Positions 1 to 64,000 of a stretch of DNA of 64,000 nucleotides are shown here, one piece after another. The stretch covers positions 1 to 64,000 of the forward strand of contig JAKMXF010000335.1 in assembly GCA_024704765.1 (NCBI GenBank), in the 5' to 3' direction. Source of the stretch: Oopsacas minuta. Lineage: Eukaryota; Animalia; Porifera. Below the pieces are notes generated by a model. It worked only from the letters and a program-made list of their open reading frames with translations. It was not told the DNA's origin and did not search any database. Every line of letters starts with the position of its first letter. Positions within the stretch are counted from its first letter, which is position 1. The translations under genes and the position numbers were made by a program.

Positions 1-798
1 TCCTCAGCGATCAGTAAGAAAAATGGCCAAAGAACTAAAATATCTCGTGGATCGCTTCAAAATATTGTAAGAGACTTAGGGTTATCTTCTTTTAAGTGGA
101 GAAAAGTTCACTTCATTAGTGATCAAATAAAAATGAAGAGGCTGTCAAGAAGCAAAGGACTCCTTTCTCGATTCGCCACCCAAGGCCTAGATCGAGTACT
201 TTTATCTGACGAGAAACTCTTTACTGTGGAGCAAGCATCAAATCGTCAGAATGATAGAATTTTGTCGACATGTATCTCTGCCATCCCTGAGAAATACAGA
301 TTTGTCAAACGAGTCCAGAAACCACTCTCGGTGATGGTTTTGGCGGGAATATCCTCTGTTGGTCGGACACCGCTTGTTTTCGTCCCATCTGGTGTAAAAA
401 TCAACGCTACAACATACAAGGAGCTCATTCTAGAACCATTAGTGAAAGACCTTGGCAAGACCATGTTTGAAAATGGTTCATTTGTGTTTCAACAGGACGG
501 TGCGCCTGCTCACACTGCATTAAGCACTCAAGAGTGTCTTAGTGCGAATATTCCCCACTTTATCACGAAGGTAGAATGGCTTCCCTCTAGTCCAGACCTA
601 AACCCTTTGGATTTCTCTCTTTGGTCGATTTTGGAGTCAAGAGCCTGCTCGAAGTCTCATACGAATATCAAATCATTGAAGACATCTTTGAGGCGAGAAT
701 GGGAAAATATCCCTCAAGAAATAGTTCGTACCGCTGTAGCGGTAGTCAATCAGCGTCTGAAGTCTGTCATCAAGCAAAAGGGTGGATATATTGAATGA
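1..798 (+). mobile_element. Tc1/mariner-superfamily transposase of DD37D (maT-like) type, 5'-truncated by the window, with a frameshift near 38-41
   Basis: Motifs SDEK, QQDGAPAH and W(L)PSSPDLNPLD, with 37 residues between the 2nd and 3rd Asp (counted). Upstream frame 2 reads PQRSVRKMAKELK and continues in frame 1 as ISRGSLQNIVRDLG, i.e. one base is missing in an A run. Confidence 0.92.
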
Positions 799-889
799 CA
801 GTCGTATAAAATATATGTAATAGTATGTAGAAGCGTATGTTAAAATGTCAACAAGATCGAATGAGAATTCGTTAGTTCCAATAATTTTT

Positions 890-920
890 CAATGTGGCAG
901 AACTTATTGGACACCCTGTA
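890..920 (+). mobile_element. Right terminal inverted repeat of the DD37D element plus TA target site
   Basis: ...GGACACCCTG ends at 918 (reverse complement CAGGGTGTCC, a typical Tc1/maT terminus) and is followed by TA at 919-920. Confidence 0.75.
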
Positions 921-1004
921 CAAAGGAGAATAAAATGAATCGCATCGCAATAACTATAAAAAGTAGAATTCAATCTTTCATACATACAAACGGCTGTATG
1001 TATA

Positions 1005-1778
1005 TTACAGAGGGTTCATGATGACGTCATGCACACCTACATTTGGTGGAGTACCTAACAGGTAAATTACAGCTTCAGTGACGTCACGAGATTCCAAGTA
1101 ACTATTTGATTTATAATACTCTTCAGCCATCTTTTCGTCTTTACAGTATCTAGCAACGAATTCTGTCAGTACAAGACCTGGTGATACCTGACTCACTCGT
1201 ATTTTAGATTTCTTTTCTCTCAATTCTTGTCTCACCCCCTCAGTCAGAGCTGTTACTGCCATTTTTGAAACAGAATAGAAATGATCAGGCGCAGAATTAG
1301 GTACTGTATGTCCTACAACACTACACATATTTATGATGTATCCACTGTCTATTCCACTAGCCTGACGTTTCTGAAAGAACTCTCTAGTACAGATAGATAA
1401 TCCGAGTACATTAACATCTATCATGTTCCTCCAATCCTCTGTATTACCGCTCAATAAAGGAGCCGGATGCCCCACTCCAGCATTATTAACCAGTATATCT
1501 ACTCCTCCGTACTTAGTGCAGGCGAATTCAAACAGAGATCTAACTTGATCTTCTCTGCTCACATCACATTTGAATGCAATGATTTCTCCACTAATTTTAC
1601 CATTGAGCTCAACAGATAGTGCATCTATTTTGGAAATATTCCTGGCACATCCAACTGTTTTGATTCCGATACGTGAGAGAGCTTTCAATAGATCGTATCC
1701 TATCCCTGAAGAAGCACCTGTTATAATAGCTACTTTCCCAGCTAAATATTTCAAGTTTTCATTTCCTGTATCGGCCAT
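1005..1778 (-). CDS. Classical short-chain dehydrogenase/reductase, DHRS11-like, intronless
   Basis: TGASSGIG Rossmann motif, NNAG, catalytic YSVSK (YxxxK), SPGLVLTEF; 257 aa. Confidence 0.9.
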   Translation of the reverse strand: MADTGNENLKYLAGKVAIITGASSGIGYDLLKALSRIGIKTVGCARNISKIDALSVELNGKISGEIIAFKCDVSREDQVRSLFEFACTKYGGVDILVNNAGVGHPAPLLSGNTEDWRNMIDVNVLGLSICTREFFQKRQASGIDSGYIINMCSVVGHTVPNSAPDHFYSVSKMAVTALTEGVRQELREKKSKIRVSQVSPGLVLTEFVARYCKDEKMAEEYYKSNSYLESRDVTEAVIYLLGTPPNVGVHDVIMNPL

Positions 1779-2437
1779 TGTCTAAAAATAACTAATACCG
1801 CACAAAAGTAATTAGTTTTGAACAAGGTATTTCCCTGAATAAACGCCCTGGGGCGGTGTTATTAATTTTAGAGTTGTGATATTGCAAGTTATTTCCAAAT
1901 TAGCGCGGTTGTTATTTGGGTACACGCACAATCATGTCTCTCGAGGGAGGCGATTAGCCGATTACCCTCAGGGGGTTTATTCGAAGCATTAGGATTGTCT
2001 AAATCATGCAATTTCATATAATATAAATTGGGTGAAGGAAATTCCGTGCCTCGAATTTTTCATAAGAACAACTATTATTTACTTCAAAATGGACTCCAAA
2101 ACTTTTCAACCATAATCGAGAAACGAAAACTTTGAACTTGTACGTAAGGAACAGATAGCAGGTTTCTAAGTGATATTAATTATTAAAGCATCTAGTGAGG
2201 TTTTCCTTGAGTCTGTAAGCACGAAAGCAGAAATATAGAGTATAAATAAATATATAAACACAAAGTGTATGATGTAAGGATGTTTATACCAGTCATGCTG
2301 ACATGCTTTCTCAGTATATTTACAGGTAATAAACAGAGATAACGAACATATGCTACCGCTATTCTGTAAACAAAGGTAAATAAAATGAACAGTATAAATG
2401 ATAATGTGGATAAGGAAACTTCATACTTTGAGCTAAA

Positions 2438-3487
2438 ATGTTTTCATGGTGGTTTGCACTAGGAATAATAATGCCCATTTCATATAGCTTGTACACAATA
2501 GCATTCTGTTTTTGGTGTATATACCTGTTTGATGCTATAAAGCATAAGAGAAGGTATTACAAAAGTGCTCTGAGATGTCTACAAGGAGAACATGATCTAC
2601 ATCAGAAAATAAAAGCTTACAATGCTAAAACAGAACTAGTAAAGTACGTGTATCTTTTCTGCATGAATCTTGTAGAATGGATAGGAGTTATCTTTGGATT
2701 AGTAGCATATCTAATTCCAATTATACAAGAATATGTTAATATAGCTTCTACTAATCAAGTGTATCGTGGGATATTATGGGGCCACAATTTACCAGATATT
2801 AACAATGTTAGTCTAATGCTGAATTCAATACTGATAGGATGTTTGTGTATGTATTTAGCAGCAAGACAGGCACAGAAAAGTTGGGTAAAAGCAAACAGAA
2901 TACCCATTATTATATGTATATTCCTGCTATGTTCAACTGCTATACAGATTATGGTATCAATCAGCTATATTCGTATAATTGGGTTGTGGTTTGATCAAGT
3001 ACTGGTGTCAATAGCATTAATGTTCGCATTTAAACAGTACAGGAAGTTAAAGATGGTCATCAACTGGACTATTATCGACTTGCAAGTGATGCAAAGGAAA
3101 AAATTGCTAACAGAACAGATTCGAATGAAGAGAGTTTTTACCATAACATTTTGTTTCATCTGGATAGGTGCATTAACTATTTTAGCTTCCGACTATATAA
3201 GGGCCATATCACGGACAATTCAAGTCATATCCCGAGAATACGATGCCTCTGTTTTCTACTTATCCTTATGTGAGAATTCTACCTATTCTCATCCAGATAT
3301 AGGCAAGGGTATCACAATATTAACAGGAATAGATGTGTTATTAGGAACGATAGGATGTTTGATTATCTTCATTCCTTATACCGGGTATGGATTAATAACT
3401 ATGTTTGTCATACAATGGAGGTTGTGTAGAGGCATGACTGGATATAGAACACATTTTAAGAACCCACTCTATGCTCCTCTCATTTAA
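2438..3487 (+). CDS. Orphan 7-transmembrane protein (family member 1)
   Basis: 349 aa, about seven hydrophobic segments. Shares YNAKTELVKY, MYLAARQAQKxW, INWTIxDLQV and GxTxYRTHF with 43867..44985. Confidence 0.8.
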   Translation: MFSWWFALGIIMPISYSLYTIAFCFWCIYLFDAIKHKRRYYKSALRCLQGEHDLHQKIKAYNAKTELVKYVYLFCMNLVEWIGVIFGLVAYLIPIIQEYVNIASTNQVYRGILWGHNLPDINNVSLMLNSILIGCLCMYLAARQAQKSWVKANRIPIIICIFLLCSTAIQIMVSISYIRIIGLWFDQVLVSIALMFAFKQYRKLKMVINWTIIDLQVMQRKKLLTEQIRMKRVFTITFCFIWIGALTILASDYIRAISRTIQVISREYDASVFYLSLCENSTYSHPDIGKGITILTGIDVLLGTIGCLIIFIPYTGYGLITMFVIQWRLCRGMTGYRTHFKNPLYAPLI

Positions 3488-3655
3488 CAGATATCTGTTT
3501 AATTAGTGCGTGAATTACATTATTACTTTAGGCCATGTAAAGTAATATACTTGTTTCTCATTCCCTTCCGTCCCAAATTTTGTCAACGTCCGGACAGATT
3601 TATTTGTATTCTTTCCACATTTATGGATAGTTCTTTGGTTATAGAGTGTGCAATC

Positions 3656-4385
3656 CAGTGATGTTTTTCCTGGGGGAACGCCGTTCCCCCAGATATCACT
3701 AACACAGAAAAAACAAATTGTCGTTGACGTAAATTGTAATTCCTCCTTGTAGTATAGTAGTAATAATCTATATTAGTAAATCTCTATGATTGTCTGTTTG
3801 TTTGTCCGTTGTCAGGGAAAGTTGTCAGGGAATGTATTTATCATGTTTATCAAGGCTGTAAATAGAATTCAATAAAACTTCACTAAATATATCGAACATG
3901 CTAAATCCGATTTTCAAACTTTTGGATTAATCATATATGTAAATATATTGTTGTTTTTATGAATATAAAGTAAACAAATTTCAAAATTGAGGTATCATTA
4001 TACTTTCAACGAGTATCATAGGGTAATCGTGATGCTGAATCCAAATATGATATTGTAAACAACATATTGTGAAAATATGTTTACTTTTAGGTACATAAAG
4101 TAATCAAATTTCAATATTGTCGCAGGATCATACTTTCAACAGCTATATTGGGATAATCCAGTATGCTGAGTCCGATTATTGTAAACAACATCAATATTGT
4201 TAAATCTCAATTGTTGTTTGTCCATTGAATACCTGGAGGCGCAATTCGCCGAGTTCACCGCGAAGGGACGAGCCAAAAGCTCGTAATATATTTGTATTTT
4301 AACATCTGAATTTCATTATTAATCATTTTCCACGCCTAGGCGGATAGAGCGTTTCCCCACTCCTAAAATTGGGAAAACATCACTG
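3656..4385. mobile_element. Non-autonomous hAT element with exact 8-bp TSD
   Basis: TIRs CAGTGATGTTTT(T)CC / GGAAAACATCACTG; identical flanks GTGCAATC at 3648-3655 and 4386-4393. Confidence 0.9.
3766..4285 (+). mobile_element. Helitron/HINE-like non-autonomous element nested in the hAT element
   Basis: 5' TCTATATTAGTAAATCTC...GTCTGTTTGTTTGTCC start, imperfect internal ~120-bp tandem units (ATACTTTCAAC...ATGCTGA.TCC...ATTGTAAACAACAT), GC-rich 3' end finishing in ...GCTCGT. Confidence 0.55.
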
Positions 4386-4644
4386 GTGCAATCCACATTT
4401 TAATACTTGTATATTTGAACAAATTCAATATCTTTCTGCCCAGGAAGTAAATGATGAGATAATCGAATAATCGAAGAGTCATCTTATTTACATATTAACT
4501 GGCCTATAAAAATAAAATACCTTCCGCCGTCCCAGTTCCCGAAGAAATTCCGATGAGAAACAAGTAATTTATATTAGATGGCCTTATCTATAGTTTAGCG
4601 AATTTACAAGAAAGTAGTCAGCAAATAGGTTAGGGTTCAGTCTG

Positions 4645-4790
4645 ACACCCAATGTTTCATCTAGCCACTCTCTCAGAGGGGGATTAACCCTCTGAAAATA
4701 GAATCTAAATAATATTTCTTATACCCCTGAGGGGGTTATAGGCAGGAGCCTTCATTTTAAACCACCCCCTGAGGTTTGAGGTTTGAACTT
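4645..4790. mobile_element. Short interspersed non-autonomous element; second copy in opposite orientation at ~15450-15605
   Basis: TCTAGCCACTCTCTCAGAGGG and AATATTTCTTA.ACCCCTGAGGGG match the reverse complement of 15500-15600. Confidence 0.55.
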
Positions 4791-5481
4791 AGAACTATCC
4801 TTGCTGGCATGTTTTGCATAAAACTATTACACACACCCGTTTCATGTAAAATATTTGCATTATGTATGCTGCACTAAACATAGTGGAGCATCTTACCGAA
4901 TATACAGCATATTGATTTGAATTACGATTTTTTGGTGAAAAAACATTCTGCAAAAGATGAATTAGATAAATATGCCATAAATACATACACATTTGCTAAC
5001 TATCCAGGGATTTTAAGGGGCAATAATTCTATATTATACAACTTATATTTATTAGATGAATTGTTGAAAGGATTTGATTAGGATCTTATGGGATTTGGAG
5101 GTATATCATGGCCGGCGCCGCTAAATAGGCCGATTGGGTGTCTACAGTGAGTGCCTAAACAACCCTTACCATAGATGGTAATCCAAAATTCTTTCGTGAC
5201 AGTGGTGTCAGGACACCCATGGTTGCAGTGGACCTGGATATGATGGTATTTGAAAGGAATCAATGATTGCTTAGAATCTGAATGATTTGATTTGAATTGA
5301 ATTATCCATCAAATCTGCCATTCGAACAGGATAAAAGATAATTCCGAAAAATTTGTAGTCTTCCAATAAACCTAGTTACCTAATATCAAAAAACAAATTT
5401 CCCTATATACATATACAATAACCATAAATACCACCGTATATATTAGTTCCATACAAAACAACAATAATTATTAACATAAAG

Positions 5482-7506
5482 TCAGACATCTGGTGTTGTA
5501 TCAATCAAATCAAATGTATTATTATTTGAATTTCCTTGAGCAGTTTGTGAATCTTTGACTTCTTCTTGGATAATGCTCTCAGGCTGTTTTTGACATGGAA
5601 TATTTCCTCTGACAATTGGGATTTCTTCTAACAAATCTGGTAATTGTGGGAACTCGACATTCTCCTGTGGAATAGTTTCCATTTTGTTCGCATCCTCTTG
5701 GAATAATTCGTTATCCTGAGATTCATTTGGGTCTGAATTTTGAAAATTAGCCAGAGCATCAGGATCAGCTGATAACACTGCTCCTTCGAATAATTTCATT
5801 TTATCTTGTATAAAACTATCACTTTGTAATTGATTAGTTGAGTCAACAGAAAAATCACGATCCATCTCTAACGAAGACGTTAAGCCGAGACCAAAACTTG
5901 GTTCATCAAAAGCATCTTTCGAGCAAGCAGCTGATTTTATTTCAATTAAACCAATTTCCTTAGCATTTAACGATTCTTCCATTGATTTAGCAATGAACAT
6001 AGCTTCACGTTGAGTATGATTCCTATTACGATAGTTAACTAAATCATTCAAGACATCAATAATAAGTTGTCTATCTCTTTGATCTGCTTTAATATTCTCA
6101 GGTATCTGTAGATTGAGTAGAATATGGTTTACTTTATGCGCTAGACTCAATGCCATTAGCCCTGCTATCCTAATGTCATTCCCTCGTAGATCTAGAACTT
6201 CCATGCATTTACTCTCTGCTAGAACCTCAGCAATAGCAATAGATCCCTCGCATGTAATCTTACTATTCCTAAGACCTAATTTAGAGAGTGATGTATTCGC
6301 TATTAGTGCAGGTTTGAGCATTTGAATACCCGTATTACCGACATTATTACCGCTTAAACTTAGCGTTCTAATAGAACTCAAATTCAATAGAATAATAGCT
6401 ACATCTTCAATACCAGCCTCAGTTATGCTATTATTCGTAAGAAATATAGAATTCATACACATAACGTCCGGATTTTGACATAATGACATAGATAAGTGTT
6501 TTAACCCTCTATCTTGTATAGCATTATCACGTAGATCAATCACCTCAAGGAGAGGATTATTACGTAGTATACTAGCTATATGTAAGGCATCTTCTGTATT
6601 GAGATTATTACGACCAAGATACAACTCTTTTAGATTTGTATTGAATTTTAATGCTGCTAGTAATATCATTATCCCTTTGCCAGATAAGCCATTACCTTCT
6701 AAATGCAATACTTGTAGTAAACAATTAGCTCGAATACACCGTAAGAACATAGGAAGAGAGAAATTATCAATCGCACAGTATCCGATATCAAGATGCTCAA
6801 CTGAATTTGTTTTTCGCATCATTCTACCTAGATGTATCCAGCCTCGTATCTTTATCTTAGGATTATGAGCTATAACTATTACTTTAGTAGATTGATAGTA
6901 CTCTATCATCTCGCAGATTGATATGAACGTATCATCCTCAAGGGAGCACTTAGAAACGTTAATTATGTTAGACTTAACGTGACGGAATACTTCATCAAGA
7001 GCGTCGATTTGTTTTGAATCTAGTCTTATTCCTCGTAAATGCAGCTCTTCTAACGGATCAAATATTGAATCCATTGAATCTAATTGATCGAGTAGTTGTG
7101 CACTAGCTCGTATCTTTAAGTCAATACAAGTTTGTGTGTATTTAGCAATTACTTCTTCGATTGTTGAGAAATTTTCCGTTTTCCATCTCTGTGGATCAAC
7201 AAACTCCATAGACAGAGCTTCTTCATTGAATCTTAACTTTCTTCGTTTCACATTGCTTTCAGATATTCTCTCATACTCACTTGATGTTTTCGTATCCGGG
7301 TTATTAGAGTTATTAGTAATTGGATCAGGATTAAGAATTAGTCTTCTGAATGAACCGATTGATGAGATAATATCATCTAGATTCTTGCTGTCACAGTTGG
7401 ATTCTGGTACAGCAGTATCTTCCTCAGATGAGGGAGGGATATGACCTGCTGGTTCGTCAGGTAATGCAGGGATAGTAACGTTATAGCTCTGAGATTGTTG
7501 AGCCAT
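5482..7506 (-). CDS. PPP1R37: Protein phosphatase 1 regulatory subunit 37 (RI-type LRR protein), intronless
   Basis: Recognisable blocks EMIEYY, IRGW...MMRK, LHLE...LSG...LLxALKxNxNLKELYL, ITCEGSIAIAE, GLMALSLAxKVNH; candidate PP1-docking RVxF-like RKLRF near the N-terminus. Confidence 0.9.
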   Translation of the reverse strand: MAQQSQSYNVTIPALPDEPAGHIPPSSEEDTAVPESNCDSKNLDDIISSIGSFRRLILNPDPITNNSNNPDTKTSSEYERISESNVKRRKLRFNEEALSMEFVDPQRWKTENFSTIEEVIAKYTQTCIDLKIRASAQLLDQLDSMDSIFDPLEELHLRGIRLDSKQIDALDEVFRHVKSNIINVSKCSLEDDTFISICEMIEYYQSTKVIVIAHNPKIKIRGWIHLGRMMRKTNSVEHLDIGYCAIDNFSLPMFLRCIRANCLLQVLHLEGNGLSGKGIMILLAALKFNTNLKELYLGRNNLNTEDALHIASILRNNPLLEVIDLRDNAIQDRGLKHLSMSLCQNPDVMCMNSIFLTNNSITEAGIEDVAIILLNLSSIRTLSLSGNNVGNTGIQMLKPALIANTSLSKLGLRNSKITCEGSIAIAEVLAESKCMEVLDLRGNDIRIAGLMALSLAHKVNHILLNLQIPENIKADQRDRQLIIDVLNDLVNYRNRNHTQREAMFIAKSMEESLNAKEIGLIEIKSAACSKDAFDEPSFGLGLTSSLEMDRDFSVDSTNQLQSDSFIQDKMKLFEGAVLSADPDALANFQNSDPNESQDNELFQEDANKMETIPQENVEFPQLPDLLEEIPIVRGNIPCQKQPESIIQEEVKDSQTAQGNSNNNTFDLIDTTPDV

Positions 7507-8771
7507 CCTTGAATAAAATAACTAATGGATTTTGAAAGTAAATTCAGTAATTATACGCCAGTTGTATACTGTGTATTACGTAATATGTTATAAGTAGTCT
7601 ACGTATCTGAATGTATTACACGTCAATCTCGAAAGAATTTTGAATAATAGATTATTTGATTATCTAATTGATTCCAAGTGTTTCACAGACAAAATTATCT
7701 CAAACTGGGAACTTTAGATGTGGGATTTACTATTTGGCATTACTTTGCTATAAAAGGACCATAGATTCTGTGTCAGTACTAGCAAATTCGATACGTTTAT
7801 TTAAGGGTGAGTCTATTGCCACCAACCGGTAAAAACGTTATTCACTAATTCGAAGAATATCCAATCCAACAGCTGTAGCTCGCTTCAAAATTCCCAATTC
7901 CACAATCTGGGGTGGAACAGAATCTGGAGAACACCTCCTGTACAAATGCGAGAAAAGTAGCTCCAGTCGGTATCAAGAGTCACTTCGTTTATTTAATTAT
8001 ATTATAGGGATGTTATACCGGTGTTCTGATGGTGTTACCGAGTATTCTATAATTCCTGTTTAAAGTTACAAGTATTCCCATGAGTATCCCGCATATACGG
8101 GTGATGTTACCTCTAGCTATGTAAGACAAATTTCTTACATAAAACAGGAAATTACAGTGGAAACTGCGTAACTGCCACCTAAATATACTCCAGTTCCCCG
8201 AATCTACTTCAATATTAGCAACGACCTGTAGGTTACGACCACATTTAACATTCCCTTCAGTGGCCGTTATAGTAGGGCTCTCAACTCTCACGATCTTATC
8301 TTGTGTCACACAATTTTGCTTCTAACACAAAATACCTTTAAGGAACATATCAATTAGAGGACCAAGTAGCTACCAAATATTAAAATTGCTAGACATATAC
8401 TATTACTTGTGAATGGAAGCCTATGCTCATATTTATAATGTGTCATTCAAGGTATTCTCAATTGATTACTACATTGGATAGCTAACAATGGATTTAATGG
8501 ATTTCTGCTATTTCTATGTCACTCTAATTAATTACTTAACTAGCGCGTTGCGCTTGTTAGGTCGCTGCGGACAGGCGGAAGTAGAGTTATTTTTCGGCTG
8601 TAGAATTTGATACAACAATTAGGTCATTTTCCAAAGGTTGTAAACTAACGAGTGTCTACTGTAGAATTATAATATATAACTTACAATCTGTTTTGTGTCC
8701 AATTTTGCTGTGAATAAAATAATTCAGAAAATATGAATTTATCTATTAATTGCAAAAAAACAATGGATAAA

Positions 8772-9038
8772 CTACTCGGTTTTCTTCGATTTATTCTTCT
8801 TCTCTTTGCCATCAAAATACAATACACAACAAATGAATATGCCAACAAATACTAATACAATAACTCCTATAGAAATAGGAATAGCAAGAGCTAATGGTTT
8901 TGGTAGGAAGTATTGATGTAAGTGATGAGAGGAATCAATAAGAGGTAATACAATTACCCATAAAGTGTAGTATATTAGAAGAATTGATGAGAATACCATT
9001 AGGAATTGTCCAAGAAGCTTATCTGTTAAATTAGCCAT
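8772..9038 (-). CDS. DPM2: Dolichol-phosphate mannose synthase regulatory subunit 2
   Basis: 88 aa, two TM helices, YYTLWVIVLPLID...HQYFLP motif, Lys-rich ER-retention-like tail. Confidence 0.95.
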   Translation of the reverse strand: MANLTDKLLGQFLMVFSSILLIYYTLWVIVLPLIDSSHHLHQYFLPKPLALAIPISIGVIVLVFVGIFICCVLYFDGKEKKNKSKKTE

Positions 9039-9791
9039 CTAATATTAATATTAGTAAATAGAAACTCAAATATTTGTACATAGGGTAAATCTACTTTTAG
9101 CAAGTGCTCGGGTCGCTTCATTTCGTTATGAGTAGAATAAAATCAATTACGGTACACTCTCGTAATAACGAAACTGATTCTTTGTCCATTATAGCTTTTG
9201 AAAGTAAAGTAATATATTTTATTCCACTTACAACGAAAAGAAACCTGGTTCCGAGCACTTCGTTATAACTACTAACGAGAGTTTATTGTGACGTAGCATA
9301 CGCTACGGTTCACTTGGTCAGAAATAGAACCGTTTAAATAGGTTAAATAGCTACAGTTAATCGGCCCAACACATTAATTCCCCCTAACCTGACCAAAAAG
9401 GACTGTTCCCGCGATCCCGAAGTGACTGTAATAAACGATGCCTACTGTAGTAGAAATAGAATATTTAGTTCCTTAGAAGATAAGAGAAACTGAAAGTTTG
9501 TTTGAGTATACTTTATCGATTGTAAAACCGCTATATATATATGATATAACAGCAAAAGTACACATTAATATAATAAACGATGATAGAAAAAGGTGATGGA
9601 ATAAATGAATATCAAGAACTACTACTAGTGGGAAAAGATCTGGAGAAGGCAAATTGTATGCGAAACACTCGAAAAGTTGTATAATATGAATATTCTTTAT
9701 GTCGCGATATAATAAACAAAACAATATTATATACCTAATAAAAGCATTTACAAATATCCAATCTCAAAACACAAAATCTTAAGACAAAAAC

Positions 9792-11090
9792 CTAAACATA
9801 TTTATCCACAAATCTAGCTACTCTCTTATAAGCATCAATACAAGGAGATAATCCTGAGTAATAGAAGTAACCATGGAACATCTTCTCTCCCTCATAATAC
9901 TCAACACTAACTCCACTCACTTCTAACCTTTCCTTAAACAGTAATCCCTCACTAAGTAGAGTATCATATTCTGCTGTTATAAGTAGTGTAGGGGGAAGTA
10001 CAGAGAAATTTGATTGAAATAGCAACGTTGCATATGGACTTAATAGCGTATCAGCATATGAGGAGTATTTCTCAATTAACTCGGTGGGAGGTTGCCATTT
10101 TGATTCTACTATTAAATGAGGGAATTCATTTAATCTTTCCTGATAATTAGCACTCAATTTGGCTATGCTATGATTCAGAATATAAGGTATTAATTCTGTA
10201 TTTCCAATCAAAGCAAGTGACAAGTAAATAGCTATTAATTGAGGGGAAGACATTCTACCATTATTTGTGATAGGGATATAAGAATCTAGTTGTAAATTAA
10301 TCCACTGTAATCTAGGGTATACTGGTATAAGTCCTCTAAGAGGAGCGTGTCGTGTGTCTAGTCCCAATTCGTGCCACTTGAATGCCACATACACGGCGGC
10401 ATGACCACCAAAACTATCTCCCATTATAAATACGCGTTTACTATCAACGCCAAATTCATTACTTCTATAAACAACCTGTTTAACAACTGTAAGACAATCT
10501 TCTTGTGGTTGTGGGAAGCATACCTCTGGACTCTTACGATAGTTAGGCACGAATATCTTGACTTTCATATCATCAGCTAACTGACGTAATGAATAATCAG
10601 ATAGTTTGGGACTCTGCATAATACCCCCTCCCCCATGGAAGTAGAAAACTACAGGGCTATTGGGGGTGTCAATTAGCGTGTTTGGGGTATATACATATGT
10701 AACTATACCGTCTATAAGTAAATCTTGTACTCGTACAGGGTATTCTAATTGTATATCAGTATATTTAACTGTTGTATTAGATTCTAATTGATTTAACATA
10801 TATCTCAAGCTAGTGTTGAATTCTACTATCCCTGTGTATGATAATGTATTAGCAATAGATACCATGGATGTTATGATGTGAGGGACTGCGTATAGGAAGA
10901 ATTTCAGTGAGCAGGTCATGTCCCTATGCTCATTTGTTAGGTCACATGAAGCTATCCAGAAGTGAAGTGTTACTAGAGATATGAATGCTATTAGTGTGGA
11001 TATGAATGTTAGTTTGTATATATTGGTCAGGGTTGTGTTGTGTTGATTTTTAGGAGATTTGAGTGTGGGCTTGGTTTCTTTTGGATCCAT
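9792..11090 (-). CDS. Hormone-sensitive-lipase family alpha/beta hydrolase, AADAC/NCEH1-like, with N-terminal membrane anchor
   Basis: HGGG oxyanion motif, nucleophile GDSFG, AEYD and FHG triad positions, N-terminal hydrophobic helices. Confidence 0.88.
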   Translation of the reverse strand: MDPKETKPTLKSPKNQHNTTLTNIYKLTFISTLIAFISLVTLHFWIASCDLTNEHRDMTCSLKFFLYAVPHIITSMVSIANTLSYTGIVEFNTSLRYMLNQLESNTTVKYTDIQLEYPVRVQDLLIDGIVTYVYTPNTLIDTPNSPVVFYFHGGGGIMQSPKLSDYSLRQLADDMKVKIFVPNYRKSPEVCFPQPQEDCLTVVKQVVYRSNEFGVDSKRVFIMGDSFGGHAAVYVAFKWHELGLDTRHAPLRGLIPVYPRLQWINLQLDSYIPITNNGRMSSPQLIAIYLSLALIGNTELIPYILNHSIAKLSANYQERLNEFPHLIVESKWQPPTELIEKYSSYADTLLSPYATLLFQSNFSVLPPTLLITAEYDTLLSEGLLFKERLEVSGVSVEYYEGEKMFHGYFYYSGLSPCIDAYKRVARFVDKYV

Positions 11091-11570
11091 CTTTCATGAA
11101 ATTCTAAATACTAATTCAAAGATACAAATGAGATAAGTGATAACTAGAAGACTAACTAGACCACGACTACCCAGGAAAACCGGGAATTTCAAGCCAGAAA
11201 AGGATAAATCTATTAGGAAGAGCTTGTGTTTTTGTTTTTCAGACCCAACACTAGTGAGTACGTAAGTTATTATTCGTGGAATTTTGGAGCAAAAGTGTCA
11301 AAATTTGGGGACCGTTTTGGCTTCCAAACTTCACTTGAATCCACTAAAGGTGTGAAATAACAAAGTTTTACAAAAGAAAACTGTATCTCAATTAAAAGAT
11401 CAATTTTTTCGATCCAACATAATCTAGTGCCATAAATAAACCCTTAAGGAGTGATGAATTACGTATAATAAAGACATGTACCTACGTATGTACAAGTATA
11501 ATGTAATATATGCACTAAAAAGTCCAAATCGAGTTCAAATATACAAAAGAGCAAAAAACCCCTCAACAAA

Positions 11571-13117
11571 TCAGTTATCTACTCTGTCGGTATCAGAGAG
11601 TCTAGGTCGAGTATTTGTAGGGGCCGAATACTTGTTATTTGTGAATTGGGGAGTGGAATAGCTTGATTGAATTTTAGTGAGATTTGGGTCATTCACAGAA
11701 CTGATACCCAAATTAAACGAGAGCTTGCTATCACCGACGAAACTAGGAAATGTAAGGAAACTATTATCCAACATCATTACCTTCTTCAAATTAGATATGT
11801 TGGTTATTTCATTAGAGACCCTGCTCTAATGAATTATTATTCAAATATAGCCGTTCTAAACTCTCCAATTGAGCTATATCATCAGTGATTTCTACGATCA
11901 TATTATGATTCATGTATAGAACTTTCAAATTCTTCAATCTCAATACACCAGCTGGAATTGTAGTGAAATAATTCTCACATAAATGGAGATGACGTAATCC
12001 AGTTAGTTTACTGAAGTTTTCAGGTAATACAGTCAATTCATTAGTAGACAACCATAGTATTCGTAATTTATTGAAACACTCACATAAATTGAATTGGGTA
12101 TGTCTGTATCTGGTTGCCATGAGCATATAATTCTTCTAAATGATTTAAACCCGAAAGTTTAACAACCTCCAAATGATTCAGTCTATTATTAGACAACCAT
12201 AATACATGCAAATCTTCATGATAAGGTAAATCTAGTGGTAATTCATTTATATCTTTATAAGAGAGATCTATTACTTTCTTACCAGCTATAGACATCTCGC
12301 TTGTCTGTTCTATGCCAGGTGTAATCAATGGTGTAGCCACACTACGTCTAGGTCTGGTGACGGATAGTTCTGATGCGTTATTGAATAATTTTAGTTGGAG
12401 GGGTTTTTCTCTCTTTTTCTTTTCAACAGCTGGTAATTCTCCGATATTGTCGGAATTTGGGGCACTCTCTTCTTTGTTAGCGTCAGTCACTTCGCCGTTT
12501 TCTTGGCCTATATCTTCTGTCACGGTTACTTGCACATCATGCACACATTCCTCTGGTGCAGTATCGTAACCAGGACGGATTTTACTTAACAGCTGTTCAA
12601 AATTCTTTTGTAGCGTCAGTTTGGGCATATCCATTAGGTGAATGACGTTCACATCAGCCAATACAGGTGGGATGATATTGTTAGGATCTGGCGTAAAACT
12701 AACTACGATTGTACGGTTAGGAAGTTCATTAACAAAATTCTCCAGTATACGTAGCTTAGGGAGAGAGGTCTGTAGAGAAATGCAGGTATGTTGCTGACAG
12801 ATAAACTGGAAATATGATTCAGATATCACTATGATAAAGTAGTCACATTGTTTTAACTGCTCTCCAGCCCAGGTATCAGACTTTTCCTCTGAGCCGAATT
12901 GGTCTACAGATACGTAGATACGTTCATCAGTTAGAGTTTGAGAGAGATTGCATACTCGTGCTTTCTCATATTCTACACGGAACTTCCTGAGATGATCATC
13001 TTGCTCTGAGTTAATTGGAAGGAGGGAAATTGGGTCGTGACAGTATGAGATGAATAGTCTGGTTGGACCTGGGGGAATTTCTTCTGTGTCTCTAAAAGAA
13101 ATTGAATATAAGTACAT
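11571..13117 (-). CDS. SEFIR-like domain + linker + C-terminal LRRs; reading frame broken by two +1 frameshifts (error or pseudogene)
   Basis: RLFISYCHD and WAGEQLKQCDYFIIVISESY resemble SEFIR boxes. LxxLxLxxNxLxxLP repeats continue across three ORFs if one T (~12087) and one G (~11817) are removed. The first codons (MYLYSISFR) also read as a polypyrimidine acceptor ending at 13092, so an upstream exon is possible. Confidence 0.7.
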
Positions 13118-13393
13118 AATTTCTACAAATACAGGTCTACTTTACTTTAACGAAAACTATACTTTTTCTATTGCCAGAAGTAAACTAAGAATTTTGACCA
13201 AAGAACATATTAGAAATTGAATATTCACTTCTAGGTCAAATGGAAATTCGCTAGGACAGTGCTTACCTGGTAGCTCTAGAACGTTTAGACATCATATTGC
13301 TATCTAATGGGTAGATAAAGGATAATGAAGTGGGTTTCCCTGCTCCTCAGGTCCCGATTTTTTCGTAACAAGTAGTATACAGCAATAGATTTG

Positions 13394-13452
13394 CCCGATA
13401 GAAATGTACTATATTTGTCTGCCCCCAGACAATATAGTACATTTCTATCGGG
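13394..13452. repeat. Near-perfect 27-bp inverted repeat (hairpin)
   Basis: CCCGATAGAAATGTACTATATT(T)GTCTG-cccc-CAGACAATATAGTACATTTCTATCGGG; one-base bulge. Confidence 0.9.
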
Positions 13453-14006
13453 TGTAAACGGCCTATTAATAACTTTTTTCATGGAGATAGAGTCCAGTAT
13501 CGCATGGTAATTAGTGTGGATAATCGCAAATTCGCGTGTTTGCAAGGAAAATTCTTCAAAATTCGAATTGCTAATATGAGATTGCCACTGTATACTACAA
13601 AATTCAGAAAAACAATATTATAGAATAAAGAACAAATGGAGCTTTCCATCCAGAGGAATTAAGGAAAATTACATGTAATACCGGACTAATTATGTATTTG
13701 GACTGAATTATTCAAAACTGTGAGAATAAGTGAATTCATAGCACAATGGGTATCACTTATAAGAACATAAATATTTTGCTACTCCCAAGGCTGTTTATAT
13801 AAGCGATAAACACTGTTAATTAGAATAACACAAAGGACAATACCCATAGTCCCATACCTATGTGATGAGATAACAAGCAGGGAGTATGAGAATATAAGAC
13901 TGCACTAAAGCTATATCTATATGTTATGTGTGGGTATTTTCGTACACAAATTGTATCTATTAATGAAATACGTAGAATCAATTCAGATAATAACAGTATT
14001 GAGATA

Positions 14007-15289
14007 TTACAGATATGAGAATGCCTGTAGTTCGTTATGATCTTTATGGTCTACTGTTATAATAGTGAATACATCATATACTGCTATTCCTCTTAGATCA
14101 GTGAATTCTCCTGGAGCTGATCCTTCTTTACCGATTTTAGTAATCAGTTTCCTTTCATTAGAGAATATCTTGACTTGAGAATAACCTGAATCTGCTAGTA
14201 TTATAATTAGTTGTTGATCCATACTAAAGAATCAAACCTCATTCAACATATCTTTGTGTATAATACATCTAGTCAGTCTGCCTTGTTTGGAGAAAGCTTG
14301 TATAGGATAATCTGAGTCAGTGAAACAAACGTATACTTCATCTTTAGCTAGTGATATATCTCTGATAAAAGTGTTATCTTGCTTGAATTGAGTGATTAGA
14401 GATATTCTCTTTTCTTCATTCATCTCAGAGGTTAGGACTGTTAACTTCATATTCCTATATTCACCCACATAGATATGTGTATTGTCATTACAGATACATG
14501 ATAGTTGATACTCGTAAGTTTTATGAGATTCCCTCTTGAGGGTAGATTTGTTGAATTTAACTATTCTATTTCTACACTGTACTAATATAGAGTTATGTAG
14601 AATGAGGATATTCTCTGGATCAGCCATTACTTCATCTTTGAAAGAATTAACCCATTCTCCATTTCTAGAGAATATCTGTACTCTGTGTATGGAATCTGTC
14701 ACATAAATCTCATCATTAATAGAATCAATAACTATACCACATGGATTATATAGTTGATTATCTTGCTTGCCTCTGTCACAAGAACTCCATTTCAGTTGAA
14801 TAGGAGTGTTTTCTTCAAACTTTACAATTCTCTGATCACAACTAAACAGTGTATTGATACTCTCTCTCAACTCTCTCACTTTACAATTCAGATTGATAAA
14901 AGGGATATCTATATTCATTTCTCTTTTCACTGACTCTATTGCTTCAGGTATCTTGTCAAGAGGATTGGGTAGAGATGGGTCTAAGTCTTGGAAGAGTTTT
15001 TCCAGTTCACTTTTACGTTTGTTTATCTCTTCTATCTGTTTATTGATTTCATTTCTTCTCTTGTTCATCCTTTGATAGCTTCATCCCAGATACCTTCCAA
15101 TTCCCTGATAATCAGCTGAGTCTTGTCTTCAATGAGCTCTTTCATTTCTTCACTGACTCTCCTCACGAGTGACTTCTTGCTATCAATCACTTCTCTCAAT
15201 GTATTCATTCTGTCCTGTAGCTTGTTAGGGACTGGCATCAAGCTAACAGGTTCACAGGCTGGATTCTCGTTGTTTGGTGCAGTAGCCAT
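14007..15289 (-). pseudogene. Coiled-coil + NHL/beta-propeller gene, disrupted
   Basis: MATAP... coiled-coil N-terminus; LYNPCGIVID, HRVQIFS and GKEGSAPGEFTDLRGIAV NHL repeats; -1 frameshift at ~15070, in-frame TGA at 14232-14234, further stop at 14007. Confidence 0.8.
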
Positions 15290-15974
15290 TTCTTAGTTTA
15301 CTATACAATTAGTATAATACTGATATTATTTAGAAAGTGGATATTTCCTGTTCTCGCTCGCTTATGCATATTGAATATCTAATTACTAAATACACCATCT
15401 ACTAGTGGTCACAGAATTATCTACAGTAAACTCTCGTTATAACCAAAGATGGATCTAGGTTCAACCATCAGGTGTGGGGTTTTGACTTCAAGCTTACTGC
15501 TTATACTCTCCCCTCAGGGGGTTTTAAGAAATATTCTCAGGGTTTTTGTATTCAGATTCATAGTTCAAGGAGGTAACCTCCCTCTGAGGGGTGGCTAGAT
15601 AAATACTGGTTATAACAATGTGATAAATTACTTTCTCTAGCTGGAATTAATTCACTTCACTCCGCCTTATTACAAAATGAATCCAAGCAACGAGCATAGT
15701 TACATAACGATATTACACATGATACGCTACTAATGAATGCTAAAAAATTGGGTACTTCGCAAAAATATATCCAATTATATAAATTTATGTATATTGTATA
15801 CTACTAAATGGATGGAAAAGAAGTAGTAAGTAAATTTGAAAAATAGTGTTCAATCGCAATGGGCTGACATATAACTCGTAATCTACGTTGACTAAGATTC
15901 CAATATCTGAAGTTCAAATATGAACTATAAATTGGAATACAAATACATTGAGAGTAACAAAGAAATAACAACAA

Positions 15975-17422
15975 ATGATGAACTATAGAATAATTTGCTT
16001 TGTTGCACTATTTGCTGCTACATACGCACAATTCCCTCAACTCTCCAGGAGCTACTCGTTTGAAGCAACAGCAACAATAATTGTAACAAAGAATACATTA
16101 TCTACAACAATATACACACAGTATAATGTGGCTAGTGATAGTACACGTCTCCTTGTATTGGAGGATACACTCACAGAGAGAGGATCCTCGAGAACTACTA
16201 TTGTAAGTCTGAATGATGAAGCGTCGTATAACATAGGTATATTTGGCCATTGCAATATGCATCCAATCACAGGGAATCCAAATAGGCCATTCAGGAACCC
16301 TGCAAACCCTTGGGCGATCTTCAATCAGGCAGTAGAAAATCCATTGGGTACATTCACTTACATAGATGGAAATGTTACACTAGTGCTCAGGATAATTGAC
16401 GGACTCCCGGCAATGTATATCGAGACAACAAAACTCAACACAACTGGCAATGAAACATCTGAATTATCGATAATGATAAACAGATTCAATAACCAGAAGC
16501 CTCGATTTTCCACATTCACGATACCAGAAACATGTTCAAACTTCATATGTAAAGCATGTTTTGACCAAAACATGACAAGAACAACAACTGGTACTCTTAG
16601 AACAAGTATAGTACAACAAGAACAACAACTGGTACTCCTAGTACAAGTAATAGCACAACAAGAACAACAACTGGTACTCCTAGCACAAGTAATAGCACAA
16701 CAAGAACAACAACTCCTAACTGCACAAGGTACCCTAAACAGTAATAGCACAACAAGAACAACAACTGGTACTCCTAGCACAAGTAATAGCACAACAAGAA
16801 CAACAACTGGTACTCCTAGAACAAATAGCACAACAAGAACAACAACTGGTACTCCTACCACAAGTAATAGCACAACAAGAACAACAACTGGTACTCCTAG
16901 CACAAGTAATAGCACAACAAGAACAACAACTGGTACTCCTAGCACAAGTAATAGCACAACAAGAACAACAACTGGTACTCCTAGAACAAATAGCACAACA
17001 AGAACAACAACTGGTACTCCTAGCACAAGTAATAGCACAACAAGAACAACAACTGGTACTCCTAGAACAAATAGCACAACAAGAACAACAACTGGTACTC
17101 CTACACAAGTAATAGCACAACAAGAACAACAACTGGTACTCCTAGAACAAATAGCACAACAAGAACAACAACTGGTACTCCTAGAACAAATAGCACAACA
17201 AGAACAACAACTGGTACTCCTAGCACAATTACTAATACCTTGAGAACAACCAGTAGGACCCCTAGACTGACTACTACGAGATTTAGCAGTACCTCAACAC
17301 GCTCTAGTACATCCACGGGTTCTTCTTCTACTGCTGCCCCCATTAGCTCTGCTGGCACTATACTCAGCAGTTTCCTAATAGTATTATTTGCCCTGGTTGT
17401 ATTACTCCTATTTATGGCGTAA
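15975..17422 (+). CDS. Ependymin-related (EPDR-like) protein A: signal peptide, EPDR-like domain, long Thr-rich stalk, GPI-anchor-type tail (tail out of frame in this sequence)
   Basis: Signal peptide then FPQLSRSYSF, YNVASD, NPWAIF, GLP, FSTFTIPETCSNFICKACF. The hydrophobic tail SSAGTILSSFLIVLFALVVLLLFMA lies in the 17240..17422 frame. Confidence 0.65.
16568..17228 (+). repeat. Coding minisatellite, about 16 units of 39/42 bp
   Basis: Unit ACAAGTAATAGCACAACAAGAACAACAACTGGTACTCCTAGC (TSNSTTRTTTGTPS) alternating with a 39-bp TNSTTRTTTGTPR variant; indels at ~16608, ~16713-16740 and ~17104. Confidence 0.95.
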
Positions 17423-17559
17423 CCGGAACTGTATTTACTAGTGTTTGGTGGTTTGTATTTTACATTTTAATCTATAAGTCATATTTGCATGCAATCATAT
17501 GTGTATGGTTATTTTGTGTGATAAATTACATAAGTATTCTCAACAACTAAATATATATT

Positions 17560-17770
17560 TGCTTATGAGCATCCGAGTTCGCTCGCTCAAATTCTCACAT
17601 GTATATTTAAAGTAAATAAACAATTGAAATATATATTAATCAATTCATTTTTCAAATTTATACTTTGCTAAATTCGAGGCACGAAGTGCCGAGTCTCATG
17701 CGAACATAAAACGTCTGCAATCCGTGCACGCGAGCAAGCGAAGCGGTTCGTCTACATTATGATACTAGTA
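17560..17770 (+). mobile_element. Helitron-like fragment
   Basis: GC-rich stem-like segments (GAGGCACGAAGTGCCGAG; GCGAGCAAGCGAAGCGGTTCG) followed by a CTAGT end at ~17765. Confidence 0.45.
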
Positions 17771-17985
17771 CAAAAAGTATTACACTAGTGTGACATAATA
17801 GGTTGGTTTCTTGTATGGCAGCATACATATACTTACTAATTTGTCTGGTTTATGAGAGTATATTACTCAGTGTAATTGCATTATATTCACTTGCAGATCG
17901 TAATTGATAATTATTTACCAATTCCGAAGCATAAAAACTATAAATAATATACATTACTTTTAGAAATACCAAGAGTCAATACAAG

Positions 17986-18693
17986 ATGAAGCGTCTAATA
18001 ATCTGCATATTCACACTGTTTGCTGTTACCAACACACAATTCCCTCCACTACCGCCCAGCTTTTCGTTTAAAGGAGATGGTGATTTTTTTGTATTTTTCG
18101 CTCCACGGCCCTCTTACCCAATAGCTAGGTATAATGTAGCTAATGATGTTACAAGAGGACTACAATTTGTAGATATTAGTATACTTCTACCTGGATCACC
18201 CATTAATGTATATGGTATTTATAGTGTAAATGATAACGCTACTTATATTGATCAAGATGGTGTGTGTTCAGCCAACACTTTTAGTGATCTAGTTCCTTTT
18301 CTGGCCGATTCAAATACTTGGGATCTGTTTGCAACAGCTAACGAGAATCCAGCTGGGCAATTCACTACACCTTCTTATAACGCATCAGTTATAATAGAAG
18401 ATGGACTACCTGTACTATTCGTTGATGGGGGTGGTAGTGAAGGTGTATCAGTAATTGACATAACCAACTAGAGGAACGAAACACCTCCATTTTCTACCTT
18501 CACGTTACCTGAGGTATGTTCCAACTCCGTTTGTGATTCATGTTATGCACCTACCACAGACAGCCCTACATCCATTCCCAGCTCTGCTGGTAATATAGCT
18601 AGCAGTTTGTTACTATTGCTAGCTACTCTTTTCTACAGTATAATTATCACCAACAGCATTATACTAGTGTGTCCATATATGTGTGTATTCTAG
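17986..18693 (+). pseudogene. EPDR-like paralog B with one in-frame TAG (18469-18471)
   Basis: Signal peptide, PRYNVANDVTRGLQ-type block, NTWDLF, GLPV. The frame continues past TAG as RNETPPFSTFTLPEVCSNSVCDSCY...SSAGNIASSLLLLL. Confidence 0.75.
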
Positions 18694-19559
18694 GTTATAA
18701 GATATACTCTATATGTGTCCTTATTTGTTACCGTCAGCATGAAATTCCTTTCATTATAGGGCCCACATTACCATGTTTGGGAAATTTCACGTTGACAACG
18801 CCACAACGCAGGATTGTGACGCATTCTATTCTCAAAAGTGTTCGGAAGATGGTGAAGTGACTCATCAAATTGCTGGAAATTTAATGCTGATTATGAATAT
18901 CACAATGAATAATGGCTAACACTCGATTACACAAGTCAGATAGTTTTGAAAAATACTTCCCCCTGTCGGCCAGTCGGCCTTTGGGGTGATAACAAACGAA
19001 AGCTATCACCCATTGACTATTATCAGACATTTTCTATGTTCAAAGATGTATACCTTGCAAAAAGTCGCTATTAGAATTATTGCTCAAAATGGTACCAACG
19101 TCCAACCAACCCTTCTGGCTCATGGCCCATAATGCAGTTACTGTATTTGGATAATTACTTTTACGCATAGGTAGAAATTAGAGAATTTGTTAGCATATAA
19201 CTAGGTTTGATAGAACCAGATTGTAAATCTTTTTATAGCTGTCAGAGATATTAAAGTTCAACAGCCTTAGAGTTATAAATGATATATCGATGCCCGGACA
19301 ATGCCTCAGGGCTGGATATGCCACTGAAGTACATTGTATTAGTAGCCCATGACAGATATTATTCAAGTTTATGAGTCACAGACTTGTATTTATAGCAAGT
19401 CTGGGAAGCATAAAATACTTACAATTATAGCATCTAAATATTAGATGATTTGTAAATGCTCACTGCCAAATATGCCAATGATAACAAAATAACACATGCT
19501 ATATTATTCTTGAGGTGTTTAAGAGTGAGGGCCTCGTACAAATTGTAACTGGTAATTGC

Positions 19560-19814
19560 TGTAGTTTCAAATACGCAACTACCTCAACTCTGAGCCAGCT
19601 TTCCATTTTACGGACCTGGTTTATATATTATAGGTCACCTAACCCTTTCCCAAAGCATTTGCCTTGGTATAATGTAGCTAACGATATCACGAGCGGACTG
19701 CGATTAGAAAATTCCAATGGCGAGTGTTTGAGAAACTCTTTCAGAGAACAAAATCCCTTCCTAGTCAATTCAAATCAGCCAACTATAACATTCTCTATTT
19801 CAACACTTGGATAA
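19560..19814 (+). pseudogene. EPDR-like paralog C, degraded fragment
   Basis: LPWYNVANDITSGLRL matches the YNVANDVTRGLQL block of B and D; the remainder is deleted or frameshifted. Confidence 0.6.
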
Positions 19815-20132
19815 ACAGTTGCTTCTACTAGATCTATGAAATACCAATCACAATAAACAGCTACAGGAATACAGTTGTAAGTAATGCTATATGTTATGTT
19901 CTTGCAGCATTTTAACAAGTACACAGATATAATAACTGATAATTAGATAGCCATTTGCAGGTGGATAATGTAAGGGCAGTTAGTAACTGATATCCTATTG
20001 AGATAACTATCATCAGTAATCAGTAGTACCGCCCCCCTGTTAGTTAATACTATTGTGTTGATTTTGTGAACAGAATTAGTTCACTAACAGTTTCCCTATA
20101 AATGTGTATAATGATGAGATGATAGCTGTAGC

Positions 20133-20215
20133 CAGGGTTTTATATTTGATTCAGTATTAATCTTTAGGAATACTGGGGGGATCCCAGGGCACACCCCGAT
20201 CTGTATAAAACCCTG
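20133..20215. mobile_element. 83-bp MITE
   Basis: Perfect 12-bp TIR CAGGGTTTTATA / TATAAAACCCTG; flanks CTGTAGC / CTATAGC form an imperfect duplication. Confidence 0.7.
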
Positions 20216-20489
20216 CTATAGCTGAATATTTATCTTCGAGTTATCCTGAAATATACTCAATTATATAATCAAATTTAACTGCATGGAAAGGGCCATTTAT
20301 TCTTTGTTTCGAACTTTGACAAAAATTCAAACAATATTTTCAGAATTCTCATCAACTCACAAATTTTAATCCCTTGAAAGCCACTCAATCCAACCTCTTT
20401 GTGTAATTGGAACATTCACGAATTTTGCCAATTCTCTTGAGAGTTGAAATTATACTCCCTGTACAAATATTATTCCTAAACAATAATTA

Positions 20490-21377
20490 TTGTACTTTCT
20501 ACAGGAAGATAATAGTATAAACAGTCTAGCATGTTTTTGCTTATTCGCAGTGCTTGCTGCTACAAACGCGCAATTACCTGAACTATCAGCTAGCTTTTCA
20601 CTTGAAGGAACTGCTGTATATACTATTGCAGGTACCGTGATCACTGTACCTCGGTATAATGTAGCTAACGATGTTACAAGGGGGCTGCAATTACTAGACG
20701 TTAGTGTAATTTACATTGGATCACCAACTGATGCTGTCGGTATATATAGTGTTAATGATAACTCAACATACAGAGAATAGAATGGTGTATGCTCTGATGA
20801 ATCTTTCAGCAAACTAATACCCTTCCAAGCCGATTCAAATACCTGGGATCTGTTCAATGGGTCTACAGAAGAACCAGCCGGAACATTCTCTGTTTCAACA
20901 GCTACTGCTAGCTACGAGCTAATAATATTGGATGGAGTACCTGCAGTATTTACAGTAATAAATACAGATTCTGATACTGCATTAATCATTATACACAGCT
21001 TTAGAAACGAGGTACCGGCATTTTCTAGATTCATATTACCTGATGCATGTTCCGATCGCATTTGTGCATCATGTTATGACCCTAGTGTTACAACCATCAC
21101 TACAACTACCATGGGACCTACTAGCCCTAGTACTACAACCATCACTACAACTACCATGGGACCTACTAGCCCTAGTACTACAACCAGCACCACTAGCATG
21201 ACCACAACTAGCACGGCTACCACTACTACAACTAGCACGGCTACCACTACTACAACTATGTCTACTACAACTATGATTCCTACTACTGAGGATTCTGCTC
21301 TTAACTCAGCTGATACGATAGCTAGTAGTTTGTTACTAATGTTGACAACCCTTACTATGTTACTCCTATTTTATTAA
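20490..21377 (+). pseudogene. EPDR-like paralog D with one in-frame TAG (20778-20780), Thr-rich stalk and GPI-type tail
   Basis: The two track ORFs are in the same frame, separated by TAG where paralog B has Gln (YIDQDGVC vs YRE*NGVC). FSRFILPDACSDRICASCY, duplicated TTITTTTMGPTSPS, hydrophobic C-terminus. The listed start is TTG; no in-frame ATG precedes the signal peptide. Confidence 0.75.
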
Positions 21378-22173
21378 CAGTGGACGTTATGTATATTCTA
21401 GGAATATGTTACCGTATATACGTAACATAATATTTAGTTTTGTATATCATTTGTATAATAAAGTGCGAATAAACTGATTGAAACTATTTTGTGAACTAAA
21501 TATAACTGCGTATATACCTGTATACAACCTGGGAGACTGAGGCGAATCATCACAATCATAATAATTAAATAGAGTGCAGTACGAAGCACAGATAAAATAC
21601 AGTATATACAATCTAGCTAATCCAAACAGTACTGTTCAATTACAAAATAATTGTAGAGATTAGTGAAATGCATTGAAACAATTCAATATGAAAAGAGATA
21701 TATTTATAATATTGTGTATAAGATGAAAAGGCTGCTTGTGTAATATATGTAGTATTTGAATTGTCCGCAGTAGAATTGGATACAATTAGGCCTTTGGAAA
21801 CATTGTTTAACCAGTATATACTGTTCGGATTAGTGAGAGTCTATTATATACTGTGTATAGCCATAATCCAACTCAATCTCAATTAACAAACTCCATAAGA
21901 ATCGCACGATAATGAGAGAGAAGAATTGGATTGTAATATCTTTTAAGTAAAGCGTACAAATAAACAAACTACAGTATTAATATATTACAATTTATTATTA
22001 ACTGATTAATGTGAATAAATTTATTAACATAGTAATTTCCAAAAAAAACACAAATATTTAATGGAATAAATAAAAGTTACACCGGCTGTGTTTATGATTA
22101 AAATCATCTTCATTTATTTGTTGCAGTCCTTTTCTGTATCAGCTGATACAAATTGTTATTGCATGCAGAGTTA

Positions 22174-25100
22174 TCACACAATTGGTAAAGTGGTGGTAGA
22201 ATCGATTGGAGTGAATTTAAACTTTGTACGGTGAAGTGAGTTACGGAAACATGTCCAGTAGAATAGAAATAAGGATATTATAAACATACCTACAGTAGGA
22301 GAAAGATTGAATAAATACATTACAGTGAAAATTCTATAAGTGAAAATAATAGAATAAATATATTCGTACTCTATCTATGTTGATCCAGGAAATATCCAGA
22401 CATGCCCAAAAATTGTTGTTTAGTTTGCATGCTTGTGCTTTTTATATTTGAAATTCTGTATACATAGATAACTCATTTCGTTTTTGGATCCATGAAGCTC
22501 GAATGGATAGATCATAGATGCCCTAATAGCATGAATGATGTGCGAAATCTAGCAGTCCAATTATATGAAAATTGGTAGAAATGTACATTTGGGTCAGATA
22601 TCTATACCTGGGTAAGAATTTTTCGAAATTGAAATTTGAGAACTTTTGTAATTAATCATATTTTCACATTTCTATTTAAATTCAAAAGCATGCTAGAGAT
22701 TAGTTTTCAACATGTTGTCAGGGATAATCGAGTACGGTATGTAGATTCCAATTTTGACAATTTCAAATCAACATACAGTAGACTAATCGGGTCACTTGGC
22801 TCGAAACAGAACCATACAAATAGTACTTAATTATTCCGGTTAATCGCAAATATCCTGCTCCCGATGTGACCCTATTAAGAGGAGTCTGCTGTATATGATT
22901 TATCATATGATCACTCGTAAATTCGCTCGTTTTCGCATAAATTTCAAACATGATAGTAGAAGTTTCGTTTCAACGACTAACCATTTGAGAGAGAAATATC
23001 AAACATGTTTACATACCAAGCACCAAGTGCAAAATATTTCCGAAATTAATCTGGAAATGATTTGAAATTTTTATATCAAAAATTCAACCTATAAAACTCA
23101 CAAATAGGGAATAAGTAAGGCAGTTTAAAATCTTTATCAACTTTAGAAGAGAACACGAGACCAAATGTTAGTTTCCCATCATCGTCTTCTACATACTCTT
23201 TCAGACCTCTGTTAGGGAGCTGGAAATCATCTAGACCGGATGCTATAGGTCTAGGTCTGTTCCATATTATTTGGCTACAAGATTCAGCACTGTGTTTCAC
23301 TCCTGGATTATTAGAATCTAGGATCTAAGGAGAGCAATAATAACAAAAGTATAAATTGAAAAATCAGTCATGAGCCCTGGAAATTCGTTTGAATATCCAA
23401 AAGCGTAAAATTTCGGTTCTTTGGTATTCATATAGTCTCCTGTATATCAAAGCCAAATGTCTAATGAATTGACTCAAGCATTCAATGCTCATCCGTGAGA
23501 GAACAATAAAATTGGAAAATGGATATCGAGTTAACTGCGTCGATTTCCAATCGTCAAGTAAATGCCCATAGCACGACGAGTTCATTGAATAGTGAAGCGA
23601 GCTAACAAGAGAAACGAGCTAGTTTATATCATTTAGTGATTTTAGTATACCCATTGTAATAATACTCAATACGAATTGGAATAGACACCGAGTTATTAAG
23701 TGTCTATAGTGTTTGTTGTATATGATACCAAGGGATAGTGTAATCAATAACTTAGGTTACTCAGTGTATGTTCTTGCCTATTCCAGTTTTCAGATTAAAA
23801 ACCTTTGACAACAAAACCTAAATATGCTCTAACCTTAGAAAATATGTGTAGCTCACTCTCAGGAGATCTAGTGGGTAGAGGGAAGTTAGGTTGTACTCCC
23901 TGTACTTGTGTAGAAGCAACTAGATCTGTAACATTATCTCCTAAAGTGTAGTCTAGCATACGTTTCATTAGCCACATACATTCAGGATGAAAGTCAGTGC
24001 TATCAAAGCATGAAGAATCTCCAAATGTGATGATACGTCCTGAGGTAGTAGCTGCATCTGAATAAGGACATTAATAGTGTAATAAATTAAAATAGATAAA
24101 GTCATTTCTGTAGAAATTAACGACCAAAGAAATTTATGGAATTTTGAATTGCGGTAAACAGTATATACACATATTAGTGTTGTATTCAGCCGAGAAGCAG
24201 AAGGTTGTTTGATATTATTTGCTATTTTTCAGCTAGGTTTAGAGAGTTTAAAGCAGTGGTTCTCAACCAGTATGCTATGACATAGTGGCAAAGATCGTTT
24301 TCGAGTGTGTCACCAAATTTTCACTGACAAAAAGGAGTTATTCAAAATGTTTTAAGGGGCTACGTTTTCTGGCACTCTAGATATGAAAGTCCAAAGAACC
24401 AATATGATATAATACTTAACACCTGATATTAATACATATATTATTTCATCTTTAATTATATTGGAAGACATCGTTACAACATGCATTTTACTGATGATAA
24501 AAAGGGATACACAAATTTCAGTAAAACACTTAAAAGTCCACTAATCCGGTCCCAAGCTCAAGACTCTCTAGACTATCAGTTGAGCTGTTTGTGCGCCAAA
24601 AATATCCAATACATTTCCTGAAATAAGATTGGCTAGATTCCCAAACGGAGTATTCGTTTCTAAACTTTGGAGTTGGTACATCAGCTCTGTAAACGATTCA
24701 ATACTTCCGTATTCATCTTCAAAGGTCCTTCTACATCATCTAGCGACCAGTAAGTGAAATTGGAATGTAGCAACATTTCTTGTTCAATAATTTCCTTGCT
24801 GGAGAGTCGATTCATAATATTATTAATTCTTGTTGACATTTTAAGGGTATATTAACTTACAGAAATATCAGCCAATGTATACATTCTCAAATTTAAGAAT
24901 AATGCAAAAACTTTAATGCTCATATTATGTAAAATGTCCTAGTAGTACATGTATCAGTGTTATGTATGTACATAAGAATATAATATCTTAAAAGCTACAA
25001 AAACATACGGTTTACATAACTATGTCTGCGCATGTTTGAAAAGAACCAAAAAAAGTATATGAATAATGTACGTAGTATTAGTGTATTTGATATTCGGTTG

Positions 25101-28100
25101 AATAATACTGAATAGTATCAGTATTCGGTAAGGCAGCTTATTCATGGATACTGATATTCGGTTAGAGCGGTTCTAATATAGGTAAAATTGCATATCCTCT
25201 CTCAAAATATATGGAAGTACATCGATAAATATGAATGTAAATATCAAAAGAATGAAGAAATCAATTGAAGCATTTGAAGAAATGTCAATGGCGTTTGTCT
25301 AAAGAGCAATAATAATCGTTCCGCCTGTGGACACCAATTGGCCGGAACTTCCATATACAACAAAAGCTTAATTTAACACCTAAATAAATTACATTTCCTA
25401 TTTAACTAACTAGTACTAACAAAATGTGTTCACCACTAGCAACAATCCGAGCTGATATTTATAAATTATAGAAAACATTCTGCTGGGTAATACGTAAACT
25501 TTTCTATAAACCGATGCTATGAAGGACGATGAGGCAGTGCATTTAGACCTTAATACTTGTAGCTATTGGGCTCGTAGATATAGTTAATCAGGCATTGGTA
25601 TTTGTGTTCAATATTTAATAGTATAGATTACGTGTTACACAGTAAATATGTAATTTACAGGGATAAAATGTAGAATAAAAAAATTATAGAAAAAAGGAAT
25701 TGTTGAAATCTCAGTTGGTAAAGGCGGTTTAGGTGTTATTATCTCCGTGATGGGGACAGTTAGCATAGGTTCAGTAAATGCTAGGCAATCGTTCATTATA
25801 ATGCCACGAATTGCGGCTGATTTGATCATAACAAATAGCAAGTTGTCTCTTTATATAGTGATTGGTGCTTAGACTTCTTGAATTGTATTTAAAAGTCGAC
25901 TAATCCGGTCCCAAAATCAAGACTATTTACGGAATCAGTTGAGCTGCTTTTGGCCCAAAAATATCTGATACATTTCTGGATATAAGATTGACCAGATTCC
26001 CAAATTGAATAATTGTTTCTAAAGTTTTGAGTTGGCATATCAACTCCGTTCAATGATGCAATGCTGTCGTAATCATCTTCAAATACATCATCAGGTCCTT
26101 CTACATCGTCTAACGACCAGTAAGTGAAATTAGAAAGTAGCAACCTTCCTTGTTGAATAATTTCGTTGCTGGAGAGTCTGTTCATGTTATTATTAATTCT
26201 TGTTAGTAGTTGATTATTTTATAAAAATTCAGGCATTTATACATCCTCAAACTCAGGAAAGAGCTAAATTGTCAAAGATTTATTACTTTTACTTTCAGGA
26301 TTTATCATAAGTTTTTACTATCACTATGGTAATGAAAGATCTTCACTAGCCACAACAACTACGTTCGTGCGTATATTGCTTTCAGCCATGTATTTTATGG
26401 AGTATATTACTATATGCTAGCGTCATTAACTGTGTTATCAATATCTTGTGGGGATGCATATGTATAGTGTGACCTTGTGAAATGCAAACTGGGACATAAG
26501 AAATAGACTCTAAATAATATAATATACGGAGATGAAATAGTAGCCTAGAACAGTTAGGGATATTTCAAAGAAGTATTCAATCTTATTGGTTAAGAAAGAA
26601 GACATGATGTGAATATTTGATGGGAAATGAGGTAACAGTAAACTGTTAAGAACAGAAGTTTTGTTGTCAGAAATTCCAGTGCATTTATCAAATCACCAAT
26701 AATAACGTAAGTCACATAAAAACGGTTGCTGCTTAAACACTTGTTACAAGCTAAAGGGTAAGGCTCATAGATGATCTGAGGGTCACGTAACGCAATTTAT
26801 ACATCCATAATTCACTCCGGCAGGGGTGTATCAACTCATTTTCCTGAATGAGTTGGTGTGATCAAATGAATGAATTAAATGAATTGGTAGTTATCGAATG
26901 TATGATTTAAAAATTGAATGTTGTTGGTATATACTACAAAGTATACGAATATTCGAAACCTTGAAATGATCGTAGAGACTTGCTATCAGCAATTTTATGG
27001 GGTAACCATGTGAGCTGAATCCGAATTACGCATTATCAAAATTCTATTATGTAAATTTATTATTGTTTTTAACTTTATTTCAATATATATATAAGAAATA
27101 TAGTAGATATTTGCCAGAAGTACGACTCATGCTGCTACATACATTTGTAGAAAATAAAACTGGGAAATATTGTACGTATTATTTTAGGAAAAGTAATTTA
27201 ATCTCTACATGCAGTCATGCTAATAATAATTATAATTATCAGATTAGTCATTCGTCATTCCTACAGCTAACAGTCCATGGAATAGCAATTGACGCGTATA
27301 CTTGATTATAATCAAGATAGATAATTTATATTTAGAATTCACAATAAGGTCAAATGATTTGGAAACAGTTTAGCCAGTTAGTAGTATTCAAACAAGAGAC
27401 TTTCAATATTCAAATGTTGATCTTTCGAAATAATTTGACTTGCTGAGGAGTAAACTCGTACTCTTAAATACATCTCGCCTGAAACTGAAATAGAATTCTT
27501 AGCAGCTTCGATTATACAAGAAATAAAAATAGGGCCGTAGCTGTCTAAGTAAAACGTGTAAGGATATGAGGACATTAAGTGGTTAGACCATGGCCGTACC
27601 AGCCGGGCAGCTGCACCGCTTCCTAGCGCCATGATATAGCATACTTGTAGCTATAGGACTGTTTTTGTGAAAATTTAAAATGAATAGTTTTCTCATAAAA
27701 CAGCTGTTGTATAAAATTGTATGCAATAGTGCAAGCTGAGTAGCTACCTTTAATTATGCACTAACAATATAAATTGAACAATAGAATCCAAACATTCTGG
27801 TATGTTAAGTAAAAAAACATGCCATTGGTACTATCAAACTCATCACGACGCTAATGTCAGACATTTCTACATTCTTATATATGAAAAATTCATTTAACTA
27901 AATGTTGAGTGATGAAAATCTTGTAGTTTCTGTTCGTGCCAATCACTAGTACCAGTCATTAGTTGTTGCTTGATTGGCGTCAGGTGTATATACTTTCAAG
28001 TCAATGAATGAATTTAGAGTCAAATTTCACTGACAAAAATCAAGAAAATAAAAAAATACAATAATGAATTAACAACCATAAAATAGCAGATTTTTTAAAG

Positions 28101-31100
28101 TTTCCACGTCAACCGAAAATGTGTTTTGTACCATCGCTAATAGAATTAATACGTACTTTACATAATACGCGATATAAAATTAGTTCCTATTGAAGATTAG
28201 AGTTGCTGGAAAACTGTATAGTAGTAAGTTTGACCAAAACTATTTGACGAATAGTTAGGTATGTTAGGCTGTGGAGCAAAAATGCAGTGTTAATCGTATA
28301 GTAGTTCTATCTGAGTGGTTTATTACTTCATCCGAACAGTTCAATATTTGGCGAATAGTTGATAAAACTTAATATTCGTTTGAGTGTCTATAATTCAAAG
28401 GGCTTTTCCTCCCAGAAATCTAGGTTGCTAGATGCCCTCCAGCAACATATTTGGTGATTCTGGGTGATGTGAATCATGGGAAGTGAGGGGATATTTGTAC
28501 ATGGCAAGTTGGCAACCTAGGTTGCTGGTTAGAAAATTCAAATTGAAATACACTTGGTAAAGTTAAACGATATCCAATTTTCGATTTCACAAAGGGTATT
28601 TATGCACGAGTTTGACAATGAGACCAAGGATGGATAGCTTAATAGTTAATTCTCATTTTCGATTGTTGCATTGTGTTATGATGTCAGCATTGAATTTGAC
28701 ATTTTATCTGTATACAGTTTGAACCTCGTTAATACGTACACCAAGGGACCATCGAGATTTGTACTCCCTATCCGGAGTAAGTATTAACAGGAGTAAAAAC
28801 AATTGAATATCCATTGTACGGACTCAAATTGTGTAAAATTCTGTTCGTCTTTTAACCGGAAATTCGTATTAAATAGATTCGTATTAACGAGGTTTCACTG
28901 TATTTACATGATTTATCATATGATATACTATATTTTCACGCCTTTAGGCTTACGTATACTTTTAATTATTTAATAATTTGGTTCTAACGTGTAATGATTA
29001 TCCATTGGGTAGAAACATGACCCACATACCTGAGTTTTGTCTCCTAGTCTATTGGTTTGAGATTTTTTAGAAGTTAAGGAGTTGGTTAAGGATAATAAGT
29101 TTTCCGCCAACTCTAAATTAGCTGAGTTTTGCCTTATCCGACAAAATTTTTCAAATAACCTGAAATTGAATAGAGCCTCCAATACTCAGTCAAACCTGCT
29201 TAAAGGCCACCACAGTATAACTGTCACCTGCAAATAACAGCCACTCAAATAATGTCCCATGGTACGATTTTAATATAAATCTACCTTTGTATAGCGTCCA
29301 CTTTTGGCCAGACTCTTGGTTGGCCATTATAGACAAGTTTGACTGTTTACAAATTTTCAAACTATTTACTTATGCATACTAGTTAAGACAGCTCAAAAGA
29401 ATTGTAGACAGTTTTCTTCTGACACACAACAATAATGTATCCTGTGTTGTCTAGTGCTATATCACGTGGGTAACTGAACTCCCCGAGACCCTAACCATTC
29501 TCCCTAAACTTGTGTATCTGTTCTCCTTCTTGATTGAATATGTACACACAATGATTGTTGTAGTCACTCATAACTATGTTGTAGTCACCGTCTATGTCAA
29601 AACAGTATGGATAGCTTGTTTGTTTGCCATCATATCTAGTTATCAGTCTGTTGGTTAGGATGTGATCTGAATTGGATACAAACATAAACGGATCATTATA
29701 ATCTAGCACCAATACTTTGTCTCTTGTAACCTTAACGTCACGAGGATGGTTAAACGAGCCTATTCCTAGCATTGAATGGAACTTGAGTTCTTGAGTTAAG
29801 ATTTGAACTCTTTTATTATCATAATCACATACGTACACATTGTTATTTCTAGCAGAGACATCTAGACCGCGTGGATTGTAGAACTTAGCTTCTCCAGTCC
29901 CGCCACTACCAACACTCTTGATTAGTTTCCCTTCTAACTCATAGCTATTGATGCAATTACCATACCTTTGTGAAACAAACACTTTATTATGAGATATACA
30001 GATACCTCTTGGACCATACATGTTCTCGCTGAACATGAAGAGATAGTCTCCGTTACAGCTAAATACTTGTACACGATTGTTGTCCATATCCGTTATATAA
30101 ATGTTTCCAGTTTGGTAATGCACTGTTATACTTCCTGGAAAGTTCAGTTCTCCTGGAGCTTTCTTGTCAGAAGATGTCTTACAGCAGTAAACAATGGGCA
30201 TTTGTATAGCCTTGTAGTCAGGTAAAACAGGCTTCACTTGAGGAGAGAAGGTGCGGGTGGGAGATATGTTAGTCTGACGGTTAAGCTTAATACTCCCTAG
30301 CTGTTGTATGTCAGTCTCGAATTGATTATGCCATTCAAATTCAATACAACTGTCTGTCTCAGCTGTTAGTTCTGTTATCTTCTTGTTGATTAATGATATA
30401 ACTCCATCTAGAGTGTCCTTAAGTTCGTTATTTGTTAATGTATCTGAAGTAATCGATTTATTTGAATTCAAAGTCTCAACCATTTTATTTATTTTCTGAG
30501 TTTTGCTATTACAATTTTTCTCTATCTCATCAATGTGAGAGAGGAGATTACTCTCTCTGAGTTGTAGAGCTTCACGTGACCTCTTGAAGCAGTCTCGAAT
30601 CTTTCTGCTACTCTTTTATTTGTTCGATAAAGTTTCTGTTCATTTCTACGCTAGCCATTTTGTATATTCACATCTGCTTAGGTTTTGAAAGCTTAACTAT
30701 TAATACCCTCATACTGTATATGAGCTCAAATATCATGTAATAATAGCCTATAAAGCTTATTGCTTTATTTGGTGGTCAAATTAATTTACTTTTTTGTGCA
30801 GCTCTTATACGGAAATGTCCTAATGGCATGGACGATGTGCGACGTCCTTACATCCGCCCGTCCGCGATGTTCTGAGAAATCTAATGGTTAGATTGATATG
30901 AAAATTCGTAAATGACTACATTTTGCACCTTGGGTATGACTTTTGAATTAATCAGATATAATTAATTTGTTGTTTTTATGAGCATAAAGAAAACAAATAT
31001 TTCTAATCACAAAATATACGAGACCTGCTCTCGACGGCTAACAGGGGTAACTAAGTACGCTACATCCGAATTTAGAATTTACAAGTTTCTCAAATGTAAA

Positions 31101-34100
31101 TTTATCAAATCTAATTTCATAAATGTTACTATTTATACTGTTCTTGATTGGAGGCACGATTTACTGAGAGCTCATTGGGCATTGGACATGTGGAACTGCT
31201 CATTGGACATGTGGAACTGAAACAAGTTCTCATTAACAGGGTCCTAATTCAAGTACACTAATCTATCAGCAATCAATTTAACACTCACCTTCCAACAGAG
31301 CTAATATTGCTATATCATCTACCTCCTTTATAGACTCAGTAGTAACCTCTGCTACCTGATCATGTAGTGTTACAGATAGTACTCTAGCATGAGATGGATA
31401 TCTAGCTAGAGAACTACCTGATAGGTAGGGGAAGTCTCTTGGCTTAGTATTATCATCTAGAGTGACGTCAGGTAATGAGTATGTTCCCGCGTATATCCTG
31501 TCACTGAATGCTAGTCCGAACTGTGTGAGGAGGTCATTAAGTGCTGGGATGTTAGAGCCTCCTGTAACTGGACTCCACCATTGTTGTGTGTTCTCATCGA
31601 AGAATTTTATTGTCTTCATTACCTACAGGGAAATTCTATTATAAATATTATGAATGAATACTACTAAGGATCTGTGAAGACAAAAGTCATATTTTGGCAC
31701 ACATTGTGTATAAGATAGACAGATAGAATTCGGATAATGCAGTACACTTGGATAGTACATATCAATTTTTGTTCCTGAAGGGATAGGTTATATCCGAGTT
31801 CCACAGTTTAAAACTCTAATACAGTAGACTCCACTTAATATGGTAACATTAGGACCAGGTCATTCTGACCCGATTAAGTAGAAATGTGTTGACTCTATTA
31901 ACCTCTGAGTAATTTAACAATATTTGTTCTAGCCAAGTGGCCCGATTAACCAGTGTTCTGAACGCTATCATCCAGACACTGGCTACAATTTACTCGACGT
32001 TAACTGTGTTGGTAATGAGACTAGTCTACTAGACTGTCTACATAGGTACTGTTCTGACTACTTTGAGGGTTATTGCCCTGTTGATGAACATGTTTACATT
32101 TCATGTGCTCCATATATTTGTGAGTACCATTTCTTTCCTCTTTCAAATTAATTAAGTTTACAATATAAAAATTACAGGCAAATGTAAGTATTATTTCGTT
32201 TTTGGTAGAAAAATGGCTTCATTGGGTATTGATTAGAGGAATATTCGGACAATTCAAAGAGCATTCGCTTTAGTCCTGACTAGTAAGCTATAACAGACTA
32301 ACACGCCAATCATCGTATACCATACTAGCAAACGGATAAATTACGTATTTGAGTAGAACATATTTCCCTAATCAGCTAATGGAATACATTAAGAGGACAT
32401 TAATATTAATATTAACAGAATCAATGAATTATTTAGTAATTATAGAACTTATTAGGCTGCTTTAGGCACTGGACACAGTGATAATATAATACAGCTAATA
32501 TAATGGAAGCTCGAATAATTCGATTGTCGCGAATTTTACTTTGCCGATTTCCGTTAGCCGAGTTCGTATGGAGTAAGTTGGCCCAATTATGCTATTCCAT
32601 TTAAAAGATGGCTAAATGAAATCGATGAAATATAATTCATTAATCAACTGACAGTTTGGTTAGTCGGGTAAATATGTATTCAAACAAGAAAAGTATTAAC
32701 AAAACCGCGAATCAGCGAGATATTTCACAATATCAGAGTGTCATGGCCGCTGAAACGTGAAAATCGGAATTGTATTGCTATTTGAATGCCAAATTATTAG
32801 CTAATCTGTTACACCCAATAAAATTCTAAATCTGCCCATATTTGCACTGCTATTATCATATACGACTAGGAGCTGTTCAAACCTTACGCAACGTAACAGG
32901 GGTGTAAAGTGTGACACTCTCATTCTTTTTGTGTTACAAGAAGCGTAACACAGGGAGGGACCTTGGAGGGGTCAATTTTTCGGGAATTTTGCATTACGTA
33001 ACGTTTGAGTGACCCCTTACCCAATATCAGCTTGAAGAACAACTAATAAAGTATTAAATAACATTGTGTATAAAGAAACAAGAGTTCATCCCTAGGTTCA
33101 ATAAATGAGATATTCATAATACATATGCAGAGTGAAACCGAATCAAAATACAAATTACATTAATATTCAATATTGCAAATTACACAAACGTCACTATCAA
33201 ACCAAAATAGCATACAAACAATACAATGTGGTTGCAGGTGCAGGAAACATTACGCCATCATAATGATATTATCACACAAATTTCAAAGTATGTCTAGGTA
33301 ACCATGATTACAGGTTACTGAATTTGATATTATACATAAATGTACTATTCCTTATTAATTAAGTGTATTGTGTAAGATTGTTATTATTAGTATGGCGTGT
33401 TATTCAACAGAGGATAGTGAGATAGGAGATATCAGAGTTGATGAGTTGGAGAGTCTAGTATTCGTAGCAGGCGGTAGAGGCGGGTATAGACCTGATTTGT
33501 TGCTGGCTAAAATGACAAATGTAGAAGCAGAGATGTTAGTTTGTAATTGCTGCAATGGTATCACATGGGAAGCTTGTATTACTGATGAATTGCATAAAAC
33601 TGGCTGTAGAGATTGTCTTAAGATTAGTGGACTAAATGCAAGGCCTTGGGAGAAGGGAAGGAAACTGGTAGAAGGACTGGCTTGTAAATGCCCTCTGGAT
33701 ATGAGAGGGTGTGCTTGGACAGGGCATCTGAGGGATCTAGGTGGTCATTGGGATGAATGCTTTAAGAGAAGGAAAGAATGCACACTTAACTGTAAACAGA
33801 TAATAGCACAAGATTGCATTGCAGCTCATGTACAGAGATATTGTCCTAACCGAGCAGTTACATGTCAATACTGTGGTAAGATTGTACAAGCTAGAATTAT
33901 ATCAAATCATGAGGCAAACGTGTGCATGGAAATACCAACTCCATGTCCAAAAGGCTGTGGATATCAAGTACCAAAGAAAAGCGTATCAGCGCATATACAG
34001 ACTGAATGTAATTGTGTCGGTATACCGTGTGTGTTCAGAGAAATAGGTTGTGATGTTAGTGTTAATAGAGGTGATATGCAAGAGCATTTGCTTGAGGACT

Positions 34101-37100
34101 GTCCACAACATTTAACTCAATTAATGCTAGAATTTAAGAAGATGACTGGGAAATATGAAGAAGCGATGAGACGGATTGAAGGACTGGAGAGGGAGAAAAC
34201 AATAATGAAAAAACAGATGGCTGATAGAAGAGGGATTTATGAGAAAATTACTTCTGATGAATCTGATGATGCAATGAACTGATTTGATGATACTACTACT
34301 ACTTTCATTTCTTTGTTTTTGTATTTCTTAATTTTATATAAAGTGACATACAATAAGCACTACATTATGTGTTATCTACATCTATTAGGTCACAGTTTAG
34401 GCCTTTAGGTCAATGGTTTATGATTGGGAGTCCACAGGGGTGTGATTGTCTATGTATTGGGTCCACAAAAATAAGTAAAAGTATGAAGTGTCCAAAAGGG
34501 GGGAGTACTGCATGAGACAGTATATGTTGTAAATTTGTTCTCCATGAATATGCGGACGAGGAGCATTTCATTGTTAGATGAAGGTCTAGTGTAAAGGGCA
34601 AATTTCTATTTTCATTAGGATGCGGAATTTTGGAAATAAAATTTTAAAGCAAAATATGCAAGAGCAGACTTAGTAACATGTGGAGCTTATTCACATCGAT
34701 ATAATTGTGAATAATTACATTATTCTTGTGATAGCAAATTTGATGCAGGCTACAGGGCTGAAACAAGTTTCCAACTTGCTAACAAATGGAAGGGCGAATT
34801 GTTGAGTTAATTAATGCTAAAGTGTATATGTCATAAATACACACAAATGACAGAATAGTAAATAATAAACTTACTTCAACATTATACCAATCAGCCAATA
34901 CAATAACATTCAATCCCTTCACAGTAACATCATTATACAACTTCTCTATCTCCTCACTATAAAACTCATCCTCTGTATCAACTATCATAAGAGTACCGTA
35001 ATCCCCCGCATCAAAACAGGTGTATGGTTCTCCTAATACATCAACATAGTAATCTAGTTGTCGTAAATGTAACCATAATTCCCGGAAGTTTGTATGTACA
35101 TGGTCAGCATGCCAGTCTAAGGGCTGTTGTTGAGAGGGAGCTCCATGTTCTTCATGTTTTTCTCCTCCCTGATTATGTGGGCCCTTTTGATGTGTCCCCA
35201 GCATAGGGTACAGGGTGTCACGCGGGAAATAGCCCCCTGGGTATCTCAGGTTATGAAATTGGTCCCAAAGGATGCGCTTCTCACGCGGGGGAGTTGGTAC
35301 GATACGCATGTTTATAGGGAATGTTATTGTATTAGTTAGAGTGGTTTGTTCTGTGTCTGAGCCTGTTGAATGTTTCTGAGTAGGAGATGAGATTATTGCA
35401 GTTATCTATACAAAAATAATTAATATATATATAAAGATATGACGTAAGATCAGGCAAATCTGAATTCTAAGACAGCCTGGACTTGTTTTAAGTTCCACTG
35501 TTCCAATGCTGGCATAATCTATATTCCAGACTCACATAGCATTATTACCAAGGCCAAAGCAAGCAAATTTCAATTGATCAGACATAGTACAAAAGATATA
35601 TGGAAGCACCAAAGTTGGTTCCGAATGACTAATACTATTTCTATTAGTAGTCCATATGTTGGTCAGGTTGGACCTGACCAACGGAGCGTTTCCTAAAGCC
35701 ATAATTACAACAGAACCCGACAAGCATATTTCTGGTATATTACAATTTCAAGCTAATGTCTCGTCTAATTCTAGCATAACTTAGAGCAATATTCTGCATT
35801 TTCATTTACGTATCCAGATTCCAGACATTATTATATTAACCATAAGCTAAATAATAAATGTCACAACGAGCCGAGTTAATGGCCAGAGTCCGGCCCAAAG
35901 CATGCCTCCAAGCTACATTTAGAATATTTCTAGAAATTGAATAAAAATTGATGAACCAGATGTAGTCAAAACAGCAATTTGATAATACGTAATTTCAAAT
36001 GTAGAGTCAAAAACTGCGATTTGATATTATTTGATTTTAATTCAACAAAAGGAATGAGAATTATTTCAAAATTAATAGGGCCGGTTATTCGGTACACTAA
36101 AGTATAGGCCAAAGCTAGGACTCAGGGTGGCTTGCGACCTCCACTAAATAACTTCATTTCTTATTTCCTTTTACTAAAACTCTGTCCATCTCAAATATGA
36201 GCCCAGTATTCCACTGAGACGTTAGTTTGAAAGAGACAGAGTGGTCCTCAGCTCCACTCCGACCCAGAGCACTTATGAGTGATAGCAGGGTCGCTAATGG
36301 AGCAGAGCCTTGGGCCGGTGTGGGCCTACAAAAGCTCCCTCAAAAGGAAGCAAATGTAGGTATAACGAAGAAAGCTTTTGTTTATGTTTATTGGTTACAC
36401 TCTCGAGACACGACTATTTCCTTCCAACTAAAGTAGAAACTCATGAGGAAGAAAATACTGGACAGTGTATGTACGGAGTATGTCTTTTTCTCTGCTTTTA
36501 TACTTTTCTATCTGCATATTATATACTCAATGATATATTGAAAACAAATTTAGAAACAGAGCTAGAATCAACTAAAATAGTTAGGTTCCAATTTCAGGGA
36601 AATATGGATAGTATGCATATAAATTAGTATAAAAGCAATTAGGAAGACATATTCAGTAGAATCTCTCAATACTTTACTTATGAGTTTTATCATTGAGTGG
36701 AGGGAGGTTCTTGCTGTTCAAAAGCCGTTCCCGACTGGCTTACTTCGTAAAGAATCTGATGAAATTGCTTTCTTCGTTATACCTACATTTGCTTCCTTTT
36801 GAGGGAGTGTTTGTAGGCCCACACCGGTCCAAGGCTCTGCTCCATTAGCGACCCTGCTATCACTCATAAGTGCTCTGGGTCGGAGTGGAGCTGAGGACCA
36901 CTCTGTCTCTCTCAAACTAACGTCTCAAGTGGAATACTGGACTTATATTTGGGATGGACAGAGTTTTTGATACAAGGAAATAAGAAATGAAATATGTTTA
37001 TATAAAATGTATGGGTATGATATGATGCTGGATGGTGCTGAGCACTGTAGGATGATTTTAGAACCATTGTTGGCCATAGGGGTGGACAAAAGTAATTTGG

Positions 37101-40100
37101 TAGTCGCATGATGCGGTGTACATGTTATAGGATCAGCGGAAATACGACTAACACTCCCAAACTCTGGTCAAAGGGGTCAAATATAAAATTGCCCTGAATC
37201 AGTTGAAATTAGTTCGTTTGCCAACGGCCCTGTTACCCTGAATACCTTTAGTATATTTAAATAGTAAAGATTCAAAAATATTGTCATTATCGAACCTGGG
37301 TACTTGCGCCCACAACACAATGTCATAACCACTAGACCATCACGGCCATCAAATGAAATTACTAAGTTGTGTCGTATTTGAGATATATTACTTTTTTCAC
37401 GCACACTGAACAGACGTAATCACAAATATCTGTGTAATTAAATGTCATAAATAAATAAATTCCCTCACCTGGCCTCTAACAACAATCTCCTCCTCTACTG
37501 GTTTGCTTACTCTAACTCTTACAGCCATCCAACCAGACCAAGGCCATAGCTTGTTCGAATAACTAATAGAAACATCCAGTTTATCTCCATTTTCTGAGGA
37601 TACAGGCTGCCAAACAGGCTTCTTAACAAAGTTCCCTACAACTCCCATACCGTTGAGTACAGTCACATTCACAGTCAGTGGGATAGACGTGTGAAATAGC
37701 GGCTGTGCACAGTAGGGCCACATGTAGGGACATTCTGTAGTGTCAAGATAAGCGGGACTGAATGATACGTGGGGCTTGTAGTTACTCAGAAGTTGGTATG
37801 CATGAAGCAGGTTTAGCTTACCATGACCCTATAATGAGAAAAAATGATTATACCTAGCATTTTGATTTTATTATAGTATTAATATATAAATATATACAAA
37901 GTGTGACCCTAGCAGCCACGGAGCAAGTAAATTAAAAGTGGTCAGACAAAATTGGAATTGGTGAGGGATAAATATAGTTGTAAGCGAGTACAGGCCAAGG
38001 CAAAAAGGAACTAAAATTAGGCAATTACCTGACCAGCCCTGCTGGCCTCACATAGCTCGTGAGAGTGTGAAACTCACTACACGACATTTTCCACCAGAAT
38101 TTTAGAATCCAGGTCAAATTTGTGAAAAATCGAATCTTATAAAATGATTGTACATTTGTACTACGTACACCTAAAACAATGTGTTTCTATTTGCAACAAC
38201 AGATTATCCAATATGTTTACGTGAGCTCACAAGCCACCAAAATTTACTACTATTGTGACACAATTACATAAGCTAAGATTTGAAATCCGTTGATGCGTAA
38301 ATTATAGATTTTGCTGTATGCTAGCTTCCTGGAATTGCATCATGACAAGGTTGGATATACAACTGGAAAGTAGAGTAATAATTACAAGAGTTTTAGTACC
38401 CTATGAGGCTATGAAATCAATAATGTCATATTACAGTAATTTAATATACAAATAATAATAGCGGACTAGGAATTATGACGTATATGCTTATGAGAGTATA
38501 GAACACAATCAGAAAGCCATTGTGTGAATATAAAGAATATACGTACATACCTGTTCAAACATGTTAGCATTCGGTATCTTGTTAGCTGACTCTATTAATG
38601 CTTGTTTAACAGAAGCAGGATTAACTTTATAAGTCTCTACAGCGGATGTGAGTAATGCTACAGCTCCTGCTACTACAGGGGAGGATACACTGGTGCCAGA
38701 TAGTGTCTTACAACCTCCATACATACCAGATCCTCTTACGCTACTTCCATAAGCTACTAGGTCCGGTTTCAGGCGACCATATCCTCCAGGAAGCTCCCAT
38801 GTTGTCATACCTATACGAATAATAATGGTGAATATATTATAAAATAGCTGGGTCTCATCAATCCATGAGATCCTTCTAGAAATCTAAGAAATTTGTCATT
38901 TCTACATCAAAATGTACAGTTAAGGAGTTAATAGTCTGTGAGATTTGACTGTTAGAGCCGAGAAAATCCGTGAGACACATAGAATATGATGGTACTGGCC
39001 AGATTAACCTGCAGTTACACAAGCCGATTACCTGCTGGGTCTACTTAGGTCTACTGCATATTAATTCAGCTAATACGTACCATGGATAAGGATTATTATT
39101 ACTTGTCTATTGTGTCTACCAACGAAATACTATCTACATAGAAACCTACCTCTGGAAGAGAAAGGTGCTATTCTGTTCTCGAAATCTACACCTCCTACCC
39201 CTATAACATCCATTTGATCAGCTGGGTTATTGAGAGTACCGTAGAGAGGTCCGTCATTACCAATAGCAGATACTAGTATTACGTTATTAGCAGATAATTC
39301 CCATACTTTATCCACAAACGGCTGATCTAAGAAATCTGGACCTCCTATGTGGAAACAAAATATATAGTCACAGAATAAATATACACCATACAGCTATAGC
39401 TATAGCTAAGTATTAAATAGTATTGGATTCCACGCTTTTCACCGTTAAGTAATACAAAAAGAATGGGGCTGTCACATTACACATGCCACACGTTACGTAA
39501 CATTTGAACGGCCCAAAAGCCCTCAGAAAAAGCCTTCTGCAGGGAGTAGTAGAAAAGCGCCACACGGAGGGCGGCCTTTCAGCTAGTACCCCTTAAGAGG
39601 TCGTATGTGACTGTATATAGCACTTTCCCACTATGATATATTACTAACCAATACTCAGATTAAGAACATTAACTTTAGAGTGCATAGCATAATTGAAGGC
39701 GTCTAAGAACCATGACGTGTAGCTAACTTGTTCATCAGTGAATACTCTGAATAGATACAATTCAGCATCAGGAGCTAGTCCCAAACACTCAGGACTCTGA
39801 CTAGCTATAACTCCTGCTACAAATGTTCCGTGTCCTAATACGTCATTAGGATTTCCCTCATCTGTCCAGTCCGTACGTTCTATTATATTCCTGAAGTGAG
39901 GATGCTTTCTTCCAAGACCTGTGTCGAATACCGCTACTCTATATGCAAAGAGATAGTATAAAATATCAGAGAGAATTCATATATTCATAATACAGTCGTT
40001 ATATCGAACTCAAAGGACAGCGATAATTGCTTCGGATAACTGGAGTTCTATATAATAAAGTTATGGTACTTTGACGGTTTGGGATCATGTTTGTACAATT

Positions 40101-41527
40101 TTAGCCTTCGATATAAGCGGGTATTTCAGTATTTCCGTGTTCGATATTACGGGAGTTGACTGTACACAAAAAATAATATACAAATGCTATAGCAAAATAT
40201 TATTGTGACAACTGAACGAATTTGATGGCTAATACATTAAGTATTAGCGTGTTCATAGTAAGTGAACCTAATCCAAATTTGTAAGTCGTTTCTTAAGACA
40301 GGGGAGAACTCTTTCATATCAGATTGTCTCATTTGAAATCTAATCATTCTGAATCACAAAATCAATCATGAATAATTATTTTTCTTATATAAACAGGGGA
40401 AGTGGTAGAATGAGATACGTATATATGTTTTAAACATCATAATAGTATACATTGTCCATATTGATACCATTCAGAGTTTGTTTTAAGGAGGCAGTTCGTA
40501 AAGAACAGTGCTAGAATGTCAAAAACTAGTAAAAATTACATTTAACTGTACGCAATAAGTTGTAGGCCTGACGATCCAATTCATAATAAATCTAACAGGA
40601 ACTCACTTGACTCCTTTACCAGTTATACCTCTACTCCATAATACATCAGCATCTACAGCAGAGGTTAACTGAGTGGGAATAACTCTCATCAGTCTCCTGC
40701 CTAGTGCAAACCTCTGAGATTCTCTCCTGTCAGAGTATACGTTCTTTGAGTTATATCCTAGATGTTTACGTAATTGGTTTGTAGCTACTGGATCAGCTGA
40801 TTCAGATCTGAGAGAGTATAGTATTGGTTAAAGTAAATTGGTGCAATTTGCCCTATGAGCATGCTTTGACCTAATATGGAAGTCTGACATTGTATGTACT
40901 ATGTAATACAAGGGTCCTAAAGTGCAGGTAGGTATAACGGGAAATCGGAAAGTATGCAGGACTATAGAGGTCGCAACAATTAGTTTTTCGGTAAAACTTC
41001 GACCAGCCGATACGCAGACAGGTCAGAGCCCAGACGGCCCTCAGGCATAGGACGAGGTTGTGACCTCTACGGACTAACCGTGTGAAGTTCTGTATAAAGT
41101 CTTCGTGTCCATCCGTACAGAGAAGTTTTGGATCTTTCTGAATTGAAGATTGAGCGAAATTCAAATTCTTTCTCGTGAACTTTTTCTGAGGGCTAACAGA
41201 TCGAATCAATTCGTGAGAATTCAACTGAACCTGGAAGACTTCAAATTTTTCGCGAATTTTACCATGTGAAAGTTCAATCACTGAAAAATCGCTGGGATAA
41301 GACAGCCCAGGATTATTTCGCGGAATTTCGCGCCAGGTCAAGTTTTCACTCAAACCTGTCAGAGCCTCAGATAGGATAGAACTGCGTTTCTCTTCAGAAT
41401 AGAAATTTGTGAAACTAACTATGTATTCAGTTTCTATAACGGATACTTGTATTGTTGGTAGTATAGAGAACACGTTAGCAACGCATAATGTCAATAGGAA
41501 TGTTGTTATGAGCAAGAGAGTTGGCAT
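22174..41527 (-). CDS. MBTPS1: Membrane-bound transcription factor site-1 protease (subtilisin-like SKI-1/S1P), 11 exons, 1060 aa
   Basis: Hand-spliced GT-AG exons 41527-41079 (first donor least certain), 40807-40607, 39938-39649, 39344-39150, 38810-38551, 37828-37469, 35405-34875, 31622-31289, 24057-23834, 23324-23102, 22289-22174; sum 3183 nt, phases compatible. Triad VFDTG / GHGT / SGTS, PRNNP..YPSDF prodomain, RRLM autocleavage site, [32 protein letters not shown]-terminal TM helix. Confidence 0.96.
24540..24813 (-). pseudogene. Frameshifted paralog of the 98-aa orphan ORF at 25889..26185
   Basis: Begins [31 protein letters not shown], then indels; DNA alignable to 25895-26185. Confidence 0.7.
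25889..26185 (-). CDS. Orphan 98-aa acidic protein nested in MBTPS1 intron 8
   Basis: ATG-initiated ORF with a diverged neighbouring paralog sharing the same start and N-terminal 31 codons; no family recognised. Confidence 0.45.
   Translation of the reverse strand: MNRLSSNEIIQQGRLLLSNFTYWSLDDVEGPDDVFEDDYDSIASLNGVDMPTQNFRNNYSIWESGQSYIQKCIRYFWAKSSSTDSVNSLDFGTGLVDF
28421..28523. mobile_element. Small MITE
   Basis: Inverted ends CTAGGTTGCTA / TGGCAACCTAG. Confidence 0.5.
28715..28900. mobile_element. Tc1/pogo (Tigger-like) MITE
   Basis: TIRs CAGTTTGAACCTCGTTAATACG / CGTATTAACGAGGTTTCACTG flanked by TA on both sides. Confidence 0.8.
29393..30658 (-). pseudogene. Coiled-coil + NHL-repeat gene nested in MBTPS1 intron 8, disrupted; paralog of 51097..52365
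   Basis: MAS start at 30658, frameshift at ~30610, in-frame TAG at 29491-29493 where the paralog has Gln (ENG*GLGEF vs KNGQGIGEF), further shift near the end; shared [13 protein letters not shown] and [19 protein letters not shown]. Confidence 0.85.
31933..32119 (+). other. Isolated exon encoding the C-terminal half of an SRCR domain
   Basis: Acceptor TTGTTCTAG at 31932, donor GTGAGT at 32120; reads [62 protein letters not shown], matching LxDVxCxGxExxLxxC...C...VxC. Confidence 0.6.
32869..33018. mobile_element. PIF/Harbinger-like MITE; related right end at ~39490-39513
   Basis: Imperfect TIRs GGAGCTGTTCAAACCTTACGCAAC / ATTACGTAACGTTTGAGTGACCCC. Confidence 0.5.
33392..34282 (+). CDS. TRAF-like protein (degenerate RING, TRAF-type zinc fingers, coiled coil; no MATH domain), nested antisense in MBTPS1 intron 7
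   Basis: First ATG at 33392. CNCCNG...[19 protein letters not shown], repeated Cx2-3C...H...C fingers, CVFREIGC...MQEH, short coiled coil, then stop. Confidence 0.85.
   Translation: MACYSTEDSEIGDIRVDELESLVFVAGGRGGYRPDLLLAKMTNVEAEMLVCNCCNGITWEACITDELHKTGCRDCLKISGLNARPWEKGRKLVEGLACKCPLDMRGCAWTGHLRDLGGHWDECFKRRKECTLNCKQIIAQDCIAAHVQRYCPNRAVTCQYCGKIVQARIISNHEANVCMEIPTPCPKGCGYQVPKKSVSAHIQTECNCVGIPCVFREIGCDVSVNRGDMQEHLLEDCPQHLTQLMLEFKKMTGKYEEAMRRIEGLEREKTIMKKQMADRRGIYEKITSDESDDAMN
36176..36967. repeat. Fold-back element: ~200-bp inverted arms (36176-36375 and 36767-36967) around a ~390-bp spacer
   Basis: The arms give near-identical ORFs on opposite strands (36227+ and 36915-) and differ by only a few substitutions and one indel. 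Confidence 0.92.
37281..37346 (-). pseudogene. tRNA-His(GTG)-derived pseudogene or SINE head
   Basis: GCCGTGATGGTCTAGTGGTTATGACATTGTGTTGTGGGCGCAAGTACCCAGGTTCGA retains the A box, TTGTGG anticodon loop and GGTTCGA B box; the 3' acceptor strand is missing. Confidence 0.7.
39993..40162. mobile_element. Tc1/pogo-like MITE in MBTPS1 intron 2
   Basis: TA-CAGTC...CGTTATATCGA / TCGATATTACGGGAGTTGACTG-TA. Confidence 0.6.
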
Positions 41528-42299
41528 GTTGATGCTATCTGAAACTACAGAGCATGATGTAGCCTCAAACTAATGCTCTGAAGCTAATCACAAAAATAAA
41601 ATTGAAAATCTTTTAGTTTTTCCGAAGTCAGAAGTATAATAAATATTACGTGTATAGAAAGTGGTATCATGCCATAGGGATTCGTGAGGGACACTTGTCT
41701 GGATATATCTATGAGACCCGCATTAATTAATCTTATATAGGAAACTATCACGAAGAAACATATCCCTGAACTAGTGTCTCACTCATTTCTCAAATCTCAT
41801 CAGAAGACCTCTCATTTCATAGTAGATATTTGAAAGTGTATGTGTAGGTATATGTGTATATTCAAAATGCTATAGAAATGATTATTTTGGTGCAGCTGGC
41901 TTGGTTCATTATAAGCGATCCTGATTACACAAATAGGTGAGCTACATGCGTCTGGAAAGTGGAAACATAAAATTAATTAATGAATTTCCATTCATGAGAC
42001 GCAACGATGTTTCCGCAGAAGTTTTGCAAAGTAAGTTTCTAGACTCATACGTCCGGACAGAACTACTCCACAGTTTACAGAATGTGCTGCCAAGATGTAT
42101 ATTAACCGCTACACTTGGTAGGCAGATTACATGTAGAACACATTGTGAAGGAATAATACCTCCAGTAAACAATAATTTACTGATGACTAATTTCAATGCT
42201 TGTTATTATATTATCATATTCTGCGGCTGGCGTTCATATTTAATGGAATCTTATTTGCTCAATTATATTATGTAATATACTATTCTATTATATTACATT

Positions 42300-42364
42300 G
42301 CATAATACCTGTGTTGTATCTATGTAATACCTGTGTTGTATCTATGTAATACCTGTGTTGTATC
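42300..42364 (+). repeat. 22-bp minisatellite, split by a hAT insertion and resuming at 43057-43089
   Basis: Unit ATGTAATACCTGTGTTGTATCT, about three copies on the left and more on the right. Confidence 0.85.
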
Positions 42365-43056
42365 CAGGATGTCCTGCTCTAATTATAAGTATGGGAGCGG
42401 TATTTCAAATTTCAAATTCAATTGAATGTATCCTAATTTCTAATACAAAATTCGAACAATATACCGGTAATTGGATTAATAAGATAAGTATGAATAATAT
42501 CAAGAGTTTAGTACTAAATTTGAAAATAGAGTTCTAACAAGTGATTGAGTACCCAAAATTATTTAACTAATAATACTTCCAAATTTCTTCTTGTTTATGG
42601 GCTCAGAAATTTTGGATTTCAAGCCATGGAAATCTGTTGCTGAATTATGGTGCAAGAGCCAAGATTTAGAATATTCCAATGGTCTCCAAATAGTCAGTGG
42701 TGGACCATTAAGCTGGATAAACAGCAAAGAAGAAACGTGTTCTATTGTAAACTGGTTTCGTTTCTCATCCAATATGATATTCATTTAACTGAACCCCCTT
42801 TCGCATTCAGATGAGTTGCATGGAATAACTTCTACGATATATTCACGGCGCTATAAAGTAAACATTTGCTCTCTCAACTCGACTAAATTATATTTGGAAC
42901 AAATTTCAATTTATTTCAAATATTGATTGTATGTTACTGTAGATATCAGGTACACAAATTCAGTAACTTGTGAAGTAATTGTTACTTGCCAACTTGATTT
43001 GTTAAAAAAAGTATGGGAGCGGCGCTCCCACCCGCTCCCACAGCAGGACACCACTG
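42365..43056 (-). mobile_element. Internally deleted hAT transposon retaining the transposase C-terminal dimerization region
   Basis: 8-bp TSD GTTGTATC (42357-64, 43057-64); TIRs CAGGATGTCCTGCT / AGCAGGACACCACTG; minus strand reads IPCNSSECERGFS*MNIILDEKRNQFTIEHVSSLLFIQLNGPP...W. Confidence 0.88.
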
Positions 43057-43866
43057 GTTGTATCTATGTAATAGCTGTGTTGTATCTAGTATAATCGAAT
43101 GAAAGTACAAGACAGTACACGATTATATTATTGGTTGTGTTATACTGATCATTTGGTTCCAGTGCTGCCAAGTGAATTGAGAAAAATATACCGAGATTGA
43201 CCGAAAAATTTACGTAGAAACCAAATTTTTTACGGAGCATTGTAAAATCCCTTAATGACCCCCAACAGGTCGTAATTTGCTTTTACATTTGCCATTAGCT
43301 AACAAATTTTTATTTATAATCATTAATAAATGTAGATATATGGACGCATTCGCGTTTGTAAACAATAAGCTATAATAACTATCAGCATGCAACAAACTAT
43401 CAAAGTACTATTATATATGCTCGTACATACATTTCCGAGGTTGGTACAAACGTTGAGGAATTTTGAATATTAACTTTCAGCGTTAACAAAAAGTATTACA
43501 AGTACATGTAATTCGCTAGAAATACGTAGAAATAAGTCTTCATACGTAGATAGCAGTCAAATTTACGGAGACTTGGCAGCACTAGGTAGCATTGAACCAT
43601 AATGCAGAATACCAATTTACTGGTATTTGCCAAATAATTGTTCTATTCAGATGGTTTTTGTAGAAGTACTTCTATTCATATTTCCTCTGGATTATCCTTC
43701 TCCTACGAATAAATATTCATCAATGCAAACAACAAATAGTATTCAATCAAAAATATCATATACGTACAAGTACACTAAAATAATAGTAATTTATTGATCT
43801 CTAAAGATAAAAATACTCTGTATTTCCATCCTGACATTTACGTGTATCTTTCACTGAGTGTACTTG

Positions 43867-44985
43867 TTAAATGAGAGGAGCAGTGAATTGGTTCTGAAAA
43901 TGTGTTCTATATCTAGTCTTACCATTGAAGAACCCCCACAGTAGGATAAACATTGTTGATAATCCATACCCGATAAAAGGAATGAAGAGAATCAAACATG
44001 CTATTGCCATTAGAAGTAATCTTATCCATGATAAAATTACAGTTATATAGTGCGTATACGGATTAGAATTAGACGAATTCCCACATAAGGATAAGTAGAA
44101 AATTGAGGAATCATGTTCTGGGAATATTATTTTTATTGTGCGTGTTAGAGCAGAAATATATTCGGAAGTTAAGAGAATAAATGCTCCAGTGGTGAATATG
44201 CTAAATGTTAAGGAAAAAACCTTTCTCATTCGAATCTGTTTTTCAACCAAATCTTTCCTTTGACATACTTGCAAGTCGACAATTGTCCAGTTTATGACCA
44301 TGATTAACTTCTTGTACTGCTTAACTGCGAAAATCATTGATATTGTTAGCAATAGTCTATCAAGCCAATACCCAATGACGTGGGTATAGCAAATAGATTT
44401 CAGAATCTGTAAAATAATTGAGCATAGTAGAAATACGCATATTATATAAGGTATTCTGTTAGCTTTTATCCAATTTTTCTGTGCCTGTCTTGCTGCTAAA
44501 TACATACATAAACTTCCTATCAGTATTGAATTCATTACCAAACACACATTGTCGAAATAAGGAAACTCTAGCTTGGAAAGCAATATGCGAAGTATTACGC
44601 TTGAGTTCAAATTTTCGGGCTCAATATATGACTGATTTTTGGAAATTTCGTTACCACCTTTCCACTCTATCAAATATTGTATACAGCTAAAATATATTGC
44701 CATCCATTCTACCAGATTTATACAGAGAAGATATTTATATTTTACCAGCTCTGTTTTAGCATTGTAGGCTAACATTTGTTGATGAAGATTATCGTCTCTT
44801 CTTAGATATCCCAGAGTATTTTTCAAAAATTTACTTTTGCGCTTTACAGCATCAAATAAGTATACAAACCAAAAGCAGAATGTGATTGTAAGTAGAAAGA
44901 TTACAGTTACTACCAATGGGAAAAATATTATGTATAGCAAAGCCATTATTTTTGTCAAATAGTGCATACTCTGGTATTTATACAT
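43867..44985 (-). CDS. Orphan 7-transmembrane protein (family member 2)
   Basis: 372 aa; shares the family motifs with 2438..3487. Confidence 0.8.
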   Translation of the reverse strand: MYKYQSMHYLTKIMALLYIIFFPLVVTVIFLLTITFCFWFVYLFDAVKRKSKFLKNTLGYLRRDDNLHQQMLAYNAKTELVKYKYLLCINLVEWMAIYFSCIQYLIEWKGGNEISKNQSYIEPENLNSSVILRILLSKLEFPYFDNVCLVMNSILIGSLCMYLAARQAQKNWIKANRIPYIICVFLLCSIILQILKSICYTHVIGYWLDRLLLTISMIFAVKQYKKLIMVINWTIVDLQVCQRKDLVEKQIRMRKVFSLTFSIFTTGAFILLTSEYISALTRTIKIIFPEHDSSIFYLSLCGNSSNSNPYTHYITVILSWIRLLLMAIACLILFIPFIGYGLSTMFILLWGFFNGKTRYRTHFQNQFTAPLI

Positions 44986-45179
44986 TATGAACTGTGCTAG
45001 TAGGCTGATCTCGAAGATGATTGCAGCAATTGCAAATCATTATATAATGGAAGTGTAATTTATGTATATTGATTACTTTATCACTTCCAGAAATTGACAC
45101 ATAGGCATTTTACAAATGTTGTTGGGTTTGCAAGCAAACTTATTGCAGCATGATATAAAATTAATATAGATAATGCTAC

Positions 45180-45590
45180 AACAAATACATCGACCTATCA
45201 TATATATTCGCTGAACAGAAGAGTAAGAATTTCTCGTTCAAAGAATATAATGGTTTTGTAATTGAATTGGATATATTCCTAAAAATTTTTGGGCACCATT
45301 CTGACAAATTTATACAGAAAAGATACTTATATTTTACAAGCTCTGTTTCAGCATTGTAGGCTGACATTTGTTGATGAAGATCATCGTCTCTTCTTATACC
45401 TCAGGGTATCTTTAAAATTTGCTTTTGCGCTTTACAGCATCAAGTAAGCATACAAACCAAAATCAGAAAGTAGATGTATACTTGGAAGTAGAAAGATTAG
45501 AGCAACTAAAATGTGAAAAATGTTATGTATAGCAAAAGCATGATTTTTGTCAAATATAATATTTTGCCATATTTATACTTCTACCTCAGC
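45180..45590 (-). pseudogene. 5' duplicate of the 7TM gene, frameshifted
   Basis: DNA closely matches the start of 43867..44985 (DAVKRKSK, QQMSAYNAETELVKYKYLFCINL) with indels. Confidence 0.8.
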
Positions 45591-45910
45591 AGCAATTACA
45601 GTGCAATCATGTTGTGTGATAATCATTGTTGTATTATGGAAAGTTTGTTACAAACTACTTCTGTTGCAAACAATTGTCTAGCAAATAACTACTTAATACA
45701 GAAATCGACTGTATGCATTTCTATGACAGTTGTTTGGGAAGACACACACAAGTAAATAATTTAGATAAGGAAATAGTGAAAAACTTGTCTATATTCTTAC
45801 AACAATTAATATAAGCAAGGAATACCTAGGTTATAATCATAAAATCTAGGAATATTTAGTTAAAGTAATCTCGCTCCAAGAGAAACAGTGTATAAGAAAG
45901 GAAATAAAAA

Positions 45911-48725
45911 TTATCCCTTCCATCTTCCCCAGAAGCACATCTTAGCCGTTTTCAATTCTTCTGATATATTCTCCAAACTTCTACCTTTCGTTTCTGGTAC
46001 CAGAAAAAACACAGAGCATAAAGCTATCAAACAAAACACACCATACATAATATACATATACCCAAGTAAGAGATGATATACACTCAATATGGATACCGCT
46101 ACAATAAAATTCATAGCCCAATTTACTGTTGTTGCGAGAGATACAGCTTGTCCGCGAACTGATGGAGGAAATAATTCACACAATAGAAGCCAAGCTATAC
46201 TCCCAAAACTTATTTCATAAGCACCTACATAGATCATTAATAGAATCAGAGACAACCATTTCGTAGCAGTAACTGATGTGTGTTGAGAGTTTGACAGTGT
46301 TAAGTTATTAGGGAATATGTATTCTGATTGAGGAGATAGAGTTGTGTTATCACAGTTAGCGAGATGTATGGAAGAGTTATTAGATAGAATTAGGTGTGGA
46401 TCTATAAATGCAATTAATAGGCTACCCAGTAAAAACATGGAAATAGCCAGTAGAAAAATACCGATTAGTGACAGAGGACGACGGCCTAGCTTATCTATTG
46501 TGAAGAAGGTGATTATAGAAAATAGAAACTTGTTAGCTCCAACACCAATAGTAGCTAGTGTAGCAGCTTGATTAGAAGGGAATCCTAACACCTTGAGGAG
46601 AGTAGGTGTGTAGTAGAGTAGACTATTTTGTCCGCTTAACTGCTGGAATAGAACTACCATACATCCTATTAGCATGCGTTGTAGCATGCAGTCTTTCAAA
46701 CGAAATAAATCCCACCTAAATAAATACGGAGTTGTAACTATGAGGAAATCAAGAATAGCTACGAAAGGAATGGTCACCTATAATTAATCGGACACGGATA
46801 TATCTAAATACCCGCTTATATTGAAGTGTGAAATTGTATAAATATGAACCCAAACCGTCACAGTAACCTAAATTTCATCGATCATATCGGATACATGTAA
46901 TTGAACTGGAGCTGACAGTACTATATTCCAAAATTCGTTTATTCGTAATAAATTCCACAATATATATATACCAATGATATCTTCGTTCTTCCAGAATAGC
47001 AGTCCTCATTTCATTGAACTCATCACTTACGTCTGTCTCATAGCCTCTGATCTTCTGTAGGGTCTTAAGAGCTAGCTCTTTCTTACCTTTCATGAGGAGA
47101 AAGCGAGGTGTTCTAGGTAGGAACAGTGTACCTATACCTTGTAATAGAGCTGGTATTATACTCAAACCAAACATGTATCTCCAACCTTCTTGTATATCTA
47201 ACAGATACATGAATATGAAGGTAATTATGTAAATTTATTCGTTCATGCATTGCGGCCTTGATAATAGTTAATGCTTATTCTTTCAAACTATTTCAATAGT
47301 ATATCTATTCCGTAAGACGTACACTTGGATTGCACTTATAAATTTTGTTTCACGAAGGGGTACATCTTATTTGAAAGCATTAGTCAGCTCAACATATGAG
47401 ATTTAATTAAAATTTATACGATTGAGGTCATCCAAGAAACTGGAAAAATTTGTGGTATTGTATATATTCATAAGCTTATTATTATAGAATATTGAATGGC
47501 GGATAGATTAACTATACTCACCCACGAATAAATAGCTCACAGTATAAGCTAGTAGAATTCCTAAACATATTCCTAGCTCATTCAGAGAGACTAGCATTCC
47601 TCTCTTCTTTGAAGGAGCAATTTCACTCACATATACACATTCTGCTGTTGCAGATAGAGATACTCCATAGCCTATTATCAACCTGCCTATAACTAGCAAC
47701 CAGAAACTCTCTGAGAAAATAAGTATTACAGCGCCTACACAGAACACCACTGAGTCTAATATAATGGAAACTTTTCTGCCGAGGAAATCCACGAGAATAC
47801 CACCAGTCAGAGATCCGAAGAAAGCTCCAGCTACTAGTGAACTCACTACGATCTAAGGAAAATGGATTAATTTAGAATTTCATGAAAGAAAATCATTCTT
47901 TATTGTTCTCAATTTATATAAATATGCGATTTGTATAATTCATTTCTTTGCTATTTTCAATGAGTTTCTCAGCTAAGGGTATGATGTCATGTATTCTCAC
48001 TAGATTTCCACCTGCCGAACAGTGTTTCTTCTAAAGAATTATCTTTACAAGGCGCAATGGTGTGAAGAGAACACTGTCCAAAACCAAAAAATAACAATAT
48101 TGCTGTTCGATAGGAATTGGAACGGTCATACTGGAATAGACAAATTTCCCTAAGTGTGCATAGATTAAATTTCACACACCCTATGTATTAAGAAAATTGG
48201 GATAGCACACGAGGTCAGATATCGCGCACTCTCATAACTATTTGCAAAAATCACGCAGCCAGATAAATTCCTGACATACATATAGGTGGATATAATGAGG
48301 ATGCCTGTACATACACATATGCTAGTAACTGTAAGTAGTGTCACTAGCGTGTAATATAAATATTATCTTACCTCACTTCTAACAATTCCTAAACAAAATT
48401 CAATCCTCAGTTGCAGAATAGCACCTGATATAATTCCCAAATCATATCCAAACAGTACCCCACCAGCGATAGCCAATACAGCAGCAGAATAAAGATAAAT
48501 ATTCCCATGAATATATGCTATGAGCCTAGCAGTATAACTTTTCTGTGTTACGAGGCTATCACTTGCTATAGATCCATGTTCTGTAGATTTTATATTAGAT
48601 AAGAAAGGCGTAGAATCTTCTGTACATAACTCTGCATTTGCTAATGTATTACAGTCGTTTGTGTCCATATCTAAAAGATAATGAGAAATTGTTGCTTCAA
48701 TTTTGTTATAACTGAAGAGGCCCAT
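45911..48725 (-). CDS. Class III facilitative sugar transporter, GLUT10/GLUT12-like (SLC2A family), 4 exons
   Basis: Exons (start 48725 or 48668)-48372, 47852-47522, 47197-46972, 46715-45911 with compatible GT-AG phases; GYDLGIISGA, GRK, ELAP-like EIAPxKRG, WDLFRxKDxM, QQLSGQN, ELFP, PETKGRSLE. Confidence 0.92.
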
Positions 48726-49257
48726 GCAATCAAATGCCCCCGAAAATCTGCTCACAAAGCCCTATACAATATCATTATCCTTGTGTTTATTATTTCACGA
48801 TTCTGACATTATTGATGTAAATGTATAAATAGTTATTAATGTATTTAAAGTGGAGTTCGCCTATTTATGAATCGTACTTTGCATGAATTTTCCTTGCTAA
48901 TACATGAATTTACTATTATACTCACTATCTACTTCACAAAAATGCAATCTATGTTTATTTAACTCTTTTTTAGATTGCCTGTTCAGAGTTCAGACATAAA
49001 CATATACCTGTGTGTGTGTGTGTAATGAATTTGTGGAGTAAGGCATTCTAGGTTGCTATACAACTTGCAATGTACGTAGTTTTGTTCCAATATATATATA
49101 TCAATCCCTATGCTTAATTACTTAAGAATAGTTAATATCTATTGTTTAATTATTCCTGTAAGATACATAAGAGCATGGATAACTTAGAACTTTCCTTGAA
49201 AGCTCCCGAGAAGACTGCAAGCGAGCTATGTATATTCTGATATCTGATACGTTGGCA

Positions 49258-49938
49258 TTACACATCCGATAACAAGAGCATAGCTATAGTAGATAGTAAT
49301 AATAGCAAGCTGCTAGTTATACCAACTGCTGAGCTGTGGTAACATGAATTACAAGTATATTCGCTACATATTTCTGGTAGTGAGAATGCAGAGAATGGAA
49401 GTGTTCCATTTTTATATGTAGCCATATTTACTACTACTATTAATTCTTTAGAGTCTATCTTAACGGAAGCAGCGTAGATAACTGGTAATCCATTCTCTAT
49501 AACGACTCGAGCTGTGAAATTGGTCATAAAAAGAATGAAAGTTCCTTCAGTACTTTCTATAGCATTAGCGAATATATCCCAAGTATTGAAGGAAAATGGG
49601 AAGAGAGATGGTATGGAAAATTGTTTACTAATACATTGATCATCTGTAATACTAAAAGTTTGATTATCATATTGACTAGCGAAATAGAAACTATCAATAA
49701 TTATTCCTGATACGATAGCAGTTGAGTTGAGAATTTGTAGCCTTCTCGATACGTCGTGAACTACATTATATCGCGGAAATTTGATTGTCATATTTCCGAA
49801 AGAGAACGTTGCTGATCCCTGAAACGAAAAACTCTCAGAGAGTTGAGGAAATCGCCCATTTGTTACACGAATCAACGTAAAAAGTAGTATAAATATTATT
49901 TCATTCATCTTATAATTATGAAATTTGAAGAATAACAT
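49258..49938 (-). CDS. EPDR-like paralog E, intact, no stalk, GPI-type tail
   Basis: Signal peptide (likely start MNEIIF at 49908), FPQLSESFSF, PRYNVVHDVSRRLQ, NTWDIF, GLPV, FSLPEICSEYTCNSCY, SSAVGITSSLLLLLSTIAMLLL. Confidence 0.8.
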   Translation of the reverse strand: MLFFKFHNYKMNEIIFILLFTLIRVTNGRFPQLSESFSFQGSATFSFGNMTIKFPRYNVVHDVSRRLQILNSTAIVSGIIIDSFYFASQYDNQTFSITDDQCISKQFSIPSLFPFSFNTWDIFANAIESTEGTFILFMTNFTARVVIENGLPVIYAASVKIDSKELIVVVNMATYKNGTLPFSAFSLPEICSEYTCNSCYHSSAVGITSSLLLLLSTIAMLLLSDV

Positions 49939-50339
49939 ATTTAATATACAGAATGTGTACTGAATCTTTTCTTTCTACAGTTCAACAGACCATAATTTTC
50001 ATTTCTATGTATAAGAAAATTCAATATCTTTGAAAAGATGAAATGACCTAGAACGAACCCATACATATATACTTAGTTGCATTTAAGCCATTTATTCAAC
50101 TTAACATATACATAATAACCTTATAAGTACAAGATAAATCTCTTAGAATTAGCTGAATGACATGAACGCTTTACTTTTGTTTAATTGTGTGTAATTTGAC
50201 TTTCTCAAATAAAATATAGACTTATTATCTAGACAAATTCTAAAACTTTATTAACAACTTGTGCTTACCCTCCATTATGAATAATTAACATTAATTATCA
50301 GAATTATCCATTGAATTGGATCGTTATTAGTGCTAGCAA

Positions 50340-50512
50340 TACTGTTAAAGCAATCTAAAAAACTTAGGATGGAATAAACTGGACAATTCTTGATTTAGAG
50401 ATCAGTCTTATCAGCGGATTCGGTTTTATGTCTGTAATGATATGGCATTGTGTCAGAGGTAGAACTGGTTATAGAACACATTTCCCAATTCCTCTCATTG
50501 AAATGTTTGAAG
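50340..50512 (+). pseudogene. Internally deleted remnant of the orphan 7TM family
   Basis: Reads KQSKKLRM / INWTILDLEI, then directly SGFGFMSVMIWHCVRGRTGYRTHFPIPLIE. Confidence 0.7.
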
Positions 50513-50668
50513 GATCATTAACTATACATCAAATTGTTATAAGCTACTTTGTTTGACATTGCTCCATTTTTTAGTGTGCTACCCATGTTCATTTTCTTTT
50601 ATTTTTCTACAAATATTCTACTAACTATTTCCTCTAATCTACTAGTAATACTACATACATATATGTAC

Positions 50669-50803
50669 TAGCGGTTCCAAACCCATTTTATCATATATCA
50701 ATTATAACACATTCTGTGGACCCCTCCTCCATAGTCTACAATATAAATTTCGGAGAAAATATGGCCCCTGCTGTCAATGGACCTCATGTTGGAAACTTTG
50801 CTA
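50669..50803. mobile_element. hAT-type MITE; same family as 63674-63808
   Basis: TAGCGGTTCCAAACC start and CACATTCTGTGGA...CCATAG core match the reverse complement of the 63.7-kb copy. Confidence 0.6.
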
Positions 50804-51096
50804 TATACTATATTTGATCCTTGGTTTATTAGTATTGTATATTATTTAGGGATTTCTATACATTGCTATTGGAGGATTCATATATTAATTGGAGTGTTTC
50901 CAATCTTTTGCATCATGGACACCCTTTCAATTGTCTCTCCCATAGACTATTGTACTTTTCGTGCCCCCAGGTTGAGAAACAATGATATACTGTAAATGAA
51001 TGAAATTCGCTGGGAAATGTAATGTACTAAATTCTAGGGATCTAGGTTATATTTCCAGGAAAAATATATTAACATAAGACAGGAGATTAAAGCATG

Positions 51097-52365
51097 TTAG
51101 AAGAATTGGAGACATCCAGTATCCTTCTGACACACAACTATAATATGTCCAGTATTGTCTAGCACTATTCCAAATGGATTAACGAACTCCCCGATGCCCT
51201 GACCATTCTTCCCAAACTTATGTATCTGTTCTCCCTCCTGATTGAACACATACACACAATGATTGGTGTAGTCACTCATAATTATGTTATACTCTCTGTC
51301 TATGTCGAAAGAGTATGAACAAACTACTTGCTTGTCACTACCATGGGTTATCAATCTATTCATTAGTTTGTGATTTGAGTTAAACACGAAAATACATGGA
51401 TCACTGGAATCTAGTACCAATACTCTGTCTCGTGAAATCTTAACGTCACGTGGCTTGCTGAACAAGCCAATTCCAAGCATAGAATGAAACTCGAGATCTT
51501 GAGTTAAGACCTGAACTCTGTTATTATTATAATCACATATATAGAGATTGTTAGTTCTCGCAGAGGTGGTTAGACCATGTGGACTGCTGAATTGAAGTTC
51601 TCCGCTACCTTGAGCGCCAGCACTCTTGACTAGTTTCCCATCTAGTTCATACTCACACACACAACTACTACCATGCTGTGCAACGAACACATTATTTTCA
51701 GATATACAAATTCCTACTGGAAAACATACCTTCTCACTAAACATGAAGAGGTAGTCTCCGTTACAGGTAAACACTTGTATACGGTTGTTGGCCATATCTG
51801 CTACGTAAATATTCTCAGTTTTGTAATCCACTGCTATACATCTTGAATTGTTTAGTTCTCCTGGAGATTTTAGGCTGGACGATTTCTTGCAGCAGTAATT
51901 AGTAGGCAGCTGTTTGGCCTTGTAGTCTGGAATAACAGGCTTTACTTGAGGAGAGAAATTGCGGGTTGGAGGTATGTTAGTTTGATCGTTAAGTTTTATA
52001 TTTCCTAACTGTTCGATGTCTTTCTCGAATAGATAATCCCACTTAAATTCAATGAAACTGTCTGTCTCTGTTGTTAGTTCTGTTATTTTAGAATTGATTA
52101 ATGTTATAACACCTTCTCGTGTGTCAGTTACCTTATTTGATTTAAGAGTATTTGAACTGATAGATTTAATGTTGTTTAGAGATTCTAACAATTCTTGTAT
52201 TTCTTTAGTGTTTTTGTTATAGTCATCCTCAATTTGATCAATACGAGAGAGGAGGATCCTCTCTCGTATTTGTAGAGCTTCATGCGATCTCTTAAAGCTG
52301 TCTTGAATATTTTTTCGACTGTCATTTATCAGTTCTGCGAAATTTGCTTTTTGATTGCTAGCCAT
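51097..52365 (-). CDS. Coiled-coil + NHL-repeat (tripartite-motif-like, RING-less) protein, intact
   Basis: 422 aa; about six NHL repeats (NNRIQVF, FSSPHGL, DYNNNRVQV, GKNGQGIGEFVNPFGI). Confidence 0.88.
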   Translation of the reverse strand: MASNQKANFAELINDSRKNIQDSFKRSHEALQIRERILLSRIDQIEDDYNKNTKEIQELLESLNNIKSISSNTLKSNKVTDTREGVITLINSKITELTTETDSFIEFKWDYLFEKDIEQLGNIKLNDQTNIPPTRNFSPQVKPVIPDYKAKQLPTNYCCKKSSSLKSPGELNNSRCIAVDYKTENIYVADMANNRIQVFTCNGDYLFMFSEKVCFPVGICISENNVFVAQHGSSCVCEYELDGKLVKSAGAQGSGELQFSSPHGLTTSARTNNLYICDYNNNRVQVLTQDLEFHSMLGIGLFSKPRDVKISRDRVLVLDSSDPCIFVFNSNHKLMNRLITHGSDKQVVCSYSFDIDREYNIIMSDYTNHCVYVFNQEGEQIHKFGKNGQGIGEFVNPFGIVLDNTGHIIVVCQKDTGCLQFF

Positions 52366-53969
52366 TTAATACAGGTATTCTTTGGATAGTTTGTGAATTA
52401 TAGTTGATATATTTATGCCTAATGAGTTAGATGGAAAGTTATAATTTACAAAGATTTTGTTTTTTATATTATTGCATATTTATTAGTTTGGATTACTTAT
52501 GGTACTAATTAAATACTCATTAGTGCTGCAATTGGACTATGTAGAAGATTGAAGAGTATGAATGTTTGACTAGCAACTTATTATTAAATTCTAGATACAA
52601 TACAATACAATACACTCTATTGCAGCTGTTCCTAACCTGTGGTTCATGTTACCATGTACCCCTTGGTAGTCCACGGACGACAGCAGGGGGTCAACGCGAT
52701 CTTAAAATCCGAGCAGTCTACGGCAAGGTGTCAAGAAATTGTGTTAAAATTGGCATATGCATCGAAAACTGATGATAGCTGCTTATATCAAAGCTCAGAA
52801 ATGATGAAAATACATCAGAGGTGAAACCGATCGAGTCATAAAAACTGCTGACCTTTTCCATTGCTATCATATACATAATTAAAATACCATTGTTGGTAGT
52901 TTATTAAAGCTAATATTAAGTCCTTTGTTCTTGAATATAATATACAAGTAATTTGAAGAGGATCCGTAAATTAGGTAAGATGTGTCTGTTGTTCCAACAT
53001 ACTATTAATAAAAATACATCGTATATGATCTCTAATACAGCGAATGTAAATTCTTCAAAGATAAGGATTGTCCAGGTGTGTTATTGCTACTATCATGTTT
53101 GTAATTAGAATGTATGTTTATTCGACTGTAGTAGACTTGTGATGAATAATTACTAAAAATGTTCTCACTATTAATATATTTCAAACAGCTTCTCGATCAA
53201 TTTGAGTTTCATGTTTTGTTGAAAAGTGCAAAAGTACTTAACCACACTTTTGTAGGTCAGACTAATTTAGTGCTTCATGTTACGCTCTCACTAAAAACTT
53301 ATATGGCTGATCATATGTCTGCTATATTGTCCACTTTGGATGGTATGCATAGATCTAATAGCAAGAATAAGGGGTGCACATCTTTAGATCAGTACTCAGC
53401 GTAGTCCTTTTATCTCTAATTCTGTCGTATCTATAAACCATATCTGAATCAAGCAGCAAACTGCTATCACTTATCAAACCACTGTGTATTTAATTTTCTA
53501 ACTCGAGGAACAAATGCAACGGTAAGTTTAAATTGGAATTCTATTTTCATATTATAAAGCTCATTCAACACAAAGTAGAGCTCGGGTAAGACTTACCTCT
53601 TATCAGATAGTAGTATCTAAGAAACAAAATTTATTAGAACTACTATCTGAGTGTACGTACTTATTAATTTGTCTGATTTGACTTCCTCCAAAATCGGACA
53701 AATTTGCAAATCTGCTATAAGTATTATCTTAAGCAAGGTCCCTTCAAAACTATTCACCAATTACAAATATCATAATTTCTACCATATTACTGAGGTAATA
53801 ACACTCATATCCAGTAATCAAGTATATACAAGGAGTAATAATGAACACTCTTAATTAAGTTTCAATTAATTAGGGCACAATCATAGGTCAAATTAATCTC
53901 AAATAAGATAGGTGATTCACTCAAATATGAGCTATAGACGGATATGATTAGCATACTAGTTAGGTGTTA

Positions 53970-54141
53970 CAGTAGAAGCTCGCCTACCCGGGGCACCTTG
54001 ATGTCACTTCAAAAGCGCCCAGGTTTGGGAGGTCCCCAGTTTGAGTGTACCCAGGTTTGTAGAGCGGATTTTACATGGAACAAACTAAAGTTAATGAAAT
54101 GTGGTGGTTAAGTGACCGCCCCAGTTTCCGAGCTTCTACTA
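53970..54141. mobile_element. Tc1/pogo-like MITE
   Basis: TA-CAGTAGAAGCTCG / CGAGCTTCTACT inverted ends. Confidence 0.7.
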
Positions 54142-54771
54142 TACTACCAAATGTTACCTTTAATATGGTAGAGAAATATTGCTTGAGCAAGCACTAATGG
54201 CCTGAATTTTAATAATTCATTGCTAGCATGCATATTCCAACTGCTATAAAAGTGGTTATCTTTACACAGCTAGATTAGACATGACACCACTGAAATTTTG
54301 GGAACAGGTGAAAACAGCTGTATTGATAAATTGTGTATAAAAATTCGCATCATTCAAAACCAGGCAACCCAATTTGGGAAAAAGCTCAAAAGTCTAAACT
54401 TCACGCGGGGTTGGTAAGTATGTTTAAATGTATATGATTAGGGTATCAGACAAGCCATTAGTAGGCTATGCACTAATAAATTTATTTGGAGTTATACATA
54501 TATTATGATTATTATGGCCTTTTGGGGAGGAGAATTTAACCGAGAGCAAAATTGCCGGCTAATTGGAAATTGAGCTACTATATTCTAAGTGTGAAATTAT
54601 AGTTTCTATTTCGCATATTATATTAGAATCCATTGTACTATAATCAGCTGGAACTTGTTGCAAAGGGAAACCAGCTAAGTTAATGTTAATTTCAATATTG
54701 GTTATTGTTTTGAAAATTCTATTCGGACAGCTTATAATGTTTCGTTATCCAAGGCTGTTGCTGCGTCCTTT

Positions 54772-55063
54772 CCGGTGTGGTAGTGTCATGTGTCCTCCCT
54801 AAATTCTGTCCCCCCGGACTAGTGGCACTAGGGCCAAATGTCCCCCGGACTAGTGACACTAGGGCAAGGAGTCCCGCCGACGAATGGCACTAGTGTGGAG
54901 TGTCCCCCCGGACCTCTGGCACTAGGGTAAGTAGTCCCCACTTTGGGTCAGATGTCCCCCGGACTACTGACCCTAGTGCCAGAGGTCCGGGGGACATATC
55001 ACCCTAGTGCCACAAGTCCGGGGGGACAGCTCACCCGGAGGACCACTGCCCCTCTGACACCGG
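54772..55063. mobile_element. GC-rich non-autonomous element with subterminal repeats
   Basis: Ends CCGGTGT / ACACCGG; TGTCCCCCGGAC...GGCACTAGGG units direct on the left and inverted on the right. Confidence 0.65.
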
Positions 55064-55581
55064 TAATACATATTGCGGCTTGCTACGAAATTCTTAAAAT
55101 AACAAAACCATATCCAGCCCAGCTGGCGGAACATTATGAAAACAAATTTTGTTGTTGCTGTTGTTGGCACTCTAGCTACTGCCCGAATTCGGTGATTGGG
55201 TTACGCTAGTAGTGTTGCATTAGTAGACTGTCTCTCTACTTTATAGTTTTGAGACAGTCTACTTGTGAACAGAAAAATGAATATAAATTATAGGTTTAAA
55301 ATATTCATGACATCTTTTTGAAGCAAAACTCAAATGAGCACAACTACATCCTTATTAAATCAAATAATTATTAACTAGTAACACATCTTTGTAAGAATGA
55401 CATTATCTATCTAATTAATCTTTGGTTGTTGAATGCCCGAAGTCGAATTGTATTTCTAATAAATAATTCCTACTAGAAATAATTAATGATATATTATTGG
55501 CTATGATAGAAAGTATAAAAAGGATATAAAATCCAGTGTAATTACAGCTAAGTACAATTGAGTTACTTTTAAACTAGAAAC

Positions 55582-57486
55582 ATGTCAGTAGAGGATGTAA
55601 ACCAATCCAGTTCCTGTGAAGGTTATGGAACAACGTCAATCGATTGTCTTCTTGAAAATGGTTCAATCGAGGTAAATAACCAACTTAGTCCCAGTAAAAT
55701 ACCGGTAGACAGTGTTCTTCAATCTGGTTCAATCGAGGTAGATAGCGAGCCAAGTCCTTCTAAGGGTGATGCTACAACATTACTAGATTGCCTTATTGAA
55801 AATAGTTCAATCGAGGTAGATAACCAATTCAGTCCTTGTGAAATGTCAACGTCAATAGACAGTGTTCTTGAAAATAGTTCACAAAACGAGATGGATAATC
55901 AACCCAATGAAAGGAAATGCACCATGTCAATCAATAATATCCTCCAAAATAATTCTCAATTTGATAAAGAGAATCAATACAGGCCTGATCGCACCAGGAA
56001 AACCGCGTCAATACACAATATCCTTGAAAGGAATTTACAAATGGAAGAACTGGGCCAACAGAGCGCTTGCAATTTAAATAAAAAGGTGTCCATAGGTAGT
56101 ATTTATGCGAATTCTCAATCGGGATTGATTACCGCAAAGAAAACAACGAATAAACATGTAGACAAACCCCGAAGAATATCAGTGAAACTAGAGATAATTC
56201 TCTGGAGAATTTTCATAATTATTGGTATGCTGTTGGTGTGGAGCGTTGTGTTGATACCAGTCTTATTGAGTAGCACACAAGGGGTATTTGAATTTCCACA
56301 TAATACAACCATTAACGAAGAACTCCTCATAAAGGCAAATTTAACAAATAAGATAGTAACATGTCCATTTCAGTATAAGTTCTCTCCTGTAGTGAATTCT
56401 TGTCAACCAATTTGTGGGAAATGGAGTAGTTGTGGGCCAATATGCTATTATTTTGAACGCGCAACATATACAATCATTGCTATAGCTGGAATAATTACAA
56501 GCTGTGTTGCATTAGTCACTTGGATTCGTCTATCCTCCAATTGGAAATTCCATCATCATCCAATCTTTATTGGAATCATTGTCAATTTAATTCAAAGTAT
56601 AGCAATTGGAATCATTGACATTCCTGGAGCATATTACTTCACTTGTGGAGGTAAGGATGTTGATGATCTCAGTGTGGAGAAAGATCATGCTCTTCGTACA
56701 CAAATTCTAGGTGCAATCATCCATTCATTTGCTCTGTCCAACAGAATCTGGTTTGTAGTAGCGTTAATATACATCTTGCTTCGGATTTCATTCCCACTTA
56801 GAGAAATTTTCACTACCCGGAAAATGAAAATTATCCTAATTACTATAGAGATAATCGTCTGTATATGTATTCCTCTGTTGACTGAAGTAATTACCTTTGC
56901 CACTGGGTCATTATACGTACATTCTCCGAAAATTTTACTACCTGTGCCTGACAACAGATTATTTGCTGCATTTTTCGGATTTGTTCCCCATGCGTTCATT
57001 ACATCTTTTACAATGAGCGTCATTCTACTTATCATCTATAAAATACGGACGCAGATTATGGCTAACAATACCAAGATTCAGGGGATTGAAAAAAGATTGT
57101 TGTTCTTTTCAGGTCTATATTTTCTGCTGACTGTCATCGTAGCTGTCTCAGTTTCGATACATCTTGTGATCGACTCTGAGTTGGGGTATCGAGTAGAGGA
57201 ATACAGGGCAACACTCACACTTAACAGCATGGTACAACCTACAAACAATTCGTTTGCTAGCAATAATACTGTATTGAGCTTGCTCCCGATTGAGGATAGG
57301 CTAAGAATAACTGACGTTTCTGTTCCCTTACAAATCTATCTGAGTGCAGCGAGCAACAGACTGATGTTTATCGTTGTGTTTGCTGTCACATACATTAACG
57401 TGTTCTCAATATCAAGGGTCAAAGCCTTATTCAACCTCAACTCCAAACCCAACAATGTTTTTACTAACAAGAATGCCAGAGTGTAA
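55582..57486 (+). CDS. Orphan receptor-like protein: repeat-rich N-terminus, extra TM helix, Cys-rich loop, 7TM bundle
   Basis: 634 aa, intronless; about seven 22-27-aa N-terminal repeats; hydrophobic segment near aa 203-230; CPFQY...CQPICGKWSSCGPIC; seven further hydrophobic segments. Confidence 0.78.
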   Translation: MSVEDVNQSSSCEGYGTTSIDCLLENGSIEVNNQLSPSKIPVDSVLQSGSIEVDSEPSPSKGDATTLLDCLIENSSIEVDNQFSPCEMSTSIDSVLENSSQNEMDNQPNERKCTMSINNILQNNSQFDKENQYRPDRTRKTASIHNILERNLQMEELGQQSACNLNKKVSIGSIYANSQSGLITAKKTTNKHVDKPRRISVKLEIILWRIFIIIGMLLVWSVVLIPVLLSSTQGVFEFPHNTTINEELLIKANLTNKIVTCPFQYKFSPVVNSCQPICGKWSSCGPICYYFERATYTIIAIAGIITSCVALVTWIRLSSNWKFHHHPIFIGIIVNLIQSIAIGIIDIPGAYYFTCGGKDVDDLSVEKDHALRTQILGAIIHSFALSNRIWFVVALIYILLRISFPLREIFTTRKMKIILITIEIIVCICIPLLTEVITFATGSLYVHSPKILLPVPDNRLFAAFFGFVPHAFITSFTMSVILLIIYKIRTQIMANNTKIQGIEKRLLFFSGLYFLLTVIVAVSVSIHLVIDSELGYRVEEYRATLTLNSMVQPTNNSFASNNTVLSLLPIEDRLRITDVSVPLQIYLSAASNRLMFIVVFAVTYINVFSISRVKALFNLNSKPNNVFTNKNARV

Positions 57487-59246
57487 ATAATTACTATACT
57501 TACAAAGTTGTACTGTAATCATAAGTACGTGTGTTATGTTTTATCATTTGTGATGCTTTTACAAAGATTGTCTGATTGCTATAAAAGTTATACATATTAA
57601 ATAACACTGTTTATGGAGTTATTCACAGCCAGAGCCGATGTTAGGGCAAGACAGGGAAATTATCCAGGATTATTGAGATCTAGTGAAATAATTAACTACT
57701 TCAATTCCAAAGCTAATTTCATACAACAATGTTGAATTTTTGTTGCATGGAAAATTTAACGTATGGTTGGCTTTAGATTATCTATCTACGAACCTCGCCA
57801 AACCTTTCGATGACCAAATATGTTTTGATTTCGACATACCTCATTCCTCTATACTACACCTTCAAAATTTCCCACGACCATGTTTGAGTTTTACCACAAC
57901 TGTATTGCAATATATCAGAGATCACGAGGCCAGAGTCTTATACATGCTGTCTGGTTAATCTTAACATGTATCTACTAACTAACATTCGATAAATTTCTAT
58001 GAATCTTAGCTGAACATTGGCAGGGTAGAGAGAATATTAGAATTTGTAAACTGATATATTATAGGCGCTATGGTCATTATGTATTTTGTAATAATCCATA
58101 CCTAATAATGGATCTTTCCATCCTCCTGGCAGGAATAGTGGAAGAGATTGGGTAAAATAATACACCATAATTTCCCCTATTAGATAACATACACCACAAG
58201 GTAATACTTACAGGTTAAATTGTAATATTATATACTTATTGTGAGAATATTAACTGTAATGAATAACATATTGAAAACCTGAATAGCACACTATTCAGCA
58301 TGACAAAGGATTGAAATTGAAAAAACAATCAGTGAGCCTTGTCATGTTATACAAGCAATAAGTAGAAAATTAATGCTTGGTCTTTAATGGATCTGTAATA
58401 TTTTGATAATTGACAAAATCTCTTGGATAGAACCCTATACACATATGTTATCTAGAGTCACGCCGTGTCCATGTTTGTACTAACTACCAAGAAGTTCTCG
58501 TATTCCTCTCCTCAATGTAGTGTAGCTTTCTACCAAATATGAGAGAATTCTTTATGAATTAATATGGCCACAGACACAAAGAAATCTCTAATTGTATTCT
58601 GAATAAGGAGTATTCACAGTATCAAATTGAATCATATTAATTACGCTTGCAACTAATATAACTGTTGTTTGTAATTAATGATTCTGAACAAGAACTATAT
58701 GAGTCCAAACAGGACAAACATTTAGTATTTAATATCATTGTGTGTTAGTAATTAACGTCCTTAGTAAATGCTATCTCTCTCCAAGATTAAAGCACTCTTG
58801 AAAATCAGTAAAGTAACTACTATATTTACAAACAGTACCTCGAAAGTGTGACAGAACTTTTGTATTAAGGATTATTAGTACTTGTACTTGTACATTAACA
58901 TTATTTAAAGAGCTTAGACAATATAGGGGTTGGGCGGCGTCAACGGTCTGACCTGACCACTTTTGGCTTTGGCCTATTCAACTGTATGACCGGGTCTGGC
59001 AGCTTTACAATAGATCAAGCCAATCTGCCAATGGTCTGAAGGCCACTTAACGCGTTCCTCTGGCCTTGCAATAGATCACTCTCTGCTTCTCTATACTGAT
59101 TTAATGGAGCAATTTTCTGAATTTTGCTTACACATTTGCTTATTACATTAGTTATAAATTGTAAATGATGTATCATTTAAAAATAAATCTTGATAAGATG
59201 TAGAATATAGAGATTATATGCTTTGGAAATGAATATATTAATAAAG

Positions 59247-61073
59247 TTAAGTATTTGATTCAACTTCATAATGCGCTACCTTATGCAAACCATCATGAAA
59301 CTTGTTTATAATCTTTTCCCAGAACTCAAGCGTTAAATCCTCATCCTCTGTCTCTAAACTATCTGGAATATTCTCTGCAGAGGGAGGGGAACTCCTAATT
59401 TCTTCTCCAGAAATATTTTCCTGTGTTTCTTCATCAACTTGTCTAGAACCTATTGAAGATATTGTCTCTAAGTTAAGAACTTCACTGTTTTGAATATTCC
59501 TCCCTGATTCAGTAGTAATATCAGTTGATTGATTTAGTAATTCTATCTCAGACATAACATGTCTTATTGATCCTTGAGGTGTAGACTGGACACGAGATGC
59601 ATCTAAAAGATTGGTCACATTGATAGTATTTGTAGCAGAAACAGTAGGTCCCTCTATGCTACGACTGTCATTCGTTTGGTTGAGAGAAATTGCTTCATTA
59701 ATGGCCAGAGGAAGCATGGTTTGTGATTTGAACCTTGACCGTAGGCTCGGTGATAATCTATGCAAATGCTCTTGCATAATGCTAACTGAAATGCTAGAAC
59801 TGTTCGTTTGTAATAATCCAATCAAATGATCAAATCTTGTAACAGCCATTAATTCTCTCTTCAGGATAATTAACCAACAAGCTGCTGCAATAGGAAGGAA
59901 TTGCATTGAGGGTGTGTCTAAGCATAAAAAGCAATTATCCCATATAAAATGTACTAAACTAGTCTGCATGTGTCCCACAAACATGTCCTGTATAAATGGT
60001 TTGAACAGCTGAGCGAGGGAAGATACCAGCTGGGGTTCACTGTTATATGTTAAACCACATAGAAAATGATACAAAATAGCTTCATGGGATTTAATAAGGG
60101 CTGTAACATTTAGCGAAAATTCCTTTAACCACATTTCAGTTCCATTAGTGGAGCTATCTGATTGAACAAATTCAGGCGCTGTTTGCAAGAAAGTAATAAA
60201 TAAAGCTAATATTTTCGATAGAATACCAGATTTATTCGGGACGATTGGACTGGATAGTAGTGTTGAGGTTTGTGGAGAATCTAATACAGCAATAACGAAT
60301 GGATATAGTAGTTTGATATGCTGCAGTCTAGGTTGATAATCCTGGAATATTACCTCAGTGTAATAGTATAAGCATTCTGCTAATAGTTCTTCTACAGTAT
60401 CTGTTATACTTCCTATTTTATTAGAAAAATCATTCAAAAGAGTTTTTATCTTATGTAAGCTATCTCCTGTGTGTATTTGCTGACGTTTTATTGTAAGCTC
60501 AATTACTCGCTCTAAATTATGAGCCTGTAGGCAAGACTTCCATACTAAACATCTCATATGAGGAGGAACACTCCTATTCAGATACTTACTGAACTGGCTT
60601 CGCATTTCACAAGCATTACCAGGTTTATCCAACATGAAATCACTGACGTTAAGTAATGAAGATTGTCTGTCAGATAATCCATGTCTAGCTAGAGAATCAT
60701 TCACAGTGCTACTTATTGTACGAGATATTCTTTGCATTGAATTGCTGTTATTTGATGAGATTTGTTTGAGTGCATCACTAATGCATTTTTCTTTTTCTTT
60801 TGGCGAAAAAGTGTGGAATTGAGATATATCGTCTAACTGTGATATTATTGCACTGTATAACTGATCTGAGAGTTCGTTCCATTCTCTGAGACTAGAAACC
60901 TCCAATTGGATTGTGTTATACCATTTTGAGATAATGTCATGTGCATCTTTAGAATTATTCATTGACAATCTATTGAGCAATAAACCAGTAACTAAATGTA
61001 TATTTATAGCAATTACGTACAGCGATGTTGCTAGTATAATACTTGGATATCGAGTAATATACGTACATAACAT
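59247..61073 (-). CDS. TBC/Rab-GAP-like domain protein (divergent)
   Basis: SVPPHMRCLVWKSCL (TBC N-terminal motif) and FIQDMFVG...VHFIWDNCF (TBC C-terminal motif); acidic low-complexity tail. Confidence 0.65.
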   Translation of the reverse strand: MLCTYITRYPSIILATSLYVIAINIHLVTGLLLNRLSMNNSKDAHDIISKWYNTIQLEVSSLREWNELSDQLYSAIISQLDDISQFHTFSPKEKEKCISDALKQISSNNSNSMQRISRTISSTVNDSLARHGLSDRQSSLLNVSDFMLDKPGNACEMRSQFSKYLNRSVPPHMRCLVWKSCLQAHNLERVIELTIKRQQIHTGDSLHKIKTLLNDFSNKIGSITDTVEELLAECLYYYTEVIFQDYQPRLQHIKLLYPFVIAVLDSPQTSTLLSSPIVPNKSGILSKILALFITFLQTAPEFVQSDSSTNGTEMWLKEFSLNVTALIKSHEAILYHFLCGLTYNSEPQLVSSLAQLFKPFIQDMFVGHMQTSLVHFIWDNCFLCLDTPSMQFLPIAAACWLIILKRELMAVTRFDHLIGLLQTNSSSISVSIMQEHLHRLSPSLRSRFKSQTMLPLAINEAISLNQTNDSRSIEGPTVSATNTINVTNLLDASRVQSTPQGSIRHVMSEIELLNQSTDITTESGRNIQNSEVLNLETISSIGSRQVDEETQENISGEEIRSSPPSAENIPDSLETEDEDLTLEFWEKIINKFHDGLHKVAHYEVESNT

Positions 61074-62449
61074 CTTACAGCTAGTTAAAGTTATAATATA
61101 TTTCGTATTGGCAAGTTTTTGTCAACTTTCTCATTATTGGAATTTCAAACCAATCAGCCGCAGATGAAATTCCTAAGTCATAATAAAAACCAATAGCTTT
61201 CATAATTATATGTTAATTGCTACAACAGAACTCGGGGATAAGACGCACCACCTCGGGAATCAAAATAATATATACTTATTACTAACCGAAGTACGTTTTA
61301 ACCGAATATTCTTCTTATACAATTAGTACAAGAATAGAAATACGTTTTGGAGAAAAGTACGTAATAACCGAGTTCTACTGTGCGTATTTACGAAAATTTT
61401 CAAGTCTGTAATGTCACTGTAGGTTGTAAACCAAGGTTGTTCGATTTAAATATTTGATTTTAAATCACGATTAGAATCACCCTCAAAAAATCAAAAATAC
61501 ATAATTTCGTGATTTTACTGTGCTGACTAATACTATTACATGAGTATAGTGCCTCAGTTCTAAATTGGTTGACTTAGTATATATGCATATATTTCCAAAT
61601 AAATATCTGTGGTCTGTAAGTTCCCATTGAATTATAATATTTAGAACTCGGCACTATTAGAGCGACTGGCGGGGTAGAGAGATTTTCTCACCATTCGGGT
61701 TTGCTCATTCCGAAGTGAGGAATACGCTTGGAACGGCTAAAGCAGCTACTAAATACTCATTAATTGCTTGCCCATTCATTTTAAGGCGAATATTGAGGCT
61801 GCTTTCACTTGAAGACGAAATTGGCTAAAATGCCGTGTTATTAATCTATTAAATTAAATTATCTTTCACCAAATGTGGAACCAATCGATAATTTAATAAA
61901 AAGTAAAACAAAAAACATTCAAATATTATTGATTTTATATGATAAATGTATTATTAAAAAAATAACAATATTTGATATAATAAATACAAAACCTGGAGGG
62001 CGGGCGGTGAGACAAATACAATAAAATTTAACATTGCACAACTCACGAATTTTGTCTCCAATTGATTCACTTCACGATTACACAGTTTCAAGCACTTTTG
62101 AGAGAAGGCCAACACTTGGGAAGTCGAGGAAAATGGGACACTTATATACGGACGTATATTAGATCACAATTATAGTGTTTAGACTTGATTAGTGTGAACG
62201 AGAGCATTTTGGGCAAAGAAACATAAACACTCTAACAAATTGATTTATGCTCATTTGGTTCTGTTACAAAGTATGTTGCTGGAATGTATAGCTGAGTCCT
62301 ATAAAATTATAATGTTGTGTGAAAAGAAATAAAAATATACGTGAATCTTCATTGATATTATATTTGAATATATTTTGTTTTAACTATGTGTAGGTATTTA
62401 AGTGCATAAATACCAAATATTCAAAAAGTTTAATAATTTTCTGCTGAAA

Positions 62450-62820
62450 GTATCAAAATACTCTATTCACGATACTAATTTTCGTATTGGCAATGATTAT
62501 TAGTATCAATTCAGAAATCCCTCAACTTTCCGATAGCTTCCTTTAAGGGAAATGCAGAATATAGTACCGTAGAATCTACTATTAGCTTTCTACGTCTTGA
62601 TTTCGCTAGTGATGCTAGAAGAGAGACTACAATCCTACAATATGATATTTATCCATCCAATCTGAGACTACAATGTGATATTTTATCCATCAAATCTGAA
62701 ATGACTAGGAATTAGAGTATTAGCCTCGCTAGTGAAAAGGAGAATGAAGCTTAAATCAATACGGATGGTGTTTCCATTAACACTTCCTCTTACAGGGTTG
62801 TATTAGAGATGCGACGCTAA
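62450..62820 (+). pseudogene. EPDR-like paralog F, degraded
   Basis: TLFTILIFVLAMIISINS-EIPQLSDSF, then after a 2-nt deletion FKGNAEYSTVESTISFLRLDFASDARRE; later stops. Confidence 0.55.
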
Positions 62821-63673
62821 AACGCCAGTATTGGTCGGATCTGATCCGTTCCTTGTTTAAGTTCAAAGGATACGGGATTGGACCGAACCGTCCTTAATTA
62901 TTATTAGCCGTCACAACTATGGGTCATACCAAGGTTCTCATCAACTTACGATTGCCGGACCGAATAAATATGTGACCAGTGTTTGAATATGTCTATAATT
63001 CATCGAGTGAATTGTTCTGTAATTCTCGCTATTCAGGCGAATTGAATGACAATTTCAGTTAGTGTATTAAATTTCTATATCTGACTTAATACACGATGGT
63101 GATTTCAAGAATGAAGATAGAACGCGATTCAGTCAACACTGTAAAACTAAATTAATATAATCCAGCAAAATATATAAATACAAAAATTAGACATTCCGAA
63201 GAAATTAATAATTGTAATATATCTGTTTAATTATGACAGAAATCTTCATACTGTTGCCTATAACTATGACCCATTGGACTCTTGAACTCTCTATGACTTT
63301 AAGAGAAATTCAGAAATATTTATTTAATTCGGTATTACGTTTTAAAATTGTGCTGGCAGTTGCAAAGCACGAATAATGGACAAGGTTGATTCAGTGGAAA
63401 GTTCAGCGATGCTTTGATCACAAAAATCGAAATTGACATTATCAATAAATAATTTTACAAAATTAGCAATGATCTATAGATGTATGAAAATTTTTCAGTT
63501 CTCTAGAGAAAAGTATATTTGTCAATAAATACAAATCAGTTCACTACTTAAGTCATCTGGTTTAATGTTATATGTTGCATTTCGGAGAATTCCATAATTT
63601 GAACTAACAATTTAGCATATTTTGCAATATTCAAAGATAAATCTCTGAAAAACAAAATATACAAGTACTATGC

Positions 63674-63808
63674 CAGCGGCACGTGGTCCACAGAGGACAG
63701 CAGGGATCCACGGATCAAAGAATTTGCATTACAGTCTATGGGAGGGATTCACAGAATGTGATATAATTAGCATAGGGGTCTACTGGCGAAAATGGTTGGG
63801 AACCGCTG
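63674..63808. mobile_element. hAT-type MITE
   Basis: CAGCGG termini, ...GGTTGGGAACCGCTG right end; flanks TACTATGC / TACTATAC (7 of 8 match). Confidence 0.7.
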
Positions 63809-64000
63809 TACTATACGTATGTCAGATATGAATTATACAATATTTGTTTTTATTAGCAGCTATTCTCTCCAGATGAACAGCATTATTAGACCAGTGATAA
63901 TATTATTGATTTTGTATTATACAACAAACGCAGAGTTCCCAATCCTCTCAAAAGAGTTATTCCTTTGAGGTAATAGCTAAATACGTAGTAAGAGATCTGA

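Follow-up and report, generated by a model that had tools for sequence, protein, structure and literature searches.

SEFIR domains are usually taken as the signature of IL-17 receptors and of the adaptor Act1/CIKS, while Porifera are reported to lack the IL-17 pathway (PMC11087794, PMC8353272) and the origin of the IL-17/IL-17R/CIKS pathway is placed after the divergence of sponges (PMC11087794). What, then, does a SEFIR-like domain do in a stretch of 64,000 nucleotides of the glass sponge Oopsacas minuta (contig JAKMXF010000335.1, positions 1 to 64,000; the window), where it is encoded on the minus strand in one chain with LRRs, in a setting independent of such receptors? An earlier note on this DNA, made from the letters alone, had read the locus as a direct sensor-adaptor fusion and had stated that animal SEFIR domains occur mainly in IL-17 receptors and Act1, a statement which is incomplete, as bacterial single-chain SEFIR defence proteins were omitted.

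In the assembly, the locus is covered by three minus-strand open reading frames in three frames (12080-13117, 11812-12126 and 11571-11789). These are one gene, with an LRR periodicity that continues through both frame changes, and the relatives P0002-P0007 and P0022 from other assemblies keep one frame across both frameshift points. Positions 11300-15200 were covered with contigs from four public runs. The short-read-type contigs of three runs, X1, X2 and X3, which derive from one sample that is possibly the assembly's own source, differ from the assembly at the indels at 12092 and 11819 only. The base at 12092 is left out in 61.5/61.5, 173.8/173.8 and 44.5/44.5 of the depth in X1, X2 and X3, respectively, and the base at 11819 in 61.5/61.5, 173.8/173.8 and 86.4/86.4. 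Without the former base the frame reads YPINLCECF, compared with YPIKLCDCF in orthologues; without the latter it reads LEQVSNEITNISNLKKV, compared with LEKVSNEITKLTKLRKV. Both frameshifts are assembly errors. Another study's run contains a copy which is about 5% divergent in base substitutions and shows many small gaps.

The two frameshifts with their premature stops, together with a public protein model that ends at the first of them, could also be read as the signs of a decaying pseudogene or an annotation artefact, the three frames being the remnants of a broken gene. This reading is hardly credible, since the extra bases are missing from the entire depth (100%) of three read sets (one sample, perhaps the assembly's source), the corrected frame agrees with the orthologues residue for residue, and none of the five orthologues is broken, with purifying selection acting on them; it was ruled out on the evidence of the X1, X2 and X3 contigs. 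The public model concerned is LOD99_8361, a hypothetical protein of O. minuta to which the 345-aa frame 12080-13117 is 98% identical. It is chimeric at the 5' end, where its exons belong to the tail of the NHL gene upstream, and terminates at the false stop that arises from the indel at 12092. The model needs correction, and homopolymer-type indels of the assembly break real genes.

Spliced and corrected, the gene encodes a 515-aa protein in two coding exons between positions 11571 and 13295 (Table 1). Exon 2 begins at 13091 behind an acceptor, ttcttttAG/A, which lies immediately 5' of the first conserved residues, R-D-T-E-E, and a yAG/A acceptor is found at the same codon, before R[DE].., in 5/5 orthologous loci. 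Over the 900 bp that precede exon 2, the sole block conserved in orthologues by blastn is 13262-13297, which reads ATG(ATG)-TCT-AAA-CGT-TCT-AGA-GCT-ACC-AG/GTAAGC and is compatible in phase with exon 2. This exon 1 was matched by blastn in all five orthologous loci with the pattern M(M)[AS][KR]RSR..R/GTAAG, its ATG conserved and its phase correct; in six genomes altogether the ATG and the GTAAG donor are conserved, the ATG lying 10 residues before the SEFIR domain. The intron between the two exons measures 175 nt in the window as opposed to 0.3-1.7 kb in the orthologues. The ATG at 13117, chosen by the ORF finder, lies inside this intron, and the gene limits are 11571-13295 instead.

From these comparisons we conclude that the protein most probably starts in exon 1, the predicted junction of exons 1 and 2 resting on comparative genomics. 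Upstream exons adding a transmembrane helix, an ectodomain, or a NACHT or ROC-COR module would, according to the earlier note, have turned the protein into a known class; none was found and other genes lie close upstream, and we conclude that such exons are in all probability lacking. The upstream neighbour varies by species, being the NHL gene in the window and in locus L005 and Med11 in loci L004, L006 and L007. In L006, about 460 bp separate the end of Med11 from exon 1 downstream of it, which leaves no space for large 5' exons. An AG stands a few bases before the ATG of exon 1 in several species, and a non-coding 5' exon is therefore possible.

Table 1. Predicted exons, protein regions and assembly errors of the SEFIR-LRR gene in the window.
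Feature	Position	Residues	Strand	Description
Exon 1 (predicted)	13267..13295		minus	29 nt: start codon, 9 codons and 2 nt, MMSKRSRAT-R, then donor GTAAGC
Intron 1 (predicted)	13092..13266		minus	175 nt, GT...AG; donor CAG/GTAAGC, acceptor TTCTTTTAG/A
Exon 2	11571..13091		minus	Remaining coding sequence; stop 11571-11573; single frame minus two extra assembly bases
Basic N-terminus		1-10	minus	MMSKRSRATR
SEFIR-type STIR domain	12563..13063	20-186	minus	
Linker, acidic then basic	12281..12562	187-280	minus	94 aa; from orthologue alignment
Eight LRRs	11718..12280	281-467	minus	23-24 residues each; from repeat table
C-terminal tail	11574..11717	468-515	minus	Partly conserved ..RPRLSD..; aligns with tails of P0004, P0007 and P0022
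Assembly error, extra A/T	12092..12093			Two-base run (AA, plus strand); false stop at 12080
Assembly error, extra C/G	11819..11821			Three-base run (CCC, plus strand); false stop at 11812

The joined protein, spliced and free of indels, was built by script for translation, hydropathy, repeat listing and calculation of dN/dS, while searches and folding used the ORF segments of the window and orthologue sequences as queries, not the joined protein. The acidic and basic linker reported in the earlier note is present and carries the motifs KKK[RK]EKP, variable in length (KKKREKP in the window), and PRRS, which is invariant. The LRRs are present as well, but number eight rather than six or seven. 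Their region matches Pfam LRR_8 (3.6e-16) and LRR_4 (1.2e-12), and among solved chains it comes closest to Leptospira LIC11098, LRRD1 and SHOC2 (E 2e-36 for SHOC2), with the Leptospira LRR proteins and LRRD1 outscoring SHOC2. The repeats are of the cytosolic 23-residue, SHOC2/LRRD1-like type for protein-protein interaction, a similarity which is generic.

Neither a transmembrane helix nor a signal peptide was detected, the top 19-residue Kyte-Doolittle mean being 0.91 and the first 30 residues being polar or basic. In the ORFs of the window and in a full-length orthologue, no Pfam or NCBIfam match to NACHT, NB-ARC or ROC-COR was obtained, and a linker of 94 residues is too short to hold an NTPase module. 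Both absences had been anticipated from the letters and agree with the conserved start 10 residues before the domain. A death domain or U-box was not found by Pfam, which matched SEFIR/TIR_2 and LRR families only; inspection of the orthologue alignment by eye gave no conserved TRAF-binding motifs, and motifs of the PxExx type following the SEFIR domain are not conserved among orthologues. That the gene is intact and has this architecture is, in our judgement, very probable.

The N-terminal domain belongs to the STIR superfamily, within which the earlier note had asked for a comparison of SEFIR with TIR and TIR_2. Taken alone, the domain of the window reaches 18.9-21.1 bits with Pfam SEFIR PF08357 (E 4e-4 to 2e-3), below the gathering cut-off of 23, and 16-17.6 bits with TIR_2, so that SEFIR scores higher. 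All six orthologue domains match SEFIR (best E 3e-8) and, more weakly, TIR_2 (best 2.2e-4), and P0003 and P0005 have precomputed PF08357 matches. A profile made from orthologues only (A2) found no match in a PDB search. With profile A3, made from the orthologues plus three distant relatives which are themselves above both the SEFIR and the TIR_2 cut-offs, the PDB search returned the SEFIR domain of Act1/TRAF3IP2 (9ot1_E) at 6.6e-8 and Bacillus SEFIR at 9e-5 and 1.1e-4, as against 0.21 for RPS4, the best TIR. The PADLOC bSEFIR model (PDLC03957) was matched at E 1.4e-6, a match limited to model positions 39-181 of 412.

An AF2 model built on the six-sequence alignment was unusable (pLDDT 38) and was remade with 17 sequences. 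In Foldseek, four SEFIR structures rank first, with the Bacillus SEFIR domain as the best match and the SEFIR structures of IL-17RB and IL-17RA (3vbc, 4nux) among the top matches; the modelled structure alone shows no more than a STIR fold. As the SEFIR call is sub-threshold for the window sequence singly and significant at the level of the family, the assignment rests on sequence profiles, according to which the domain groups with SEFIR and not with TIR, so that neither an ordinary TIR score nor the lack of any score, which the earlier note had named as refuting, was the outcome.

The earlier note had further proposed to look for the architecture in related genomes. Five ENA assemblies from five samples (ERZ25766962, ERZ25069837, ERZ25072740, ERZ25072730 and ERZ25071281) each hold one orthologue copy on a long contig of high coverage, in all five cases intact, syntenic and in a single uninterrupted frame. 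An Abhydrolase_3 (AADAC-like) gene lies downstream in the window (9792-11090) and in each of the five orthologous loci. Given 65-86% protein identity, the shared intron position and the synteny, we take the five sources to be related glass sponges. Mean pairwise identity is 77% in the SEFIR domain (dN/dS 0.05-0.12), 72% in the LRRs (dN/dS 0.11-0.13), where 102/191 columns are invariant, and 62% in the linker, the least conserved part (dN/dS 0.14-0.41). Overall dN/dS, from two less saturated pairs, is 0.10-0.19, and the gene is under purifying selection with a dN/dS of about 0.1-0.2.

In the Oopsacas genome the gene is single-copy. When the orthologue profile was run exhaustively with HMMER against 1.84 billion cluster representatives, it yielded five proteins only, namely two orthologue clusters and three distant relatives (1e-7 to 7e-6), and in this search the SEFIR-LRR family is limited to a narrow set of sponges. 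The distant relatives align along the entire SEFIR domain and include a cluster with XP_065845765.1 of Oscarella lobularis and a DED-SEFIR protein of amphioxus, kin of which have been named 'adapter protein CIKS-like' by NCBI. We discarded horizontal transfer and bacterial contamination as origins, since the gene is spliced, lies between animal genes (Abhydrolase_3/AADAC-like, NHL, Med11) and has the base composition of the genome, the G+C content of the window being about 35%.

In surveys of sponges, SEFIR genes have been counted, with one or two to a genome. The second, and only other detected, SEFIR gene of Oopsacas is located on another contig (236-aa ORF, Pfam 30.4 bits), and its product is a possible partner of the SEFIR-LRR protein. 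A complex prediction for the SEFIR domain and this second protein scored 0.00, which is not evidence either way.

In the literature, no description of a SEFIR-LRR fusion and no paper on SEFIR in Oopsacas was found, and among ESM-Atlas proteins outside the TIR families only generic LRR clusters were recovered, none of which combined SEFIR with LRRs. The combination is provisionally considered as undescribed, domain-architecture databases being outside the search. What is at hand is a conserved and constrained fusion of SEFIR and cytosolic LRRs across several related sponge genomes, which offers an entry point to the role of SEFIR domains in early animals and to the question whether the bacterial design that couples a STIR domain to a repeat sensor is found in animals.

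By a narrow preponderance, the best explanation of the locus seems to us an intact, single-copy, two-exon gene for a soluble protein that acts as a cytosolic signalling scaffold. The reading as a cytosolic scaffold or adaptor draws on the domain order, the solubility and the constraint; the likelihood of such a role, of a non-enzymatic kind, falls just short of evenly balanced. The protein would reside in the cytosol, with the LRRs as binding module and the SEFIR domain as assembly module. The LRR solenoid would bind a conserved partner or ligand, upon which the SEFIR domain might engage in homotypic STIR contacts, either among its own copies or with the second SEFIR protein, and these contacts would relay a signal onward as do the SEFIR domains of IL-17R and Act1, minus the membrane receptor. 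The SEFIR-SEFIR recruitment of Act1/CIKS by IL-17R provides the precedent for such a scaffold (PMC11087794). A link to immunity, suggested by the domain types alone, we infer with caution.

Other functions have to be weighed against this scaffold reading. The pattern-recognition receptor of the earlier note, in which the LRRs bind a microbial molecule inside the cell and the SEFIR domain triggers an immune response, would resemble in its logic TLRs and plant TNLs, which likewise pair LRRs with a STIR-superfamily domain, and would suit a soluble protein without any other sensor-like module in animals that house dense microbial communities. A single-copy gene with one-to-one syntenic orthologues, the strong purifying selection on the LRRs (dN/dS and invariant columns as given above), the lack of the expansion and diversification that are usual for invertebrate receptor families, and repeats of the SHOC2/LRRD1 cytosolic protein-protein type all speak against it, and we regard it as rather unlikely. 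Constrained LRRs in a single-copy gene are less expected of a fast-evolving receptor than of a conserved scaffold or adaptor, or of a protein that senses some invariant ligand, and this last function is possible under such constraint. Vertebrate Sef/IL-17RD, a SEFIR protein, is a modulator of signalling by receptor tyrosine kinases, and LRRs of the SHOC2 type serve as a scaffold in Ras-RAF activation. A scaffold serving not immunity but growth-factor, Ras-MAPK-type or cell-cell signalling would go along with the proximity of the LRR region to SHOC2, with a single copy and strong conservation as befit housekeeping signalling, and with the reported absence of IL-17 ligands and receptors from sponges, because of which the SEFIR domain cannot serve the canonical IL-17 pathway (PMC11087794, PMC8353272). 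On the other hand, the LRR likeness is generic, LRRD1 and Leptospira LRR proteins scoring above SHOC2, and a core signalling component would not usually be distributed so narrowly among sponges. A non-immune role of this kind we regard as improbable.

An enzymatic effector is conceivable as well, in which, after the manner of the bacterial single-chain SEFIR defence protein and many TIR proteins, binding of a ligand by the C-terminal repeats lets the STIR domain oligomerise and cleave NAD+ or generate an NAD-derived signal. The match to the N-terminal SEFIR part of PADLOC bSEFIR, the Bacillus SEFIR domain as top structural match, the reported depletion of NAD+ by bSEFIR by means of the SEFIR domain at its N-terminus and the same domain order, with STIR first and sensor last, are in line with it, as are the nearest ESM-Atlas feature neighbours, bacterial proteins with TIR_2 and LRRs (score 0.93), and a Glu in helix alphaC' that does not vary within the sponge clade (E118, numbering of the domain alignment). 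Nevertheless, by rough mapping rather than residue-level structural alignment, the expected position of the TIR catalytic Glu holds no conserved acidic residue, the segment from QQH.. to SLPKL being acidic in one orthologue only, and the SEFIR-LRR clade, again by rough mapping, has an alignment gap where Oscarella, amphioxus and the second SEFIR protein of Oopsacas share an xEG motif; moreover, the animal SEFIR domains studied to date are scaffolds. The comparison of these residues carries little weight in either direction. We consider catalysis of this kind unlikely. Equally speculative is a cell-autonomous immune sensor-effector, a soluble SEFIR-LRR protein whose repeats would detect a microbial or viral cue and whose SEFIR domain, once oligomerised, would act by cleavage of NAD+ or by nucleating a signalling assembly; its likelihood we estimate as low. 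If true, animals would possess in this protein a counterpart to the SEFIR and TIR-LRR defence proteins of bacteria, and SEFIR-based immunity of animals would predate, and be independent of, the IL-17/IL-17R/CIKS pathway.

Whichever function applies, the sponge protein is not an IL-17 receptor, Act1/CIKS, an NLR/ROCO protein or a TLR. With the IL-17 receptors (IL-17RA-RE, Sef/IL-17RD) it has the SEFIR-type domain in common; these are, however, type-I membrane proteins with FN3 ectodomains, whereas the sponge protein has neither transmembrane segment nor signal peptide nor ectodomain. Act1/CIKS (TRAF3IP2), which provides the best profile match among solved structures, is likewise soluble and, as presumed for the sponge protein, assembles through homotypic SEFIR contacts, but carries its SEFIR domain C-terminally after a death domain, a U-box and TRAF sites, while the sponge SEFIR domain is N-terminal and followed by LRRs. 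TLRs, NLRs and plant TNLs similarly combine LRRs with a STIR-superfamily or other signalling domain. In TLRs the LRRs are extracellular with capping modules, and a transmembrane helix and a canonical TIR domain are present, whereas the sponge protein starts with a STIR domain of SEFIR-like type, ends with LRRs and lacks the helix; NLRs and TNLs possess a central NACHT or NB-ARC NTPase which is missing here.

SHOC2 and LRRD1 have the same 23-residue cytosolic LRR type, yet carry a death-fold domain or nothing in addition, not SEFIR, and LRRD1, going by the protein name given by the depositors, sets a precedent for combining LRRs with an adaptor-type domain and no NTPase. The nearest SEFIR kin outside the orthologues, at 1e-7 to 7e-6, are Oscarella XP_065845765.1, in which the SEFIR domain is also N-terminal after a short basic stretch, and the amphioxus DED-SEFIR proteins (P0011-P0019); both lack LRRs, the former having about 200 C-terminal residues without Pfam match and the latter an N-terminal DED-like domain. 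From the bacterial defence protein bSEFIR and the Bacillus SEFIR structures (5y8e/5y8f), the sponge protein differs in that its C-terminal module is an LRR solenoid and its gene is eukaryotic, with an intron, conserved synteny among sponges and animal genes on either side. The bacterial TIR_2-LRR proteins, mostly of Bacteroidota and 300-370 aa long, show the same layout of a STIR domain and cytosolic LRRs without NTPase or transmembrane segment and are nearest by language-model features, a score of 0.93 that comes with no alignment or E-value, but their STIR domain is TIR_2 and not SEFIR. The design of a soluble single chain that unites a STIR domain with a repeat sensor is the same in bSEFIR, in the bacterial TIR_2-LRR proteins and in this protein of a sponge.

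The public protein model LOD99_8361 that covers the SEFIR-LRR gene is a chimera, as its first approximately 90 residues derive from the tail of the upstream NHL-repeat gene, represented by the ORF at 14007-14222, and from an intergenic ORF within positions 13820-13981. The model also ends early at the false stop produced by the assembly indel at position 12092, so that most of the LRR region is missing from it.

Features in and around the SEFIR-LRR locus and the second SEFIR gene of Oopsacas minuta
Feature	Position	Strand	Description
Arylacetamide-deacetylase-like Abhydrolase_3 gene	window 9792-11090	minus	adjoins the SEFIR-LRR gene downstream
LOD99_8361 (P0001)	window 11571-14222		public protein model
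Linker of the SEFIR-LRR protein	window 12281-12562		
NHL gene tail ORF	window 14007-14222		contributes to LOD99_8361
NHL-repeat ORF	window 14232-15068	minus	
Second SEFIR gene	G000:C302:366122-366505 (L002:1357-2067; contig C302 of the Oopsacas minuta genome G000, locus L002)	minus	236-aa ORF, Pfam SEFIR

The NHL-repeat gene is part of a multi-copy family or of repeats, as is the spacer at 13396-13919. Over window 13396-15200, contig depth amounts to about 2-15 times the depth of the SEFIR-LRR gene, and the contigs from the public read sets (runs), when aligned to the locus, include numerous variant contigs and joints. A third assembly indel, an extra T after position 15075 in 4/4 runs and at 100% of depth, is located immediately 5' of the NHL-repeat ORF, and the N-terminal part of this gene is therefore probably mis-framed in the assembly. 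On the other side of the SEFIR-LRR gene, the Abhydrolase_3 gene is found directly downstream in all six genomes with syntenic copies; while this pairing is kept, the upstream neighbour differs.

Within the otherwise variable linker of the SEFIR-LRR protein, a lysine-rich K/R cluster with a terminal KP is present in all orthologues, and a P-R-R-S motif is invariant throughout their alignment. Speculatively, the two elements may serve, respectively, as a patch resembling a nuclear-localisation signal and as a site for a basophilic kinase.

Besides the SEFIR-LRR gene, a sole other SEFIR gene was detected in the Oopsacas minuta genome. Its ORF matches Pfam SEFIR with 30.4 bits, over the cut-off, and its product possesses the xEG motif of canonical relatives, with an identity of just 23% to the SEFIR domain of the SEFIR-LRR protein.

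The nearest non-sponge relatives of the latter domain are amphioxus (Branchiostoma spp.) proteins (P0011-P0019), a small family of DED-like plus SEFIR and also SEFIR-only proteins, some of which carry the name 'CIKS-like'. The most similar SEFIR domain beyond the orthologue group belongs to XP_065845765.1 (P0020) of the homoscleromorph sponge Oscarella lobularis, in which the approximately 200 aa that follow the domain are without a Pfam match. As in the SEFIR-LRR protein, its SEFIR domain lies at the N-terminus, where a short basic stretch precedes it, and XP_065845765.1 may be a second sponge protein with a SEFIR domain first and a variable C-terminal module.

Follow-up and report, generated by a model that had tools for sequence, protein, structure and literature searches.

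A glass-sponge protein family with a predicted ependymin/LolA fold and probable GPI anchors, and its mostly decaying gene cluster in Oopsacas minuta

Ependymin-related proteins (EPDRs), which include EPDR1/MERP and fish ependymin and are described by the Pfam model PF00811, are widespread in animals, and their function is poorly understood. Roughly 200 residues long and equipped with a signal peptide, these eukaryotic proteins are secreted glycoproteins, and to our knowledge all those described are soluble or lysosomal. In the bacterial LolA-fold proteins LolB and LprG, the latter mycobacterial, a lipid tethers a hydrophobic-pocket domain to the membrane for receiving or handing over lipids. 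Among sponges, the blue carotenoid-binding protein EPD-BCP1 of the demosponge Haliclona (PDB 8i34) is an extracellular glycoprotein with two intramolecular disulfides; it is a water-soluble heterodimer and matches the ependymin family by sequence. EPDR families expand by tandem duplication, and their conserved cysteines lie at alignment positions 23, 94 and 186, with a further one at 148 in profile 1 (PMC6280359).

Here we describe a family encountered in a window of 64,000 nucleotides (positions 1 to 64,000 of contig JAKMXF010000335.1) from Oopsacas minuta, which is probably a lineage-restricted, GPI-anchored, new branch of the EPDR/LolA superfamily found in glass sponges. The plan that we favour, with reasonable if incomplete confidence, comprises a signal peptide, one to four EPDR/LolA-fold domains and a C-terminal GPI signal, in a family subject to tandem birth and death whose cluster in the window is mostly dying. 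Searching the six-frame translation of the window with a family profile recovered the tandem copies A–D, copy E and relic F that a sequence-only reading had described, and the motif blocks named by that reading were all found in A, B, D and E. A seventh copy, G, had been missed. Tandem duplication expands the glass-sponge family as it does the EPDRs. No human-looking sequence was noticed in the window.

A search of the O. minuta assembly gave 21 matches, corresponding to about 20 family loci. Among 1.84 billion representative proteins, HMMER returned 46 matches, one of which was a spurious bacterial match. The remaining 45 or so belong to O. minuta, to a transcript of Vazella pourtalesii or to ENA assemblies: the long-read ERZ25071281 and contigs of a more fragmentary kind, the proteins of which fall into clusters with that transcript. 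All of these sources are apparently glass sponges, a group unsampled in the main EPDR survey. Word-index protein searches (with E, the family alignment and the C-terminal piece of D) gave almost no matches and missed known paralogues too. No Pfam model, Ependymin included, matches the family, and neither Pfam nor the literature searched yielded an account of ependymin-like proteins with GPI anchors, in keeping with the earlier reading, which did not recognise such a system as described.

The LolA/ependymin fold that had been proposed for the domain was borne out by structure prediction. AlphaFold2 models of E (pLDDT 94.2, pTM 0.86) and of the A domain (pLDDT 93.4) both contain an antiparallel sheet of about 11 strands that curves into an open half-barrel and is accompanied by short helices; counting strands of three or more residues gives 10–11. 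The top Foldseek match was 8i34 (E 2e-6, TM 0.62, probability 1.00), followed by H. pylori LolA and EPDR1. Alignment with VIA-align gave Z scores of 15.4 (E) and 15.9 (A) against EPD-BCP1, 13.6 (E) and 14.6 (A; 6e7o) against EPDR1, and 12–14 against LolA and VioE, and the alignments to EPDR, VioE, LolA and LolB with Z of 12–16 span residues 1–167 or more. Since the models are confident and their best matches are EPD-BCP1, then EPDR1, LolA and VioE, an ependymin/LolA fold is supported. As modelled, the domain shares with EPDRs the curved 11-strand antiparallel sheet and short C-terminal helices (Z 13–15), and would superpose on EPD-BCP1 with an rmsd of 2.5–3.0 Å over about 150 residues. The two have, however, only 10–12% sequence identity, and the glass-sponge family differs from EPD-BCP1 in its cysteine set and in its membrane-anchor signal.

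Membership of the ependymin family proper, in contrast, was unsupported by sequence. Even at E values as high as 10, PF00811 matched neither E nor A, nor the B and D pieces, nor any of 28 family members; the Pfam LolA model matched none of the same 28, and no ependymin was among the 46 HMMER relatives. A six-frame genome search with PF00811 was blank, as were its controls, so this blank is no evidence that canonical ependymins are missing from the genome. Protein-atlas neighbours carrying PF00811 scored only 0.82, a lead rather than evidence. The cysteines invariant in the E domain are C74, C163, C168 and C171; unlike EPDRs, the family has neither the N-terminal cysteine (position 23) nor its partner (position 148), while a further invariant CxxC closes the domain. 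Going by where the aligned ranges end in the model comparisons, C74 and C163 are plausible counterparts of positions 94 and 186, that is, of the EPDR1 disulfide Cys113–Cys210, with the invariant LPxxC cysteine of the F..P..C motif falling at the place of Cys210. In other respects the proteins resemble secreted glycoproteins of EPDR size: a hydrophobic N-terminus ends in an A-x-A/G-type cleavage site before QFP, and each domain of about 170 residues carries 1–5 NxS/T sites. We infer descent from ependymin-related proteins from the rank order of the fold matches and one cysteine position.

GPI-anchored proteins typically pair an N-terminal signal peptide with a C-terminal signal in which omega to omega+2 are small and a spacer, about 6–8 residues long, leads into 12–20 hydrophobic residues, with no cytoplasmic residues beyond. 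Layout was judged by rules on 29 distinct family tails, which extend 25–30 residues after the last cysteine motif. The second residue after the cysteine is S or N in 24 of the 29, the third is S or G in 28 and the fourth is A, S or G in 25. Next come about six spacer residues and then some 15 hydrophobic ones, with almost no charge and no basic end. A small triplet, spacer and hydrophobic run without a basic end resembles a GPI signal, and the genome encodes the transamidase components GAA1 (PF04114, E 2.5e-83) and PIG-T (PF04113, E 4.6e-36). The suggestion that the tails are of GPI-anchor type agrees with the textbook layout in all 29, and on these sequence features the family proteins are probably GPI-anchored.

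The tails might instead be ordinary single-pass, type I transmembrane anchors with a cytoplasmic end of 2–3 residues, a reading that we regard as unlikely but as the strongest of the alternatives. In many members the uncharged stretch from the fourth residue after the cysteine to the end measures 21–23 residues, a membrane-spanning length, and a final S/T-x-V is kept in many paralogues, which would be odd for a discarded signal. However, the truly hydrophobic core is only about 13–16 residues, no basic residue follows it, and tail length is fixed within the narrow range given above; the small-residue triplet is conserved upstream at the right distance, and the transamidase subunits are present in the genome.

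If the tails are GPI signals, the protein would consist of a signal peptide followed by one to four N-glycosylated, disulfide-bonded half-barrel domains, with the attachment signal beginning 1–3 residues past the last cysteine. In the ER the tail would be removed and the anchor added at the small-residue triplet, which would seat the hydrophobic-pocket domain right at the outer face of the plasma membrane, on its outer leaflet, where it would bind a hydrophobic ligand or pass one on, for example a lipid, a fatty acid, a sterol or a carotenoid. By analogy, the layout would be that of LolB and LprG, lipid-tethered pocket domains predicted to share the fold (Z 9–12); those proteins, however, are acylated at the N-terminus rather than GPI-anchored at the C-terminus, are located in the cell envelope or periplasm, and lack both disulfides and glycans. 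Family members arise and are lost through tandem duplication, with domains occasionally joined in series or Ser/Thr/Pro-rich repeat linkers inserted. Two domains are indeed present in O. minuta KAI6659014 and three to four in P0006 and P0007, while P0010 and P0049 have a domain-linker-domain arrangement. The GPI-type signal and the 2–4-domain versions both distinguish the family from the EPDRs described so far, which are soluble or lysosomal.

Within the window the cluster is mostly decaying: each of A, B, D and G has one or two lesions, and only relics remain of C and F. The sole intact copy, E, lies on the reverse strand (49258–49938; profile E 1e-81) and encodes a signal peptide, a domain (49339–49854) and, with no stalk between them, a 27-residue tail, YHSSAVGITSSLLLLLSTIAMLLLSDV. 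Its likely start is the second Met, at 49908, and the sequence from either start is not in the public protein collection. The remaining copies are on the forward strand. Relic C (19485–19811) keeps pieces of the N-terminal third in two frames (NTQLPQL-stop-ASFPF and YNVANDITSGL), with a weak profile match (E 0.1), and the rest is gone. Relic F (62448–62712; E 0.001–0.003) likewise retains signal-peptide/N-terminal and YNVA-region pieces in two frames. Copy G starts at 63771 and continues past the end of the window at 64000 to 64536 of the contig, with its signal peptide and domain in different frames.

Copy A, as assembled (15975–17243), is a 422-aa open reading frame that comprises a signal peptide (15975–16028), the domain (16029–16562; E 3e-69) and a repeat region. 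The stalk repeat (16575–17228) consists of 16 units of 42 or 39 nt, encoding TTRTTTGTPSTSNS. At units of 41, 52 and 41 nt the frame moves into a QQEQQLVLL reading. The first shift is offset by the second, but the third (about 17080–17120) is not made good. Because this last break is uncompensated, the open reading frame stops at 17243 with no hydrophobic tail at its end. The Ser/Thr-rich end and GPI-signal-like tail (17240–17422) are in another frame, where SSAG at 17345 is followed by a hydrophobic run up to 17419 and a stop codon (17420–17422). An exact look-up of this reading frame on other contigs gave no match. As the O. minuta assembly is a PacBio/Illumina hybrid made from several individuals, misassembly could account for the frameshifts of A and G.

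Copies B and D were searched and aligned as separate pieces, with stop codons neither read through nor bridged. Copy B (17986–18690) has a signal peptide, domain, cysteine motif, spacer and tail, and matches the profile in two pieces (E 6e-51 and 4e-18). It contains an in-frame TAG at 18469–18471, and its tail is also frameshifted, the canonical LLFSTV-stop being in the +1 frame at 18623–18643. In copy D (20490–21377), which also matches as two pieces (E 6e-32 and 3e-37), the domain ends at 21077, a Thr/Ser/Pro-rich stalk occupies about 21078–21293 and a GPI-signal-like tail runs to 21374. ATA stands at the family's start-codon position (20517–20519, MNSL...), and a TAG is in frame at 20778–20780. 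Thus B and D have two independent lesions each, and three of the four are base substitutions rather than indels. A variant genetic code for TAG is rejected, as the TAGs align to unlike residues (Y/F for the one in B, Q/D for the one in D) and both genes are also damaged elsewhere by an unrelated lesion. Nor do the TAGs lie within introns: the only splice that removes the D TAG drops a conserved strand (the SxNDxxTY block). That same splice is used by the NCBI model KAI6647903.1, which joins B to D and bypasses both stop codons; this deposited model is a chimera of two broken genes and is flagged here as such. Since B and D share only 41–53% protein identity, synonymous sites would be saturated in a dN/dS comparison of the pair.

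No spacer separates domain from tail in E; B has one of about 10 residues, D one of about 72 and A one of more than 200. The repeats of A differ from those of D, which has 45- and 24-nt units. Spacers of varying length, built from unrelated repeats, are as the sequence-only reading described for these four copies, and the copies and their shared plan were confirmed, but it had overlooked that A, B and D are not intact as assembled. Its further idea of display at different heights fared less well. About 30 of the roughly 35 complete family tails directly follow the last cysteine without a stalk, and the three stalked copies of the array are disrupted, two of them doubly. The same reading had called the system diversifying. 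A recent tandem pair elsewhere in the genome has a domain dN/dS of 1.5, which hints in that direction but is not significantly greater than 1.

It could still be argued that A, B, D and E all function, displaying the same domain at four heights, and that the breaks are assembly or allele artefacts. The PacBio and Illumina reads do come from different individuals, the breaks in A are single-base indels in a 650-bp tandem repeat that short reads would polish poorly, and intact relatives with linkers, short stalks or 2–4 domains exist in other glass sponges, one of those with a linker or short stalk being transcribed. We nevertheless consider this improbable. The paired lesions of B and D are mainly base substitutions; when the assembly was searched for the array on another haplotype, all that turned up was interspersed repeats and a single 5' fragment resembling A, with no second intact copy, and no intact D protein is in the public protein collection. 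Moreover, C, F and G show the cluster in decay, and the stalkless form is the family norm. Decay of most of the array is thus the reading that we retain.

That the domain came from a bacterial LolA-type gene acquired by a glass-sponge ancestor, and not from animal EPDR genes, is very improbable. In its favour, the sole sequence-level PDB match of the family profile is H. pylori LolA (E 0.008, then 3e-4), ependymin is absent from every sequence search and the LolA and VioE Z scores are within 1–3 units of those of EPDR. Against it, the LolA match spans only 60 residues, and eukaryotic EPDRs are the best structural matches for both models, with a sponge protein at the top. Family members also carry signal peptides and N-glycosylation sites, together with mid-domain and F..P..C cysteines that plausibly correspond to the disulfide anchoring the EPDR C-terminal tail.

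Should an EPDR origin and GPI anchoring both hold, a lipid-tethered version of the fold, often in series, would put its hydrophobic pocket at the membrane, and such a lineage would offer a natural test of the lipid-handling idea. As a conjecture to which we give little credence, glass sponges may have swapped soluble EPDRs for a modular GPI-anchored family (one to four domains, optional mucin-like linkers, fast turnover) serving as a polymorphic recognition/adhesion or lipid/sterol exchange layer on syncytial tissue, with changes in repeat length or frame toggling anchored and secreted forms. Glass sponges gain a candidate EPDR-type family of about 10–20 genes, now labelled 'hypothetical protein' or unannotated. 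Copy G is annotated as KAI6647913.1, a protein of 178 aa that begins at an internal Met.

To locate copies of the family, all six reading frames of the window (bases 1–64000 of contig JAKMXF010000335.1, in a source assembly of 61.46 Mb and 365 contigs) were translated and searched with a profile built from family members. Oopsacas minuta belongs to the glass sponges (class Hexactinellida), and its genome has been published; the assembly is a PacBio/Illumina hybrid combining several individuals (PMC10280926). The window DNA has a G+C content of ~35%, and genes throughout the family take the form of single-exon ORFs. On the plus strand the profile matched copy A (15969–17240; E 3e-69), copies B (17944–18468 and 18472–18690) and D (20487–20777 and 20781–21374) in two pieces each, relic F (62448–62712; E ~1e-3) and, weakly, relic C (19485–19811; E 0.1), as well as the start of copy G (63771–64000), which a whole-genome search followed past the window end to 64536; copy E lies on the minus strand (49261–49974; E 1e-81). 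The pieces of B and D were analysed separately, never joined, and stops were never read through. The shared blocks claimed in the sequence-only reading were all found in A, B, D and E (QFPxLSxSFSF, YNVAxD, NxWDxF, G(L/V)P and F..LP..C....C..C[YF]), and its spacer series is borne out: none in E, ~10 residues in B, ~72 in D, made of 45-nt and 24-nt repeats, and more than 200 in A, made of 16 repeat units of 42 or 39 nt each.

Most copies are broken as they stand in the assembly, E being the sole intact one in the window. In copy A the frame is broken by repeat units of 41, 52 and 41 nt; the first two compensate each other (93 nt summed), the third, near 17080–17120, is uncompensated. The 422-residue ORF slides into a frame read as QQEQQLVLL and terminates at 17243; a different frame encodes the Ser/Thr-rich end together with the hydrophobic tail (SSAG at 17345, stop at 17420–17422). 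Two of the three frames are open throughout the A repeat (16575–17228), one a Thr-rich mucin-like reading and the other the QQEQQLVLL reading; single-base indels there therefore alter the protein without stopping it. Copy G has its signal peptide and domain in different frames, and relics C and F carry several lesions each. As the assembly is a hybrid from several individuals, the single-base indels of A and G could be assembly artefacts. Copy B has a TAG at 18469–18471, opposite the Tyr or Phe of other members, and an abnormal tail with ~20 additional residues in frame, the canonical family ending LLFSTV-stop being held in the +1 frame (18623–18643). Copy D has ATA at 20517–20519, exactly at the MNSL start of its paralogues and with no alternative in-frame ATG, and a TAG at 20778–20780. 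Because each has two lesions, three of the four being substitutions, B and D are most simply read as pseudogenes. There is no second copy of the array in the O. minuta assembly and no intact D protein in the public protein collection.

The deposited protein KAI6647903.1 (LOD99_8364, 418 aa; 17986–21377) is a chimera in which the N-terminal part of B is spliced to D; its introns drop both in-frame TAG codons, and one intron also takes out a conserved strand. Translation of copy E (49258–49938, minus strand) from either possible start gives no sequence that is in the public protein collection, suggesting that E was left without a model in the deposited annotation. Public entries for family members are labelled ‘hypothetical protein’.

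The O. minuta genome contains ~20 matching places. Of these, E, two genes in tandem on another contig (C110), KAI6649072, KAI6660340, the divergent KAI6650300 and KAI6659014 are intact; KAI6659014 has two domains within one ORF. When 1.84 billion representative proteins were scanned in full with HMMER, 46 matched at E ≤0.001. Their sources are O. minuta, the glass sponge Vazella pourtalesii (a Trinity transcript), ENA assemblies and one Flavobacterium repeat protein, the last being spurious. Among the ENA sources are a long-read assembly, ERZ25071281, whose contigs reach 1.2 Mb, and a more fragmentary set of contigs; proteins from the latter cluster with the Vazella transcript. The ENA-derived relatives presumably belong to other glass sponges; identity between non-Oopsacas proteins and the window copies is 30–40%. 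Proteins of the family have one, two, three (P0006, from the library scan) or four (P0007) domains, arranged head to tail where multiple, and domain–linker–domain forms (P0010, P0049) have linkers that are Ser/Thr/Pro-rich or made of NPITFPP repeats.

Only 24–30 residues follow the last Cys of the domain in ~30 of the ~35 family proteins that are complete. Scored over 29 distinct tails, the first position after this Cys is Tyr in 23, the second Ser or Asn in 24, the third Ser or Gly in 28 and the fourth Ala, Ser or Gly in 25; beyond these come ~6 small or beta-branched residues and then ~15 hydrophobic ones up to the extreme C-terminus. A GPI-attachment signal consists of the omega to omega+2 sites, a spacer and a hydrophobic end. 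Since the tails show this standard layout, it is likely, judged from their composition, that they are GPI-attachment signals and that the family is GPI-anchored; GAA1 and PIG-T are encoded in the O. minuta genome. It is possible that the hydrophobic end is instead a very short-tailed transmembrane anchor, a reading to be set beside the near absence of charged residues from the 29 tails and the complete absence of basic stop-transfer residues.

No Pfam match was obtained, even at E 10, for E, A, the B and D pieces or 28 family members. AlphaFold2 models built with the family alignment have a pLDDT of 94.2 for the E domain and 93.4 for the A domain, each with a pTM of 0.86, and are predicted to be nearly all-beta, with 10–11 strands of at least 3 residues plus short helices. 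The first-ranking Foldseek match is the sponge ependymin-related carotenoprotein EPD-BCP1 (8i34; E 2e-6, TM 0.62), followed by Helicobacter pylori LolA and then human, mouse and frog EPDR1. With VIA-align, the E and A models respectively give Z values of 15.4 and 15.9 against 8i34 (rmsd 3.0 and 2.5 Å over ~150 residues) and 13.6 and 14.6 against EPDR1; Z is ~13.3–13.5 for VioE, 12–14 for LolA, ~11–12 for LolB and ~9–10 for LprG. Structure prediction and fold comparison thus uphold, at the level of models, the LolA/ependymin fold proposed earlier, no different fold having emerged. The family would be placed in the LolA/EPDR structural superfamily with EPDRs nearest, a sequence match to the ependymin family being absent; the family profile does match H. 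pylori LolA directly (E 3e-4, 60 residues), and descent from a bacterial LolA counts as a minor alternative. The Entamoeba histolytica Gal/GalNAc lectin chain 9gjb_H also aligns to the A domain model (Z 8.7, rank 50), which would make it a further case of a LolA-like module in a surface protein of a eukaryote.

The defining feature of EPDRs is a set of conserved cysteines, located at alignment positions 23, 94 and 186, with 148 added in profile 1 (PMC6280359); for EPDR1 the disulfides Cys42–Cys172 and Cys88–Cys222 are described (PMC6608618). Residues C74, P124, C163, C168 and C171 (E domain numbering) are invariant in the glass-sponge family. The third EPDR1 pair is Cys113–Cys210. The aligned ranges end at model residue 167 or 173 against EPDR1 residue 214; by arithmetic on these ranges rather than residue-level alignment, C163 (C169 in A) would correspond to Cys210 and model residue 3 to Cys42. 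On this equivalence the tail-anchoring disulfide of EPDRs (94–186) looks to be kept, whereas the N-terminal Cys pair is missing and the domain is closed by a new CxxC.

EPDR1 has a deep hydrophobic pocket in which it binds fatty acids (PMC6608618), and EPD-BCP1 binds carotenoids. The family protein would most likely be a surface-tethered binder of a hydrophobic ligand. The omega site directly adjoins the domain, so the default member would be seated on the bilayer without a stalk, a layout analogous to that of LolB and LprG, bacterial lipid-anchored LolA-fold proteins. Stalks and linkers are exceptional, being found in A, D and the library relative P0027, with a short spacer in B and inter-domain linkers in P0010 and P0049; the Vazella protein, which is transcribed, has an 11-residue TGTQPLPTTTPT spacer. 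Display at variable height is therefore real in the family but a minor theme, carried in this array by broken copies, and the stalk series of the array is largely a pseudogene artefact.

A search of the available literature found no relevant report of ependymin with GPI anchoring, of ependymin in Hexactinellida, or of LolA-like proteins with glycosylphosphatidylinositol, and an EPDR survey mentions neither glass sponges nor membrane anchors (PMC6280359). The family is best rated a new, lineage-restricted, modular and probably GPI-anchored branch of the EPDR/LolA superfamily. Its proposed diversification was assessed by dN/dS in one pair, the recent tandem pair of intact genes at C110:528039–531479, in which all 37 differences fall in the domain (30.5 nonsynonymous, 6.5 synonymous) and the signal peptide and tail are identical. 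The resulting dN/dS of 1.5 is well above that typical of purifying selection but, at these counts, not significantly above 1, and is a hint only; gene conversion of the gene ends could contribute to the pattern.

An isolated fragment on a further contig (C2:129137–129328) matches copy A at 83% identity, from the upstream region through the first 50 codons; its reading frame closes after 55 codons, and the fragment is a partial, dispersed duplicate of that copy. Between A and B lies a ~150-bp interspersed repeat (17600–17760) with dozens of copies on many contigs at 79–87% identity, probably a short non-autonomous mobile element; a second, of ~350 bp (18735–19129), lies between B and relic C and has ~10 other genomic copies at 71–81% identity. 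Minus-strand NHL-repeat/beta-propeller ORFs, possibly TRIM-NHL-like, are interspersed with the family copies (14235–15289, 29494–30483 and 51100–52365); the ORF at 14235–15068 has a similar look, yet no Pfam match. Further upstream are a short-chain dehydrogenase (1008–1778), an LRR protein (5485–7506) and an alpha/beta hydrolase (9795–11090).
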